DNA of 64,000 bases from an uncultured SAR86 cluster bacterium (GTDB lineage Bacteria > Pseudomonadota > Gammaproteobacteria > Magnimaribacterales > AG-339-G14), in contig CACJNS010000001.1 in assembly GCA_902594855.1 (NCBI GenBank), positions 561,335 through 625,334 on the forward strand. The letters run 5' to 3'. Within the stretch, counting starts at the first letter, position 1. Each line of letters opens with the position of its first letter. Of the stretch, positions 1 through 64,000 are shown piece by piece. The position numbers and the translations under genes are program-made. The notes under the pieces were generated by a model that was not told the DNA's origin, made no database searches, and was given only the letters and a program-made list of their open reading frames with translations.

Positions 1-281
1 TTTTAAAAACTTTAGGCTTAAGCAGAACCATCATGCAAAGAAATACTTTTTTGGAGTACTTAACCATCGGATTGTTCGCCGGAGGACTAGGGGGTCTGCT
101 CGCCTTGATTGCGACATATTTGATTGAAACGTTTGTTTTTGAAATAGATCCAACCGTTTATTGGGATATTCTTTTACTGGGAATCTTAAGTGCGGTGGTC
201 ATCATAGGAATTATTTCAGCCATCTTTACATTTTATCTTTCGACAAAAACTCCGAAGGATGTTTTTAGTAAAGTTTCATGA
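1..281 (+). CDS. FtsX-family ABC transporter permease, C-terminal end (5' truncated by window edge)
   Basis: The frame stays open from nt 3 (LKTLGLSRTI precedes the track Met at 33). The LGxSR...E...G pattern followed by two hydrophobic helices is the usual end of an FtsX domain. Confidence 0.5.
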   Translation, partial: LKTLGLSRTIMQRNTFLEYLTIGLFAGGLGGLLALIATYLIETFVFEIDPTVYWDILLLGILSAVVIIGIISAIFTFYLSTKTPKDVFSKVS

Positions 282-907
282 GCTCAAGCTTCAAACCAGT
301 TCCAATTCCAGCAGGTCGTCTTCAAAGAGGAAGCTCCAGCTCAGACAATTATATTTCTAAGTTCCGGCAGGTTCTTATGAGGCATGGTTTGACCATGACT
401 GTGATAGCAATTATTTGTCTATTGGTGCCGTTCATTTTGGATGATTTTAAATCCTCTCTAAGTAAATTATTTCTTTTTCCTTCAAGATATTTTGTATGGT
501 TTTTAGCAGTAACTTTGTTTATTTTTGGGTATTTAAAATTTACCAAAAAAAATCTTAATGTTCGTCAAATTGCTTGGATATGTTACTTATTTGTAATCTC
601 GGTAGTTGAGGAAATTGGCTTTAGGCTTGGTTTACCAATTCTTTTTACCTCTAAATTCATCGGTATAGATATGTTTTGGATAGCAGTTATTTTAAGTAAT
701 TTCATATTTGCAACAATTCACTACTTCACGTTACGTTGGAAACTTACAGCATGCGTATTCACATTTTTAGGCGGCATGGGATTTAGTCGACTTTTTTCGG
801 TAACAGGTGACTTGGCTTTGGTCATATTAGTTCATTGGGCCGTAACCTTTCTAAACACTCCATCTGCTCCAAAAGGTTTGAATAATTCAAATCAAAAGAT
901 TAATTGA
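278..907 (+). CDS. CPBP (CAAX/Abi) family intramembrane protease
   Basis: Polytopic membrane protein with the family motifs EExxxR (VVEEIGFRLGLP), FxxxH (FATIHY) and a distal His (LVHWAV). ATGA overlap with the upstream gene. Confidence 0.7.
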   Translation: MSSSFKPVPIPAGRLQRGSSSSDNYISKFRQVLMRHGLTMTVIAIICLLVPFILDDFKSSLSKLFLFPSRYFVWFLAVTLFIFGYLKFTKKNLNVRQIAWICYLFVISVVEEIGFRLGLPILFTSKFIGIDMFWIAVILSNFIFATIHYFTLRWKLTACVFTFLGGMGFSRLFSVTGDLALVILVHWAVTFLNTPSAPKGLNNSNQKIN

Positions 908-939
908 CACCGTAAATGTCATTATTTTAAGGTTGATAT

Positions 940-2064
940 ATGAGTCGTTCTTTATCAGTTATCTTATTAATTGCAGCAATTTCCATCGCTTTTGTTTTTT
1001 ATCTTTCAAATCAAAAACCTGAAATAAATTACGACAGATTTAATTTGGTATCACCAGGCATCCTAAGAACTCCGGATGATCGTTTTGAAAATTTGGAGGA
1101 TTTTCCATTTAAAGCTAATTATCTAACTATTGGCGACACCAGAATTCACTATTTAGATGAAGGCCCAAAAAACGGAGAGGTAATTTATCTTCTTCATGGT
1201 GAGCCGGCTTGGAGTTATTTATTTAGAAAAATGATTCCTGTACTTGTAGATGCAGGTTATCGAGTTATAGCGCCTGATATGGTTGGCTTTGGAAAATCGG
1301 ATAAATATATTTCTGTGGAAGATTACACCCATCAAATGCACGTAGATAAGATGACTCAATTAATTGTAGAGCTGGACTTAAATAACATTACTGCTCATGT
1401 GCATGATTGGGGTGGGCTCGTTGGACTTAGAGTTGTTGCTGAAGAGCCAGATAGATTTTCTAGAATTATTGCTTCCAACACTTCTTTAATTGCTACTGGA
1501 AGGGGTGTTCTAAATGATATGTTTAGTTTTATAGCTTATCCACTTTTTAAATTTGCAATATGGTTCCAAGGACCAGCAACTTGGGAAGAATTTATAGGGG
1601 GCAGTGGATTTACGGGCTGGATAAGGTATTCAAAATCAACTGATAACATTGATGTTGGTGGCATAATGCAGACCCTTGGCACTGTCTCAGCTAGTGAAAG
1701 AGTTGGATATGAAGCTCCATATCCTAATGCAACCTATAAAGCAGGCGCTCAAATATTTCCTTTTTTAATCCCAAGTGAACTAAGAAAAAATGAAAAAGCC
1801 TACAGGGATGTTTTTGAAAAATGGGATAAACCATTTTTAATTGCCAACAGTGATAATGACCCCGTTACTAGTAACAACCCTAGGTTGGTAGAGATGTTAA
1901 AAAGAGTGCCAACGGCTGAAGAGATTGTCATCAAAGGACCAGGTCATTTTATTCAAGAAGAAGCTGGGCCTGAATATGCCCAATTAATAATAGATTTTAT
2001 AAACGGAAATCCTAAAGGTTTTTCAGTCGAAAAAAAGTTAGATAACTTTTTAAATTTGGAATAA
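940..2064 (+). CDS. Haloalkane dehalogenase-like alpha/beta hydrolase (DhlA type) with N-terminal membrane anchor
   Basis: Collinear with Xanthobacter DhlA as I recall it: RTPDDRFENL, LLHGEPAWSYLFRKMIP, nucleophile elbow HVHDWGG, cap Trp GFTGWIRY and His in GPGHFIQEE. The first ~25 aa are hydrophobic (SVILLIAAISIAFVFYL). Confidence 0.7.
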   Translation: MSRSLSVILLIAAISIAFVFYLSNQKPEINYDRFNLVSPGILRTPDDRFENLEDFPFKANYLTIGDTRIHYLDEGPKNGEVIYLLHGEPAWSYLFRKMIPVLVDAGYRVIAPDMVGFGKSDKYISVEDYTHQMHVDKMTQLIVELDLNNITAHVHDWGGLVGLRVVAEEPDRFSRIIASNTSLIATGRGVLNDMFSFIAYPLFKFAIWFQGPATWEEFIGGSGFTGWIRYSKSTDNIDVGGIMQTLGTVSASERVGYEAPYPNATYKAGAQIFPFLIPSELRKNEKAYRDVFEKWDKPFLIANSDNDPVTSNNPRLVEMLKRVPTAEEIVIKGPGHFIQEEAGPEYAQLIIDFINGNPKGFSVEKKLDNFLNLE

Positions 2065-2071
2065 CTAGTTT

Positions 2072-2290
2072 ATGGAAGGATATGACTTGCTAATGATATT
2101 TTGGTCAGGTTTCTTAATCTTTGGATTATTTATGGCCTTCCAAGATTATCGGAAGTGGATTACTTCAAATGAAGCCAATAGGAGCTTGTCTCTTAGAGAA
2201 ATATTTTCAATCTTTGGTCAAGGAATTGTCTTCGTAATAATTGCGTTAGCAGGGATTATTTTTTTTACCTTAAATCAACATTTAATTTAG
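2072..2290 (+). CDS. Small two-helix membrane protein, unknown function
   Basis: 72-aa ORF with two clear hydrophobic helices, tightly packed between neighbours. I recognise no family. Confidence 0.4.
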   Translation: MEGYDLLMIFWSGFLIFGLFMAFQDYRKWITSNEANRSLSLREIFSIFGQGIVFVIIALAGIIFFTLNQHLI

Positions 2291-2293
2291 CAG

Positions 2294-2638
2294 GTGAAAT
2301 ACCTAATTTTCATTCTTGCTTTGTTAGCCGTCTGCTGCAGTGATAACTTTAGAGAACTGAATTGTGAATCTTCTTCAGATGGAAGTAGAAGTTATATTTT
2401 TAATAAACAAAGGGTTCAAGTAATAACATCAGAAGATGAAGGCAGTTGGAGTTGCGATTATTTTCGACAGACTCAAGATTTCTTAAGATGTAGGGTCTAC
2501 TCAGCAGACAATAGTAGTATGGATATTGTTTATTCTGATTACGAGGAATCAATAAACGATACTAGAGTTTATTTTGGGGCAAATAACCCGAGCTATTCAA
2601 AAACATATACTTGGAAAGGCTATTGCGGAAAATCCTAA
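2294..2638 (+). CDS. Putative lipoprotein, unknown function
   Basis: GTG start and a signal peptide ending in the lipobox-like LLAVC|C. The mature part is Cys-containing and hydrophilic. Confidence 0.45.
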   Translation: MKYLIFILALLAVCCSDNFRELNCESSSDGSRSYIFNKQRVQVITSEDEGSWSCDYFRQTQDFLRCRVYSADNSSMDIVYSDYEESINDTRVYFGANNPSYSKTYTWKGYCGKS

Positions 2639-2658
2639 CCCTAAAATCCTTTTTAAAA

Positions 2659-2704
2659 TGGTGCCCAGAGGTGGAATCGAACCACCGACACAAGGATTTT
2701 CAGT
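2659..2704 (-). repeat. Island-distal att repeat: displaced 3' 46 nt of tRNA-Phe
   Basis: tggtgcccagaggtGgaatcgaacCaccgacacaaggattttcagt matches 6858-6903 at 44/46 positions. It lacks the tRNA 5' half, so it is a fragment and not a gene. Confidence 0.9.
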
Positions 2705-2754
2705 TCTTTACAAGTAGTCGTAAACACTTATTACTACAATGTTTTTAATAATAG

Positions 2755-2827
2755 TGTGTTAAAAAATGTGTTAAATGACTAACTTTAGTGTGTTAGTCGA
2801 TGCCTTCTAAAGTGCTGAATTAACACA
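2755..2827. repeat. Left-end array of TGTGTTA(A/G) motifs (candidate arm-type/iteron sites)
   Basis: tgtgttaa at 2755 and 2767, tgtgttag at 2789, inverted ttaacaca at 2820, and a degenerate agtgttaa at 2931. The same motifs recur at 6740-6811. Confidence 0.6.
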
Positions 2828-2964
2828 TTATTCTTGTCTCTCTAGACATTTTTATCATATCAAAAAAATATGTGTTTTTTTTAAAAAAGTCCCTTACCAA
2901 AATTGAACTTCCATGAGATTATGAATGTGTAGTGTTAAAAACTACTTTTTTATAAATATAGTTA

Positions 2965-3465
2965 ATGAAAATGAAAAATGAATATCAAAAGTTCTTTAGT
3001 GCTGATTGCTTTACGCATCATATAACTTTATCTCCTTCACATCTAAACGAATATTCAATATTGCCTCTAATACGAAAAATAGAATTTAAATTAAATAAGA
3101 TTTTTCTAAATTCTAATTTTCCAAAATATGTGACTACAGATAAATTTAAATTTTTTATTTTTCCTGAAGACTCTGATAGACATTTACAACATTTTCATAT
3201 GCTTCTCTATTCTCCCTCAAAGAAAGAACGAGAAAGTAAAAGTAAAGATTATTGCATTGCATGTAAATTCATAGAAAAACCATTTTTTGAAACCTGTGAT
3301 TTTTGCACAGCAAGAGTTTTAAATGATTTGTTTGCTGAAGAAATTCCGAATGTAGATGTTCAAGTCAATATTACATCTGACTTTGACCATTACGATAATT
3401 TTTACGCAACAAAGAAACAAAGATTTGAATTAGATTATAAAGATAGTTATCTAGTGTGTTCATAA
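2965..3465 (+). CDS. Putative miniature HUH rolling-circle Rep-like protein (Rep_1/pC194-pUB110-like motif order) with CxxC...CxxC insert
   Basis: Ordered motifs: I FTHHITLS, II HLQHFHMLLY (HUH + hydrophobics), III NFYATKK (YxxK). The spacings of ~57 and ~70 aa are similar to pUB110 Rep, and PNVDVQVNI resembles its PNVKVQMI segment. CIAC-x13-CDFC lies between motifs II and III. Confidence 0.45.
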   Translation: MKMKNEYQKFFSADCFTHHITLSPSHLNEYSILPLIRKIEFKLNKIFLNSNFPKYVTTDKFKFFIFPEDSDRHLQHFHMLLYSPSKKERESKSKDYCIACKFIEKPFFETCDFCTARVLNDLFAEEIPNVDVQVNITSDFDHYDNFYATKKQRFELDYKDSYLVCS

Positions 3466-3467
3466 TT

Positions 3468-3523
3468 GCTGCTCTATCTTGAGAGTAATTTAACTATCTG
3501 TTCATGCAGTTCTACTTCTGCAT
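3468..3523 (+). other. Candidate double-strand origin: nick-site-like TATCTTGAGAGTAAT plus small hairpin
   Basis: CTTGA at 3478-3482, 13 nt after the Rep-like stop, resembles the CTTG/ATA nick core of the pC194 family and phiX174. ATGCAG-N8-CTGCAT hairpin at 3504-3523. Confidence 0.3.
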
Positions 3524-3607
3524 TGTGATTTCTATTATCTGAAAAAACATAAATAGTAATATGAAGACATCATCAAAAATAAAACAATTACAAAGAAGAT
3601 TACAAAC

Positions 3608-3811
3608 ATGAAAAGAAAAAATTACTCATCAAATCCTCTGCAAGTTCGATTGCATACAATTACAGAAGAATCTCTGAATAATTTAATTCAAGATAATGAA
3701 TATTGTCAGAAGAAGAATATTATTTCTAAATCTGATGCTGTTCGTTCTGCATTATTTAATTTCTGCAAAGACTACGAGTCTTATAAATTTAATAAATTAA
3801 ATTCACTTTAA
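3608..3811 (+). CDS. Putative ribbon-helix-helix (CopG/Arc-like) DNA-binding protein
   Basis: The LQVRLHTITEESLNNLIQ...SKSDAVRSALFNF pattern fits beta-strand/helix/helix of RHH regulators. 67 aa. Confidence 0.4.
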   Translation: MKRKNYSSNPLQVRLHTITEESLNNLIQDNEYCQKKNIISKSDAVRSALFNFCKDYESYKFNKLNSL

Positions 3812-4015
3812 ACACTACATGAAAACACTAATAAAAGAGTGTATGTGCTTGGGGAGAAATCAGTTCTAGTCGACTAATATATCGGGAAATTTTTAAGAAA
3901 AAATATGAAATCTCAACCTTTGAAAAAACACATTAATGATTTAAAGAAACAATTAAATCAAATCAAGAAAGATATAACTGCACTCGAAAAACTTTTTGTA
4001 AATTTAGAGAAAGAT

Positions 4016-4768
4016 CTATAAATCAATATAGGCATCAAACATTTCTTTAAAGTCAGATGATTTGACTAATCTTATGCCTCCACCATGATTATGTTTTTTA
4101 CCAATATTTGTGCCTGAACGATATACACCCAGTCTGTTATCGTATCTTGCTTTACCTTCTTTGATTAACTTAATGCATTTTTCGAAATTAAATCCCATAA
4201 ATGCTTTGCCTTCTATGTATTTAAAATGTGTTCTACCATCAATTTTTTCTTCTTCTGCTTTCACAACAAATGTATTTTTAAGTTTTGAACTTGCAGTTCT
4301 TAATGAGTCAAAAGTCCAATAAACACTTGAATCTATTGGTTTTTCATTAAGGTCACAAAGTAATATTTTTAATTTATGTTCAGCATCATCAATCTGTATT
4401 TTCATTTTGTATTTGCCATATACTACTGACCATCTATGTGCATAAATTGATGTTCTGAAAACTTTGATATGAGGATACTCTTCATCACTTATGCCCCAGT
4501 TTTCCCTCATATATTCATCACCTTTTTCAGGAAAATCAGGTTTACAGGTGAAAAGACTTGCTGCAGATTTTGTATGTTGTCTTTGACTCTTACATTCCCA
4601 ACCTTCAAAGTCAGCATCTTTTAGATTATTTTCCTGAACACCTAGAATTGTTTCAAAAGTATTTCCAATTGCTCCATCGTTTTTTTCTGCAAATGGTTTG
4701 TCACTTTCAATGAAACCAAGATTTTTGATTCGTTGGAATTCTGATTTAACTCTATTTACATCTACCAC
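4016..4768 (-). CDS. Type II restriction endonuclease, MvaI/BcnI family
   Basis: Matches my recollection of R.MvaI: GAIGNTFETILG, catalytic DADFEGWECKS (D...ExK), SSVYWTFDSL and RLGVYRSGTNIGKKHNHGGGIRL. GTG start, directly downstream of the methyltransferase. Confidence 0.75.
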   Translation of the reverse strand: MVDVNRVKSEFQRIKNLGFIESDKPFAEKNDGAIGNTFETILGVQENNLKDADFEGWECKSQRQHTKSAASLFTCKPDFPEKGDEYMRENWGISDEEYPHIKVFRTSIYAHRWSVVYGKYKMKIQIDDAEHKLKILLCDLNEKPIDSSVYWTFDSLRTASSKLKNTFVVKAEEEKIDGRTHFKYIEGKAFMGFNFEKCIKLIKEGKARYDNRLGVYRSGTNIGKKHNHGGGIRLVKSSDFKEMFDAYIDL

Positions 4769-4802
4769 AAATAAAGCATGCCATATGCTTTATTATTTGT
4801 GG
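4765..4802 (-). promoter_or_regulatory. M-R intergenic hairpin that base-pairs the GTG start of the endonuclease gene
   Basis: The mRNA-sense sequence CCACAAAUAAUAAAGCAUAUGGCAUGCUUUAUUUGUGG folds into 15 bp with a 3-nt bulge and a 5-nt loop. The GUG at 4768-4766 lies in the basal stem, and no Shine-Dalgarno sequence precedes it. Confidence 0.55.
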
Positions 4803-4807
4803 AGTCA

Positions 4808-5557
4808 TTATTCAGTAAAAAGGTCTTCTGATTTCTTTAGTCTATCTTCTGAAATATCAATATATTTCTTACTTATCTCACTTCCTAGATATTTTCTCTT
4901 TAGTCTTTTTGCAACAACTGCTGTCGTTCCAGTTCCCATAAATGGGTCATAGACAACATCACCTTCTTCAGAGAAATTCTCTAAAATTTTTGCAACTAAT
5001 TCTTTTGGGAAAACTGCTCCATGATTTTCTCCCCCACGACTTCTTTCTCTTTTAATTTCCCATATATCATCAAGAGTTCCTCTTTCAAAACTTCCTCTTT
5101 TTCTATATTGCCTACTAATCGGATAATCTTTATCAAAAACAAGAATTAGTTCTGTTCTTCTATTAAGAACTTGTTTTTGTATAGAGGGTTGAGCATTTCC
5201 TTTATCCCATACAATAATATCTTTAAGATATTCAGAAAATTCACCTATCATCTTAAAAATTGACCTCTTGCTGCCTGTGACGATTTGAATGTTATAGAAA
5301 ATTAATTCACTTACTCTAATCAATTCCCTTAAGATCTCTGTATGAAGTTTGTTGTATTCATCAATCGGAAGATTATCATCAAACTCTGTGTATTTTGTGC
5401 TAATTTCTTTAACAATTTGTCGTGAACAATACTCTCCATTTCTTATTCTTAAATTCATATTGTAAGGTGGAGAAGTGATGACTAAATCAACAGAGTCATC
5501 TTTCATCTTCTTTAAAGTTGAAAGACAATCTTCATGATAAATTTTATTTAGTTTCAT
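4808..5557 (-). CDS. Beta-class N4-cytosine (or N6-adenine) DNA methyltransferase
   Basis: Motif IV DLVITSPPYNM lies N-terminal to motif I VVYDPFMGTGTTAVVA (beta permutation). SPPY rather than DPPY favours m4C, matching MvaI/BcnI-type systems. Confidence 0.85.
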   Translation of the reverse strand: MKLNKIYHEDCLSTLKKMKDDSVDLVITSPPYNMNLRIRNGEYCSRQIVKEISTKYTEFDDNLPIDEYNKLHTEILRELIRVSELIFYNIQIVTGSKRSIFKMIGEFSEYLKDIIVWDKGNAQPSIQKQVLNRRTELILVFDKDYPISRQYRKRGSFERGTLDDIWEIKRERSRGGENHGAVFPKELVAKILENFSEEGDVVYDPFMGTGTTAVVAKRLKRKYLGSEISKKYIDISEDRLKKSEDLFTE

Positions 5558-5582
5558 ATTTAAATTATATCCTCTTAATCAT

Positions 5583-6731
5583 TTATATAACTCGCAAGAA
5601 CTCTTTTAAATCAGTATTTAACTGACTTTTCGGAAAATAGAAGTCATCAATCATTTTCAGTGATGTGTCTGCTCTTCTTGCAATTTGAATATGACTAATT
5701 TTTGTATTCATAAGATTCATGATTATTGATGTATGTCTTAAAGAATATGCAGTGCAATTATTGCCATCATCATCTGTTCTCAAATCACATCTCTCAAGTA
5801 AAGTTCTAAATTGTGCAGTCATTACACGCATTGCATGTCTTCTGTTTTGATGCTCATTTAAAAATAAGAAATCAGATTTTTTCCAACCTTTATTTCTTTT
5901 CTTCATATCTCTAAAAATATAACTTCCAGTAGATAGAGTCTGAACAGACATCTGTTGATTTTTTCTATTAACTTTAAATTGTAGATATTCTGCTTTTGTA
6001 TCTTTTTCTTTTTTCTCTTCAATATCACCATAACGAAGAGAGTAAACTTCAGAGATAGTAGGTCTTAACATACTAGACATCATGAACACTATAAAATCAT
6101 GTAAATCATATGTAATCGTATATCTAGTGCCATTGTGCATCACGACACTTTCTCCAATGAGTTCTAACGACTTCTTTTGTAGTTTCTTATACGAATCTCT
6201 AGTAAAGAATCCTCTGCGTTCAGATTTGACTCCTCGAATTTTAGAAAATTTCACATAATTTTCTGCCATATCTAAAATTTGTCGAAGTAAAGAACGATGT
6301 TTATTGATTGTTGATTTTGCAAGTTGTCTTTCTTTGTGCAAGTTAGTGAAAAAATCTTCTGTATCTTCTCTAGTAATTGATTGAACTTCACGATTTTTGA
6401 AAAACTCTAAAATTCCATTTTTACGATTGAGTAGAGAAGTGACTTCTTTTTCTGCACTGATGCCACTTGCTGTAATTTTGCCTTTTGTTCTTTCTATGAT
6501 TTTGTTTGCAAAATGCTCGATTGTCTTATCTTTATCAAATATGAGTTTTTTGCTACCAGTCATCAAATCTTGCTGATATTCAAATGCTTTCTTTCTTGCT
6601 TCAGTTTGTGATGTTGTTTTTAGTGATTTGCGATGCTGTTTTCCATCTACATTGATACATACATACCAATTTTGACTGCGATTACGAGTGTAGATACTCA
6701 TGTAATCAAATAATTTAATTGTCTTGCTCAT
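5583..6731 (-). CDS. int: Tyrosine recombinase / phage-type integrase
   Basis: C-terminal catalytic signatures MLRPTISEVYSLRYGDI (box I Arg), AYSLRHTSI (HxxR) and MIDDFYF (Tyr). Adjacent to the tRNA-Phe attachment site. Confidence 0.9.
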   Translation of the reverse strand: MSKTIKLFDYMSIYTRNRSQNWYVCINVDGKQHRKSLKTTSQTEARKKAFEYQQDLMTGSKKLIFDKDKTIEHFANKIIERTKGKITASGISAEKEVTSLLNRKNGILEFFKNREVQSITREDTEDFFTNLHKERQLAKSTINKHRSLLRQILDMAENYVKFSKIRGVKSERRGFFTRDSYKKLQKKSLELIGESVVMHNGTRYTITYDLHDFIVFMMSSMLRPTISEVYSLRYGDIEEKKEKDTKAEYLQFKVNRKNQQMSVQTLSTGSYIFRDMKKRNKGWKKSDFLFLNEHQNRRHAMRVMTAQFRTLLERCDLRTDDDGNNCTAYSLRHTSIIMNLMNTKISHIQIARRADTSLKMIDDFYFPKSQLNTDLKEFLRVI

Positions 6732-6739
6732 TCAAACCC

Positions 6740-6811
6740 TTAACACACTTGAGATACAAGAATTAACACACAAATAATGTGTTAAAGTGTGTTAGTAGTT
6801 ATCATAACACA
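6740..6811. repeat. Right-end array of TGTGTTA(A/G)/TTAACACA motifs
   Basis: ttaacaca at 6740 and 6763, tgtgttaa at 6778, tgtgttag at 6788, ataacaca at 6804. The pair aatgtgttaaa + agtgtgttagt occurs at both island ends with different spacing. Confidence 0.6.
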
Positions 6812-6857
6812 TAAAATGATTAAAAATGTCTGAAAGTGTTGATTTTACTGCATTTGA

Positions 6858-6933
6858 TGGTGCCCAGAGGTAGAATCGAACTACCGACACAAGGATTTTC
6901 AGTCCTTTGCTCTACCAACTGAGCTATCTGGGC
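6858..6933 (-). tRNA. tRNA-Phe (anticodon GAA)
   Basis: The reverse complement reads GCCCAGATAGCTCAGTTGGTAGAGCAAAGGACTGAAAATCCTTGTGTCGGTAGTTCGATTCTACCTCTGGGCACCA. It forms a 7-bp acceptor stem, has a CTGAAAA anticodon loop and a TTCGATT T-loop, and encodes CCA. It is close to E. coli tRNA-Phe. Confidence 0.95.
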
Positions 6934-6974
6934 AATCGAGCGCACAATATTAGAAGAATCGTAAGTTAAGCGCA

Positions 6975-6988
6975 ATCGATTAATCGAT
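6975..6988. promoter_or_regulatory. Perfect 14-bp palindrome ATCGATTAATCGAT in the tRNA-Phe/transporter divergent region
   Basis: Self-complementary by inspection. It lies 36-49 bp upstream of the GPH transporter start. Candidate operator; function unknown. Confidence 0.25.
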
Positions 6989-7023
6989 AGAAATTAGAAT
7001 ATTTAAAGTATTATGAACAGGGG

Positions 7024-8367
7024 ATGAATTCAGAAACTTTAACAAACCGAGTAAGGGCAGGGTACGGTATTGGTGACTACGCCATTTGCCTTTACTGGAG
7101 CGGTATCGGTCTTTATCTTTTATATTTCTATACCGACGTGGTTGGCATTTCTCCAATTTTAGCTGGTTGGATTTATGCTCTGGGAATTGGTTGGGATGCG
7201 ATCACCGACCCGTTCATGGGGTATTTAGCCGAAAGGACCAAAACAAAAATGGGCAGCTATCGTCCCTTTATTTATTATGGATCGATACCATTAGCCTTAT
7301 CATTTGTTCTGCTCTTTTGGGTGCCTCCTTTTGAAGGTACTGTTTTGTTTTTATTCTTGATTCTAGTTAATTTAATTCACAGAAGTTGTTTCACCATTGT
7401 TAGTGTTCCTTACTCATCATTGACAGCCAGAATTACCAACGACAGCAATGAGCGCACAAAATTAACGACCGCAAGAATGATAAGTGCTTCATTTGGAACA
7501 CTTTCAATGTCTGCTTTAGCGTTTCCGTTGATAGCATATTTTGGCGGAGCCGATGAGGCTTATGGTTTTCTTTGGCTCGCAACAATCTCTGGTTTGATTG
7601 CTATTGCTCTATTATCTGTAACGGTTTATTCAGTTCGCGAGAAGGTCGATGAAATAGTTACCTCAAATCTTCCCAACTTTGTATCAATTACCAAAACCGT
7701 GGCAACCAATTATCCTTTTTGGATAGTTTTCGGCTGCATTCTCATCTTAGGTTCAACCGGAGTCATGTTTAACAAAAATTTAATTTATTTTGTTAAGTAC
7801 GGACTAGAACTGCATGAATATCAGGGATTAATCTTAGGGGTAAGTTCTGGCGCCTCGTTTTTATCTTTACCTTTTTGGGCGTATTTGGCATTAAAAATTG
7901 GAAAAAGGGAGACCTGGTTAATTTCAATGACAATCGCTTTCATAGGTCTTTTATTATTTTTCTATTATCCAATTGCTTCTTTAAATGAGCTATTGATCCT
8001 TTTAGCACTAATCGGAGTTGGAAACGGTGCTGGAGGGGTTCTCTTTTGGTCAATGTTGCCTGATACAGTTGAATACGGCGAGTGGAAAAGCGGCGTTAGA
8101 ACCGAATCATCTCTTTATGGTTTTATGACATTTGCACAGAAATCATCGATAGCTGTGGCGGCTTTAATCTTAGGATTTTTATTATCGGGCATAGGGTTTG
8201 AACCCAACCAAATTCAATCAGGAGAAACCATATCTGGAATGAAGTTTATGATGAGTTGGATACCTATCTGTGGAATTATAATTAGTCTAGTATTGATGTA
8301 CTTTTATCCAATAAGCACAAAGTTTCATGGCGAGCTTTTACAGAGAATAAAAGAGAGGAACGCATAA
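7024..8367 (+). CDS. Glycoside-pentoside-hexuronide (GPH/MelB-like) cation symporter
   Basis: 12-TM protein with the GPH signature region GWDAITDPFMGYLAERT. 447 aa. Confidence 0.75.
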   Translation: MNSETLTNRVRAGYGIGDYAICLYWSGIGLYLLYFYTDVVGISPILAGWIYALGIGWDAITDPFMGYLAERTKTKMGSYRPFIYYGSIPLALSFVLLFWVPPFEGTVLFLFLILVNLIHRSCFTIVSVPYSSLTARITNDSNERTKLTTARMISASFGTLSMSALAFPLIAYFGGADEAYGFLWLATISGLIAIALLSVTVYSVREKVDEIVTSNLPNFVSITKTVATNYPFWIVFGCILILGSTGVMFNKNLIYFVKYGLELHEYQGLILGVSSGASFLSLPFWAYLALKIGKRETWLISMTIAFIGLLLFFYYPIASLNELLILLALIGVGNGAGGVLFWSMLPDTVEYGEWKSGVRTESSLYGFMTFAQKSSIAVAALILGFLLSGIGFEPNQIQSGETISGMKFMMSWIPICGIIISLVLMYFYPISTKFHGELLQRIKERNA

Positions 8368-10358
8368 TGTCTAAATCAAAAGTGAAGTGGGGAATCATTG
8401 CAGCCGGAAGCATAGCTAACGCCTTTGCACATTCAATTAAATATTCAGAAAACTCTGAACTCAAAAGTGTTCTTGGAAGAAATGAAGAAAAGGTAAATGC
8501 TTTTGCAGAAAAACATCAAATACAACCGTTTACTGACCAAGAATCTTTTTTTGATTCTGAAATTGATGCTGTTTACGTAGCTACGCCACACGATACACAC
8601 TTTCACTACTCCATGGAGGTAATAAACAGATCTTTACACGTTTTATGCGAAAAACCGCTTACTGTTAATTCAACCGAAGCCATGGTTCTTATGAATGAGG
8701 CTAAAAAGCAAAAGGTCTTTTTAATGGAAGCATTCATGTACAGGACACATCCTCAAACTCATGAGATTTTAAAATTAGTGAAAGAACACTTTCTGGATAA
8801 TAAGGTTCTTATTTCCAGTTCATTTGGTTTCAATGCTCCAGTTCCAGAAGATCACAGATTAAGAAACCCTGACTTAGCGGGCGGCGCTATCTTAGATGTA
8901 GGTTGTTACCCTCTATCCATGGCCAGACTTATAGCCGGCACTATTGATGGCAAGCCTTTCCTTGACCCAATCAGCATGGAAGTATCCGGTGAATTAGATT
9001 CCACAGGCGTAGATGCAGACTCAACGGCAAAGATTACCTTTAATGACAAAATTCAGGCGGAAATTAAAACTGCCATTGCTAATGAATATGCAAATGACTT
9101 GATCATAGAATCAGGTGATTCAAAACTAGAAGTTTCTCAACCTTGGCATTGCGGTCAATTTCAGGATGGTAAATCGTCCATTAAATTAACTTTAAATAAT
9201 AAAGAATCTGAAATTCCCATAGTTGACGACGTTGGTTTATTTACTAGAGAAATTAATGAAGCATCTGATTGTATTCTTCAAGGGAATCTAGAATCTGAAG
9301 CGATGTCTCATAAAGACACCTTTGGAAACATGCTGTGGTTAGAAAGATGGTATGTTGAAACTGGCGTTGAGTATCCCCAAAACACTCCGCAAAGTTCGCC
9401 AATATTTAGTTATGACTACTCGGCTGTTGAAAATATAAAGAAATCAGCCTTCAAAGAGATTTCTAAAGAAGGCTCTCGAATAGTATTTGGTTGTGATAAT
9501 CAAACCTCTCAACTTCATGCTTCTACTATGTTTGATCATTTTTATAGAAACGGAGGCAATATTTTTGATACTGCCTACATCTATAATTTTGGAAAATCTG
9601 ATAAATACCTCGGCGAGTGGATTAAAACTAACGACTTGTCTAAAGATGTAATGGTGCTAGGCAAGGGGGCGCATACTCCTGACTGTGAACCTAAGTTTGT
9701 AAAGCCACAATTAGAAGAATCACTCGATAGACTCATGCTCGATCGCATAGATATATATTGCTTGCATAGAGATAATGCAGATATCCCTAGCGGTGAATTT
9801 ATTGATGCTCTTAATGAAGTCCGTGATGAAGGACTCATATCTTATCTTGGCGCATCAAATTGGACCTTAGAAAGATTCAGTGAGGCTAATGAATTTGCGC
9901 AGAACAACGATAAAGTAGGGTTCAAAGTTTTGAGCAACAATTTTAGTTTGGCCAACATGAACAAACCAGTATGGCCAGGTTGTGTCCACTGTCATGAAGA
10001 ATTTCTAGACTATTTAATTGAGAACGACATTTTTCTTTTTCCTTGGTCGAGTCAAGCTAGAGGTTTTTTCCTAGAAAAGGACCTTTTTCCTAAAGCTGAG
10101 CATTTTGCTAATCCCACTCTGGAAGAGGAAAAAAGAGTCTGGCACAGCAAAGCAAATCTGTTAAGAAGAGATAAATGTTTTGAACTAGCGGAAGAATTAG
10201 GTTGTCTCCCCATTGAATTAGCGCTTGCCTATGTATTGAACAAACATCCAAACATATTTCCACTGGTTGGACCAAGGTCTATATACGAATCGGAAAGCTG
10301 TATGCAGGCTTCAAAGATAAATTTGAGTGAAGATCAGCTGGATTGGCTAATTTCCTAG
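8367..10358 (+). CDS. Fusion protein: Gfo/Idh/MocA NAD(P)-oxidoreductase (N-terminal) + aldo/keto reductase (C-terminal)
   Basis: N-terminal half: WGIIAAGSIA Rossmann, LCEKPL, GAILDVGCYPL. C-terminal half from ~aa 370: FDTAYIYNFGKSD, IDIYCLHRDN, GASNW (AKR D/Y/K/H set). A single uninterrupted 663-aa ORF. Confidence 0.75.
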   Translation: MSKSKVKWGIIAAGSIANAFAHSIKYSENSELKSVLGRNEEKVNAFAEKHQIQPFTDQESFFDSEIDAVYVATPHDTHFHYSMEVINRSLHVLCEKPLTVNSTEAMVLMNEAKKQKVFLMEAFMYRTHPQTHEILKLVKEHFLDNKVLISSSFGFNAPVPEDHRLRNPDLAGGAILDVGCYPLSMARLIAGTIDGKPFLDPISMEVSGELDSTGVDADSTAKITFNDKIQAEIKTAIANEYANDLIIESGDSKLEVSQPWHCGQFQDGKSSIKLTLNNKESEIPIVDDVGLFTREINEASDCILQGNLESEAMSHKDTFGNMLWLERWYVETGVEYPQNTPQSSPIFSYDYSAVENIKKSAFKEISKEGSRIVFGCDNQTSQLHASTMFDHFYRNGGNIFDTAYIYNFGKSDKYLGEWIKTNDLSKDVMVLGKGAHTPDCEPKFVKPQLEESLDRLMLDRIDIYCLHRDNADIPSGEFIDALNEVRDEGLISYLGASNWTLERFSEANEFAQNNDKVGFKVLSNNFSLANMNKPVWPGCVHCHEEFLDYLIENDIFLFPWSSQARGFFLEKDLFPKAEHFANPTLEEEKRVWHSKANLLRRDKCFELAEELGCLPIELALAYVLNKHPNIFPLVGPRSIYESESCMQASKINLSEDQLDWLIS

Positions 10359-12776
10359 AGTAATCGTTTCGCTAAGTTCTATTTTTTCTGAAGAAGACCC
10401 TATTTCAATCGAATAACTGCCAGGTCTTATTTTCCAATCCTTGTCTTTAACATCCCAAAAAGAGAAGTTTCTGGCGTTAAGATGAATTTCAATTTCTTGT
10501 TTTTTTTGTTTTTCAATCAATACTTTTTTGAATGACTGAAGACTTTTTATGGGTTCATCACTTGGGCTACTCTCATACGATACATAACACTGAGCTACTT
10601 CTTGACCATCCATATCGCCGATATTTTCAATGTTGAATTTACAAACTACATCTGCGTTATCGCCTACTGATATTTCAAGATCTCCGTAGGAAAAATCGGT
10701 ATAAGACAACCCATGCCCGAAAGGAAAGAGGGACTTGATGTTTTTTCTTTCGTACCATCGATGTCCAACCAATAGCTTTTCTTCGTAGTCCATTTGCGAA
10801 TTCTCGCCCGGGTAACAGGAAAAAGCGGGAGTATCTTCAATTCTTTTTGGGAAGGTAGTAGGGAGCTTCCCAGAAGGATTAACTTCACCAAATAAAATAT
10901 CCATTAGTGCATTTCCATATTCTTGGCCGCCAAACCAAGATTGAAGTATTGCTTTAGATTGATCTTCCCAAGGCATCGAAACCGGCGATCCTGAATTGAT
11001 TACCACCACAGTGTTTTTATTTTCAGCCAAGACTGCGTCTACCAACTCATCTTGATTTGCTGGCAATCCTAAGTCAGCCCTATCATTTCCTTCCGTTTCC
11101 CAATCTGAATTAGTGCCAATAACTAGAATGACTGCATCAGCTTCTTGAGCGGCTTTTTTTGCTTCCTTCAAGAGATCTACTGCCTCTGGTGGCTTACATC
11201 CGAACTGAATTGCAGGAAATCTACCTTCAAAAAAATACTCAACTTCAAAACGGTAAGTTTGATCTTTGTTGAGGTTAAAGGATTGTCTTTTTGGAGCTGT
11301 CGCAAAAGAGAAGAAAGCCTCACCTGGAGAGGTTTCATTCCAATTATCAACAAGAACCTCTCCATCAATCTTCAATTTACTCAATCCTATACCAAAAATT
11401 TCAAATTCATGATCACCTGAAATATCCGGAGTGTAGTCACAAGAAAATCTTACGATGATATGAGGTCGTTCCTCTTTATTGATAATATTTTTAGCAAAAC
11501 CTTCAAATACCCAGTATCGATTTCCTTTCAAAACTTCTGTGGATATAAGATTAGATTCGTCAATTTCTTTATCGAAGTACTCAACTAAAAAACCGTCTTC
11601 AGAATTTGAGAAAAGCCTCTCATCTAATTTAGGTAAATATTTATTCGTATTTGCTCCTTTTGCATAAGTGATCGCAAATTTATCTTTGTACCTTTCATTC
11701 AATGCATCAAATGGGTGAACCTGATAATGGGGTTTTAGACTTGCACTACCACCACCGATAATTTGACTGTTTTTCGCATTAGGACCAATGATTGCAACCT
11801 TGGAGATTTGCTTATGATTCAATGGCAGAAGATTATCGTTTTTGAGTAAAACCATACCTTCGCAGGCTACATCTCTGAGAAGTTTATTATGAGCATCTCT
11901 TACGTTACTTTTTTCGGGTTTGTTTTGTGGAGATTCAAACCTTCCAGAGAATTTTCCTACTGATAGAATTCTATGTACTTTATCGTCTATTAATTTTTCA
12001 TCCACTAGACCTTCATTTACAGCTTGCAGCAACTTTTCACCCCATGCATTTCCTGGCCCTGGCATCTCAAGATCTAGGCCACCGTTAGCATTTTCAATAG
12101 TTTCCAGTGCCGCTCCCCAATCACTTACTACATAACCATCAAATTTCCACTCTTCTTTTAAGATATCGATAAGAATTTCTTTATGGGAACTGCAAAAAAT
12201 ATTATTCAGTCGGTTGTATGCAGACATCACTGACTTAGCATCACCATCTTTGACACCCATCTCGAAAGGCAGAAGATATATTTCTCGAAGTGTTCTTTCG
12301 TCTACATTCGAACTTACAGAATGTCTCTCAAATTCAGTATCGTTTGCAATAAAGTGCTTCAAACATGCGGAGACTTTTTGAGATTGAACGCCTTTGACAT
12401 AAGCAGTTGCAAGTTTTCCTACCAGCAAAGGATCTTCAGAATAATTTTCAAAATGCCTTCCACCTAAGGGATGTCTATGAAGGTTAATGGTAGGACCGAG
12501 CAAAACATCAACATCCTTATCTCTGGCTTCTTCTCCTAAAGCGACACCTATTTTTTCAAGCAGTTCTTCATTCCAAGTTGATCCCATTAGAATAGGGCAA
12601 GGAAAACACGCTGAAGTCTTACCTGAGGTTCCGTCTCCTCTGACTCCGTTTGGACCATCAGACATTTTGATACTAGGGATGTCTAGCCTCTCAATTTTAT
12701 TGGTGTACCAATTATTGAAACCTGATAGCAAAAGAATTTTTTCTTTCAGGTTAAGTTCTTTAACTAAATCTTCCAT
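10347..12776 (-). CDS. GH3 beta-glucosidase with PA14-like insertion, no signal peptide
   Basis: KMSDGPNGVR, nucleophile GYVVSDWGA, and an inserted ~150-aa segment (GDHEFEIFGIGLSKLKIDGEVLVDNW) typical of PA14. 809 aa. Confidence 0.85.
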   Translation of the reverse strand: MEDLVKELNLKEKILLLSGFNNWYTNKIERLDIPSIKMSDGPNGVRGDGTSGKTSACFPCPILMGSTWNEELLEKIGVALGEEARDKDVDVLLGPTINLHRHPLGGRHFENYSEDPLLVGKLATAYVKGVQSQKVSACLKHFIANDTEFERHSVSSNVDERTLREIYLLPFEMGVKDGDAKSVMSAYNRLNNIFCSSHKEILIDILKEEWKFDGYVVSDWGAALETIENANGGLDLEMPGPGNAWGEKLLQAVNEGLVDEKLIDDKVHRILSVGKFSGRFESPQNKPEKSNVRDAHNKLLRDVACEGMVLLKNDNLLPLNHKQISKVAIIGPNAKNSQIIGGGSASLKPHYQVHPFDALNERYKDKFAITYAKGANTNKYLPKLDERLFSNSEDGFLVEYFDKEIDESNLISTEVLKGNRYWVFEGFAKNIINKEERPHIIVRFSCDYTPDISGDHEFEIFGIGLSKLKIDGEVLVDNWNETSPGEAFFSFATAPKRQSFNLNKDQTYRFEVEYFFEGRFPAIQFGCKPPEAVDLLKEAKKAAQEADAVILVIGTNSDWETEGNDRADLGLPANQDELVDAVLAENKNTVVVINSGSPVSMPWEDQSKAILQSWFGGQEYGNALMDILFGEVNPSGKLPTTFPKRIEDTPAFSCYPGENSQMDYEEKLLVGHRWYERKNIKSLFPFGHGLSYTDFSYGDLEISVGDNADVVCKFNIENIGDMDGQEVAQCYVSYESSPSDEPIKSLQSFKKVLIEKQKKQEIEIHLNARNFSFWDVKDKDWKIRPGSYSIEIGSSSEKIELSETITLGN

Positions 12777-12779
12777 GAG

Positions 12780-13046
12780 TTATTCAACTGGCTTAAAACC
12801 AACCGGTTTATCAACGTCACCATTATTGAGAAATTTATCAAGTTGATCATTTAAATAATCTCTCGTTTCTTTTTCAGCAAGATTTAATTGCTTTTCATTT
12901 ATGAGCATTGTTTGGAGCTGTAACCACTCCATCCAAGCTTTTTTTGAAACGTTATTAAATATTTCTTCACCCCTAGGACCAGGGTAGGGAGGCCTATCTA
13001 ATGCAGGAAGCTCTTCTTGATATTTTTTACAGTAAACCTTTGTCAT
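12780..13046 (-). CDS. yggX: Fe(2+)-trafficking protein YggX
   Basis: PYPGPRGEEIFNNVSKKAWMEW signature. ~88 aa, downstream of mutY as in E. coli. Confidence 0.85.
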   Translation of the reverse strand: MTKVYCKKYQEELPALDRPPYPGPRGEEIFNNVSKKAWMEWLQLQTMLINEKQLNLAEKETRDYLNDQLDKFLNNGDVDKPVGFKPVE

Positions 13047-14028
13047 TTTGATTTAAAATTTTTTTAACGATGTCTAATACTGGCTTAGGTGCCCCCAATT
13101 TAGCAATTTTATTTTTTTCAATCCAAATAGTTTTTTCATCATCGGTTTCCATATCATCAGGAATATTAATTATTCTAGGTGATATGTGGAAGTCTTTATG
13201 AGATAAGGAATGTTTAAAGCTAGGCAGTTCATTTATATCTTGCTTTGTCTGAAACAATTCTCGCTTCGGAAACACCCATAGGTTTGGCCAAATACCTTCA
13301 TCAGGATTTTTACAAAGCATGACTTTGTTATTTTTCTGATAAATAAACCAATGAAAACTTTCTTGAGTTTTGGTGATTGTATTCTTTTTAGTTTTGATGA
13401 AATCTTGTTTTTTAAAACTTAAGCAAGTTTTTTGAATGGGGCATAGATCACATTTTGGTTTTTCTTTCACGCAAATGAGAGAGCCTAAATCCATCATGCC
13501 TTGTCCAAAACTTCGATAATTTGCTTTTGGAGAATTCTGATATAAAAAAGGCTTGATGGATTGTTTTAACTCGCGTGGATTGTTTTCTACATTAAGATAT
13601 CTTGAAACAACTCTTTTGACATTCCCATCAAGGATAGTTCCTTTCTTATTAAAGGCTAATGCAAGGATTGCTCCAGCTGTTGACTCTCCAATCCCAGGAA
13701 GAGCAACTAAATCTTCATAATTATCAGGAAATACTTGATGATATTTATCTGTGATTATTTTTGCAGTTTGGTGAAGATTTCTCGCTCTTCGATAAAAGCC
13801 TAAACCAGCCCAATTTTTGAGAACTTCATCTAGATTGGCTTTTGATAAAGTTAAAACATTTGGAAATGATTTCATAAAATTTTCGTAGAAGGGAATAACT
13901 GTGGAAACTTGAGTTTGTTGAAGCATGATCTCAGAAACCCAGACTTTATAAGGATCATTCGTTTGCCATGGCAAATTATTCCTACCGTGTAAGTTTTGCC
14001 ACTCGATGATTCTTACTGAAAATTTCAT
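13027..14028 (-). CDS. mutY: A/G-specific adenine DNA glycosylase
   Basis: WVSEIMLQQTQV, HhH PGIGESTAGAI and the 4Fe-4S cluster CVKEKPKCDLCPIQKTC. Confidence 0.9.
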   Translation of the reverse strand: MKFSVRIIEWQNLHGRNNLPWQTNDPYKVWVSEIMLQQTQVSTVIPFYENFMKSFPNVLTLSKANLDEVLKNWAGLGFYRRARNLHQTAKIITDKYHQVFPDNYEDLVALPGIGESTAGAILALAFNKKGTILDGNVKRVVSRYLNVENNPRELKQSIKPFLYQNSPKANYRSFGQGMMDLGSLICVKEKPKCDLCPIQKTCLSFKKQDFIKTKKNTITKTQESFHWFIYQKNNKVMLCKNPDEGIWPNLWVFPKRELFQTKQDINELPSFKHSLSHKDFHISPRIINIPDDMETDDEKTIWIEKNKIAKLGAPKPVLDIVKKILNQNDKGLL

Positions 14029-14077
14029 AATTAAGATATTCTACCTCCATTGATAATATATAATCTGTTTTCGTTTT

Positions 14078-14665
14078 ATGAGATCAATAGACTTAGAAAG
14101 AAATACTAAAGAGACGCAAATAAAGCTCTCTCTTAATTTAGATGGTAGCGGTTCTGCAGACTTATCCGTGGAATTACCTTTTTTTGCTCATATGCTAGAT
14201 CAACTCGTCAGACACGGTGACTTTGATTTACAGCTTAATGCAGTAGGTGATCTTGAGATTGATGCACATCATACTGTTGAGGACATTGGAATAATTTTAG
14301 GCGAAGCATTTAACTCTGCTTTAGGAGATAAAAAAGGCATTAAAAGGTTTGGCTCTGCTTACGCACCATTAGATGAATCTTTATCTAGAGTTGTTGTTGA
14401 TTTCTCTGGAAGACCAGGATTATTTTGGGATGTTGAATTTAAAAGAGAATTCATCAATGATTTTGATTTGCAATTGTTGGAAGAATTTTTTCATGGGTTT
14501 ACTAACAAAGCCCTAGCAACCATTCACGTTGATAATCTAAAAGGGGCAAATGCTCATCACCAAGCAGAGACAATATTTAAAGCTTTCGCTTTAGCTTTAA
14601 AACAAGCGTGCTCTATGGACGATGCTAAAAAAGATAAGCTTCCGTCTACCAAAGAACTTCTTTGA
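14078..14665 (+). CDS. hisB: Imidazoleglycerol-phosphate dehydratase
   Basis: [20 protein letters not shown] and HHQAE motifs. Monofunctional size. Confidence 0.9.
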
Positions 14666-15276
14666 GTATGAAAGTTGGAATAATAGATTACGGAGCAAGT
14701 AATTTATACTCCATTGATAGAAGTCTTAGATATTTGGGAGCAAATACCCTCATAATTGACGAGCCCAATAAGCTCAAGGAAGTGGATAAACTAGTTTTTC
14801 CTGGTCAAGGTTCTCTGGGTTCCGCAATGTCTCATTTAAAGAAAATCGAGCTGCTTGAAGATTTAAGAACACAGTTGAAAGAAAAACCTTTTTTGGGCAT
14901 TTGTTTAGGACTCCAAGTTCTTTTTTCAAAAAGTGAAGAGGGAGATACTCAAGGATATGGTTTTTACAAAAATGAAATATCAATGTTTCCCCCTGATTTG
15001 CCTATAAAGGTTCCTCACATGGGTTGGAACAAGGTCTTTATAAAACAAGATCATGACTTATTTACAAATATTGAAAATGACACAAGATTTTATTTTGTGC
15101 ATTCGTATTTATTAAAAGACTTCGATGAGGAAAAATCTTTTTCTACCACTCATCATGGTATTGAGTTTATTTCATCTATTGGAGATGAAAATATTTTTGC
15201 TACCCAATTCCATCCTGAGAAGAGTGGAGAGGCGGGATTAAAATTTTTTGATAATTTTCTTAAATGGAATCCTTAA
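14662..15276 (+). CDS. hisH: Imidazole glycerol phosphate synthase, glutaminase subunit
   Basis: [10 protein letters not shown] (catalytic Cys) and FHPEKS. Confidence 0.9.
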
Positions 15277-15995
15277 TGAAAATTATTCCAGCTATTGATA
15301 TCCAAGATGGGAAGTGTGTAAGGCTTACAAAAGGTGATCTAAATTCTACTGTTAAGTATTTTGATGATCCTGTCCAAGCTGCCGAACATTGGTATTCATA
15401 TGGAATAGACAGAATTCATATAGTTGATTTAGACGGGGCAAAAAAAGGCCAGTCTTTAATATTGAACATCATTCATGATATTAAAAAGAAATTACCAAAA
15501 GTTTCCCTTCAAGTGGGGGGAGGTTTCAGAAATAAAGAAATAATTGAGCGTGCATTAAATTCTGGCATCGATCAAATCATTTTAGGTAGTCTTGCTGTCA
15601 AAGATCCTATTTTATTTCACGACATTGCTTCCTCTTATCCAGATAAAATTATTTTTGGGCTGGATACAAAGAATGACTATGTAAAGTCAGAGGCCTGGAC
15701 AGAAGATTCAGGAGTTTATTGGATAGATTTGGTCAAAAAGTTTAATGATTTACCCATAAACTCTATTATTTTTACAGACATAGATAGAGATGGAATGCTC
15801 AATGGACCTAATTTGGAAAAAATAACTGAATTAACAAGCAATACCTCATTGCCCGTTATCGCATCCGGTGGTGTATCTTCTCTGGAAGATTTAATTCAAT
15901 TAAAAAAAATTAAAGGCGTCTGGGGAGTGATTTCTGGCAAAGCATTATACGAAAATACCTTTTCTTTAGATGAGGCATTAAATTTAATTTCTTAA
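15276..15995 (+). CDS. hisA: ProFAR isomerase
   Basis: [17 protein letters not shown]. The start is taken at the ATG overlapping the hisH stop (the track start 15264 is also possible). Confidence 0.85.
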   Translation: MKIIPAIDIQDGKCVRLTKGDLNSTVKYFDDPVQAAEHWYSYGIDRIHIVDLDGAKKGQSLILNIIHDIKKKLPKVSLQVGGGFRNKEIIERALNSGIDQIILGSLAVKDPILFHDIASSYPDKIIFGLDTKNDYVKSEAWTEDSGVYWIDLVKKFNDLPINSIIFTDIDRDGMLNGPNLEKITELTSNTSLPVIASGGVSSLEDLIQLKKIKGVWGVISGKALYENTFSLDEALNLIS

Positions 15996-15996
15996 T

Positions 15997-16755
15997 ATGA
16001 CAGTAGCTGTAAGAATCATTCCTTGTCTTGATATCAGAGCGGGACGAGTCGTTAAAGGTATTAACTTTGAAAATATTATCGATGCAGGAGATCCTGTAGA
16101 AACAGCAGAAAGATACAATACAGAAGGAGCTGATGAGCTATGTTTTTTAGATATAGATGCTTCTTATGAAAATCGATCAGCTACTCTTTCTACAGTTGAA
16201 GCTGTAGCTTCGCAGGTATTTATTCCTTTAACTGTTGGTGGAGGAGTTAGCAAATTACAAGATATAGAGAGATTACTTGAAAAGGGAGCAGATAAAGTAT
16301 CGATAAACACCTCAGCTATCCTTGATCCGTCTTTGGTTGGGAATGCAGCAAAGAAATTTGGTTCTCAATGCATTGTTGTTGCGGTTGATTCAAAGAGAGA
16401 AGGAGAAAAATCTTATGTTTATACTCATGGAGGAAAAAATAAGACTGCTTTCGAGACATCAGCCTGGATAAAAATCGTTGAAAGTGAGGGCGCAGGAGAA
16501 ATTCTTCTTACTTCCATGGATAGGGATGGCACCAAAATAGGATTTGATAATGAACTTACTTTCTCAATTGCAAAAGATTTGAGTATTCCGCTTATTACTT
16601 CAGGAGGAGCCGGAAGTATTGATCATATGATAGAAGGGATAACCGATGGAAAAGCAGATGCTGTCCTCGCAGCTAGTATTTTTCACCAAAAGGAAATTAC
16701 TATTGCAGAGGTCAAAGATGGCCTAGCTTCCAAGGGTATCGAAGTAAGGTTATAA
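15997..16755 (+). CDS. hisF: Imidazole glycerol phosphate synthase, cyclase subunit
   Basis: [16 protein letters not shown] and SGGAGS. Confidence 0.9.
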
Positions 16756-17376
16756 AATCTCTTTTGAAATTACTTGAAGATCTTCATCCAGTTTATAGAC
16801 AATTGGCTGTCCAGTAGCGATCTCAAGCTTTACTATTTTATCCTCAGATATTTTCTCTAGATACATAATCAAAGCTCTAAGAGAATTACCATGAGCTGAA
16901 ATTAAAATATTTTTCTGATTTCTTAATTCTGGATAAATAATATTTTCAAAGTATGGCAAAACTCTTTCAGCTGTATTTTTAAGACTCTCTCCTCCTGGAG
17001 GAGGAGTATCATAAGATCTTCTCCAAATATGAACCTGTTCATCTCCCCACTTTTTTCTCGCATCGTCTTTATTTAATCCAGATAAATCTCCATAGTCTCT
17101 TTCGTTAAGGGCTTTATTTTCAGACGTGGGGATATCTTCTCCAAGCTCTTGCATGATGAGATTACCTGTCCTTTGAGCTCTTTTTAGTTTTGAAGTGAAA
17201 TGTAAGTGAAAATTAATGTTAGTTTGTTTTATTTTTTTACCGGCATTAATAGCCTCTTCAATTCCTTTTTCAGTCAAATCTGGATCTTTCCAACCTGTGA
17301 ATAAGTTTTCTTTATTCCATTGACTTTGTCCGTGCCTAACAAGAACTAAAGTAGAAATTTTTTTTGACTGAGACAT
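16750..17376 (-). CDS. gpmA: 2,3-bisphosphoglycerate-dependent phosphoglycerate mutase (short form)
   Basis: [18 protein letters not shown] and [10 protein letters not shown]. Confidence 0.8.
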
Positions 17377-17412
17377 AGTTTCTTCTAAGCTTACGGTTTA
17401 ATATACGCTCCC

Positions 17413-17820
17413 ATGGAATACTTCATTCAATTCGTAATTGAAAATTGGTACATCGAGATACCTCTTATTATATCTATTGCAGCTTTAATATTGTTTGAAA
17501 AATCAAAAAGAGCATCGAAAATTGAGCCTCAAGCTGCAACCATTATGATAAATAAACAAAAAGCTAGAGTTTTAGATGTCAGAAGTGCCATTGAATTTAG
17601 CAAAGGAACAATTCCCAATGCAGTTAACGTTAACAAAGATAACGCTTCTTGCATCAATGCTTTAAAAGGAGATTTAGATAACCCGGTAATATTTGTTTGT
17701 AATCAAGGCACTGATTCTTCAAAAATTGCATCCAGCCTAAAAAAAGATTTGAAAGAGGTTTATGTGATTAACGGAGGTATTAACGCATGGAAAAGCGAGG
17801 GCTTTCCTATTGTGAATTAG
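17413..17820 (+). CDS. Membrane-anchored single-domain rhodanese sulfurtransferase
   Basis: N-terminal TM helix. Rhodanese fold with the active-site loop VIFVCNQGTDSS. Confidence 0.65.
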   Translation: MEYFIQFVIENWYIEIPLIISIAALILFEKSKRASKIEPQAATIMINKQKARVLDVRSAIEFSKGTIPNAVNVNKDNASCINALKGDLDNPVIFVCNQGTDSSKIASSLKKDLKEVYVINGGINAWKSEGFPIVN

Positions 17821-18591
17821 TCAAATATCTAGCTCTTGTATTTTTCTAGCTAAGGTATTTCTTCCCCAGCCTAGCAGCTTAGCAGCCTCAGATTTATTTC
17901 CTCTAGTGGACTTTAAAGCCACATTAATCATTGTTCTTTCAAAAATTGGAGTAGCTACATTTAATAGATGATCTTCCCCTTTGGAAAGTTGTTTTTCTGC
18001 CCAGCTTTCAAGAATATCTTCCCAATTTTGCTCTTCTTTTTCAGTTTGAATAAATAGTTGTTTATGAAGGTCGCTCTCTTTTAAATCTTGTCCCGGTGAA
18101 AGAACAAACATTAACTTTCCAATAGCGTTAAAAAGGTCTTGCATAGCTTCTGATCTATCTACTGTTTTTTCTTTTTCAGGCAAAATCTCTTCAATTTGTT
18201 TATTCGAAACAGTCACTGATTTTTTTTCGCTAATCACTTTATCTATTTTTGATATGGCAGTATGAATATCGAAAGGTTTTGCTAAATAATCCCAGGCACC
18301 ATTATCAAAAGCTTCAACAGTTGTTTCTAGGTCAGAAAAAGCAGTCATCATTATGATGGGTATATTTGGATGTTCATTTTTAAAAGTATCAAGAAGATCC
18401 ATCCCATCCCTGCCTGGCATACGCATATCTGTGAGAACTATATTAGGCGATTCAATATCTAATTGATTAACCACTTCATTTCCGTCTTCAAAAGTAGAAA
18501 CTTCGAAACCTGCTTCAGATAATCCTTTTTCTAGAACCCACCTTATGGATTCATCATCATCAGCAACCCATATTTTTTTATCTTGCCTCAT
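17821..18591 (-). CDS. ntrC: NtrC-like response regulator lacking the sigma54 AAA+ central domain (REC + Fis-type HTH only)
   Basis: REC: VADDDESIRWVL, VLTDMRMPG, YLAKPFD. C-terminus: EAAKLLGWGRNTLARKIQEL. Only a remnant of the central-domain start remains (DRSEAMQDLFNAIGKL). There is no Walker A or GAFTGA motif. 256 aa. Confidence 0.8.
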   Translation of the reverse strand: MRQDKKIWVADDDESIRWVLEKGLSEAGFEVSTFEDGNEVVNQLDIESPNIVLTDMRMPGRDGMDLLDTFKNEHPNIPIIMMTAFSDLETTVEAFDNGAWDYLAKPFDIHTAISKIDKVISEKKSVTVSNKQIEEILPEKEKTVDRSEAMQDLFNAIGKLMFVLSPGQDLKESDLHKQLFIQTEKEEQNWEDILESWAEKQLSKGEDHLLNVATPIFERTMINVALKSTRGNKSEAAKLLGWGRNTLARKIQELDI

Positions 18592-19691
18592 GCTGATTCA
18601 TAATTTTCATTTTTAGATGCTTCCTTTGCATCTTCATCTTCAATTTTTAAAGGCAAATAGATTGAGAACTTTGTGCCGGAAGAAGAACTCTCACATTCGA
18701 TTGCTCCGCCATGTTGACTGACTATTCCTTGAGCAATTGAGAGCCCCAAACCAGACTTAATTTCTTTACTTGAAACAAGAGGGAAAAATATTGAGTCAAT
18801 TATTTCTTCTGGAATACCAGGACCATTATCAATAAAGGATATCTCACAAGTGGTTTTGTGGAATGTCCTGTTGATGAAAGTTCCAAAATGTATTCTGGTT
18901 TTAAGAGAAATTTTATTTTCTCGATCGGTCGATCTCATGGCATCAACTGAATTATTTGCCAAGTTGTATAGGACCTGAGTCATAAGTGATGAATCAATAT
19001 TCAATTCAGGTAAAGTAGGGTCATAATCTTTAGTTATCTCTATTTTATCTCTAGATATACTTCCTAGATATTCTGGAATAGTTTCAAGAATTGTATGAAT
19101 GTTCACATCTTCAGGTTGGATTTCAAACTGTCTATCTAGAATTTTCGTAACCAAATCACTCAATCTTTCAGTCTCTTTTAATATGATTCTCGTGTATTCC
19201 TTAAGATCATCATTTTTTAATTTTGGCTCAAGAAGTTGAGTAGCACCTTTAATGCCACTAAGAGGATTTCTTATTTCGTGCGCTAAGCCCTTTGAAAAAG
19301 TAGCTGTGACAGTCGAAATAGTTTGTCTTTTCATCCTATTCAATTCCTTTGTTTGGTTAGCATCGTAAAATTCATAAAGAAGATATTTTTTTGAATCTAT
19401 CTCGAAGAAATTAATTTCATAGGTGCAAACTTTTTCAAGACCTCCTTTTAAATAAATTTTTCGTCTGGACTTCTCAAGAGAATCTTTCTCAGCAAGAAGT
19501 CTTTTGAGTTCAAACATATTGCTAGGACTTTCAGAAAATATATTTTCAATACCTTTGCCTTCACTATTTTTTGAGTCAAATAATAAAAAAGCTTCTGCTT
19601 CATTGCTTGCAAAAACAAAATTTAAGTTTTCATCAACAACCAAAACTTTGGAAGAAATGTTTTCCATTGTTTTTTTCAGAAGCTTCTTCAT
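18588..19691 (-). CDS. ntrB: Nitrogen regulation sensor histidine kinase NtrB-like
   Basis: PAS-like N-terminus, H-box GLAHEIRNPLSGIKG, and ATPase N/G boxes (NLANNSVDA, GLGLSIAQ). Confidence 0.8.
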   Translation of the reverse strand: MKKLLKKTMENISSKVLVVDENLNFVFASNEAEAFLLFDSKNSEGKGIENIFSESPSNMFELKRLLAEKDSLEKSRRKIYLKGGLEKVCTYEINFFEIDSKKYLLYEFYDANQTKELNRMKRQTISTVTATFSKGLAHEIRNPLSGIKGATQLLEPKLKNDDLKEYTRIILKETERLSDLVTKILDRQFEIQPEDVNIHTILETIPEYLGSISRDKIEITKDYDPTLPELNIDSSLMTQVLYNLANNSVDAMRSTDRENKISLKTRIHFGTFINRTFHKTTCEISFIDNGPGIPEEIIDSIFFPLVSSKEIKSGLGLSIAQGIVSQHGGAIECESSSSGTKFSIYLPLKIEDEDAKEASKNENYESA

Positions 19692-19708
19692 CGTTTTTAT
19701 TTCAAATT

Positions 19709-19775
19709 AAAACTTTGAAGTTAATCGCAGACTAAAATGTTTAGATTCTAAATCTTTGATTAACTTCAAAGTTTT
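19709..19775 (-). terminator. 18-bp perfect inverted repeat between glnII and ntrB (probable terminator/attenuator)
   Basis: aaaactttgaagttaatc (19709-19726) pairs with gattaacttcaaagtttt (19758-19775). The 31-nt loop holds the nested palindrome tttaga-t-tctaaa (19740-19752). On the transcribed strand the 3' arm ends in UUUU and is followed by AAUUU. Confidence 0.45.
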
Positions 19776-19794
19776 TAACATATGCTTTTAAGCC

Positions 19795-20775
19795 TTATTT
19801 CGTTAACGTGCCAACGATATGAGAAAGTATTTTGTATGGATCGGCATTCGAGGCAGGTCTTCTGTCCTCAAGGTATCCATTCCAATTATGTTCAACTGTG
19901 TAAACAGGTATACGTATACTTGCTCCTCTGTCACTGACCCCATATGAGAATTTCTCAATGCTTTGAGTTTCGTGAAGACCAGTTAGTCTCATATCATTAT
20001 CTGATCCATACGCAGCAATACCGTCCTCATGGACTTCGCCTAGTTTTTCACACATTGATTTAAATAAATCCTCTGAACCACCAGTTCGCATAGCCTCATT
20101 GGAAAAGTTTGTGTGCATTCCAGATCCGTTCCAATCCCCAGTTTTAGGTTTTGGATGGATATTTACACCAACACCATACTCTTCAGCTGTTTTGAAGAGA
20201 AGATATCTACTAACCCATAAATCATCAGCTGCTTTAATTCCTTTACCAAAGCATTGATATTCCCATTGACCCAAAGCAACTTCTGCATTTGTTCCTGTTA
20301 GTGTTATCCCTATGTCTAAGCAAGCTTGCAAATGTGCATCTGATATTTCTCTTCCAACTACGTTAGCAGCACCTACTCCGCAATAAAATTCTCCTTGCGC
20401 TCTAGGTTCGCCATCTTCCCATCCTAAAGGTTCACCAGTAGTAGGGTCGGTGAAGAAAAACTCTTGCTCAAATCCAAACCACCATTCATCAGAAACAACC
20501 TCTGCAGCTGCAGCCCTGTTATTGGATGAATGCGTAGTATGATCTGCTGATTGAACTTGTGTCATAACTAAATCGTGCCCATTTGGGTTTGAATAAGTTT
20601 GCACAGGTAATAAAAGACAATCAGAACTTCCACCTTCAGCTTGTTGAGTCGAGGACCCATCAAAAGACCAATCTGGAGGGGAAGCATCTTCTGTTGCTTT
20701 CACTTTACTTCTCATAAAAGGCTCAGGCTCGTAGCCGTCTAGCCAAATATATTCATATGTTTTCATGTCTGACAT
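19795..20775 (-). CDS. glnII: Glutamine synthetase type II (eukaryote-like GSII)
   Basis: 326 aa. EYIWLDG, FDGSSTQQAEG, NAEVALGQWEYQ, DWNGSGMHTNFS and YLEDRRPASNADPY are collinear with rhizobial GlnII as I recall it. Confidence 0.9.
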   Translation of the reverse strand: MSDMKTYEYIWLDGYEPEPFMRSKVKATEDASPPDWSFDGSSTQQAEGGSSDCLLLPVQTYSNPNGHDLVMTQVQSADHTTHSSNNRAAAAEVVSDEWWFGFEQEFFFTDPTTGEPLGWEDGEPRAQGEFYCGVGAANVVGREISDAHLQACLDIGITLTGTNAEVALGQWEYQCFGKGIKAADDLWVSRYLLFKTAEEYGVGVNIHPKPKTGDWNGSGMHTNFSNEAMRTGGSEDLFKSMCEKLGEVHEDGIAAYGSDNDMRLTGLHETQSIEKFSYGVSDRGASIRIPVYTVEHNWNGYLEDRRPASNADPYKILSHIVGTLTK

Positions 20776-20871
20776 TTTTAACTCCTTAATGTTTAACGGA
20801 ACTAAATTATCAGAACCAGTGATTATTAATAGTGCAATAATGTATCAATTTAATACATATTTTGCTTTATT

Positions 20872-21432
20872 TTAGAACAAAAAGCTAAAAATTTGCTCTA
20901 TTTTATCCTCAAAACCTAAAAATTGATGATTTCCACGCTTAGAAAACGAAATTTTACTATCCTTAAATTTCTCAAGTGAAAGTCTTTGATCAAGAACTTC
21001 GTCACCCTCTTGTGCAAGAAGAAAATGATTCTTAGGTGACGTAAGCACGGGTGTAGAATATTTTTTTAAATTTTCATAATCATTCATAGAGAATTTATCT
21101 TTTTTCCCATTATTAAAGTTTTCATAACTACCAACAATATTAAGCATGCTGGGTAAATGATCATCCACTACTGGGTTTATATAAACTCCTTTCAAATTAT
21201 ATTTATTAGCAAAATAACAAGAATAAAATCCTCCCATTGAACTGCCAATAAAACCAACAATTTCGTTTTCAGATATCAACATTTCAATGAGGTTAACAAC
21301 TTTATTTGTTGATAACGGTAAATCTGGAATTAAAATTTTATCGTCGATACCTTTGTCGGAAAGATATTTTTTACAAAGCTGTGCTTTTGAAGAAGAGCTA
21401 GAACTATTGAAACCGTGTAGGTAAATTATCAC
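20872..21432 (-). CDS. yqiA: YqiA-family esterase
   Basis: IIYLHGFNSS and GSSMGG nucleophile elbow. ~186 aa, next to yqiB as in E. coli. Confidence 0.7.
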   Translation of the reverse strand: MIIYLHGFNSSSSSSKAQLCKKYLSDKGIDDKILIPDLPLSTNKVVNLIEMLISENEIVGFIGSSMGGFYSCYFANKYNLKGVYINPVVDDHLPSMLNIVGSYENFNNGKKDKFSMNDYENLKKYSTPVLTSPKNHFLLAQEGDEVLDQRLSLEKFKDSKISFSKRGNHQFLGFEDKIEQIFSFLF

Positions 21433-21847
21433 TTTCAGCTAATCCTTCTTTTACGCAAAATACTAGAAATTCATTAAGAAATTTATTCCATTGAGTTCTT
21501 TCATCTCTCTGAAATCCGAATTTCTTAATTGTTGGAATAATATCAATTAGATTATTATGAAAACTCTGAAGAGAGATAACCTCTGCCATCTTTGCTTCTA
21601 AATAAACTCTTACTTTAAAGGTTGTATTTTCTTCGACTGGATTGATATTGATATTCAATTCAATATCAAAAGTGTACTTTGATAATTTAGTTGAACCAAT
21701 TGAGACCTTTCTATTCTCATCTTGAATGGGAATCTCAAAAACTTTCTTTTTATTTTCATCAAAATCATCTACAAGAGAATTCAAAAGAAAAAAGTTTCTT
21801 TCAAATAAAGAATGCAGGTTTTTCAGCTTGAGATATTCCTTCATCAA
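21404..21847 (-). CDS. yqiB: DUF1249 protein YqiB
   Basis: FKVRVYLEAKMAEVISLQ and QRDERTQWNKFLNEFLVFCVKEG parallel E. coli YqiB (TVRLYHDAMVAEV, QRDEKHQINQFLADWLRYC) from memory. Confidence 0.7.
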   Translation of the reverse strand: MMKEYLKLKNLHSLFERNFFLLNSLVDDFDENKKKVFEIPIQDENRKVSIGSTKLSKYTFDIELNININPVEENTTFKVRVYLEAKMAEVISLQSFHNNLIDIIPTIKKFGFQRDERTQWNKFLNEFLVFCVKEGLAESDNLPTRFQ

Positions 21848-21879
21848 ATCAGTCTATAAAATAGATTCTAAAATTCAAC

Positions 21880-22473
21880 TCAATCATAAGAATTCCATAA
21901 CATATTTGCCACAAGAGTTCGATACGGTTTCCACTTAACAGAAATTTCTTCTAGCTCCATTTCTGAAGGACGATTAGAAAGTTTTTTTAATTTTTGTACG
22001 CTAATTTGAAGACCAAGGTCTCCTACTGGCCAGATGTCTTCTCTCTTAAGAGATGCAAGCATGTAGCAATCTGCTGTCCACTTACCTATACCCTTGATTT
22101 TACAAAGTTCCTTTCTGAGATCTTCATCATTCATCCTATGCAAGGTTGTAAAGTCTAAATCTCTTGCAATGCATGCATTAGCAAGCCCAGTGCAATAATC
22201 AATTTTTTGTCTGCTTAACCCTGTTTTTTGAAGATCTTTCTTTGAAACTTTTAAAAAGTTTTTTGCCTCAAATGGCGAAACTATTTTCGCCAATCTATCG
22301 AAGATGGCTTTTGCTGAAGCAACAGATAATTGCTGTTCACATATCAATCTAACCAATCCTTCAAATCCTTTTTCTCTCTTAAAAGGAACTATTTTAGGAA
22401 TAGATTTGATTAATTCTTCAAGGTCCTTATCAGACTTTAAAAGGTAAGAAAGTTGCTCCTTTTGAGAAGTCAT
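21880..22473 (-). CDS. DNA-3-methyladenine glycosylase II family (HhH-GPD)
   Basis: HhH IKGIGKWTADCYML followed by WPVGDLGLQ (catalytic Asp). Confidence 0.75.
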   Translation of the reverse strand: MTSQKEQLSYLLKSDKDLEELIKSIPKIVPFKREKGFEGLVRLICEQQLSVASAKAIFDRLAKIVSPFEAKNFLKVSKKDLQKTGLSRQKIDYCTGLANACIARDLDFTTLHRMNDEDLRKELCKIKGIGKWTADCYMLASLKREDIWPVGDLGLQISVQKLKKLSNRPSEMELEEISVKWKPYRTLVANMLWNSYD

Positions 22474-23630
22474 ATGTTCTTAAATGGTAAAAGAGTGCTA
22501 GCATCTTGATGATAATCTTTAATATATTTGTCTTCTCTGAGAAGAAAATCACTTATAGCTAGGCTGAAATCATGGTTTTCTATCCAGTGAGAAGAAAATG
22601 TAAAAGTGGGCTCAAAACCTCTTTTAATTTTGTGTTCGCCTTGTACGCCAGGATCAAATCTCTTGATGTTTTTTTCAATACAAAAATCTATACCTTGGTA
22701 ATAACAACACTCAAAATGCAAAGCATCAAAATCATTAGATGCTCCCCAATACCTTCCGTATAAATTATTTTGATCATAAAAGAAGAAAGAGCCAGCAACC
22801 GCTCGACCATTTTTATATGCCAGGATGATTAATATGTTGTCAGTAATGGTTTGTGTTATCTCTTCAAAGAAATCTTTATTCAAGTATCCAGAATGGCCGC
22901 TTCTTCTCAGATGAGTGTCTACATAGAAGGAATAGAAATCATCAACGACATCTAAAGATATTTGATTCCCTGTAAACCGTTTTATCTCAAGATTTTGTTC
23001 AGCAATTTTTCTTCTTTCTTTTTTTAAGTTTTTTCTATTTCGTGAGGAGAAAAACTCTAAAAAGTGATCAAAACTTTCATAGTTATTATTTTTCCACATG
23101 AACTGAACATTCTTTCTAGTACTGAGACCAAGAGATTCAAAAAGATCTTTTTCATCTTCTTCTGGAAAAAGAATGTGCCAAGAAGATATCTCGTTTTCCT
23201 TAGATACTTTCTGTATAGCTTTAAAAATTTGTTCAGCAGTATTTTTTTTATCATTCAATGTGGAATATAGAATTCTTGGACCAGTTGCAGGCGTGAATGG
23301 AATCGATGAAACAAACTTTGGGTAATAGTATTTTTTATGTTGGTAGTATGCATTTGCCCAGCTGTAATCAAAGACAAATTCGCCTTGTGAATTATTTTTT
23401 AAATAAAGAGGCATCGCTCCAATTAAAGAATCTTCCTTCCACAAGGTGACATGGAATGGCTGCCACCCTGTTCTTTCCGAAACGCATCCGGATTCTTCTA
23501 GAGCATTTAAAAAATCAAAGGAAAGAAAGGGATAACTTTCATGATTTAGTGAATCCCAAGAATGTTTTGCTACATCTTTAATTTGTGAAAGAAACTTTAC
23601 ATGCATATTAGAAACCAAAAAGAATTCCAA
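22470..23630 (-). CDS. DUF482 / FemAB-like GNAT-fold protein
   Basis: YPFLSFDFLNALEESGCVSERTGWQPFHV is the typical N-terminus of this family. ~386 aa. Confidence 0.6.
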   Translation of the reverse strand: MEFFLVSNMHVKFLSQIKDVAKHSWDSLNHESYPFLSFDFLNALEESGCVSERTGWQPFHVTLWKEDSLIGAMPLYLKNNSQGEFVFDYSWANAYYQHKKYYYPKFVSSIPFTPATGPRILYSTLNDKKNTAEQIFKAIQKVSKENEISSWHILFPEEDEKDLFESLGLSTRKNVQFMWKNNNYESFDHFLEFFSSRNRKNLKKERRKIAEQNLEIKRFTGNQISLDVVDDFYSFYVDTHLRRSGHSGYLNKDFFEEITQTITDNILIILAYKNGRAVAGSFFFYDQNNLYGRYWGASNDFDALHFECCYYQGIDFCIEKNIKRFDPGVQGEHKIKRGFEPTFTFSSHWIENHDFSLAISDFLLREDKYIKDYHQDASTLLPFKNI

Positions 23631-24480
23631 AAAATAGAAAAACTCCTATCCAGTTATTACCTTTAAAAATTGAAAGGTAAATTTGTCTCAACCCTAAGTT
23701 GATTTGAAAGTTTTGGAAAAAAACAATTCCAAAACATAAAGATAAAAAGAAGAAAAAAGAAAGATCTAAATTGAGCGAAAGACCTACAAAAAAGTAGATA
23801 AATAAATGAGCCAACCCTAAAAGAAATACCCATTTCTCTTTTCTTCTACCAAAATATCTTGCTGAGTTACCTATATTTAATTTTTCATCATCAGCAGCAT
23901 CTATCATCCCATAGACAGTATCGTAAGCAATAACCCAAAGAAAATTAGCTAAAAATATAACCCAAGTGATTAATGAAAGATTATCTTGTGAAGCGAATGC
24001 AATCGGTATGCCAAAAGAGAACGCCAATCCTAATATCGTTTGTGGAATTGCTAAAAATCTCTTTGCCAGAGGATAAAGAAGAATTAATAGGGCTGCACCC
24101 AGTCCCATGTATATGCTTAATTCATTTAATTGGAAAAGAATCCATACGGAAGGAATGCTCAGAAAACCAAATAAAATCAATGCTTCAATAGAAGATACTT
24201 TTCCGGATGCAATTGGTCTTTGGCTTGTTCGGAGTACTTTCGAATCGATATCTTTATCGAAAAAATCGTTGATTACACATCCCATAGATCTAGCAAAAAA
24301 AGCCCCCAGACAAAATAACCATATAGTCTTCATATCTACAGAAGCTTCTGACGCTAACAAAAGAGCACAAAGAGTGGGCCAAAGGAGTAAAAGAGTTCCA
24401 ATAGGCTTATCCAACCTCATTAGGTAAGCGTAATTTCTAACTCTTTCCATCGTGGTGTTATATAATTCTTGCTCATCCAA
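23608..24480 (-). CDS. ubiA: 4-hydroxybenzoate polyprenyltransferase
   Basis: Polytopic prenyltransferase with NDFFDKDID and a second Asp-rich region (YDTVYGMIDAADD). Confidence 0.85.
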   Translation of the reverse strand: MDEQELYNTTMERVRNYAYLMRLDKPIGTLLLLWPTLCALLLASEASVDMKTIWLFCLGAFFARSMGCVINDFFDKDIDSKVLRTSQRPIASGKVSSIEALILFGFLSIPSVWILFQLNELSIYMGLGAALLILLYPLAKRFLAIPQTILGLAFSFGIPIAFASQDNLSLITWVIFLANFLWVIAYDTVYGMIDAADDEKLNIGNSARYFGRRKEKWVFLLGLAHLFIYFFVGLSLNLDLSFFFFLSLCFGIVFFQNFQINLGLRQIYLSIFKGNNWIGVFLFFGILFGF

Positions 24481-24503
24481 TCTAGCATAAAACTTTATTA
24501 TTT

Positions 24504-24698
24504 ATGGAAGAATACAAGAAATGGGAATGCATTGTTTGCGGCCTTATTTATGACGAGGCAGAAGGGTGGCCTGATGATGGAATACCACCTGGAACCAAAT
24601 GGGAAGATGTTCCAGTTGATTGGGTCTGCCCAGATTGTGGTGTAGGCAAAGAAGATTTTGATATGGTACCTTTTGAAGGGGCTGGAAAAAGTTATTAA
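24504..24698 (+). CDS. Rubredoxin
   Basis: [12 protein letters not shown]...[13 protein letters not shown] (two CxxCG knuckles). Confidence 0.9.
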
Positions 24699-25924
24699 TG
24701 TCCTATACTGCAAAAATTTTAATATCCATGCTTTTGGGTATTGGATTAGGATCGTTAATCAATTTATTTTTACTTGAACTATCGCTAATTAATATTGCAT
24801 TAAACTTATTTGATGCTGTTGGTGAGATTTTTATTTCATCTCTCAAGTTGATGGTAGTTCCTCTTGTATTTTTTTCTTTAGTATCAGGAGTTGCTCAAAT
24901 TGAAAATTCAAAAGAGCTAGGTTCAATTAGTTTTAAGGCTATTACCTTTTATCTAATAACAACCGCATTGGCTATCTCAACAGCATTATTTTTCGCTAAT
25001 TTTTTTAATCCAGGAGATGGGGTAGGCCTAGAAACTTCATCAACTTATTCAGCACCTGAAGCTCCATCTTTGAAGGAAGTCTTAATAAATATTATTCCCA
25101 CTAATCCAATTCAAGCTATGGCAGATGGAGAAATGTTACAAATCATAGTCTTTTCGATACTAGTAGGATTTGCAATTAAAGGGATGGGGACACATTCGTC
25201 AGGGGCTGCAAACTTTTTCAAATCAGGGAATGACTTAATGTTGCGCTTGGTAGAAATCATAATTATGTTTGCGCCTTTAGGAATTTTTTGTCTTTTGGCT
25301 TCCATATTTTCCGAGATAGGTTTTTTTATAATCTATGATTTAGCAGGTTATTTTTTTCTACTCTCGTTTGTATTGATATTTCATGCCTTGATTACTTACG
25401 GATCAATACTTTCATTTTTTAGACTAAATCCATTCATTTTCTTTAAGAAACTCAGAGAAGTTTTGTTATTTGCATTTAGTACATCGTCTAGCAGCGCAAC
25501 AATGCCTTTGACTTTAAAAACAGTTCAAGAAAAATTTGGTGTTGATAAGTCAGTCGCATCATTTTGTATTCCTCTTGGAGCAACTATAAATATGGATGGA
25601 ACTGCAATTATGCAAGGCATTGCAACAGTTTTTATAGCTCAAGCTTATGGTGTTGATTTACAAATCACAGATTATTTAATGGTTATTTTGACAGCTACTT
25701 TAGCCTCAATTGGAACAGCTGGTGTTCCGGGTGTGGGTCTTATAATGCTTGCAATGGTTTTACAACAAGTTGGTCTCCCTGTAGAGGGAATCGCTTTGAT
25801 CATAGGCGTGGATAGACTTTTAGATATGATCAGAACAGCAGTAAATGTATCTGGAGACTCAATGATTGCTTGTATTATTTCTTCAACTCAAGGCACCTTG
25901 AATAAATCAAAATTCTTTGATTGA
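24698..25924 (+). CDS. Dicarboxylate/amino acid:cation symporter (DAACS family)
   Basis: 408-aa polytopic protein with SSSATMPLT- and GATINMDGTA-type hairpin motifs. Confidence 0.8.
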   Translation: MSYTAKILISMLLGIGLGSLINLFLLELSLINIALNLFDAVGEIFISSLKLMVVPLVFFSLVSGVAQIENSKELGSISFKAITFYLITTALAISTALFFANFFNPGDGVGLETSSTYSAPEAPSLKEVLINIIPTNPIQAMADGEMLQIIVFSILVGFAIKGMGTHSSGAANFFKSGNDLMLRLVEIIIMFAPLGIFCLLASIFSEIGFFIIYDLAGYFFLLSFVLIFHALITYGSILSFFRLNPFIFFKKLREVLLFAFSTSSSSATMPLTLKTVQEKFGVDKSVASFCIPLGATINMDGTAIMQGIATVFIAQAYGVDLQITDYLMVILTATLASIGTAGVPGVGLIMLAMVLQQVGLPVEGIALIIGVDRLLDMIRTAVNVSGDSMIACIISSTQGTLNKSKFFD

Positions 25925-25992
25925 GTTGTTTTTAAACTCATATAATAAAAGACAATTTTCTGATAAATTAGCGCGATCTTTAGGAGAACTTT

Positions 25993-27975
25993 ATGGAATC
26001 TAATCTAATTTTACCGCCACTTTTTGGTATTTTTGGTTTGGCTGTTGCCTTTATTTTGTACTTATTGGTTATGAGATATGACGGAGGTACAGACAAGGTT
26101 AAAAAAATTGGTGATCAAATTCACTTGGGTGCTATGGTTTTTATGAGACGTGAATACACTTACCTTGCAATGTTTGTAGCTGTTTTAATTGTTCTCTCTT
26201 ACTTATTTTTAGGTCTAAATACCGCATTAGCTGTTACAGCCGGGGCATTATCATCATCTCTTGCTGGATGGCTTGGAATGTTCTCTGCAACTAAAGCAAA
26301 TGTTAGAACTGCAACTGCTGCATCTGAGTCTGGAGCGCAAGCTGCCCTTTCTGTGGCTTTTTATGGTGGATCAATTATGGGACTATGCGTTGCTTCTCTT
26401 GGATTGGTAGGTCTAGGAGGCCTTTACTTCTATTTTGGAGGCGATCCTGATACTGCTAGAGCAATAGAAGGTTTTGGAATGGGAGCGTCATGTGTTGCTT
26501 TATTCTCTCGTGTAGGAGGCGGAATTTATACAAAAAGTGCTGATGTTGGTGCTGATTTAGTTGGAAAAGTTGAAGCAGGAATACCAGAAGACGATCCAAG
26601 AAATCCTGGAGTTATTGCCGATAACGTCGGAGATAATGTTGGAGATGTTGCTGGTATGGGTTCTGATATTTTTGAATCATATTGCGGAGCCATGATTGCA
26701 TCAATCGCAATTGCTGCCACAATCGATAACACCGGAATGATGGCGCTACCTTTAGCTTTAGCTTCCCTTGGACTATTGGCATCTATACTCGGAATTATAA
26801 TTGTTAGAGTATTTTCCAAAGCAGACCCTGGAACAGCATTGAGAACGGGGACTATAGGATCAGCAATTCTTTTTATAATTGCAGCTTACTTTTTAATCCA
26901 AATGATTTTGACTGAAAACGCCTTAAACACTTGGTTGGCAGTATTAGCTGGCGCAGTAGGCGGAGTCATTATTGGATTGATTACAGAATATTACACAGGA
27001 TCAAAACCAGTTGAGAAAATTGCTAAATCTGGAGAAACAGGTCCTGCTACAGTCATGATTACAGGACTTTCAGTAGGCATGCAATCTGTAGTTCTTCCTA
27101 TTCTTGTTTTGGCTACAATAATTTTGGTTTCTACCTCACTTGTTGGTTTGTACGGTGTAGGCATAGCCGCGGTTGGAATGCTTGCTACGGTTGGAATAAC
27201 AATGGCTATTGATGCCTACGGACCCGTTGCCGATAATGCCGGCGGTATTGCAGAAATGTCTGGTATGGGAAGTGAAACCAGAGAAATAACTGATTCTCTA
27301 GACGAATTAGGTAATTCCACAGCTGCCATTGGTAAAGGTTTTGCAATAGGAGCAGCTGCGTTAGCAGCACTGGCAATTATTGCTGCTTTTGTTGAGACAG
27401 TTGCTCACAACAGAGGTAGCTTTGAATTACTTCTTTCAGATCCCAGAGTTCTTGTAGGTATGTTTATAGGAATTTCCATTCCTTTTCTCATCTCCTCTAT
27501 CACTATGACAGCTGTTGGGGATGCCGCTTTCGATATGATCAATGAGATAAGAAGGCAATTCAGAGAAATTCCTGGCTTATTGGAAGGAAATGCAGAACCA
27601 GATACTGCTAAGTGTGTTGATATCGCGACTTCTGCTGCATTAAAAAGAATGCTTCTGCCAGGAGTAATTGCTGTAAGTGCTCCAGCTGTTGTTGGTTTTG
27701 GTCTTGGTCCAGAATCTCTTGGAGGAATGTTAGGAGGAGGTTTGATAGGTTGTGTATCCATGGCCTTGATGATGGCTAATGCTGGTGGAGCTTGGGATAA
27801 CGCAAAAAAATTCATTGAAAAAGGTAACCTAGGAGGAAAAGGAACGGATACTCACTCTGCAGCTGTAGTTGGTGACACTGTTGGAGATCCATTCAAAGAT
27901 ACTTCAGGACCTTCGATGAATATCTTAATCAATGTTATGGCAATTGTTAGCTTGGTGATTTCACCTTTGTTGTAG
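25993..27975 (+). CDS. hppA: Membrane-bound ion-translocating pyrophosphatase (K+-dependent signature)
   Basis: [30 protein letters not shown] (Ala at the K+-dependence position) and [14 protein letters not shown]. Confidence 0.9.
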
Positions 27976-27978
27976 TTA

Positions 27979-30066
27979 CTACTGAGCCTTTATATACACT
28001 TGATCCTGACCGATCCATCGATCAATAAGCTTCTCTAGTTTGGTAGATTCCAAATTAGAGATCCTTTCAGTGAGAGACTGACTTAATTTGAGAAGTTGAG
28101 CATCTCTGGATATATCTGAGATTTTAAAATCAATTCCTCCTGATTGTTTCAAGCCTAATAATTCTCCCGCTCCTCTCAATTCCAAATCTATTTCAGATAT
28201 ATCAAATCCGTTAGAGTATTTTTTCATTGCTTCGAGTCGCTTTTGAGCATTTTCACTTACCGGATCTTGGTAAAGTAAAGCACAATAAGAATCCATATCT
28301 GGACCTCTGCCAACTCTCCCTCTCAATTGATGAAGTTGAGATAAACCTAATCTTTCTGCATTTTCTATTATCATCAGACTTGCGTTAGGAACATCCATAC
28401 CTACCTCAATTACGGTTGTACACACCAATATATCAATTAATCCATTTCTGAAGTCTATGATGTTTTTCTCTTTTTCTTCGTTGCTGAGTTTGCTGTGGAC
28501 TAGTTCTGATCTCAGCTCAGGAGCATTTTCTCTAATCCATTCGAGGCTAGTTTCTGCTGATTGCACATCAAATGAATCATTGTCTTCAATCATAGTACAA
28601 AGCCAATATACTTGATTGCCATCTTTGCACACTTTTTGAAGTCTATTTACTATCTCCAGCCTCTTGTCATTTGATAAAACTACTGTTTTAACTGGATTTC
28701 TCCCTGGAGGTAGTTCGTCAATGATAGATAAATCTAGGTCAGAGAAGATGGTCATAGCTAATGTTCTGGGAATCGGCGTCGCTGTCATAAATAACTGATG
28801 AGGCATCTCTTCAGATTGTGATTTTGATGCCAGATTAAATCTTTGTTTAACACCAAATCTTTGTTGTTCATCAACCACAATGAGAGCCAGACTCTTGAAT
28901 TCAATATTTTTTTGAAAGACTGTATGAGTCCCAATAAGAATATCAATCTCACCATTTATAAGTTTTTTTTCAATCTTTTCTTTATCGCTTTTTTTTGTTT
29001 TTCCTAAGAGAAGCTCGATAGAAATATTTTTGTCTTTGAACCAATTAACAAAGTTTTCAAAATGCTGTTTAGCAAGAACTTCGGTGGGGCACATTAAAAC
29101 AGACTGTTTTTTATTTTGAGAGCATATGTTCATTGCCGCAGCGGCCACTATGGTTTTTCCTGAGCCAACATCTCCTTGAATGAGTCTTCTCATCGGCTTT
29201 TTCTCTTGAAAATTCATCATGATTTCTTGCACAACCTTTTGTTGAGCTTTTGTTGGATAGAAAGGGATATTTAAATCAAAAGTCTCCAGATTTAATTTTT
29301 GACTTGAAAGATCAAAAGATTTCATTTTATTTATCCTTTCTGATGAAATATTGATAGCAATTTGATTAGCGGCAAATTCTTCTACTATCAATCTTTTTTG
29401 CGCAGGATGCTTAAAAGTTCTGAGTTGATTAAGATCATCATTAATTGAAGGCATGTGTATCTTCGAAATAGCTTCTCTACCTTTAGGAAAATCAATCTTT
29501 TTGCTTTCAAAGAAATCATCTGCATCTTTCATACAGATATCATCTAAATTTAGTCCACTTAATGCTTGTCTTATTATTGTTTTTAGTCTGAATTGGGTCA
29601 GGCCAGAGATAGTTGGATACACTGGAGTATAGGTATTATCTAAATGGGGCCTATCAGATAGTAAAAATACCTTATAGCTAGGATGAAACATCTCTATTTT
29701 AGATCCGCTGATTTTCACATTTCCGTAAGCTCGAACTATTTTGCCTTTTTCAAAAGCTTTTGCCTGAGTTTGTGAAAAATAAAACATTCTTATGTTAAGA
29801 AAACCGGTTCCATCAGTTATCTTTGCTAAAAAAGATCTTCTTCCTGGAAAAAAAATTTTACTTTCTACAATCTCGCCCTCGACATGAGCAGTTTGATTTT
29901 GGTCTAAATCTTTTATTTCATTTAATTGTGTTTTATTTTCATACCTTATCGGCAAATGAAAAATCAGATCCTCTATCGTAAATATATTCAGGGCGTTTAA
30001 TTGCGTTTCAATTTTTGGACCAACGCCTTTAATCTTTCTTAGGGCATCCGTTAGCGATAAAGACAC
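27979..30066 (-). CDS. recG: ATP-dependent DNA helicase RecG
   Basis: Walker A GDVGSGKT and DEQQRFG. 695 aa, in spoT-recG synteny. Confidence 0.9.
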
Positions 30067-30443
30067 TATTCTTTATAAGCTATAGATTCAATTTCAATTG
30101 AGGAGTTTTTTGGCAAAGCAGAAACTTCATATGCGGCTCTTGCAGGGTAGGGATTTTCCAGAACCTTTTCCATAATTTCATTTACTTTTTGAAAATTCGA
30201 TAAATCTGTAAGCAAAACATTGAATTTAATAACATCATTAATGGAACAACCAGCTTCTTCACAGATTGCTGAAATATTTCTGAAAACTTGAATTGTTTCT
30301 TGCTCAAATCCCTCAACCAGTTCCATCGTGACTGGATCTAAACCTATTTGTCCAGATATAAAAAGAAACTTATCTGCTAATACTGCCTGAGAATAGGTTC
30401 CTATTGCTTTAGGGGCATCATCGGTATGTATTACTTTTTTCAT
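30066..30443 (-). CDS. ridA: RidA/YjgF-family reactive intermediate deaminase
   Basis: 125 aa. APKAIGTYSQA...PARAAYEVSALP. Confidence 0.85.
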   Translation of the reverse strand: MKKVIHTDDAPKAIGTYSQAVLADKFLFISGQIGLDPVTMELVEGFEQETIQVFRNISAICEEAGCSINDVIKFNVLLTDLSNFQKVNEIMEKVLENPYPARAAYEVSALPKNSSIEIESIAYKE

Positions 30444-30447
30444 CCTC

Positions 30448-32598
30448 TTATCTTATTCTCAACTTTCTATCTTCTGATGAATGGACTCTGTTAACTGATA
30501 TTACATTTTTTGTTTTCTTTAAAGCTTTCATAATGTTTGCTAAATCATCCCTTCCAGATACTTCGATAATTAAGAAAAGTTGAACTTGATTACCAACCGG
30601 GGCTTCACCTCTTATTCCTTCAATGTTTTTATTCATTTCAGAAATAGCAGAAGAAATTTCTGCCAAGATACCTGGCCTATCTTGAGTTGTTACCACAAGT
30701 TCTGCAGAGAAGTTTCCATCAATATTATCTTCCCACTGTACAGGTGCGCACAGAGCAGGATCATCTTTAATAGGCAAAATGTTTTTACATCTTTCTTGAT
30801 GAATAACCATTCCTCTTCCCGCAGTGAAATGAGCTACAACTGGATCTCCCGGTATTGGTTTACAACAAGGTCCATAGTTAACTAGCAGTCCTTCTGAGCC
30901 AGAAATTTGTAAATTACTTGACTCTATTAAACTAGGCGAATCAAAATCAATTGCCTGCATAATTTGATTAGCTACAAAATTACTTGGTCTTATCCCTAAA
31001 CCTATTTGCTGTAAAAGGTCATTTAAGGAATTAACTTTCAAAGAATCTAGAAGTTTAGACATCCTTGATTTAGGAATACTCCTCAATTTTAAGTTATGTT
31101 GCGCAAGGGAATTCTCTAAAAGTTTCTTGCCAAATTTTCTTGCCTCTGAAGATCTTAAATTTTTTAATTGATGCCTGATGGCACTTCTTGCCCTTGAAGT
31201 AACTACCATTTCAAGCCACGATGGCTGTGCTTGAGGAATATCATCAGTGATAATCTCAACGGTTTGTCCACTCTCAAGGGGAACACTTAAAGGAGCAAGA
31301 TTTTTATTAATTCTGCATCCTCTGCAATGAAGACCAATGTCAGAATGAACCATGAAAGCAAAATCAATAGGAGTCGATCCTTTTGGTAATTCGATAATTC
31401 TTCCCTTAGGAGTGAAGACATAAATTTCGTTTGGAACTAATCCAGTTTTTATAATTTCAACAAAGTCTCTGGAGTTCTCTGTATTTTTCTGGATTTCTAC
31501 TAAATTGTTTACCCATCTTCTTGCTCTTGCTTGAACGGGGCTATCTTTTTCTTCTCCAGACTTATATAACCAATGTGCAGCAATTCCAAATTCTGCTAAC
31601 TCATCCATTTCATTAGTTCGTATCTGTATTTCAACAGGTAAGCCATCAAAAGTTATGACTCCCGTATGCAAGGACTGATATGAATTTGATTTAGGAATAG
31701 CAATATAGTCTTTAAATCTTCCCTCAATCGGACTAAAAGCATTATGCAAAACTCCAAGTGCTTTATAACAATCCATTGCAGATTCAACTGTTATTTTAAA
31801 GGCATATACATCCAAAACCTCAGAAAGAGGTTTTCCTTGTTTCCGCATTTTTTTGAATATTCCATAAAGATGTTTCTGTCTTCCTACAACATCTCCAATC
31901 AAATCATTCTCTTTTAATTTTTCCTTAATAGATTTTTCAATTTTAGATAAGATTTTTTTCCTTCCTTTAGTCGCTGTTTCTATAGCTTTTCTGAGAATGG
32001 TAGCCCTATGAGGATTAAGAACTTCAAATGCTCTATCTTCCAATTCTCTATATATTTGATGCATACCGATTCTATGAGCAATGGGCGCATAAATTTCAAT
32101 TGTTTCTTTAGAAATCCTTTTTTGTTTAGCTGCGGCAAGATGATTCAACGTTCGCATGTTATGAAGTCTATCTGCCAGTTTGACAACAATTACTCTGATA
32201 TCTTGCGACATTGCTAGAACCATTTTCTGAAAATACTCAGCTTGTTCATCTTCCTTGCCGCTAATTTTTATTTTGTCGAGTTTGCTTACTCCATCAACAA
32301 GATTAGCTACGTCTTTATTAAATTCTTTTGATAAAAAAGACTTCGGTATACCCGAATCTTCGATAACATCGTGAAGCATTGCAGCAGAGAGACTATCTCC
32401 ATCCATTTTGAATTTTGCCAATATCTCTGCAACAGCTACAGGATGAGTTACATAAGGATCCCCGCTTACACGATATTGACCAGAATGAGCATTGGCTGCA
32501 AAAAAGAAGGCTTTCTTAACTTGCTCCAATTGATCAGAGTCCATGTAAGTCTTCAGACTTTTAGTTAAATCTTTTATAGAAGATACTTCAGCAACCAT
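30448..32598 (-). CDS. spoT: Bifunctional (p)ppGpp synthetase/hydrolase
   Basis: HD hydrolase motif LHDVIEDS, RelA/SpoT synthetase core, TGS and ACT regions. Downstream of rpoZ. Confidence 0.9.
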   Translation of the reverse strand: MVAEVSSIKDLTKSLKTYMDSDQLEQVKKAFFFAANAHSGQYRVSGDPYVTHPVAVAEILAKFKMDGDSLSAAMLHDVIEDSGIPKSFLSKEFNKDVANLVDGVSKLDKIKISGKEDEQAEYFQKMVLAMSQDIRVIVVKLADRLHNMRTLNHLAAAKQKRISKETIEIYAPIAHRIGMHQIYRELEDRAFEVLNPHRATILRKAIETATKGRKKILSKIEKSIKEKLKENDLIGDVVGRQKHLYGIFKKMRKQGKPLSEVLDVYAFKITVESAMDCYKALGVLHNAFSPIEGRFKDYIAIPKSNSYQSLHTGVITFDGLPVEIQIRTNEMDELAEFGIAAHWLYKSGEEKDSPVQARARRWVNNLVEIQKNTENSRDFVEIIKTGLVPNEIYVFTPKGRIIELPKGSTPIDFAFMVHSDIGLHCRGCRINKNLAPLSVPLESGQTVEIITDDIPQAQPSWLEMVVTSRARSAIRHQLKNLRSSEARKFGKKLLENSLAQHNLKLRSIPKSRMSKLLDSLKVNSLNDLLQQIGLGIRPSNFVANQIMQAIDFDSPSLIESSNLQISGSEGLLVNYGPCCKPIPGDPVVAHFTAGRGMVIHQERCKNILPIKDDPALCAPVQWEDNIDGNFSAELVVTTQDRPGILAEISSAISEMNKNIEGIRGEAPVGNQVQLFLIIEVSGRDDLANIMKALKKTKNVISVNRVHSSEDRKLRIR

Positions 32599-32636
32599 AG
32601 CACTGAAATTCTAACAAAATTGGAGAAAAATGGAGA

Positions 32637-32897
32637 TTAAGTCTCGGAATCAGATGTGAGTTGTTCAGAGAGCTCTTCTTCAAAAATATCAAAATTAAAC
32701 TCTTGAATGTTGTCTTGAGTAACTGTTCCAGCAGCGATTTCTCTGAGAGCGACAACAGTTGCTTTATCATCGCCGCTATCGATAGTTGGCTCTCTGCCAT
32801 CAAGAGCTATTTGTCTGGCTCTTTTAGCAGCAAGCTTAACCATTTCAAAACGATTTGGAATTCTCTTTAAGCAATCTTCTACAGTAATTCTAGCCAT
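32637..32897 (-). CDS. rpoZ: RNA polymerase omega subunit
   Basis: [25 protein letters not shown]. Confidence 0.9.
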
Positions 32898-32939
32898 ACT
32901 AACCTCTGAATGAAGGGGATTCTACTTAATTTATAGTTC

Positions 32940-33569
32940 TTATTCCAGCAATTTCTTTACATGAAAAGATGTCATTCTCTTCACAAAATCCTTTGGATCA
33001 CATCGGTCAAGAATTATAGATTTAAGATCTTGAAGAGCCATCTCAAAGTTGTCATTAAGAATAAGAAAATCGTAAATTTTGGAGTTAGTTATCTCATTTT
33101 TTGCTTCTTTAATTCTTTTTTCAATAATTTCACTCTCATCAAGATTTCTATCGATGAGTCTCTTTTTTAAATCATCTATAGATGGCGGTAATAAAAAGAT
33201 TAAATAACAGGGTATTTTGCTTTTAACCTGCTTCGCACCTTGCCAATCCAATTCAAGAATAACCGTCTTGCCTTGACTGACTAGTGAGTTAACTGTTTCC
33301 TGAGAAGTTCCATAATAATTATCAAATACCGTTGCATACTCTAAAAAATCATTTTTTTTTATTTTATCTTCAAAACTTTTTTTATCAGTAAAGAAGTAGT
33401 CAACTCCATCTTTTTCGTTCAACCTCTTTTCTCTTGTTGTGTCGGAAATGCTTAAAACTGTACCTTCTGATCTTGGATCTTCAAGGAGCTTTTTTATAAG
33501 ACTTGTTTTTCCTCCCCCAGAGGGGCTTGAAATAACAAAGATGTTTATATTTTGTTTATCCATTATCAT
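32940..33569 (-). CDS. gmk: Guanylate kinase
   Basis: P-loop [11 protein letters not shown] and TTREKR. Confidence 0.9.
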
Positions 33570-33577
33570 ATTAAATT

Positions 33578-34135
33578 ATGCACCCATTTATAAAAAAGGC
33601 TATCGAATTAGAAGCTCTTAAATTCGGTGATTTCACTTTAAAGTCGGGACTTAAAAGCAAATATTTTTTTAATATTGCGAGTTTTTTTAATGGTCAAGAC
33701 ATGCACTTTTTGGCTAGCCAATATTTTAAAGTTATCCAAAAAGCGAATTTAGAATTTGATGCTATGTATGGACCGGCATACAAAGGCATACCTTTGGCAA
33801 CTGCGATAAGTCAGCTTTTCTATGTTGAGGAGCAGAAAAAAATTGAACTTATATTTGATCGGAAAGAAATTAAAGATCATGGTGAGGGTGGCAAGCTGAT
33901 AGGAGATATTTCTGGAAAGAAAATATTAATAATAGATGATGTTTTGACTGCCGGCACGGCAATTAAAGAGACTGTTGAAATAATTCAACAAAACAACGCC
34001 AAAACCGTTGCAGCAATAGTGGCGCTCGATAGAATGGAGAAGGATGCAAATTCTCTTACATTTAAAGAAAACCTTGAAAAAAGCTTATCAATTCCAATAT
34101 TAAGTATTGCAACTTTTGAAGATTTAAAAGAATAA
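33578..34135 (+). CDS. pyrE: Orotate phosphoribosyltransferase
   Basis: ALKFGDFTLKSG and PRPP loop LIIDDVLTAGTA. Confidence 0.85.
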   Translation: MHPFIKKAIELEALKFGDFTLKSGLKSKYFFNIASFFNGQDMHFLASQYFKVIQKANLEFDAMYGPAYKGIPLATAISQLFYVEEQKKIELIFDRKEIKDHGEGGKLIGDISGKKILIIDDVLTAGTAIKETVEIIQQNNAKTVAAIVALDRMEKDANSLTFKENLEKSLSIPILSIATFEDLKE

Positions 34136-34137
34136 AG

Positions 34138-34725
34138 ATGTTTTCAGGAATAGTACAAACAAAAAGTGAAGGGCACGAATCCAGCAAAACGGACTCTGGC
34201 ATAAAGTTAAAAATTACCTCTAATGAATCTTTCTATCTAAACATTAAAAAAGGAGACAGTGTTTCGGTAGACGGTGTATGTTTGACTGTTACAGATTTTG
34301 GAAAAAATTATGCATTCTTTGATGTCATTCCTGAAACTCTAAGATGCACTAACCTGAATGAAATTAATAAAAAAAGGATTTTCAATCTTGAACGTTCCTT
34401 AAAGTTCGGTGATGAAGTTGGGGGGCATCTAGTTTCTGGACATGTGCACGAAACCGGCACAGTAGAGGAGGTTACTATAGGAGATGAATACATACTTAAG
34501 ATATCTTTTTCAAACAACTTAAGTAAATACTTATTTAAAAAAGGATACGTTGCTATCAATGGTGCCAGCCTGACTATTAAAGACAAAGAAGAGAACCATT
34601 TAACGGTTGCTTTGATACCTGAAACTTTACAGGCAACAAATCTAAATAATCTGATCAAAGGCGATAAAGTTAATTTAGAAGCCGATCAACAAATTGTTGC
34701 AACTGTTGATTCCGCGAGTAACTAA
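34138..34725 (+). CDS. ribE: Riboflavin synthase (alpha chain)
   Basis: MFSGIVQ and the duplicated barrel motifs GDSVSVDGVCLTV / GYVAINGASLTI. Confidence 0.9.
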   Translation: MFSGIVQTKSEGHESSKTDSGIKLKITSNESFYLNIKKGDSVSVDGVCLTVTDFGKNYAFFDVIPETLRCTNLNEINKKRIFNLERSLKFGDEVGGHLVSGHVHETGTVEEVTIGDEYILKISFSNNLSKYLFKKGYVAINGASLTIKDKEENHLTVALIPETLQATNLNNLIKGDKVNLEADQQIVATVDSASN

Positions 34726-34728
34726 AAA

Positions 34729-35178
34729 TTAGGAAAGTAATCCTTTAACAATTTTGCTGATTGTAGCAGGATCGGCTTGACCGGAAGTTTTATCCTTAAG
34801 GGCCTTCATAACATTACCCATGTCCTTCATGGAATTAGCAGATAAATCACTAATAGTCTCTTTAGCTAATTTCATAAGGTCTTCTTCGTTAATCTGCTCA
34901 GGAAGAAAATCTTGAATAATCTCTATTTCTTTTTGTTCTTTTTCGGCAAGTTCATTTCGTCCAGCATCATTATATTGTTTGATTGAATCATTACGTTGCT
35001 TAATCATCTTTTGCAGAAGACTAAGCTCATCATTATTGTTTAAATCTGAACCTTGAGATATTTCTTCTTTTTGAAACTCAGCCAAGATTAGTCTGAGGAC
35101 CATAGTTATCTCTTTATTGCCCTCTTTAAGAGACTTAACGCTAGCCTCCTTTATTAAAGGTTTAAGTAAATCTGACAT
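34729..35178 (-). CDS. GatB/YqeY domain protein
   Basis: 149 aa of helical YqeY-type sequence, immediately downstream of rpsU. Confidence 0.7.
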   Translation of the reverse strand: MSDLLKPLIKEASVKSLKEGNKEITMVLRLILAEFQKEEISQGSDLNNNDELSLLQKMIKQRNDSIKQYNDAGRNELAEKEQKEIEIIQDFLPEQINEEDLMKLAKETISDLSANSMKDMGNVMKALKDKTSGQADPATISKIVKGLLS

Positions 35179-35182
35179 GGAA

Positions 35183-35401
35183 TTAAACGCCGACTCTATT
35201 TCTAGGTAACATACCGGCTCTGCTTCTTTTAGCCTGACGTTTCACAGCAGCAGCAGCTTTTCTTTTTCTTACAGAAGTTGGTTTTTCATAGAATTCTCTT
35301 TTTCTGACTTCAGAAATGACACCCGCACGATCGCAGGATCTTTTGAATCTTCTTAAACCTGAATCAAATGATTCATTTTCTTTTAGCTTAATTATCGGCA
35401 T
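35183..35401 (-). CDS. rpsU: 30S ribosomal protein S21
   Basis: [28 protein letters not shown]... Confidence 0.95.
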
Positions 35402-35479
35402 ATATATCCTTAGGTGGGCAATTCTATAGATAAAATGCTTATTTGCAAAATTAAATATATTTCCTGATAAGCTTTACCT

Positions 35480-36496
35480 ATGGCAATTTTAGGAATTGAA
35501 ACCTCATGCGATGAAACGGCTATAGCGGTCATTGATAGCACAAATAAGAAAGTTCTTTGCGAGGCATTATTTAGTCAAATAGATCTGCATAATCTATACG
35601 GTGGAGTTGTCCCTGAATTAGCTGCTAGGGACCACATTTCAAGGTTAGTTCCACTGATTAAGAATGAGTTTGAAAAAAACGACTTATCTTTTGAGATTCT
35701 TGATGCGATTGCTGTATCTAAAGGACCTGGGTTAAGAGGGCCGCTGTTAGTTGGAAATACCATTGCAAATTCCATTGCTTATGCACTGAAAATTCCAGTG
35801 ATAAACGTCCATCACATGGAAGCGCATCTTTTGATGCCTTTGTTTGATGCCAACCCACCAAGCCTGCCATTTGTTTCTCTTCTAGTTTCAGGAGGACATA
35901 CATTAATTGTTAAAGTGGATGAAGGAGGGAGATATACAATTATGGGAGAGACCAAAGATGATGCCTTGGGAGAAGCCTTTGATAAAACAGCTAAATTACT
36001 TAATTTGGGCTACCCTGGTGGACCTGAAATTGAAAAGCTAGCGAAGCTTTCTCAAATTGATAGATTTAGGTTTCCTCGACCTATGATTAACTCTGAATGT
36101 TTAAATTTAAGCTTCAGCGGATTAAAAACAGCAGTTTTATACGCCGTCCAAAAATTAGATGCTCTTTCGGATGAAGATAAAATTGATATATCAAACAGTT
36201 TTCAAAATGCAGCGGTAGACTGCATCGTAAGCAAAGTATTAAAAGCCTCTATCCAAGAAAATATTTCTGATTTAGTAGTTTCTGGAGGTGTGGCAGCTAA
36301 TGAATTTTTAAGGTGTTCGTTAGCAGATGCAATGCCATCAAATGTGAAGTTACATTTTCCTGACCTGAAGCACTGCACCGATAACGGTTTAATGGTCGCT
36401 CATGCCGGACTAATGAAGATAGAAAATTCTGAAAAAAACTATAACATTGAAGCAAGAGCAAGATGGTCTTTAGAAGAGAATAAAGATGCAAGATAA
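35480..36496 (+). CDS. tsaD: tRNA N6-threonylcarbamoyladenosine synthase TsaD
   Basis: ILGIETSCDETA and HHMEAHL. Divergent from rpsU as in E. coli. Confidence 0.9.
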   Translation: MAILGIETSCDETAIAVIDSTNKKVLCEALFSQIDLHNLYGGVVPELAARDHISRLVPLIKNEFEKNDLSFEILDAIAVSKGPGLRGPLLVGNTIANSIAYALKIPVINVHHMEAHLLMPLFDANPPSLPFVSLLVSGGHTLIVKVDEGGRYTIMGETKDDALGEAFDKTAKLLNLGYPGGPEIEKLAKLSQIDRFRFPRPMINSECLNLSFSGLKTAVLYAVQKLDALSDEDKIDISNSFQNAAVDCIVSKVLKASIQENISDLVVSGGVAANEFLRCSLADAMPSNVKLHFPDLKHCTDNGLMVAHAGLMKIENSEKNYNIEARARWSLEENKDAR

Positions 36497-36839
36497 AGTA
36501 TTCATTGAAGACCTGGAAGTTGAAACAATCATTGGAATTTTTGGCTGGGAAAGAAAGGTCAAACAGATAGTTAAAATATCTCTGGAAATGGATTTTAATA
36601 TCAGCGATGCTGCGAAAACAGATCATATTGATCAAGCTCTCGACTATAAGTCCATAGGAAAAGACATCTCGAGCTTTGTTGGAAAATCAAGCTTTCAGCT
36701 GGTAGAAACAATGGCTGATAAAATTGCAAAAAGGGTTCTTAAAAACAAATCTATTGAAAAGGTTGAGGTTAAAGTGGAAAAACCCGGCGCGTTGCGAGGA
36801 TCAAAGTCAGTCGGCATAAAAATAGTTAGAAAAAATTAA
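36486..36839 (+). CDS. folB: Dihydroneopterin aldolase
   Basis: VFIEDLEVETIIGIFGWER...VEKPGAL. Confidence 0.85.
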   Translation: MQDKVFIEDLEVETIIGIFGWERKVKQIVKISLEMDFNISDAAKTDHIDQALDYKSIGKDISSFVGKSSFQLVETMADKIAKRVLKNKSIEKVEVKVEKPGALRGSKSVGIKIVRKN

Positions 36840-37315
36840 TGTCTCTTGTGTTCTTCAGTCTTGGCAGCAATATCGAGCCATTAAAAAATTTATCTGATGC
36901 AAGAATTGAACTAAGTAAATATTTTTCCTTAAGAAAATTCTCTAGTACTTATCAGTCTCCATCAGCAGGATTTGATGGAGCGGATTTTTTAAACGAAGTT
37001 CTTTGTTTTGAGACTGATTTAGAGGTAAGCGAAGTTCTAAAAATAACCAAAAATATAGAAAATAACATGGGTAGAGAAAAAACATCAAAGAAATACTCTG
37101 ATCGAAATATAGATATTGATTTGATCCTCTATGATTCTTTTGTGGGGGAGGTTGAATCTACAAAATTACCTCACTCAGATATTGAGAATTACAACTTCGT
37201 TCTTATTCCGTTAAAAGAAATTGCCGGTGAAATGATTCATCCCTCTTTAGGAATTTCTATGAAGGATTTAGCTGAACAAAAAAAATTTACCAATAAATTA
37301 TTGAAGCTTGATTAA
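36839..37315 (+). CDS. folK: 2-amino-4-hydroxy-6-hydroxymethyldihydropteridine pyrophosphokinase
   Basis: SLGSN start and RNIDIDLILYD. Follows folB with a 1-nt overlap. Confidence 0.85.
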   Translation: MSLVFFSLGSNIEPLKNLSDARIELSKYFSLRKFSSTYQSPSAGFDGADFLNEVLCFETDLEVSEVLKITKNIENNMGREKTSKKYSDRNIDIDLILYDSFVGEVESTKLPHSDIENYNFVLIPLKEIAGEMIHPSLGISMKDLAEQKKFTNKLLKLD

Positions 37316-38883
37316 ATTTCTTCTCCCAGAGATCTGGCTTTTTCATAGATTTCAGCCTCATCATTTTTAAGATATTTACAAGCAACAGCAAGCAACCCAA
37401 AAGGCAAAACAAGAACCAAAAGCGTTAAGGTCATAGCATTTTTTAGTGCAGGGCCAGGAAGAAGTCCTGAATTAATATAAATATCACTGACCATTCCAGT
37501 TAAATAAGGCCCAAGAGCTAATCCAATCATGCTCAACATTAATATAAAAAATGCACTTGCAACCGCTCTCAACCGAGGAAGAACTAATTCTGTAACAGTT
37601 GAAGCTGCACAACCTAACCATGCAGTAGAAGCAATGTGATAAACGAATTTCCAAGTAAATGAAGCAACTAAATTTTCTGAATGAATAAAACCTATAGCAG
37701 TAACACCAGTTAATACAGCCGAAGCCATTATTAAATAAAGCTTGCCATTAACATAAGTCTCCCTGAGTTTATCGCCAAGGATGCCTCCACAAATAACCCC
37801 AATCATTGAACCGAATACAGTAATCAAGCCATAAATAATTCCAACTTCAGTAGCAGTCATTGAAAAATTTCTTATGTAAAAAGATGGTCCAAAAGCACCC
37901 AAGGCATAGGTTACAAACGTTATGAAAGGAAAAGAGAGAAGACCCAGCAAGAGAGCTTTGCTTTTGAATATCAACAAAAATGCAACCGGATCTCTATTTT
38001 TTAAGCCGTGTATCCAATTACAAATTACGTAAACACCGATTCCAAAAGCAGTCCATTGAAGAAAGTCTCCAGTTAGAACGTAAAGATAATAAGAAGCGAG
38101 AAAAATTAAAACAGTAAAGATAATATTTATAGAAAGCTCTTTTTTGAAGTTATCTGATCCTACTAAGCCAAAAGGAGTTAAGCCGACTAACTCTCTGAAA
38201 GTTTCCTTTAAAGGATTTTTTGATTCTGAGCTAATTAAACCTTCACTCAATCCTCTTGGTGGTTCTTTAATTTGCCAAGTCAAAAGAGCTAAAAGCATAC
38301 CCGGTATGCCAACTGCCATAAAAGCTACTTGCCATCCTTTTAAACCAAATGGAGCTTCTGAAATAATTGGGTATGCATTATTCCAGTTATCAACGATCAG
38401 ACCTCCTATGAAAATACCTATTCCGGAACCTATGTAAAGTCCGCTAGCGTATATTGAGATCACGGTTGCTCTGACCTTAGGAGAGAAATAGTCAGCTAAA
38501 AGAGAATATGCTGATGGGCTTGCACTGGATTCTCCTATCCCAACGCCAAATCTATATACAGATAAAGCCAAAAAAGATTTGGCAGTTCCAGATAAAAAAG
38601 TCATGAAACTCCAAAAAGCTAAGCCGATACTAATTAAGTTTTTACGATTCCATGTATCAGCCAGTTTTCCCATGGGAATTCCAACAACTGAATAAAAAAC
38701 AGCAAAAGCTGTTCCGTATAAGAAGCCTATATCGCTATCCGATATACCTAGGTCAGCTTTGATATCTTCAGCAAGAATAGTAAGTATCTGTCTATCAATA
38801 AAATTGAAAACATAGACAAGCACAAGCAATGCGAGAGCAAACTTTGCGCTCCTTCCGCCGACTTCTGGAATTCCTTTATTCAA
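37312..38883 (-). CDS. MFS transporter (large, ~14 TM-like)
   Basis: FNFIDRQIL and GKLADTWNRK (MFS loop 2-3 motif). 523 aa. Confidence 0.7.
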   Translation of the reverse strand: MNKGIPEVGGRSAKFALALLVLVYVFNFIDRQILTILAEDIKADLGISDSDIGFLYGTAFAVFYSVVGIPMGKLADTWNRKNLISIGLAFWSFMTFLSGTAKSFLALSVYRFGVGIGESSASPSAYSLLADYFSPKVRATVISIYASGLYIGSGIGIFIGGLIVDNWNNAYPIISEAPFGLKGWQVAFMAVGIPGMLLALLTWQIKEPPRGLSEGLISSESKNPLKETFRELVGLTPFGLVGSDNFKKELSINIIFTVLIFLASYYLYVLTGDFLQWTAFGIGVYVICNWIHGLKNRDPVAFLLIFKSKALLLGLLSFPFITFVTYALGAFGPSFYIRNFSMTATEVGIIYGLITVFGSMIGVICGGILGDKLRETYVNGKLYLIMASAVLTGVTAIGFIHSENLVASFTWKFVYHIASTAWLGCAASTVTELVLPRLRAVASAFFILMLSMIGLALGPYLTGMVSDIYINSGLLPGPALKNAMTLTLLVLVLPFGLLAVACKYLKNDEAEIYEKARSLGEEI

Positions 38884-39300
38884 TTATTTAGCCAATGCAA
38901 CAGCTGATCCAGTTATGACAGTGACATCATCTTGATTAGTTGTTTCAATATTCAAATCTACGAGAGTCTCTCCATTTTCTTCTCTGATTGACATTACAGT
39001 AGCTTTGCTTGTGAGGGTGTCTCCAGGCCAGACCTGATTAGTGAATCTAACTCCAAATTTTTTTAATGAAGCATCCCCAACATAATTGGTAAGCATTTTT
39101 CCTGTTAAGCCCATTGAAAGCATTCCGTGGGCAAAAACAGATGGATAACCAACTACCTTAGTAGTAAATATTTCATCGCTATGTAGAGGATTGTAATCAC
39201 CAGAGGCACCAGCGTATTGAACTATTTGAGTTCTTTTAAGGTCTTCAACAACCACCTCAGAGTGGGTATCTCCAACATTAATTTTTGATTTATCTAACAT
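38884..39300 (-). CDS. MaoC-like (R)-specific hydratase hotdog protein
   Basis: Hydratase-2 motif ASGDYNPLHSDE. Confidence 0.75.
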   Translation of the reverse strand: MLDKSKINVGDTHSEVVVEDLKRTQIVQYAGASGDYNPLHSDEIFTTKVVGYPSVFAHGMLSMGLTGKMLTNYVGDASLKKFGVRFTNQVWPGDTLTSKATVMSIREENGETLVDLNIETTNQDDVTVITGSAVALAK

Positions 39301-39309
39301 TTGATTCTC

Positions 39310-39816
39310 CTAATTTTCTACTGGTTTTTCTGTTTGAACGCCGACTCCAGTAGCCGTTACAACTAGTTCTCCATTTTGATCTCTGAATTCTGTAACTGAT
39401 TCACTAAACTTGAGTTTACCGGCTCTTTTACTATCTTTTTCCCAAGTTTTACCTGGTTTTGTTTCTGGCGTGAGAATATCTCCAGGTCTAACAGGTCTAT
39501 GATATTCAAAATGTTGTTCTGCATGGAGCCCCATTGCTGCACCGCCGCCATTACCACCTGAAGAAGATCCCTCTTTTTTGGCGCCAGTTGGTTCTTTTCC
39601 TGAACCAAACCAACCCTTACCATCTATCTTTGGTCTTAAAAAGTAATCAGGATCAAACTGTGCACTTGCTTGTGTAAAGGTTGGAGGAGCGATTATTGAA
39701 CCTACATCTGAATCATTTGCATGATCTTCGTCATAGTAAATTGGATTAGGGTCTCCTATTGATCTCGCAAACATCATGATGTGACTTTTCTCAATGGGCA
39801 TATCTTTTTTTGACAT
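39310..39816 (-). CDS. MaoC N-terminal-type hotdog protein (probable non-catalytic partner)
   Basis: Degenerate motif ARSIGDPNPIYYDE and a Gly-rich insert SSSGGNGGGAAMG. Adjacent to the catalytic hotdog subunit. Confidence 0.55.
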   Translation of the reverse strand: MSKKDMPIEKSHIMMFARSIGDPNPIYYDEDHANDSDVGSIIAPPTFTQASAQFDPDYFLRPKIDGKGWFGSGKEPTGAKKEGSSSGGNGGGAAMGLHAEQHFEYHRPVRPGDILTPETKPGKTWEKDSKRAGKLKFSESVTEFRDQNGELVVTATGVGVQTEKPVEN

Positions 39817-39832
39817 AATTTTCTCCTTTTAA

Positions 39833-40894
39833 CTAAGTTCTGTCTTTTACAAGATCCCAAGCAGATTCTGCAAGTAATCTTGCCCTCATTCCTGTCTCTT
39901 CAGCATTGACTCCAGCTGCAGTACCGTCTCTTACTCTCCCCATGATGCCTTGAAATATTCCGGCTAATTTGAATAAATTAAAAGACATGTAAAGATCCCA
40001 TTCTGAGTCAATGTAATAATCAACCTTGTCGGCATAGAGCTTTAGGTATTCTTTTTCAGTTGGAATTCCTAAATTCTTACATTGAGCTGCATCCGAGAGA
40101 ATAGGGTTCAGTTTATATTGCAAACAGTGATAACTGAAATCTGCCATTGGATCTCCGAGAGTTGAAAGTTCCCAATCCAATATTGAAGCCACCTGATCAG
40201 ATTCATTATCAATAATGACATTTGTGAGACTAAAATCACCGTGCACTAGACACAGAGGTTTTTCAGTAGGTAAATTCTCAGGCAACCATTCCATTAAATT
40301 ATTCATTGCTTCAATAGTTTCAGTCTCAGATGCAACATATTGCTTAGACCATCTCGAAACTTGTCTGGCCACATAATTTCCAGGCCTTCCATAATCTTCA
40401 AGGCCAATATCACTAGGATTTACATTATGTAATTTATAGATGGTTTCACTTAAAGATTTATAGATATCACTTCTTTGTTTGTTATCTTTAGCTTCAGGAA
40501 TATGAGACTCCCAAAAAACAGTTCCTTCTACAAAACTCATTAAGAAAAATTCTGTTCCTATTACGCTTTCATCCTCGCAGTGAAGATATGCAATAGGTAC
40601 TGGAACGTCTGTCATATTTAGAGCTTTAATAACTTTGTATTCTCTATCCACAGCATGAGCTGATTTCAGAAGCAGGCCGGGAGGTTTTCTTCGGAGAACG
40701 TATGAATCAGTCGATGTTTTTATAAGGTATGTAGGATTTGATTGACCGCCTTTGAATTCTTCTACGGTAATTGGCCCGCTGAAATTTTCCAAATGCTCAG
40801 CCAAATAATCATTCAATTTTTTGGTATCAAACCCATGCTTTTCCGAAACTGGCATGGTGCCAGCAAAAAGCTCACTAGTATTCTGATCAGTCAA
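39833..40894 (-). CDS. Phosphotransferase (APH/ChoK-like kinase fold) family protein
   Basis: Catalytic loop LVHGDFSLTNVII and metal-binding ILDWELSTLGDP. Confidence 0.7.
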   Translation of the reverse strand: MTDQNTSELFAGTMPVSEKHGFDTKKLNDYLAEHLENFSGPITVEEFKGGQSNPTYLIKTSTDSYVLRRKPPGLLLKSAHAVDREYKVIKALNMTDVPVPIAYLHCEDESVIGTEFFLMSFVEGTVFWESHIPEAKDNKQRSDIYKSLSETIYKLHNVNPSDIGLEDYGRPGNYVARQVSRWSKQYVASETETIEAMNNLMEWLPENLPTEKPLCLVHGDFSLTNVIIDNESDQVASILDWELSTLGDPMADFSYHCLQYKLNPILSDAAQCKNLGIPTEKEYLKLYADKVDYYIDSEWDLYMSFNLFKLAGIFQGIMGRVRDGTAAGVNAEETGMRARLLAESAWDLVKDRT

Positions 40895-40919
40895 TTAATT
40901 CTCCCTGCTGATGTATTTT

Positions 40920-41639
40920 TTAATTTAAAGATCTTCCGCCGTCAACCCTAATAATTTGACCGGTTATATATTTATTTTCTACTAAATGAAACACTGCAGA
41001 AGATATATCCTCTGCGCTTCCAATCCTTCCTAAAGGAATGTTCATAAGAATTTGTTCATCTGGATCAGGATTTTGCTCTGGCCAAAGGATAGCTCCTGGG
41101 GCAACTCCGTTTACCCTAATCTCTGGTGCAAGTTTCCTGGCTAATGATCTAGTTATGGTTTCTAATCCCCCTTTAGCAATTGAATAAATTGGAAACTTTT
41201 CCATTCCTCTAATTACCATTGCATCAGTGATATTCACTATCGACCCATAATTTTTTTTCAATTCATCTTTAAAGTTTGAGACTAAGTAATAAGGGGCTTT
41301 AACATTAGAATTTATTAAGTCATTCCAATTAGACCCTTCATTAATTTCTAGGTCATCGCTATAAAAAGTAGAAGCATTATTTACAAGTACATCTAATCGA
41401 CCAAAGATATCTTTAACTTCGTTACAGAAGTTGTTTATTCCTTCAATATCGTTAAGGTCATATTGAATTATTTCACAACTGTTTTCTCTCTCTGTATTAA
41501 GTTGATCTTTAAGATTTTCTGCTTCTTTTTCAGAATTATTGAAATGACAAATAATATTGAAATCATTTTTATGAAAATATTCACATATGGATTTACCAAT
41601 TCTTTTTGATCCTCCTGAAACAAAAATAGTTTTTTTCAT
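40920..41639 (-). CDS. Short-chain dehydrogenase, pteridine reductase (FolM/PTR1)-like
   Basis: IFVSGGSKRIGKSI and catalytic YSIAK. The pteridine assignment is by resemblance only. Confidence 0.5.
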   Translation of the reverse strand: MKKTIFVSGGSKRIGKSICEYFHKNDFNIICHFNNSEKEAENLKDQLNTERENSCEIIQYDLNDIEGINNFCNEVKDIFGRLDVLVNNASTFYSDDLEINEGSNWNDLINSNVKAPYYLVSNFKDELKKNYGSIVNITDAMVIRGMEKFPIYSIAKGGLETITRSLARKLAPEIRVNGVAPGAILWPEQNPDPDEQILMNIPLGRIGSAEDISSAVFHLVENKYITGQIIRVDGGRSLN

Positions 41640-42733
41640 AAATTGGTTCTCGCTATTCTAATAATGTTAAGTCTCAACTCTGAAAGTTTAGATTTTTTAT
41701 CTTCATCTTTCATGTCTTTTAATGAGTGGTTAATTTCAATCTTTGATTCCTCAAGCTTATCTGCAATATTTAACATTAATGAAGGCTCTAAAGATAAACT
41801 TGAACCTCTTAATTTTAGTAAATCGCCGCATAGCTCCATTGCTTTTCTTGCAGAAGATGACTCTCTAAAAAAAGACATTTTGTGAAGGCTATCTAGAATT
41901 TCTAAATCAGAATTTTTCTGAGTAAATAATCGAATACATTCTTGAATCTTGTCAGATAACTTTGAAAACTTTTTTGGTATTTTTAGAAGTTCATTGGTTT
42001 TCTTTTGATCTATTGAAAGTGAATTAACAGCAGCCCATCTTTCAACATCTCCAACATACTTCTTTTTTACATGCTCTATTAGATCAATAACTTCTCTTAT
42101 GTCACGTAAATTGAAAAAATAATGCAAGCAATCAGCCTTATTTAATACACTGAAGTATTCTTCTGGATGTTCAGAAATCAACGCTTTTTGAGTTTCTATC
42201 CAAACTCTTTCGGCAGATAAAGATAAAAATTCATCCTTGCTGAACTTTGTTTGCATCAAGTTGATTGTTTCGTCTGATACTTTAAATCCAAAAGATTTCA
42301 GAGCTGCGGCAAATCTTGCACACCTAAACACTCGAAGGGGGTCTTCTGTAAAAAATTCTGAGACATGTTTAATTAATTTATTATTTATGTCTGCTACACC
42401 AGCGAATGGATCAATAAGCTCGCCGTTGTCTTTTTTAGCGATAGCATTCATTGTGAAATCTCTTCTCTTAAGATCTTCTTCGATTGTAACCGAGGGATCA
42501 AAAATAAATTTAAATCCTTGATGACCAGGAGATACTTTTTTTTCTTTTCTAGCTAAAGCATATTCCTCCCTAGTTTCTGGATGGAGAAAAACCGGAAATT
42601 GACTATTTATCTTTTTAAATTTTTTAGCTAAAAGATCCTCCTCAGTTGAGCCAACAACAACCCAATCTTTTTCTTTTATTTCACGGCCAATAAGTTCATC
42701 TCTGACAGCTCCGCCAACTAAATAGACATTCAT
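41636..42733 (-). CDS. cca: CCA-adding tRNA nucleotidyltransferase without HD domain
   Basis: VYLVGGAVRDELIG, FPVFLHPETREEYALAR and RRDFTMNA are collinear with E. coli Cca up to ~aa 215. No HD dipeptide occurs anywhere in the C-terminal part. Confidence 0.85.
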   Translation of the reverse strand: MNVYLVGGAVRDELIGREIKEKDWVVVGSTEEDLLAKKFKKINSQFPVFLHPETREEYALARKEKKVSPGHQGFKFIFDPSVTIEEDLKRRDFTMNAIAKKDNGELIDPFAGVADINNKLIKHVSEFFTEDPLRVFRCARFAAALKSFGFKVSDETINLMQTKFSKDEFLSLSAERVWIETQKALISEHPEEYFSVLNKADCLHYFFNLRDIREVIDLIEHVKKKYVGDVERWAAVNSLSIDQKKTNELLKIPKKFSKLSDKIQECIRLFTQKNSDLEILDSLHKMSFFRESSSARKAMELCGDLLKLRGSSLSLEPSLMLNIADKLEESKIEINHSLKDMKDEDKKSKLSELRLNIIRIARTNL

Positions 42734-42737
42734 TGGG

Positions 42738-43553
42738 TCAGTTTATTTTATTTACCGAAAATTTTCTTCCATCCTCTAGTCTCATTGCAGTTAATTTCTT
42801 GTTCCATACGCAACCAGTATCAAGAGCATGGATTCTTTCTATATTTGTTTTCCCTTCTAGAGCAGCCCAATGACCAAAAACTACTGATCTGTGTTTCTTC
42901 ATAATTTTTAAATCATAAGAAAACCAAGCTTTGAAATTATCCTTAAGTTCACTTTTTTTGCCTTTGAACCTCAAGTCCATTTCTTCATTTTCATCTACTG
43001 CCCTGACTCTTGTGAGCCAATCGACCCAATCTTTAAGGCTTTTTTTATCTTTTAATAACTTAGGCACTTTTCTTTTATGATCATAAATCATTTTTAAGGT
43101 CTTTTTTGGATTATTTATAAGAGCTTTCTTTATTTTTCTGTTAACTTCCGTTAATGATTTTTTTGTGGCTGATTTGGGAAAACCGGCATGAACCATAATA
43201 AATTCTCTTCTCCCAATTTTAATCTCTCTTACAAGCGGCTGTTTAGTAAGCCACTTTGCTAATTCGTCAATATCTTGGGAATTTAATAAATCACTTAAAG
43301 TATCAAATTTATTTGGTTTTCTTACACCATAATAAATAGCTAGAAAATGTAGATCGTGATTTCCTAAAACAGTCCTTATTGCTTTGCGATTATCATATAC
43401 ATGCTTTAGAACAGATAATGAAGCTGGTCCTCTATTGATCAAATCCCCTGTAAGCCAAATAAAATCTTTTTTTGAATCGAATTTAATTTTATTCAATAGG
43501 AGTGAATACTCATCAAAGCATCCTTGGATATCGCCGATAACATAATTAGCCAC
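42738..43553 (-). CDS. apaH: Bis(5'-nucleosyl)-tetraphosphatase, symmetrical
   Basis: GDIQGC, GDLINRGP, GNHD. Confidence 0.9.
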   Translation of the reverse strand: MANYVIGDIQGCFDEYSLLLNKIKFDSKKDFIWLTGDLINRGPASLSVLKHVYDNRKAIRTVLGNHDLHFLAIYYGVRKPNKFDTLSDLLNSQDIDELAKWLTKQPLVREIKIGRREFIMVHAGFPKSATKKSLTEVNRKIKKALINNPKKTLKMIYDHKRKVPKLLKDKKSLKDWVDWLTRVRAVDENEEMDLRFKGKKSELKDNFKAWFSYDLKIMKKHRSVVFGHWAALEGKTNIERIHALDTGCVWNKKLTAMRLEDGRKFSVNKIN

Positions 43554-44331
43554 TTTGAATACTTTTAGCTAATTTTATATAGGTCTCTACAGATAGGTTT
43601 TCAGGACGAGATTTTCTCTCAATACCAAGATTAACAAGATCTTCCTCGGTGAAGAAGGACTTCAGGCTGTTAGTGATTAATTTTCTTCTTTTTGAAAAAG
43701 CTTCCCTTGTTAAGATTGATAAGTTCTTCATCAGAATAGAATTAGGTGTCTTGTCCGAAACTTTAGGAATGAGTTTTAAAAATATGCTTTGAACCTTTGG
43801 AGAAGGAGTAAAAGATGATTTATCCACCTCTCTAATTACGGTTACATCGAAAAAACATTGAACAAATATTGATAATCTTCCATAAGATTTTGTATTAGGT
43901 TGAGCAACACACCTTTCACCAAATTCTTTTTGTAACATTAGAAAAATTTCATCAAATGATGATTTGTTATCAATAATCCACTCAATTATTGGTGTAGAGA
44001 TATTGTAAGGTATATTACCTATGAGCTTATTTACTCTAACAAGCTCTTTTGGATCATAAAGAAGAATATCTTTTTCGATCAGGTTAAAATTTTTTCTATC
44101 CCCATAAGCTTTTTTTAAGAATCTTATTAAATCCTTATCAATTTCAATTGCAGTTAGAGACTCACAGTTTTCGAGCAGGAGACTTGTCATTGCACCTTTT
44201 CCAGGCCCTATTTCTAAAAGATGATCGATTTCCTGAACGTTTATTTCTTCAATTAACTCTTCAATTAATTGAAAATCAGAAAGAAAATTTTGACCGAAAA
44301 ATTTTTTTGGTTTTAGGTTATTTTTTTTCAT
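43546..44331 (-). CDS. rsmA: 16S rRNA (adenine1518/1519-N6)-dimethyltransferase
   Basis: KKFFGQNFL and LEIGPGKGAMT. Confidence 0.9.
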   Translation of the reverse strand: MKKNNLKPKKFFGQNFLSDFQLIEELIEEINVQEIDHLLEIGPGKGAMTSLLLENCESLTAIEIDKDLIRFLKKAYGDRKNFNLIEKDILLYDPKELVRVNKLIGNIPYNISTPIIEWIIDNKSSFDEIFLMLQKEFGERCVAQPNTKSYGRLSIFVQCFFDVTVIREVDKSSFTPSPKVQSIFLKLIPKVSDKTPNSILMKNLSILTREAFSKRRKLITNSLKSFFTEEDLVNLGIERKSRPENLSVETYIKLAKSIQSG

Positions 44332-45298
44332 CCAATGAAGCTAAGGCTGTTTCAAGAGCAAGTTTCATGCTTGAAAAATCTGCATTCATATCATCTGCGA
44401 TATCAAGAGCTGTACCGTGATCAACAGAAATTCTGAGATAGGGTAATCCAAAAGTTATGTTTAATGTTTGCCTGAATCCAAGAATTTTTGCAGGTATCAT
44501 TCCTTGATCATGAAACATGGCTAAAAAGGCATCATAATGAGATAGGTTTTTTTCTGAAAAAGCTGTATCCGCAGATATTGGACCATCAACAGTTACCTCT
44601 CTTTGATCAAATTTTTTTATTCCTTTTAATATCGTTGTTGATTCTTCGGTTCCTATATAGCCACCTTCTCCTGCATGGGGATTTAATCCCAACACACATA
44701 TTTTCAAGTTTTCTTTTTTTAGAAGTCTCTTTAGACCCAAACTTAAAACTTTTAATTTGTTGTAAATTAAGTCTTCAGTAATGCTCTCGCTAACTTTTTT
44801 AATGGGTACGTGAGTAGTGGCTAAACCTATCTTTATTTTTTCATTCGCCATCAACATTAAAGGCGAAATAATTTTTGCATGTTCAGCCAAAAATTCAGTG
44901 TGACCAGAAAAATCAGTTCCGGAAGCAGATATTGTTTCTTTATTAATAGGACCAGTAACTAATATATTGTTAGTGTTGTCCATGCAATGTCCTGCACAGG
45001 CGGTTAATACTTCTAAAACATATTTAGCATTGTTTACAGAGGAAGATCCAAGAACCGGCTTTTCTTGAAGTGGGATATTAATTATTTCAATTAGTTTTGA
45101 GCTTGATGCCGTTTTTGAGACTCCATACGGGATGAACTCAAATCCTAATTTCAAAGATGCTGATAAATTTTCAAGATATTGAATATCTCCAGCAATAACA
45201 AATTTGCGTGTTTCGTTTAAATTATTAAGAGATTTAAGAGTTATTTCTGGACCAATGCCTGCGGGATCGCCAGGACTTATAAAAACATGAGAGCTCAT
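44318..45298 (-). CDS. pdxA: 4-hydroxythreonine-4-phosphate dehydrogenase
   Basis: GDPAGIGPEI, GHTEFLAEH, ISVDHGTALD. Confidence 0.9.
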   Translation of the reverse strand: MSSHVFISPGDPAGIGPEITLKSLNNLNETRKFVIAGDIQYLENLSASLKLGFEFIPYGVSKTASSSKLIEIINIPLQEKPVLGSSSVNNAKYVLEVLTACAGHCMDNTNNILVTGPINKETISASGTDFSGHTEFLAEHAKIISPLMLMANEKIKIGLATTHVPIKKVSESITEDLIYNKLKVLSLGLKRLLKKENLKICVLGLNPHAGEGGYIGTEESTTILKGIKKFDQREVTVDGPISADTAFSEKNLSHYDAFLAMFHDQGMIPAKILGFRQTLNITFGLPYLRISVDHGTALDIADDMNADFSSMKLALETALASLDEKK

Positions 45299-46569
45299 GA
45301 TTTTATTTTTATGTTCACATATGATTCTGCTCTCATTTCGCTAAGAGTTTTTTCTAATTGTTCTTCATACTTTCTATCAAATAGAATTTGATAAGCTCTA
45401 TTTTTTTGAATGTTTAAGGAAATGTCTTCTTCTCGTCTATCTAAAACTTCAACAATGTGCCATCCGAAATTTGACTTGAAGGGTTTACTAACTTGATTTA
45501 TTTCAAGGGAATCCATGACTTCTTCAAACTTAGGATCAAATCTACCAGGACCAGTCCAGCTTAATTCTCCACCTTCCATCTTGCTACCTGGATCATCTGA
45601 ATATAACCGAGCTAAGTCAGAAAATTTATCCTCGTTTTGGCTTCTGTTGTAAAGGTCTTCGATAAGATCCTTGGCTTGCTTCTCACTTCTTATTTCGGAA
45701 GTTTGTATCAAGATATGCCTGGCTAAAGTTTGTTTTTCAATTTTAATATCCCTTCCTTTTTTGTCTTTTAATTTAATCAAATGCAATCCTGCGCCGCTCT
45801 TGAAAGGCCCAGCAATCTCACCTTTTCTCAAGGAAGAAATTTCATTAGCAAAAAGCGTTGGAATTTCATTGATTTTCCTCCACCCCAAAGAACCTTCATT
45901 ATTAGCTTCTTCTCCAGAAGAGTATTCTTTTGCAAGATCTCCAAAATCCATCTCGGCAGATATTTTTTCTTTTAATGAATCAATGATTGATGAAGCAGTT
46001 TCTTCATCTTGTTCTCTATTAATTGGAATCAAAATTTGTTGGATTAAAAATTCTGCAGACAGATTGACTTGTCCTTCTTGAGAGCTAATAAAGTTGTCCA
46101 GTTCTTGTTCCGATATGTACACCTTTGATTGCACCAGACCCCTTTGTATTCTAGAGAGTATCATTTCTTTCCTTACTTGTTCGCGAACAAATTCATAGGA
46201 TTCTCCTTGTTCTTCTAAAAATGACCTAAAATCTTGAAGGGAGAGACCATTCCCTTGAGCAATTTGAGCCATGGATTCATTTAGTTCTTGGTCTGATATT
46301 CTTACTCCCGCTCTTTGAGCCTTTTGAAGTTGTATTTCCTCAATAATCATTCTCTCAATGATCTGCTCAAATAAGACTTCTTGAGGGGGAAGGGGAGTTT
46401 CACTTTGTTTTAAAGATTCTACAATTTGCTCAATTCTTTTGTTAACTTCTGACTCTAAAATTATTCCATCCTCAACAACAACTGCTACTTTGTCTAATAA
46501 TTCGATAGCTGCGTTTGTCATGGGGCTAACTAAAAAAATTAACAGAAATAATTTATATTTATTCATCAT
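45295..46569 (-). CDS. surA: Periplasmic chaperone/PPIase SurA
   Basis: Signal peptide, N-terminal chaperone region and two parvulin-like segments (ARHILIQ...; GWHIVEVLDRR). Sits between lptD and pdxA. Confidence 0.85.
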   Translation of the reverse strand: MMNKYKLFLLIFLVSPMTNAAIELLDKVAVVVEDGIILESEVNKRIEQIVESLKQSETPLPPQEVLFEQIIERMIIEEIQLQKAQRAGVRISDQELNESMAQIAQGNGLSLQDFRSFLEEQGESYEFVREQVRKEMILSRIQRGLVQSKVYISEQELDNFISSQEGQVNLSAEFLIQQILIPINREQDEETASSIIDSLKEKISAEMDFGDLAKEYSSGEEANNEGSLGWRKINEIPTLFANEISSLRKGEIAGPFKSGAGLHLIKLKDKKGRDIKIEKQTLARHILIQTSEIRSEKQAKDLIEDLYNRSQNEDKFSDLARLYSDDPGSKMEGGELSWTGPGRFDPKFEEVMDSLEINQVSKPFKSNFGWHIVEVLDRREEDISLNIQKNRAYQILFDRKYEEQLEKTLSEMRAESYVNIKIKS

Positions 46570-46571
46570 AT

Positions 46572-48647
46572 TTATTGTAACTTCAAAGGTTTGATATATT
46601 GATTAATCTTTTGTCCAATAGACCCTAGCCCTTTCAATTCAAGATATATTCTAATGCCTTCTTGGCTATATTCGGGATAAAGTTGATCTTGAAGTCTATT
46701 TTGTTCTAAGAACATTTTACGCCAATCTGGTTCTTTGCTTTGCCTAAATGCAAACCCAATCAGTAAACCTTCATCTTCGTATTCTAGTCCAATAAGATTA
46801 TCTGTTACTTTCTTTAATTCAAAATCATAATAGAGTTTGGTAACTAAGGACCAATTTTTTTCTAATCGGACATCAAATCCTGAAGTTAAAAAAGATAATT
46901 TTTCTTCAGGAAGTTGATTAAATAAAAAAGAATTTCTATTTTCCATTTCTAAGTACTCGAAAGAGAAGTACTTATTATCTTGAAAAGCAAATCTTGCCCT
47001 CAGGTCAAAAGAAGAAAAATCCTTATCCTCATCAAATTGAAAGTTTCCATTCAATTCAATATTTTTTTTATCCCATCGCCAATTAATAAAAATAGGTTCA
47101 GGAAGATTATGAAGAGTGAATTTATTTTCGTGTATTGAGTCTAAAAATCCTATTTCGCTTTTGCCTAAAGATCTTGTCAGCCCAAAAGTAAACGAAGTAA
47201 ATGATGATTGCTGAGATCTTTCCCAAAGGAGGCCAAGCTGTAACTGATTTTTATTCAAATTTGCATAGCCATGTTCAAGGCTTGAAGCATAAATGCTGGT
47301 GAAAGGTATTCTTGAAACAAGATAAATTGGATTTACGTATTTACCATCGTCAGTTTTCTTAAAAGAAAAATTAAAAAAAGGTTTTAAATACTCATTTGAT
47401 TTGGCCAAGTTCAGTATAAATCTTGATTCCATTCCTTTTGTGTTAAAAGAAGTATCTCTTCTATCAGAAACATAATGAGTATCGTTAGTGAGAAAAATCC
47501 TTGCATCAAAAGCTGAACTAGAGAATTTATATCCCAACCTTAAATTTAATTTTCCGGCTTGAACTTTTTTGGTTTCCTTGAAAACGAATGATCCGCCTTT
47601 CTCATAGTTAGCTACTTCTCCGTTCAAACTAAAAATAATATTTTCATGAGGCAGAATATAATCAAACGATAATTCTGGGATTGAACGGAATTGATTCTGG
47701 GAGAAAGGATCAATCAATTTAAATGAAAAAGCTCTTACCTGTATTGATGCAGATTCGCCTATCCAGCTCAGATTAAGGTTTTGTGGCAGTGCTACCGTCT
47801 TCTCGTCTCCATATAAATCGCTTCCAAGGTCTCTGATATAAAGAAAATCACTCACATTTGAGTAATCGATATCGATGTATAAGCTATCGGTGATTTCGCC
47901 TGTATGCTTAAAACTTATACCCCAACGGTTGCTATCCGTATTAAAAAGTCTCTCGTAATTAATATCGTTGAATAAAGAAGAGAAGTTAAAAGACCCAGAA
48001 GAGCTCTTAGTTAAATATCTCAAATTAGATGAAAATGCTAAGCCCCTCTCCTCAATGTATCTAGGGGAGATTGTCATGTCGTAATTGCTGGCAAGATTTA
48101 GGTAGTATGGAATTTCTAGATCAAAACCATTTTTATTTGAGTAGGACAATTCTGGTAATAAGATACCTGATCTTTTTTCGGTTGTTAGAGGAAACTTTCC
48201 TGCAGGTAAAATAAATATTGGCGTATCGTAAATATAGAATCTCCCTCCCTGGAAGTTTCCAAAATCTTCTTGAGAAGAAAAACTTAATTCATCGGTTTCA
48301 ACCCACCAAATTCTCTTCTTGCAAGGACATAGAGACATCTCTACCCCTTTAAATTGAGCTTTGTCTTTTTGGATTAGAATTTCATCTGCTTTTCCGTAAG
48401 CATTCCTATCGATTAAATCAAAACTAATGTTCTTCCCGGAAAGAATCTCTTTAGAAGAATCTAAATTAATCTCATCTGCTTGTAAGAAAAAGTCATTAAA
48501 ATAAATTTCTACGGATTCACTCAATTTTAAAACTTTATTTTCGCCGTCTAATTTGGCCTTCCCAGCATTAAAATCAATTTCTTCAAGTTGAGGATAAATA
48601 AGGTTTGAAATGAAAAATAATAGGAGAATCGATTTGTATGACTTCAC
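46572..48647 (-). CDS. lptD: LPS-assembly outer membrane protein LptD
   Basis: Signal peptide, OstA-like N-terminus and a long aromatic/Ser-Asn-rich beta-barrel. Heads the surA-pdxA-rsmA-apaH block as in E. coli. Confidence 0.8.
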   Translation of the reverse strand: MKSYKSILLLFFISNLIYPQLEEIDFNAGKAKLDGENKVLKLSESVEIYFNDFFLQADEINLDSSKEILSGKNISFDLIDRNAYGKADEILIQKDKAQFKGVEMSLCPCKKRIWWVETDELSFSSQEDFGNFQGGRFYIYDTPIFILPAGKFPLTTEKRSGILLPELSYSNKNGFDLEIPYYLNLASNYDMTISPRYIEERGLAFSSNLRYLTKSSSGSFNFSSLFNDINYERLFNTDSNRWGISFKHTGEITDSLYIDIDYSNVSDFLYIRDLGSDLYGDEKTVALPQNLNLSWIGESASIQVRAFSFKLIDPFSQNQFRSIPELSFDYILPHENIIFSLNGEVANYEKGGSFVFKETKKVQAGKLNLRLGYKFSSSAFDARIFLTNDTHYVSDRRDTSFNTKGMESRFILNLAKSNEYLKPFFNFSFKKTDDGKYVNPIYLVSRIPFTSIYASSLEHGYANLNKNQLQLGLLWERSQQSSFTSFTFGLTRSLGKSEIGFLDSIHENKFTLHNLPEPIFINWRWDKKNIELNGNFQFDEDKDFSSFDLRARFAFQDNKYFSFEYLEMENRNSFLFNQLPEEKLSFLTSGFDVRLEKNWSLVTKLYYDFELKKVTDNLIGLEYEDEGLLIGFAFRQSKEPDWRKMFLEQNRLQDQLYPEYSQEGIRIYLELKGLGSIGQKINQYIKPLKLQ

Positions 48648-48750
48648 TTTATTAATTACTTGGAGATAACCATTAGAGATTCGCTCTATATTGGTGATAA
48701 TTTTATCTTTTGGAGGTTAAAATAGAAAATTAATAATATTTGAGGTAAGC

Positions 48751-49608
48751 ATGAGTTTAGAAGGAAAAACACTATTCATTACAGGAGCTAGCAGAGGAAT
48801 TGGATTAGCTATTGCTTTAAAGGCAGCAAAAGATGGAGCAAATATAATATTGGCGGCAAAAACAGCTGAACCTCACCCTAAATTACCAGGAACTATTTAT
48901 ACCGCTGCTGATGAGATTGAAAAAGCAGGTGGGATGGCATTACCAGTAATTGTAGATGTTCGAGAAGAAGGGCAGGTTTTGAGTGCGGTTGAAGAAGGAG
49001 TGAAAAAATTTGGTGGAATTGATATCTGTGTTAACAACGCAAGTGCAATTCAATTAACTAATACCCTTCAAACAGACATGAAAAGGTACGATTTGATGAA
49101 TCAAATTAATGCAAGAGGGACATTTGTTACTTCAAAAAGTTGCCTTCCCCATTTATTAAAGTCTGAGAATCCTCATATTTTAAATATTTCACCTCCATTA
49201 GACATGAATCCAGATTGGTTTTCAGGGCACGTTGCTTATTCAATGGCTAAATTTGGAATGAGTCTTTGTGTTCTAGGTATGGCTGCAGAATTTAAAGATG
49301 ATGGAGTTGCAGTAAATGCACTTTGGCCTAGAACCGCCATAGCTACTGCTGCTGTTAAGAATGTCTTAGGCGGTGAGCAATTAGTTAATATTTCAAGGGG
49401 GCCAGAAATAATGGCAGATGCAGCTTATGTAATTCTTACCAAGCCATCCAAAGAATTTTCAGGAAACTTTTGTATAGATGACACTCTTCTTGCGGAAAAT
49501 GGTGTAAGTGACTTTTCTGTATACGCAGATGTTCCTTTCGATCAATTGGCTCCAGACTTTTTCGTCCCTGAAGATATGCCGCCACCTGAGGCAGCAAAGA
49601 AAAGTTAA
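48751..49608 (+). CDS. SDR-family oxidoreductase
   Basis: LFITGASRGIGLAIA and YSMAK catalytic pair. Confidence 0.75.
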   Translation: MSLEGKTLFITGASRGIGLAIALKAAKDGANIILAAKTAEPHPKLPGTIYTAADEIEKAGGMALPVIVDVREEGQVLSAVEEGVKKFGGIDICVNNASAIQLTNTLQTDMKRYDLMNQINARGTFVTSKSCLPHLLKSENPHILNISPPLDMNPDWFSGHVAYSMAKFGMSLCVLGMAAEFKDDGVAVNALWPRTAIATAAVKNVLGGEQLVNISRGPEIMADAAYVILTKPSKEFSGNFCIDDTLLAENGVSDFSVYADVPFDQLAPDFFVPEDMPPPEAAKKS

Positions 49609-49610
49609 AA

Positions 49611-50579
49611 GTGGATTCCATTTCTGATGACTCTTCTAGTTGGATAAGTTCTTGTTTTAAAACAGAGGAAACCTTTTCCTTTTCAAAGTTAAGAACAGAG
49701 TCCAGCCAGAGAGACTATTTCAGATTTAATTTTCAAGGAAAAACTTTTATTCTCATGTATGCTCCCAAAGGCATAGATGAGAGCATTGAATCTTTCTGTA
49801 AAAAAGCTGATGTCTTTAAATCCTTTCAAGTAAAAGTCCCAGAAATCTATTTTCGTAATGATGATCTATGCCATTTAATTATTGAAGATTTCTCAGATAA
49901 TCTCTATCAATTGAACATTACTCAGGAAAATAGTGACATTTTTATAAAATCGGCATTAGATCAGCTCATTCGAATACAAAATATAGATTGTGATAAAGAG
50001 ATTTTTGATCACTTTGATTTAGAAAAATCTATTGCAAATAAGGACTTATTTATTGATTTTTTTTGCAGGGGGTATCTGAATTTATCAGATTCAAGTATCC
50101 CTTTTGATACTATTGATGAAGGATACAACTTTATTCTCAAAAGGTTCTATGAACTGCCACTGTGCATTTCTCATTATGATTTTGAAACAAGAAACCTAAT
50201 TTATCTTGATTCAAAAGAGACAGGCGTTTTAGACTTTCAGGATGCCATGATTGCCCCTTATGCTCTTGATTTAGCCTCGATTTTCAAAGATTTATATATG
50301 GTCTGGGATAAAACGCAAGTGGATGATTGGTTAGATTACTATAAAAAAAATACGCAAAATGAAGAGATAAAATCTATAGAAGATTTTAAAGAAGATATTG
50401 AATTTTGCGCCATGCAAAGACAGATTAGAATTTTAGGAAAACTTTCCCAAGTATCCATAACACTTAACAGGGACGATAGACTTAATGACTTTCCGGTTTT
50501 AATAAATTATCTAATTGATTCAATGTCACGATACAAAGAACTAAAAGATTTCTCGAAGTTTTTACAGATTTTCAAATGA
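49611..50579 (+). CDS. amgK: Anomeric MurNAc/GlcNAc kinase (AmgK-like phosphotransferase)
   Basis: GTG start. QRDYFRF, LMYAP, ISHYDFETRNLIYL, VLDFQDAM. Followed by murU and adjacent to lptD as in Pseudomonas (from memory). Confidence 0.7.
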   Translation: MDSISDDSSSWISSCFKTEETFSFSKLRTESSQRDYFRFNFQGKTFILMYAPKGIDESIESFCKKADVFKSFQVKVPEIYFRNDDLCHLIIEDFSDNLYQLNITQENSDIFIKSALDQLIRIQNIDCDKEIFDHFDLEKSIANKDLFIDFFCRGYLNLSDSSIPFDTIDEGYNFILKRFYELPLCISHYDFETRNLIYLDSKETGVLDFQDAMIAPYALDLASIFKDLYMVWDKTQVDDWLDYYKKNTQNEEIKSIEDFKEDIEFCAMQRQIRILGKLSQVSITLNRDDRLNDFPVLINYLIDSMSRYKELKDFSKFLQIFK

Positions 50580-51205
50580 AGGCTTTTATTTTATGTGCTG
50601 GTTTAGGGACTAGGTTGAGGCCAATATCAAACCAAATCCCAAAATGTCTTGTTGAAGTTAAGGGTACGAGTCTTTTAGAAAGGCATATTAGAAAGTTGAA
50701 GGAAATCAATGTTTCTGAAATCATTATCAACTTACATCATAAACCCGACGCTATTAAGGAATTTTTAAATCGTAAAAAAAACTTTGGAATCAATATAACT
50801 TTTTCTGAAGAAGACACATTGATGGGAACAGGCGGGGCATTGATAGAAGCAAAAGAGGAGATTGGAACAGAGACTTTTATCTTAATTTCAGGAGACTTAT
50901 ACACCGAATATCCTTTAGAAAGTCTAAATAATAAAGTGGACGGAGCACATTTGATTGCCGTAAAAAACAATAAATCAACTGGAGATTTTTCAATAAACGA
51001 AGGAACAGTTGAAAAAGGAACTGATTTTAACTACGGTGGAATTGCTTTAATTAATCCAACTTTATTGGCAGATAGAAACAAACAACACAAAGAATTTTGG
51101 AAGGACATTATTTTACCTGCCGTGAAGAAAAAGAAAGTATCCGCTGAAATTTACGAGGGTGTTTTAAAAAATATTAATACAAAAGAAGATCTAGATTTTG
51201 TGTAA
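50576..51205 (+). CDS. murU: MurNAc-alpha-1-phosphate uridylyltransferase (MurU-like nucleotidyltransferase)
   Basis: MKAFILCAGLGTRLRPISNQIPKCLV. ATGA-coupled to amgK. Confidence 0.7.
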   Translation: MKAFILCAGLGTRLRPISNQIPKCLVEVKGTSLLERHIRKLKEINVSEIIINLHHKPDAIKEFLNRKKNFGINITFSEEDTLMGTGGALIEAKEEIGTETFILISGDLYTEYPLESLNNKVDGAHLIAVKNNKSTGDFSINEGTVEKGTDFNYGGIALINPTLLADRNKQHKEFWKDIILPAVKKKKVSAEIYEGVLKNINTKEDLDFV

Positions 51206-51214
51206 AATTTATCT

Positions 51215-51883
51215 GTGGCTAAACAGAAAAACATAATTGCTCCTTCAATTCTATCTGCTGACTTTGCAAACTTAGGAAGTGAGGTTGAATCTGTATTAGA
51301 AGCAGGAGCTGAATGGATTCATTTTGATGTGATGGATAACCATTTCGTGCCAAATTTAACTGTAGGCCCCATGGTCTGCAAATCTCTCAGGGACAATGGA
51401 ATAGATTGTCCTTTAGATGTCCACTTAATGGTCAATCCCGTAGATGAATTGATTAAAATGTTCGCAGACGCAGGAGCCACTTCAATCACTTTTCATCCTG
51501 AAGCATCAGAAGATCCAGAAAAATCACTCAAATTAATTTCCGATCTAGGGTGTAGTCCTGGTTTAGTTTTAAATCCTGATATTTCTCTGGATGTTATCAA
51601 GCCATACATGGATGATTTATATATGGTTTTATTAATGAGTGTTTTTCCCGGTTTTGGTGGGCAAGAATTTATACCTGAAGTCATGAATAAAATTAAAGAA
51701 ATGAGAAAAATAATTGATACTTCAAACCTTAAAATTAGATTAGAGGTTGATGGTGGTGTTAAGGAAGACAATATAGGAGAGATTTCGAAATCCGGTGCTG
51801 ATACTTTTGTAGCTGGATCAGCGATTTTTAATAAACCCAATTATTTTGATGCAATCAAAAATCTTAAGAATAATTTTAGTTAG
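51215..51883 (+). CDS. rpe: Ribulose-phosphate 3-epimerase
   Basis: GTG start. [26 protein letters not shown]. Confidence 0.9.
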
Positions 51884-52253
51884 CTTTATTTGCTTCCCTT
51901 TAGCTGGAGAAGAAAGTCCCTCTAATTTATGCGCAGAAGGATACATTGAAGAAGGAGAATATTGTGTTAAAAATTTGTACAAGCCTGCTGATAGAAGGAA
52001 GGGTCTAATGTATGTTGATGACTTGCCTCCTAATCACATTGTTAAATTTCATTTTCAAAATTTATCAACCAAATGTTTTTGGATGAGAAACACTTCTATC
52101 CCTCTTGATATTAAATTTATTGGATCGAATTCAGAAATTATTGAAAAAGGTATTCCATTTTCAGAAAAAAGTATTTGTCACAGAGCTAAGCTTGTAGTCG
52201 AGGCAAATAGAGGTGAACTCATCGGAAGTAGACAATATGGAAAGCGTTACTAA
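51846..52253 (+). CDS. Secreted DUF192-family protein
   Basis: Signal peptide, then the [15 protein letters not shown] pattern typical of DUF192. Overlaps rpe by ~38 nt. Confidence 0.6.
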
Positions 52254-53592
52254 AATTCCTTTTTTCAAAGAAATTTCAGGAGATCTAGAAACTCCTCTCA
52301 GCATCTATCTTAAATTCATGGATGATAGAAATTCCTACCTTTTCGAGTCAGTTGAAGGCGGAGAAAAATGGGCCAGATATTCAATAATTGGCCTACCTAC
52401 CGATAAGAAAATAGATCTCTCTAAGAATCCTTTGAAGGACATAGAGAATTTTCTCAAACAAAATAAAGCTCAATCAATTCCTGATTTGCCTGATTTCCAT
52501 GGGGGATTAGTAGGATACTTCAGCTATGAAACAATAAGACACATAGAAAAAAAGCTTCAAAATTCAACTAAAGAAAAACTCCCTTATCCTGATATATCTC
52601 TGATGGTTTCCGATGAAGTTGTAATTTACGATAATCTAAAAAAATCTCTTTTTATAGTTGTTCACGGCAACGAGGATACAAAAAAAGAATGTCATGAAAG
52701 AATTGAACTTATTCATAAAAAAATTTTAGAACCCCTACCTTCTCAAAAATCATCCAAAAAAGGAGTTATCAATTTTGAATCATCTGTAAAAAAAGAAGAT
52801 TATCTTGAAGCTATTAAAAAGATAAAAAACTATATCGTTGAAGGAGATGTGATGCAGGTTGTCTATGGGCAAGAATTCTCCACAAAATTTGAGGGATCGC
52901 CAATTGATTTATATAGATCTTTGCGAAAATTAAATCCTTCTCCTTATATGTACCTCATGAAAATTGATGACTTACATATTGTAGGGGCCTCTCCGGAAAT
53001 TTTAGTGAGGCTTCAAAATGAAGAGGTTACAGTGAGACCAATCGCCGGAACTGTAAAAAGAGGAAAAGATAGCAAAGAGGATAAAGAGTTGGCTGACAAG
53101 TTAAAAAGTGATCCAAAAGAAATAGCTGAGCATCTTATGCTAATTGATTTAGGAAGAAACGACGTTGGAAGGATAGCTGAGGTCGGCAGCGTTAAAACTA
53201 CAGAGGAGATGAAAATTGAGAAATATTCACACGTTATGCATCTTGTATCAAATGTTGTAGGAAAAATAAAAAAAGGACTTACTTCTATTGATGTTTTAAA
53301 AGCGACTTTTCCAGCGGGTACTTTATCTGGTGCTCCAAAAATAAGGGCAATGGAAATAATTGATGAGCTTGAACCCGATAGAAGGGGAGTCTATGGAGGA
53401 GCTGTAGGTTATTTATCTTGGACTGGAAATATGGATGTCGCAATTGCAATAAGAACAGCAGTTATTCAAGGAAAAAAACTTAGTGTAAGAGCTGGTGGAG
53501 GTATTGTTTATGATTCTGATCCAGAGAGTGAGTATCAAGAATCATTAAATAAAGCTATGTCCATTATGAAAGCTGTTGAGGAGATGGACTAA
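52237..53592 (+). CDS. trpE: Anthranilate synthase component I
   Basis: LMLIDLGRNDVGR, TFPAGTLSGAPK, GAVGY. The ATG at 52237 is preferred over the track GTG at 52213. Confidence 0.9.
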   Translation: MESVTKIPFFKEISGDLETPLSIYLKFMDDRNSYLFESVEGGEKWARYSIIGLPTDKKIDLSKNPLKDIENFLKQNKAQSIPDLPDFHGGLVGYFSYETIRHIEKKLQNSTKEKLPYPDISLMVSDEVVIYDNLKKSLFIVVHGNEDTKKECHERIELIHKKILEPLPSQKSSKKGVINFESSVKKEDYLEAIKKIKNYIVEGDVMQVVYGQEFSTKFEGSPIDLYRSLRKLNPSPYMYLMKIDDLHIVGASPEILVRLQNEEVTVRPIAGTVKRGKDSKEDKELADKLKSDPKEIAEHLMLIDLGRNDVGRIAEVGSVKTTEEMKIEKYSHVMHLVSNVVGKIKKGLTSIDVLKATFPAGTLSGAPKIRAMEIIDELEPDRRGVYGGAVGYLSWTGNMDVAIAIRTAVIQGKKLSVRAGGGIVYDSDPESEYQESLNKAMSIMKAVEEMD

Positions 53593-54161
53593 TGCTTCTT
53601 ATGATAGATAACTATGACTCTTTCACTTTCAATTTAGTTCAATATTTTGGTGAATTAGGTCAGAAAGTTAAAGTTCTGCGTAATGATGAGGTTAGTCTTG
53701 ATGAAATTGAGGATCTCAATCCAAAATTTATAGTAATTTCTCCTGGTCCTTGTACTCCTAATGAGGCGGGCATTTCGATAGATACAATTAAAAAATTTTC
53801 TGGAAAGATTCCTATTTTAGGCGTATGTCTTGGACATCAGGCAATTGGAGCAGCTTTTGGTGCAAAAATAGTAAAAGCTAATCAAATTATGCATGGAAAG
53901 ATTTCTAATGTGATTCATGATGGCTCAGAAATTTTTAAAAATATTGAAAGTCCTTTTCAGGCAACTAGGTATCATTCATTGGTTATAGACCCAGAAACTT
54001 TGAGCAAGGATTTTTCTGTTAATGCTTGGACAGAAGACGGGACAATAATGGGTATAAAACACAATTCCCAAGAAATTTACGGCCTTCAATTTCATCCAGA
54101 ATCTCTAAAAACTATGGATGGGATGACCATGTTGAATAATTTCCTTAAAGCAAATGATTGA
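53592..54161 (+). CDS. trpG: Anthranilate synthase component II (glutamine amidotransferase)
   Basis: GVCLGHQAIG and QFHPES. Confidence 0.9.
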   Translation: MLLMIDNYDSFTFNLVQYFGELGQKVKVLRNDEVSLDEIEDLNPKFIVISPGPCTPNEAGISIDTIKKFSGKIPILGVCLGHQAIGAAFGAKIVKANQIMHGKISNVIHDGSEIFKNIESPFQATRYHSLVIDPETLSKDFSVNAWTEDGTIMGIKHNSQEIYGLQFHPESLKTMDGMTMLNNFLKAND

Positions 54162-55161
54162 TACTTTAATAGAAAATATTAAAAAAAAGATCAACCTTTC
54201 TTTGGATGAGACGGAACAACTATTTGATAAAATTTTTAAGGGAGAGGTAGATACAAGTTCCCTTACTAGCCTCTTGGATGCTCTAGACAAAAAAGGAGAA
54301 ACCCCTGATGAATTGGCTGGAGCTACTACCTCAATGCGAAAAAATTCTAAATCCATTGATGTTAATCATAATCAAGTCATTGATTGTTGCGGTACAGGAG
54401 GGCTAGGAAAAAAAATGATAAACGTTTCTACTTCTGTCAGTTTTGTTCTAGCTGCGGCAGGCTTGAAAGTTGCAAAGCATGGAAATAGAACTGCAACGGG
54501 TAAGAGTGGTAGCGCTGACTTCTTAGAAGCAGCAGGTATCAATTTAAATGAGTCATCTAAATATTTTTCTGATTCTTTGGATAAAATAGGATTAGGATTT
54601 CTATTTGCCCAAAATCATCATCCAGGCATGAAATATGTCATGGAAGCCAGAAGAATATTAGGTAAAAAAACTATTTTTAACCTCTTGGGTCCTCTATCAA
54701 ATCCCGCCGGCGCAAACATTCAGTCTATTGGTGTTTTTCACGGTAAATGGATAAAACCAATTGGTGAGGCCTTAAGAAATTTGAATTGCAAAGCTGCAGC
54801 AATTTTTCATTCAGATGATGGCTTAGACGAAATTTCTTTCTCTGGTAAAACCCAATTAATAGAATTATCTAAGAGTGAACTTATTACTCATGAAATAGAT
54901 CCAAAAGCTTTTAACATAAAATCTAAAAATCTCTCTGATTTAGAAATAGATTCTCCTCAAGATAGTGTTAGGAAAGTTATAGATTCTTTTGAAAATAAAT
55001 TCTTACCTGGCAAGGAGATAATTTCTTTAAATGCAGCTCCAGCTTTGAAAATATCTTCTGTAGTAGATAATTTTGAAGACGGATACGATCTTGCTTATGA
55101 ACTCATTTCGTCAGGCAAAGCACTTGAGAAATTTGATGAGTTTATAAATTTTAATTCTTAG
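54154..55161 (+). CDS. trpD: Anthranilate phosphoribosyltransferase
   Basis: DCCGTGG and KHGNR. Confidence 0.9.
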   Translation: MIDTLIENIKKKINLSLDETEQLFDKIFKGEVDTSSLTSLLDALDKKGETPDELAGATTSMRKNSKSIDVNHNQVIDCCGTGGLGKKMINVSTSVSFVLAAAGLKVAKHGNRTATGKSGSADFLEAAGINLNESSKYFSDSLDKIGLGFLFAQNHHPGMKYVMEARRILGKKTIFNLLGPLSNPAGANIQSIGVFHGKWIKPIGEALRNLNCKAAAIFHSDDGLDEISFSGKTQLIELSKSELITHEIDPKAFNIKSKNLSDLEIDSPQDSVRKVIDSFENKFLPGKEIISLNAAPALKISSVVDNFEDGYDLAYELISSGKALEKFDEFINFNS

Positions 55162-55168
55162 GTAATTT

Positions 55169-55972
55169 ATGAATCATCTTGAAAAAATTATTCAAAGAAC
55201 AGAACAAAGGATTGAAACTTTGAAATCCACTTTTTCTAGAGAAAATCTTCAAAGTTACGGAAAGGAATATAAAAAAAGAAAATTTGTTGAAACTCTAAAC
55301 AAATCCTCAGAAGAGCAAAGAAATTCTGTGGTTGCAGAAATAAAAAAAGCCTCACCAAGCAAGGGTATTATTAGAGAAGATTTCGATCCCGTCTGGACTG
55401 CCAAGCAATATGAGAAGGGTGGAGCTGCCTGTCTCAGCATACTAACAGAACCTGATTTTTTTCTAGGCAGTCTTGATTATTTATTGGAGGTAAGAAAAGT
55501 CTGTCATTTACCTATTTTGCGAAAGGACTTCATAATTGATGAAATACAAATTTTGGAATCCAAAGCTTTTGGGGCGGATTGCATTCTACTGATTGTTTCA
55601 ATTTTAGATAAAAATAAAATTAAAGATTTTTATCAAATCGCAAAAGAAAATGAATTAGATGTTCTTATAGAAGTTCATGATGAGAAAGAAGCAGAAATAG
55701 CAATGGCAGTTTCACCTGAACTTTTAGGAATAAATAATCGAGATTTGAAGACTTTTGATGTAGATATTAATAATTCGATAAAAATCAAAAAAATGCTACC
55801 TAAAAGTCAATTAATTATCTCCGAAAGCGGCATCTATTCCAGAGACGACATAAATGATCTCAACGAAGCCAAAATTTACAACTTTTTGGTTGGAGAATTT
55901 TTTATGAGAAAAAAAGAACCCTATAAGGCTGTTCAGGATTTAATAGCTTTATCACCAATATCATCTCGATAA
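55169..55972 (+). CDS. trpC: Indole-3-glycerol phosphate synthase
   Basis: VVAEIKKASPSKG, LRKDFI, INNRDL. Confidence 0.9.
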   Translation: MNHLEKIIQRTEQRIETLKSTFSRENLQSYGKEYKKRKFVETLNKSSEEQRNSVVAEIKKASPSKGIIREDFDPVWTAKQYEKGGAACLSILTEPDFFLGSLDYLLEVRKVCHLPILRKDFIIDEIQILESKAFGADCILLIVSILDKNKIKDFYQIAKENELDVLIEVHDEKEAEIAMAVSPELLGINNRDLKTFDVDINNSIKIKKMLPKSQLIISESGIYSRDDINDLNEAKIYNFLVGEFFMRKKEPYKAVQDLIALSPISSR

Positions 55973-57204
55973 AACCCATCTTTCCAGTCTATAGTTTTAA
56001 CTTTTTGATAAGCTAAATTTTTTGAATCTAGCAAAGTACTGCCTAATGCAGTAACGCATAAAACCCTTCCTCCATTGCTGAGAACTTGTCCCTCATGAGT
56101 TTTTGTTCCCGCATGAAAGACTTTTTGGCGTGGATTTTCATTTTCTAAATTATTAATTTCTTTGTTTTTCTCATATTCAAAAGGGTAGCCTTTGGATGCT
56201 ATTACTACGCCAAGAGCTGAATCTTTAGTCCAAGAAATTTCTCTTTCATTTAAATTACCTTGCGCAGCTAGAAGACAAATCTCTGCTAAATCAGATTCCA
56301 TTCTCATGAGAATTGGTTGTGTCTCTGGATCTCCAAACCGACAATTAAACTCCAATACACTAATTTCTGAATTTTTTATCATCAACCCAGCATAGAGAAA
56401 GCCTTTGTAAGTTATTCCCTCTGATTTAAGGCCATCAATTGTTGGTTTTATAATTTTTTTCATTACTTGCTTATGAATTTCCTCCGTCACAATAGGAGCT
56501 GGAGAATATGCTCCCATGCCGCCTGTATTCGGGCCTAAATCATTGTTATCTCTAGCTTTGTGGTCTTGAGAAGAAGCAAAAGGAATGGTTTTTTTACCAT
56601 CGCATAAAACAATAAAACTCGCTTCTTCTCCTTGTAGAAAATCTTCTATAACAACTTTTGTACCTGCAGGGCCAAATATCTTTTTTTGCATAGCATCATC
56701 TAGTGCTTTATGTGCTTCTTCAGCTGAGTGGGCAATGGTTACACCTTTTCCAGCAGCAAGACCGTCTGCCTTAATAACAATAGGAAACTTAGACTTTGAT
56801 ATATACTCCTTTGACTCTTCATAGTCTTCAAAGACTTCATACTCAGCAGTACGGATATGATTTTTCTTTAAAAAATCTTTCATAAATTTTTTTGATCCTT
56901 CAATTTGCGAAGCTTTTTTAGAAGGACCTAAAATAAGTAAGTTATTTTTTTCAAACTCATCAACGATACCTTTCACTAGCGGGGCTTCAGGGCCGACAAT
57001 AGTAAGGTCTATAGATTTTTCAATGGCAAAATCTCTCAGTGCAGATATATCTTCGGAATCAATATTTATATTTTCACACTTATTTTCTCTTTCAGTTCCC
57101 GCATTTCCAGGAGCAATGAAAACTTTTTGAACAAGCGAGCTTTGGGAGATTTTCCATGCAAAGGCGTGTTCCCTTCCACCGTTGCCAATAATTAAGAAAT
57201 TCAC
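55933..57204 (-). CDS. purD: Phosphoribosylamine-glycine ligase
   Basis: LIIGNGGREHA. ATP-grasp core. C-terminus FYRDDIGDKA. Confidence 0.9.
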   Translation of the reverse strand: MNFLIIGNGGREHAFAWKISQSSLVQKVFIAPGNAGTERENKCENINIDSEDISALRDFAIEKSIDLTIVGPEAPLVKGIVDEFEKNNLLILGPSKKASQIEGSKKFMKDFLKKNHIRTAEYEVFEDYEESKEYISKSKFPIVIKADGLAAGKGVTIAHSAEEAHKALDDAMQKKIFGPAGTKVVIEDFLQGEEASFIVLCDGKKTIPFASSQDHKARDNNDLGPNTGGMGAYSPAPIVTEEIHKQVMKKIIKPTIDGLKSEGITYKGFLYAGLMIKNSEISVLEFNCRFGDPETQPILMRMESDLAEICLLAAQGNLNEREISWTKDSALGVVIASKGYPFEYEKNKEINNLENENPRQKVFHAGTKTHEGQVLSNGGRVLCVTALGSTLLDSKNLAYQKVKTIDWKDGFYRDDIGDKAIKS

Positions 57205-58731
57205 TTAATGCCTGAAATGCCTTACTTTAGTGAATAACATACTCATATCTGCCTCATTCGCAGCTTGAATTACTTCTTCATCTTTGATTGAACCTCCAGG
57301 CTGAATGATGCATTTTATGCCCAGTTCATGAGCATTATCGACGTTGTCCCTAAAAGGGAAAAATGCATCAGAAGCCATTGATGCTCCATTCAATGAGAAT
57401 CCAAATTCCTTAGCTTTAGAGGCAGCAATTTTACCGCTATCTATTCTGCTCATTTGACCTGCACCAATTCCTAATGTTTGTTCACTTGCAGCAAACACAA
57501 TTGCATTAGATTTAACATATTTACACACCTTCCATGCAAACAAAGCATTTTGTATTTCATCTTTATTGGGTGCTTTTTTGGTTACAACTTCTAAATTATC
57601 TTCGGTAATAATTTTATTATCTGCTGACTGAATAAGGAGGCCCCCAGATACAGATAAAATTTTATTTTTGTCATTTATTTTTGGTTCGAATGAGAGAACC
57701 CTTACATTAGGTTTTGCATTGAAAATTTTCAGAGATTCGTCTGAGTATGCTGGAGCAGCAACTACTTCAAGAAATTGATTATCAATCAATCTCTGCGCAA
57801 CTTCGCCTGAAACCTTCTCATTGAAGGCTATTATTCCTCCAAAAGCTGAGGTAGGATCGCTTTCAAAAGCACTTTGATAAGCATCCAATAAATTTTTTCT
57901 TGATGATACTCCACAAGGATTGGCATGTTTTACAATGACACAAGTAGGTTCAGCAAAATTACATACGCAATCGATCGCAGTATCTGTATCTGCTATGTTG
58001 TTATAAGACATCTCTTTGCCTTGATGCAGAATGGATGAAGATATCCCAAAAGGCTTTGAAAATTTATGTTTAAAAAAAGAGGCCGTCTGATGAGGATTTT
58101 CTCCGTACCTTAAATTTTCAGTTTTTTCATAACTCAAAAGAAGATTCTCTTCAAATTGGTCACCATTAAAATAGTTTGAAATCTCTAAATCGTAATTAGC
58201 TGTATGTGAAAAAACTTTGATTGCCAATTGTTTTTTTATAGATTTTGAAATAGTTTTGCTTTTTTTGAGTTCCTTTGTGACCAGATCGTAATCATTAGGA
58301 TCAACAATTGTGGTAACGTGCTCATGATTTTTTGCAGCCGCCCTCAACATCGTTGGACCACCTATATCAATTTTCTCAATTATTTCTGCTTCAGTACTAT
58401 TTGGATCTTTTGCAGTTGAATAAAAAGGATAAAGATTTACTATCACAATATCGATTTCATCGATGCTGTGTTCCTTTATGATTTTTTTATCAATTTTTCT
58501 TCGAGAGAGAATTCCTGCATGAATTTTGGGATGTAAGGTTTTGATTCTGCCATCCATTATTTCTGGAAAGCCTGTATGCTCTGAAACTTCAATAGCATCA
58601 ATATTATTTTCTTTTAGCAGCTGGTAAGTTCCGCCTGTTGAAATGATTTTGTAGTCCAGCGATACAAGATTTTTAGCAAAATCAATTATTCCTTCCTTGT
58701 TTGAGACACTAATAAGGGCAATTTTAGACAT
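57205..58731 (-). CDS. purH: Bifunctional AICAR transformylase / IMP cyclohydrolase
   Basis: ALISVSNKEG, GGPTMLRAAAKN, C-terminal RHFRH. Confidence 0.9.
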   Translation of the reverse strand: MSKIALISVSNKEGIIDFAKNLVSLDYKIISTGGTYQLLKENNIDAIEVSEHTGFPEIMDGRIKTLHPKIHAGILSRRKIDKKIIKEHSIDEIDIVIVNLYPFYSTAKDPNSTEAEIIEKIDIGGPTMLRAAAKNHEHVTTIVDPNDYDLVTKELKKSKTISKSIKKQLAIKVFSHTANYDLEISNYFNGDQFEENLLLSYEKTENLRYGENPHQTASFFKHKFSKPFGISSSILHQGKEMSYNNIADTDTAIDCVCNFAEPTCVIVKHANPCGVSSRKNLLDAYQSAFESDPTSAFGGIIAFNEKVSGEVAQRLIDNQFLEVVAAPAYSDESLKIFNAKPNVRVLSFEPKINDKNKILSVSGGLLIQSADNKIITEDNLEVVTKKAPNKDEIQNALFAWKVCKYVKSNAIVFAASEQTLGIGAGQMSRIDSGKIAASKAKEFGFSLNGASMASDAFFPFRDNVDNAHELGIKCIIQPGGSIKDEEVIQAANEADMSMLFTKVRHFRH

Positions 58732-58732
58732 C

Positions 58733-59005
58733 TTATTTTTTATTAATTTTGAGAAGGTCGTATTCTTTGAGTTTTGTTCTTAAGGTGCCCCTATTAAGGC
58801 CAAGCATTTTACTAGCCTCACTTTGATTTCCATTGCAATACTTCATTATCTCAAATAGAAGAGGCGCTTCTACTTCTTTTAGGACCATTGGATAAACATC
58901 AGATGATTTGTTGCCGTCTAACTCTCTAAGATATCTTCTGATTGATTTTCCGACCTGATATTTCAAGGAATTTTTATCGCTTGAATTATTTTTTTTTGAG
59001 ACCAT
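58733..59005 (-). CDS. fis: DNA-binding protein Fis
   Basis: GNQSEASKMLGLNRGTLRTKLKEY. 90 aa, upstream of purH as in Pseudomonas. Confidence 0.9.
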   Translation of the reverse strand: MVSKKNNSSDKNSLKYQVGKSIRRYLRELDGNKSSDVYPMVLKEVEAPLLFEIMKYCNGNQSEASKMLGLNRGTLRTKLKEYDLLKINKK

Positions 59006-59556
59006 CAGTTAACCACACTTTCTTGATTGTTTCCTATTTCCTCTAAAGAAAGTATTCCTTGATTTAGAGACATCTTTGTTACTGAACAATTATCTGGATA
59101 AAAAGTAACAATTTTTTTTGATTTTTGTAAATAACCTACCAAGACGTTTATCACCATGAAGTGTGAAAAAATTAAAGTCGGTGATTTAAAAGAATGAGTG
59201 ACTTTTATTATTTTATCTCTCCAATCTGCTTGAGGCTTTTCAAACTGATCTACATCCTTTGAAAACATTTCCCTCAACCAAAAAGGTCTTTCAGACATGT
59301 CTATCCCAGGAGAAGGAATTTCAATAAAGCTTTCATTAATTTCCACTTCCTTATTTAATTTCTTAGATATTGGTTCGGCGGTTTCTATTGCTCTTCTAAG
59401 CGGACTTGAAATGATTTGGAAATCATTCAAATCTTCTTGAGCAAGAATGTCTGAAATATTTTGGGCCTGCTCTCTGCCTCTCAGACTCAATTCTGGATCT
59501 CTATCAACTTCCCAAGATTTGGCAGCTTCTCCATGTCTTATGATGTAGATTTTCAT
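59005..59556 (-). CDS. Histidine phosphatase family protein (SixA/PGM-like)
   Basis: IYIIRHGEA and SSPLRRAIETA. Confidence 0.7.
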   Translation of the reverse strand: MKIYIIRHGEAAKSWEVDRDPELSLRGREQAQNISDILAQEDLNDFQIISSPLRRAIETAEPISKKLNKEVEINESFIEIPSPGIDMSERPFWLREMFSKDVDQFEKPQADWRDKIIKVTHSFKSPTLIFSHFMVINVLVGYLQKSKKIVTFYPDNCSVTKMSLNQGILSLEEIGNNQESVVN

Positions 59557-59602
59557 CTTTTAAACTCTGATAAAATTGAATGGTTAGCATACAAAGAAAT
59601 TC

Positions 59603-60313
59603 ATGAGAACTCCAAGGGTATTTTTAAAAACCGAATTAAAAGCAAATTCAATTATAGAGCTTGATCAAAACATTTCAGATCATTTAAAAGTTACGAACAA
59701 AAAAATTGGTCAGCAGCTTCATCTGTTTGATGGGCGAGGTAATTCAACTTTTGGAAATATCATTGAAAAAAAGAAAAAAACCTTTTTAATCAAAACAAAC
59801 AAGAATTTAAACTTTTCTAAAAAACTTAAACCAATATTTAATTTAGGCATCAGTGAGATAAAAAATTTTGATAACGTTGTAAAACAGAGCACTCCTCTTG
59901 GGATAAATTCGATAAATTGCTTATCAAGCGAAAGATCAAAAATAAGAAAAAAACCTTCTCAATCAAAAATAGAAAGATGGAAGAAAATCGCTGCAAGCAG
60001 TTGCGAACAATGCGGAATGGATTGGGTCCCTCAAATACATTCAAATGAATTAATGTCTTGGGCACATAATTCCAATGACTCTTTAAAAATTGTGTTAAAT
60101 CCCAGAGCAACTAAGTCCATTAAAGACTTGAAAAAAGCTGAAAGCCTCTCTATTGCAATCGGCCCGGAGGGCGGATTCACAGATAATGAAATAGAAAAAT
60201 TAGAAGAAGAAGGATTTATTAGCATTAATTGTGGAGATATGATTTTCAGAACAGATACAATGCCGATCGTAATATTATCAATGTTAAATTTTTCTATGAG
60301 GGATATATCATGA
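59603..60313 (+). CDS. rsmE: 16S rRNA (uracil1498-N3)-methyltransferase
   Basis: MRTPRVFL and IAIGPEGGFTDNE. Confidence 0.8.
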   Translation: MRTPRVFLKTELKANSIIELDQNISDHLKVTNKKIGQQLHLFDGRGNSTFGNIIEKKKKTFLIKTNKNLNFSKKLKPIFNLGISEIKNFDNVVKQSTPLGINSINCLSSERSKIRKKPSQSKIERWKKIAASSCEQCGMDWVPQIHSNELMSWAHNSNDSLKIVLNPRATKSIKDLKKAESLSIAIGPEGGFTDNEIEKLEEEGFISINCGDMIFRTDTMPIVILSMLNFSMRDIS

Positions 60314-61242
60314 AAATCGGTTTTGTAATGGAGCCAATTCCTGCAAAGAATCTAAAAAAGGATTCAACTTTATTACTAATGTTCGAAGCCCAAAATAATG
60401 GACACGATATATATTTTATTGATTCAAAAAATTTATTTATGAAGGACAATCAACCCTACTGTAAATATCAAAAGGTAGAAGTTTCTCTAGATGATACGAA
60501 CTTCAACGTTTTGTCCTCTTCCGAGAATACAATGAATTTTTTTGAAGTGATCATGATGCGTCAAGACCCCCCTGTTGATTACTCTTTTATAGTAAACACA
60601 ATGATTTTAGAAAAAGCTGCCGATTTAGGCGTCAACGTTATTAATAATCCTTCAAACCTAAGAAACTTAAATGAAAAAATATTTGCATTAAATTTTCCAA
60701 AATTTTGTCCGCCTACTTTGATCACATCTGATTTTGAAATATTTAATAATTTTCTTAAAGAGAATGAGCATATTGTAGTTAAGCCTCTTAACTCCATGGG
60801 TGGAGATTCTATCTTTCAACTAAAGAAGGATGATGAACATTTATCTGAAGTTTATTCAAAAATATCTAAGGAAGGTGAAGTAAAATTTATTGCGCAAAAA
60901 TTCCTTCCAGAAATTTCCATTGGAGATAAAAGAATATTAATTATCAACGGTAAAGTTCCTAAACACGCCGTTTTAAGAACACCTCCTGAAGGAGAGTTTA
61001 TAGGTAATTTGGCTGCAGGAGGATCAGCCTCAACTATTGAGCTTAATGAACAAGATAAAATTATTGCTCAGACGGTAGCAGACAAAATGTTGGATTTTGG
61101 TTTGTATATAGTTGGATTAGACATGATTGGAAATTTTCTAACAGAAATCAATTTAACAAGTCCCACTTGCTTTAGAGAACTCAATGATCAAGCAGGGGAA
61201 AACTTAGCAAAACTCTTTGTAGATGAACTATTTGGGCATTGA
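60310..61242 (+). CDS. gshB: Glutathione synthetase
   Basis: MKIGFVMEP and ATP-grasp VVKPLNSMGG. The start is taken at the ATG overlapping the rsmE stop, not the longer track ORF (60229). Confidence 0.85.
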   Translation: MKIGFVMEPIPAKNLKKDSTLLLMFEAQNNGHDIYFIDSKNLFMKDNQPYCKYQKVEVSLDDTNFNVLSSSENTMNFFEVIMMRQDPPVDYSFIVNTMILEKAADLGVNVINNPSNLRNLNEKIFALNFPKFCPPTLITSDFEIFNNFLKENEHIVVKPLNSMGGDSIFQLKKDDEHLSEVYSKISKEGEVKFIAQKFLPEISIGDKRILIINGKVPKHAVLRTPPEGEFIGNLAAGGSASTIELNEQDKIIAQTVADKMLDFGLYIVGLDMIGNFLTEINLTSPTCFRELNDQAGENLAKLFVDELFGH

Positions 61243-61627
61243 TTACGGAGAAGTTAATTATGGATTTGCGATTGGCAATTCAATTACCAAAAATTCAACA
61301 ACATATTTTTCTGAAAAAATTGCATCTGAACAAGAAGCTTTAAAATTTATAGAAAATTTAATAAAAGAGTGGGATTTAAAAGGAATTATTTTAGGATATC
61401 CACTTAATATGGATGATACTGATTCAAAACTTTCATTAAAAGTAAGCAAATTTAAAATAGCTTGTGAGCAACTGTTTGATATTGATGTTGAATTAGAAGA
61501 TGAAAGACTTACTACATGGGAAGCCAAGGAAATTATGTCTGATGAAAATAATCTTACTGATAAAAAAACAACATCTCACGCCCTTGCAGCTAAGATAATT
61601 CTTGATACTTGGCTTAACAAAAAATAA
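61223..61627 (+). CDS. ruvX: Putative pre-16S rRNA nuclease / Holliday junction resolvase-like YqgF
   Basis: LGIDYGEVNYGFAIG and EDERLTT. Confidence 0.85.
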   Translation: MNYLGIDYGEVNYGFAIGNSITKNSTTYFSEKIASEQEALKFIENLIKEWDLKGIILGYPLNMDDTDSKLSLKVSKFKIACEQLFDIDVELEDERLTTWEAKEIMSDENNLTDKKTTSHALAAKIILDTWLNKK

Positions 61628-61629
61628 TA

Positions 61630-63390
61630 ATGGCTCAATTACCCAAAGATTTTATTCAAAGAGTTTTAGATTCAACGGATATTGTCTCTTTGATTGATAG
61701 CCATGTTTCTCTTCAAAAAAGAGGAAAAGATCACTGGGCGCTCTGTCCCTTCTGCGATGATGGAAGTAAGCCTTCTTTTAGCGTAAGTCAACATAAGCAG
61801 TTTTATTATTGTTTCAAATGCAGAGCGAGTGGAAATGCAATTTCGTTTCTCACAGATCATCAAGGGCAAACTTTTATGGATGCCTTGGAATTTTTAGCAA
61901 CTAATGCAGGCATTGAAATACCTAAAAACTCCGATAGCACAAATAATGAAGATTTTAAAATTTTTGACAAAATCAATGATCTTACTCTGAAGTTTTTTCA
62001 AAAAAATCTTTCTGAGCAAAATGAATCTAGTTCTGTTTATAAATATCTTAAAAGTAGAAATATTGATGGGAAATCTTCCCAAAATTTCTCCTTAGGATAT
62101 GCAACTAAAAGCTGGGATGATTTATGCAAATATCTACTTAAAGAGGGTGTATCTAGAGAAGATATTTTGAAAACAGGATTAATCAAAACCTCTGACAAAG
62201 GTAAAGATTATGACTTTTTTAGGAATAGATTAATGTTTCCGATACGAAACAGAAGAGGGCAGGTTATAGGTTTCGGTGGCAGAGTAATTGAGAATGAAGA
62301 ACCAAAATACCTGAATTCTGCAGAATCTCTAGTATTTAAAAAAAATAGGGAGCTTTATGGCCTTTACGAATCAATTGAGCAAAATAGAAACATAAACAAA
62401 ATTTTAGTGGTTGAAGGTTATACAGACGTCATTGCTCTGTTTGCAGGTGGTTTTCCTTATGCGATGGCTACACTTGGGATAGCGACATCAAAATATCATC
62501 TTGAAAATATTCTAAAAATTACCAATGAAGTAGTTTTTTGTTTTGATGGTGATCAAGCAGGATCAGATGCAGCTAGAAGAGCAGTAGAAGTCGCACTGCC
62601 TTTCATTAATGATAATAGAAAATTCAATATTTTGTTTCTTCCTGAAGGGCAAGATCCTGCTAGCATTATTGAAGAGAATGGTACAAATAAATTTGAGGAA
62701 TATTTGAGTAAATCGGTAGTGCTTTCCAAATATATTCAAGATTCTTTTCGTGTTGGTACTGACGATTCAATAGAAACAAAAGCAAACGCTATGAGAAGTT
62801 TTCAAAATTTTATAAAGTCTATCCCACCTTCAAATTTCAAAACATTACTGGTTGAAGACTTTTCATCCAAATTAGGTTTGAAAGTTGATGAAGAAATCCA
62901 ACCATCAATAAAGAAAAAATCTTTCACGATAGAAGAAAACGAAACCTTTATAGAAAGTAAAATATTAAAAAAGATTCTAGCGGTTGTATTAGATTTTCCT
63001 GGAAGAATTAATTTAGATTTGTTTTCATATTTTGACGTCAAGTCGCAAATAAAGGAAGAAGAAACAATCGCCAAGATAATTGAATTTTGTAAATCAGCCC
63101 CCAACTATAATGCAGGTCAATTAATTGAGGAATATCCTGAATTAAAGGGAGATATTACTTCTATCGCTGCTGATGAGAATATAGTTTCTGAAGCCAAAGC
63201 TAATGAATACATTGAAGAATCGATTAATTTTTATTTAAAAAAAGAGAATATTTCAAATCATGGATATTTACAAAAAAAACTTATGGATGGAGATATTACG
63301 GAAGAAGAAAAGATCGATTTGAAAAAAAGTTTGCTTGAAAAATTTGAAGCATTAGATGATCAAGAAAAGGAGCTCCTAAAGTCTTTGTAA
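61630..63390 (+). CDS. dnaG: DNA primase
   Basis: Zinc ribbon CPFCDDGSKPSFSV..YYCFKC, RNRLMFPI and TOPRIM VVEGYTDVIAL. Confidence 0.9.
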   Translation: MAQLPKDFIQRVLDSTDIVSLIDSHVSLQKRGKDHWALCPFCDDGSKPSFSVSQHKQFYYCFKCRASGNAISFLTDHQGQTFMDALEFLATNAGIEIPKNSDSTNNEDFKIFDKINDLTLKFFQKNLSEQNESSSVYKYLKSRNIDGKSSQNFSLGYATKSWDDLCKYLLKEGVSREDILKTGLIKTSDKGKDYDFFRNRLMFPIRNRRGQVIGFGGRVIENEEPKYLNSAESLVFKKNRELYGLYESIEQNRNINKILVVEGYTDVIALFAGGFPYAMATLGIATSKYHLENILKITNEVVFCFDGDQAGSDAARRAVEVALPFINDNRKFNILFLPEGQDPASIIEENGTNKFEEYLSKSVVLSKYIQDSFRVGTDDSIETKANAMRSFQNFIKSIPPSNFKTLLVEDFSSKLGLKVDEEIQPSIKKKSFTIEENETFIESKILKKILAVVLDFPGRINLDLFSYFDVKSQIKEEETIAKIIEFCKSAPNYNAGQLIEEYPELKGDITSIAADENIVSEAKANEYIEESINFYLKKENISNHGYLQKKLMDGDITEEEKIDLKKSLLEKFEALDDQEKELLKSL

Positions 63391-63406
63391 CTTTTTTACA
63401 TATTTA

Positions 63407-63435
63407 TTCAAACTTTAGCTCTTAGAAGATATAAT
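63407..63435 (+). promoter_or_regulatory. Candidate sigma70 promoter for rpoD (TTCAAA-17 bp-TATAAT)
   Basis: -35 at 63407-63412 and -10 at 63430-63435, about 22 nt before the rpoD ATG. AT-rich DNA makes chance matches likely. Confidence 0.3.
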
Positions 63436-63457
63436 CAACGACCTTTTTTAGAAACAC

Positions 63458-64000
63458 ATGTACGAAGACGATTTAGAGAATAGCGGTTTAAGAGAACTCA
63501 TTGAAAAAGGGAGAGAGCAAGGATATATCTCTTATGCTGATATCAATGATTTCTTACCAGAAGATGTATCAGACCCTGATCAACTTGAAGAAGTTATTTC
63601 TCTTATAAACGAATTAGGACTCGAAGTTTTAGAGAATCCTCCTGCCGAGGGCTCAGATTTCATGCCTGCTGCTGAAGATCCACAGGAACAATCAGATCCA
63701 GAAGGTGAAATAGCTATTGAGTCAGAAGTAGGCAGAACAACAGATCCAGTAAGGTTGTACATGAGAGAAATGGGGTCCGTTGATTTATTAACACGAGAAG
63801 GCGAAATTTCAATAGCTAAACGTATTGAGGATGGAGCCAGAGATCTACTTAGTGCATGTGTTCATTATCCTGGAGTGGTTGAGGGAATAATAGAGGACTA
63901 TAAGCTAACTAAAAAAGGAGAAAAAAGGATTTCAGACTTGATTGTTGGCTTTATGGACGAGGATGAGGCTCCTTCGGAAGCTGCTGCTAATAAAAACATA
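63458..64000 (+). CDS. rpoD: RNA polymerase sigma factor RpoD (N-terminal 181 codons, truncated by window end)
   Basis: Not in the ORF track (no stop codon). My translation reads MYEDDLENSGLRELIEKGREQGYISYADINDFLPE...TTDPVRLYMREMG...LLTREGEISIAKRIE, the region 1.1/1.2 signature. Follows dnaG. Confidence 0.9.
   Translation, partial: MYEDDLENSGLRELIEKGREQGYISYADINDFLPEDVSDPDQLEEVISLINELGLEVLENPPAEGSDFMPAAEDPQEQSDPEGEIAIESEVGRTTDPVRLYMREMGSVDLLTREGEISIAKRIEDGARDLLSACVHYPGVVEGIIEDYKLTKKGEKRISDLIVGFMDEDEAPSEAAANKNI

Follow-up and report, generated by a model that had tools for sequence, protein, structure and literature searches.

A SAR86-cluster NtrC without its ATPase: in-frame loss of the sigma-54-activating core and a candidate role at sigma-70 promoters

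NtrC is the textbook activator of sigma-54-dependent transcription, and SAR86 bacteria are among the most abundant heterotrophs of the ocean. In the stretch of SAR86-cluster DNA analyzed here (64,000 nucleotides; hereafter the window), the gene that lies beside ntrB encodes an NtrC homolog of only 256 residues. An initial annotation of this gene proposed that the AAA+ core had been removed in frame, and that nitrogen control in this organism had become independent of sigma-54. An enhancer-binding protein without the AAA+ ring and its GAFTGA loop does not remodel the sigma-54 holoenzyme. The locus therefore raises two questions, namely whether this protein is a genuine NtrC that is still in use and, if so, how such a protein would act on transcription.

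The gene (17821..18591, minus strand; stop codon at 17821-17823) encodes two recognizable domains. Pfam detects a response regulator receiver (Response_reg, PF00072; residues 7-115, E 6e-29) and a C-terminal helix-turn-helix (HTH_8, PF02954; residues 217-253, E 3e-14), with zero matches to the Sigma54_activat and AAA families (PF00158, PF14532) even at E<=1. The receiver, delimited by Pfam, structural matching and AlphaFold2 as residues 1-124 (18220..18591, minus strand), matches the receiver of Salmonella NtrC (1DC7; 133 bits, ~58% identity) and carries a phospho-acceptor pocket formed by D11-D13, D55, T83 and K105. At the other end, an NtrC/Fis-type dimerization and DNA-binding domain (residues 188-256; 17824..18030, minus strand) matches the NtrC DNA-binding domain 1NTC over residues 188-255. 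Its recognition helix, SEAAKLLGWGRNTLARK, is unchanged, as are the phospho-acceptor residues. In an AlphaFold2 model built from a 60-sequence alignment, both domains are predicted with confidence (pLDDT ~90 for residues 1-124 and ~92 for residues 188-256), and the segment of about 60 residues between them is of low confidence (pLDDT <50), with a single predicted helix at residues 146-163. The full-length model (pTM 0.51) has a disordered linker and contains no cryptic ATPase fold, in agreement with the domain search.

Alignment with full-length SAR86 NtrCs defines the borders of the deletion. A single gap of 209 residues falls between L160 and M161 (MQDLFNAIGKL before the gap, MFVLSPGQDL after it), which makes the loss slightly smaller than the ~240 residues estimated in the initial annotation. 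When mapped onto Aquifex NtrC1, the missing segment comprises the Walker A motif (GESGTGKE), GAFTGA, the Walker B motif (LFLDE), the arginine fingers and the GNVLQL/sensor-II helix. Two remnants of the central domain persist. Its first helix (DRSEAMQDLFNAIGKL) closes the linker and N-terminal stub (residues 125-160; 18112..18219, minus strand), which is delimited by alignment, substitution rates and the AlphaFold2 model. Its last lid strand (MFVLSPGQDLKESDL) opens the C-terminal stub (residues 161-187; 18031..18111, minus strand), which was placed by alignment and corresponds to 'LTVLSSAQEI..SDL' in full-length relatives. The predicted helix at residues 146-163 coincides with the conserved N-terminal stub. 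The retained and missing parts together give 256 + 209 = 465 residues, a normal length for NtrC. Judged from these alignments, the loss of the central ATPase is a clean in-frame excision. The initial annotation had accordingly been right to read a retained NtrC-type receiver, the first residues of the central domain and a C-terminal dimerization and helix-turn-helix part, with Walker A, GAFTGA and the rest of the ATPase gone, and to prefer an in-frame deletion to a frameshift.

The flanks of the gene are gapless, as had also been noted. Upstream, ntrB (18588..19691, minus strand) encodes a cytoplasmic PAS-HisKA-HATPase kinase by Pfam, scoring 234 bits on the NCBIfam NR(II) model (cut-off 240), and its stop codon overlaps the ntrC start codon in an ATGA, such that ntrC is translationally coupled to its kinase gene. 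Downstream, a convergent rhodanese gene (17413..17820, plus strand; Pfam) ends directly at the ntrC stop codon, with a spacer of 0 nt. Beyond ntrB lies glnII (19795..20775, minus strand), which encodes a type II glutamine synthetase of 326 aa (Pfam Gln-synt_N/C) whose best NCBIfam match is GlnII at 354 bits, below the cut-off of 500. The interval between glnII and ntrB holds a hairpin with arms of 16 bp and, after it, a U-rich tract (19711..19773, minus strand; -28.4 kcal/mol, z = -6.4). This terminator- or attenuator-like element is preserved in structure, with a different sequence, in loci of other subclades (L010-L012 and L018), and recalls the terminator that separates glnA from glnL in enteric bacteria.

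The same 256-aa protein is present in at least 11 SAR86-cluster genomes at 92-99% identity, in a scan of one GTDB representative genome per species. An identical protein occurs in three GORG single-cell assemblies, and the corresponding 90% cluster contains 484 members. Carriers of the short gene include assemblies GCA_902563235.1, GCA_902620865.1 and GCA_902570595.1 and the GORG single-cell genomes AG-908-C20, AG-337-I17 and AG-909-C16. Because it is shared so widely, the short gene is not an assembly artefact, and the survey of relatives extends the deletion well beyond the window. Among the matches listed, the closest non-identical relatives are proteins of 400-450 aa with a complete AAA+ domain (60-69% local identity). 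Compared with full-length SAR86 NtrCs, identity is 73-75% in the receiver and ~69% in the DNA-binding domain. A full-length, GAFTGA-bearing NtrC is encoded at two sister loci, L017 and L018, of which L018 lies on a contig of 1.17 Mb (ENA ERZ28548062, boult_4__contig_26632). These sister loci share with the short-form loci the gene order UPF0227-glnII-ntrB-ntrC-...-rhodanese-His_Phos_1-hisF, and their sole extra feature is a copper amine oxidase gene (647 aa) that separates ntrC from the rhodanese gene. The short-form loci L019 and L148-L150, which include a 1.14-Mb contig (ENA ERZ28548080, kelso_4__contig_6071), have neither the ATPase core nor this amine oxidase gene. This shared locus indicates that the short protein is the ortholog of the full-length SAR86 NtrCs, rather than a paralog or a foreign regulator of receiver-Fis type.

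The promoter of glnII bears on how the protein would act. As the initial annotation observed, no GG-N10-GC promoter is found upstream of glnII, nor is one found upstream of ntrB, and matches to TGGCAC-N5-TTGCW across the 64-kb window are at chance level (21 found, 22 expected). The sister locus L018, with an intact NtrC, equally has no -24/-12 promoter at glnII, and this feature is therefore not a consequence of the deletion. Sequence conservation instead points to a candidate sigma-70-type promoter with a putative extended -10 element, TGATAATTT (20804..20812, minus strand), and to a motif resembling an NtrC half-site, TTGCACTA (20830..20837, minus strand), at about -40..-33 by inferred position. 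In 17/17 SAR86 loci, sister included, TGnTAnnnT follows TGCACTA at a distance of exactly 24 nt and is itself located ~37-47 nt before the glnII start codon, while the sequence between the two elements diverges. The TGCACTA-N17-TGnTA geometry is equal in L018, indicating that glnII was already served by a sigma-70-type promoter before the ATPase was lost. The enteric half-site is the similar TGCACCA, and only one half of the canonical NtrC dyad is recognizable upstream of SAR86 glnII. Within the window, neither TTGCACTA (2 found, 2.25 expected) nor GCAC-N7-GTGC is enriched, so that it is phylogenetic conservation that identifies the candidate site.

A second group of short NtrC-like proteins, from an unrelated gammaproteobacterial lineage (lineage 2), provides an independent view of the same outcome. 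These proteins of about 210-234 aa combine a receiver with HTH_8, are ~39% identical to the SAR86 protein, and score as NtrC in NCBIfam (187-230 bits, vs 70-84 for NtrX and 58-68 for ActR/PrrA). Their genomes have a GC content of 43-47% and include a contig of 2.57 Mb; the gene lies in a thiI-tusA-glnA(GSI)-ntrB-ntrC locus, where it encodes an NtrC of 217-234 aa. Syntenic relatives encode an NtrC of 440 aa (P0104) whose AAA+ domain is without GAFTGA and Walker B. A receiver insertion is common to the short and 440-aa forms and absent from SAR86, and the deletion borders differ from those of SAR86 in that no stubs are left; together, these features indicate that the ATPase was lost independently. 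At E<=1e-20 this large family numbers 2,605 proteins, the best 120 of which all have the short architecture. A census of 50%-representatives was dominated by multi-receiver proteins, and its count of short NtrC-like clusters is only rough. Upstream of lineage-2 glnA, a perfect NtrC dyad (GCAC-N7-GTGC) has its centre at about -77 to -89 relative to a promoter of the form TTGG(C/T)(A/C)-N16-TA(C/A)AAT (e.g. TTGGCA-N16-TACAAT), with no GG-N10-GC. The SAR86 motif TGCACTA equals a half-site of this dyad (GCACTA-N3-TAGTGC). Dyad and sigma-70-like promoter accompany members of either kind, those with a degenerate AAA+ domain and those without one, and the order of events in lineage 2 thus appears to have been use of sigma-70, then decay of the ATPase, then its excision.

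These observations are probably best explained by an NtrC ortholog that underwent a single 209-codon in-frame loss in one SAR86 subclade and has been kept by selection as a two-domain response regulator acting on sigma-70 RNA polymerase without ATP. Such a protein would consist of the receiver, a linker of ~60 residues with one conserved helix, and the NtrC/Fis-type DNA-binding domain. NtrB would still phosphorylate D55, and phosphorylation may govern the dimerization of the C-terminal domain, or its cooperative binding, at TGCAC-type sites, from which the protein would act directly on sigma-70 RNA polymerase with no need for ATP. At glnII, the half-site would overlie the -35 region of an extended -10 promoter, and the most likely outcome is activation, with the site replacing the -35 element in a manner comparable to PhoB. 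Activation is favoured since the putative promoter has an extended -10 element without a -35 hexamer, since induction of glutamine synthetase under nitrogen limitation is physiologically sensible, and since the lineage-2 dyad lies upstream of its promoter. Because the full-length sister has the glnII geometry too, this AAA+-independent task would be older than the deletion. Loss of its sigma-54-dependent targets during genome streamlining probably then made the ATPase dispensable; as a speculation, the amine oxidase gene, which this lineage has also lost, might be one such former target.

A less probable reading, though one that keeps a real share of the weight, is that the short NtrC has retained only the occlusion activity of its ancestor, binding across the glnII -35 region and shutting the gene when phosphorylated. 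Enteric NtrC occludes the sigma-70 promoters glnAp1 and glnLp without AAA+ activity, and repression of this kind requires DNA binding only. In keeping with this, TGCACTA spans the inferred positions -39..-33 and overlaps the region bound by polymerase, and the equal geometry in the full-length sister implies a site that never needed the ATPase. Against it, repression of an adjacent glutamine synthetase gene under nitrogen limitation would be physiologically odd unless another glutamine synthetase exists; the lack of a correctly spaced -35 hexamer at glnII is typical of activator-dependent promoters; and the lineage-2 dyad, at about -77, falls outside the polymerase footprint. Direct activation by the two-domain regulator remains the preferred reading.

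Whether sigma-54 operates elsewhere in the genome was approached through the window and through metagenome contigs. The RpoN box, GAFTGA and the Walker A motif of enhancer-binding proteins are absent from all reading frames of the 64-kb window, whose annotation consists of housekeeping and island genes only. An AT-biased DNA pattern for the RpoN box retrieved at least 120 loci from metagenome contigs, which were assigned to alphaproteobacterial or gammaproteobacterial type by their N- and C-termini. This search located rpoN within a conserved kdsD-lptCAB-rpoN-mgtE block of related marine Gammaproteobacteria whose genomes are small and low in GC (L077 and L145), and the L077 locus then served as a protein probe. 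None of the best 120 RpoN matches falls on the 1,141,543-bp contig with the short NtrC, but none falls either on the 1,166,706-bp contig with a full-length NtrC that served as positive control, so that the lack of a match says nothing about rpoN in the short-form lineage. In base composition the rpoN loci differ from the window lineage, tetranucleotide signatures could not assign them to a lineage, and no rpoN-neighbourhood genes occur within the window or the SAR86 loci. Among the best 120 NtrC-like matches, no AAA+-bearing protein lies on the 1.14-Mb contig, which is weak evidence against a second, full-length ntrC there. The proposal of sigma-54-independent nitrogen control divides in two. 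With no AAA+ domain, the short NtrC must itself act independently of sigma-54, and this part of the proposal stands; the supporting argument from the glnII promoter does not, given that the sister with an intact NtrC has the same promoter. For the organism as a whole, we infer that nitrogen control may be independent of sigma-54.

The same searches weigh on a very improbable alternative, in which the short NtrC continues to serve sigma-54 as one half of a split system by tethering, through its stub helix, a separate AAA+ activator that has no DNA-binding domain of its own. Enhancer-binding proteins without DNA-binding domains are known in other bacteria, and what is left of the first AAA+ helix is very strongly conserved (dN/dS 0.02), with no function assigned to it. 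This arrangement is opposed by the window, which contains no AAA+ or sigma-54 gene and no -24/-12 promoter near the locus, and, more weakly, by the lack of an AAA+-bearing candidate on the 1.14-Mb contig of the lineage among the best 120 NtrC-like matches; no partnership of this kind is known.

That the truncated gene is in use is indicated by its pattern of substitution. All 12 readable short genes are exactly 771 nt long, and their pairwise dN/dS is low throughout (median 0.037, range 0.022-0.093), with dS up to 1.6-1.7. Constraint acts on the receiver (0.026), on the C-terminus (0.039) and on the linker with its stubs (0.057), within which residues 140-168 of the N-terminal stub are at 0.022. 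The combination of low dN/dS with high dS indicates that the deletion is old and that its product is under strong purifying selection. On these grounds, the short NtrC is a functional product and not a pseudogene, and the neutral evolution that would have spoken against the initial annotation is not seen. A decaying, functionless remnant, as might be imagined for a protein that lost its catalytic module in a streamlined genome of a kind that sheds regulators, is refuted by dN/dS values of 0.02-0.09 at near-saturated dS in genes of intact frame and equal length in 12 genomes, and is also at odds with a partner kinase gene that is kept and coupled and with a genome of ~1.1 Mb with zero-base spacers, in which useless DNA is quickly removed.

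An equally negligible chance attaches to the view that the protein is not derived from NtrC, having been acquired horizontally from a pre-existing receiver-Fis family such as beta-type NtrX or ActR/PrrA/RegA, with which it shares its two-domain architecture (Pfam; PMC13001219). This origin is contradicted by model scores, alignment and synteny. The NtrC equivalogs are the top NCBIfam models for the protein (TIGR01818, 233.8 bits; NF008176, 234.5 bits), ahead of AtoC (109 bits), NtrX (90 bits) and ActR/PrrA (NF033791, 66.7 bits). The NtrC match consists of two stretches, model positions 2-157 and the C-terminus, and falls below the curated cut-offs of 558.6 and 620 bits, respectively. The partner is a cytoplasmic NtrB-type kinase, not a membrane NtrY, the closest relatives are full-length SAR86 NtrCs at the same locus, and remnants from either end of the AAA+ domain survive in it.

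Comparison with characterized systems places the short NtrC among known regulators. It shares with enteric NtrC (GlnG, NR-I) the phospho-acceptor pocket, the Fis-like C-terminal domain, the adjacent NtrB, the linkage to glutamine synthetase and a TGCAC-type half-site, and differs from it in having lost the whole AAA+ ATPase (Walker A/B, GAFTGA, arginine fingers and sensor II) and, with it, ATP hydrolysis, the hexameric ring and contact with sigma-54. Other NtrC-family proteins are known to act at sigma-70 promoters (bioRxiv 10.1101/2023.06.06.543975; PMC13001219). In Rhodobacter capsulatus and Caulobacter crescentus, NtrB-coupled NtrC orthologs without GAFTGA are reported to control genes for nitrogen assimilation from such promoters (bioRxiv 10.1101/2023.06.06.543975, citing Bowman and Kranz 1998). 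These proteins are without only loop L1 and keep an AAA+ domain that is still required, through its ATP binding in Rhodobacter and its Walker motifs in Caulobacter, whereas the SAR86 protein is without the entire domain; the 440-aa proteins of lineage 2 resemble this intermediate state. Similarly, NtrX of beta-proteobacteria (Herbaspirillum NtrX and Bordetella PlrR) lacks the AAA+ domain of its alpha-proteobacterial orthologs (PMC13001219). Beta-type NtrX is a different paralog, as judged by model score (NtrX 90 vs NtrC 234 bits), with a different kinase (membrane NtrY/PlrS), neighbourhood (rsmB-plrP) and regulons. ActR/PrrA/RegA regulators also pair a receiver with HTH_8 and show phosphorylation-controlled binding at sigma-70 promoters, but they are of ~180 aa, contain no AAA+ remnants and respond to RegB-type kinases; the match of the SAR86 protein to their model (cut-off 250 bits) is limited to the receiver. 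The literature searched, which left most subscription journals outside, held no description of an NtrB-coupled, gln-linked NtrC with its ATPase excised, nor of sigma-54 in SAR86.

A broader proposal can be put forward tentatively, as possible rather than probable. NtrC may have followed a recurrent, stepwise route, which began with use of sigma-70 at some promoters, passed through a stage in which GAFTGA was lost and the ATPase decayed, and ended in its excision; this route would be complete, independently, in at least two large uncultured groups of marine or environmental Gammaproteobacteria. The SAR86 subclade may on this proposal have lost the sigma-54 system altogether, and the helix at residues 146-163 might have been co-opted as a surface for oligomerization or polymerase contact.

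The short NtrC is a clean, ancient and recurrent remodelling of a textbook regulator, so far unannotated, and introduces no new principle. Its value lies in a natural series of full NtrC, degenerate-AAA+ and AAA+-less forms, which can show how an enhancer-binding protein turns into a conventional activator or repressor, and which functions of NtrC never required ATP. Current annotations call proteins of this kind no more than 'response regulator' or, misleadingly, 'GlnG'. For this subclade, reconstructions of SAR86 nitrogen metabolism and its regulation would be incorrect if they presuppose sigma-54/NtrC logic.

In all full-length SAR86 NtrCs (P0005, encoded at 324-1670 of the sister SAR86 locus L017, and its relatives), the sensor-II motif reads GNVLQLQN, whereas Aquifex NtrC1 has GNVRELKN; the sensor-II arginine has thus been replaced by leucine. 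[quoted passage not shown] The clade with the short NtrC, which lacks the AAA+ core, differs from the full-length SAR86 proteins by fixed changes at 34 positions. These include H85F (F85 at window 18337-18339), at the T+2 position adjoining the conserved Thr83. In receivers, the T+2 position tunes the lifetime of the phosphoryl group.

The NtrC receiver of the short-NtrC lineage is ~66% identical to that of the sister lineage and 73-75% identical to those of other full-length relatives. NtrB of the short-NtrC lineage shares only ~45% identity with its sister-lineage counterpart (window 18588-19691 versus 9070-9993 of sister locus L018), compared with ~88% for the adjoining GlnII. NtrB has diverged much faster than GlnII, possibly through co-evolution with the remodelled NtrC. 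A strong hairpin (window 19711-19773; -28.4 kcal/mol, z = -6.4) with 16-bp arms followed by a U-rich tail separates glnII from ntrB. The different sequences that occupy this position in other subclades and in the sister lineage form hairpins too, which argues for a conserved terminator or attenuator dividing glnII from ntrBC.

A second gammaproteobacterial lineage with reduced NtrC (43-47% GC; one contig reaches 2.57 Mb), itself unrelated to SAR86, carries the gene order thiI-tusA-glnA-ntrB-ntrC. Its NtrC family exceeds 2,600 members and takes two forms: 217-234-aa proteins consisting of REC and HTH_8 with no other domain (L140 6001-6654, L141 2140-2793 and L144 6001-6705), and 440-aa proteins in which a degenerate AAA+ domain lacks GAFTGA and Walker B (L142 4405-5727 and L143 5693-7015). 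Upstream of glnA, this lineage has a canonical NtrC dyad together with a predicted promoter of the sigma-70 type; a -24/-12 element is absent.

Related marine gammaproteobacteria with small genomes have rpoN (L077 1950-3314; L145-L147 10001-11362) in its usual place after lptB, but with mgtE, not hpf-ptsN, coming next. Loci with RpoNs that share 65% identity have the block hisD-aroG-hisG-murA-mlaC-MMPL-kdsD-lptCAB-rpoN-mgtE-dcd-mrp-metG conserved.

Elsewhere in the window, in a low-GC segment (0.29-0.30; 4016-6933), tRNA-Phe (6858-6933, minus strand) adjoins genes for an integrase-like protein (5583-6731), for a DNA methyltransferase of the N4/N6 type (4808-5557) and for a restriction endonuclease of the MvaI/BcnI family (4016-4768). 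The segment looks like a small tRNA-targeted island with a restriction-modification system. The 166-aa ORF beside it (2965-3465) has no Pfam match.

Between ntrC and the rhodanese gene, sister SAR86 lineages carry a copper amine oxidase gene (647 aa; L017 1667-3610, L018 11417-13346) running in the same direction as the latter. It is missing from this position in every short-NtrC genome, where the ntrC and rhodanese stop codons abut (window 17820/17821 junction). The copper amine oxidase gene may have been a nitrogen-scavenging target of the former sigma-54 function and have since been lost.
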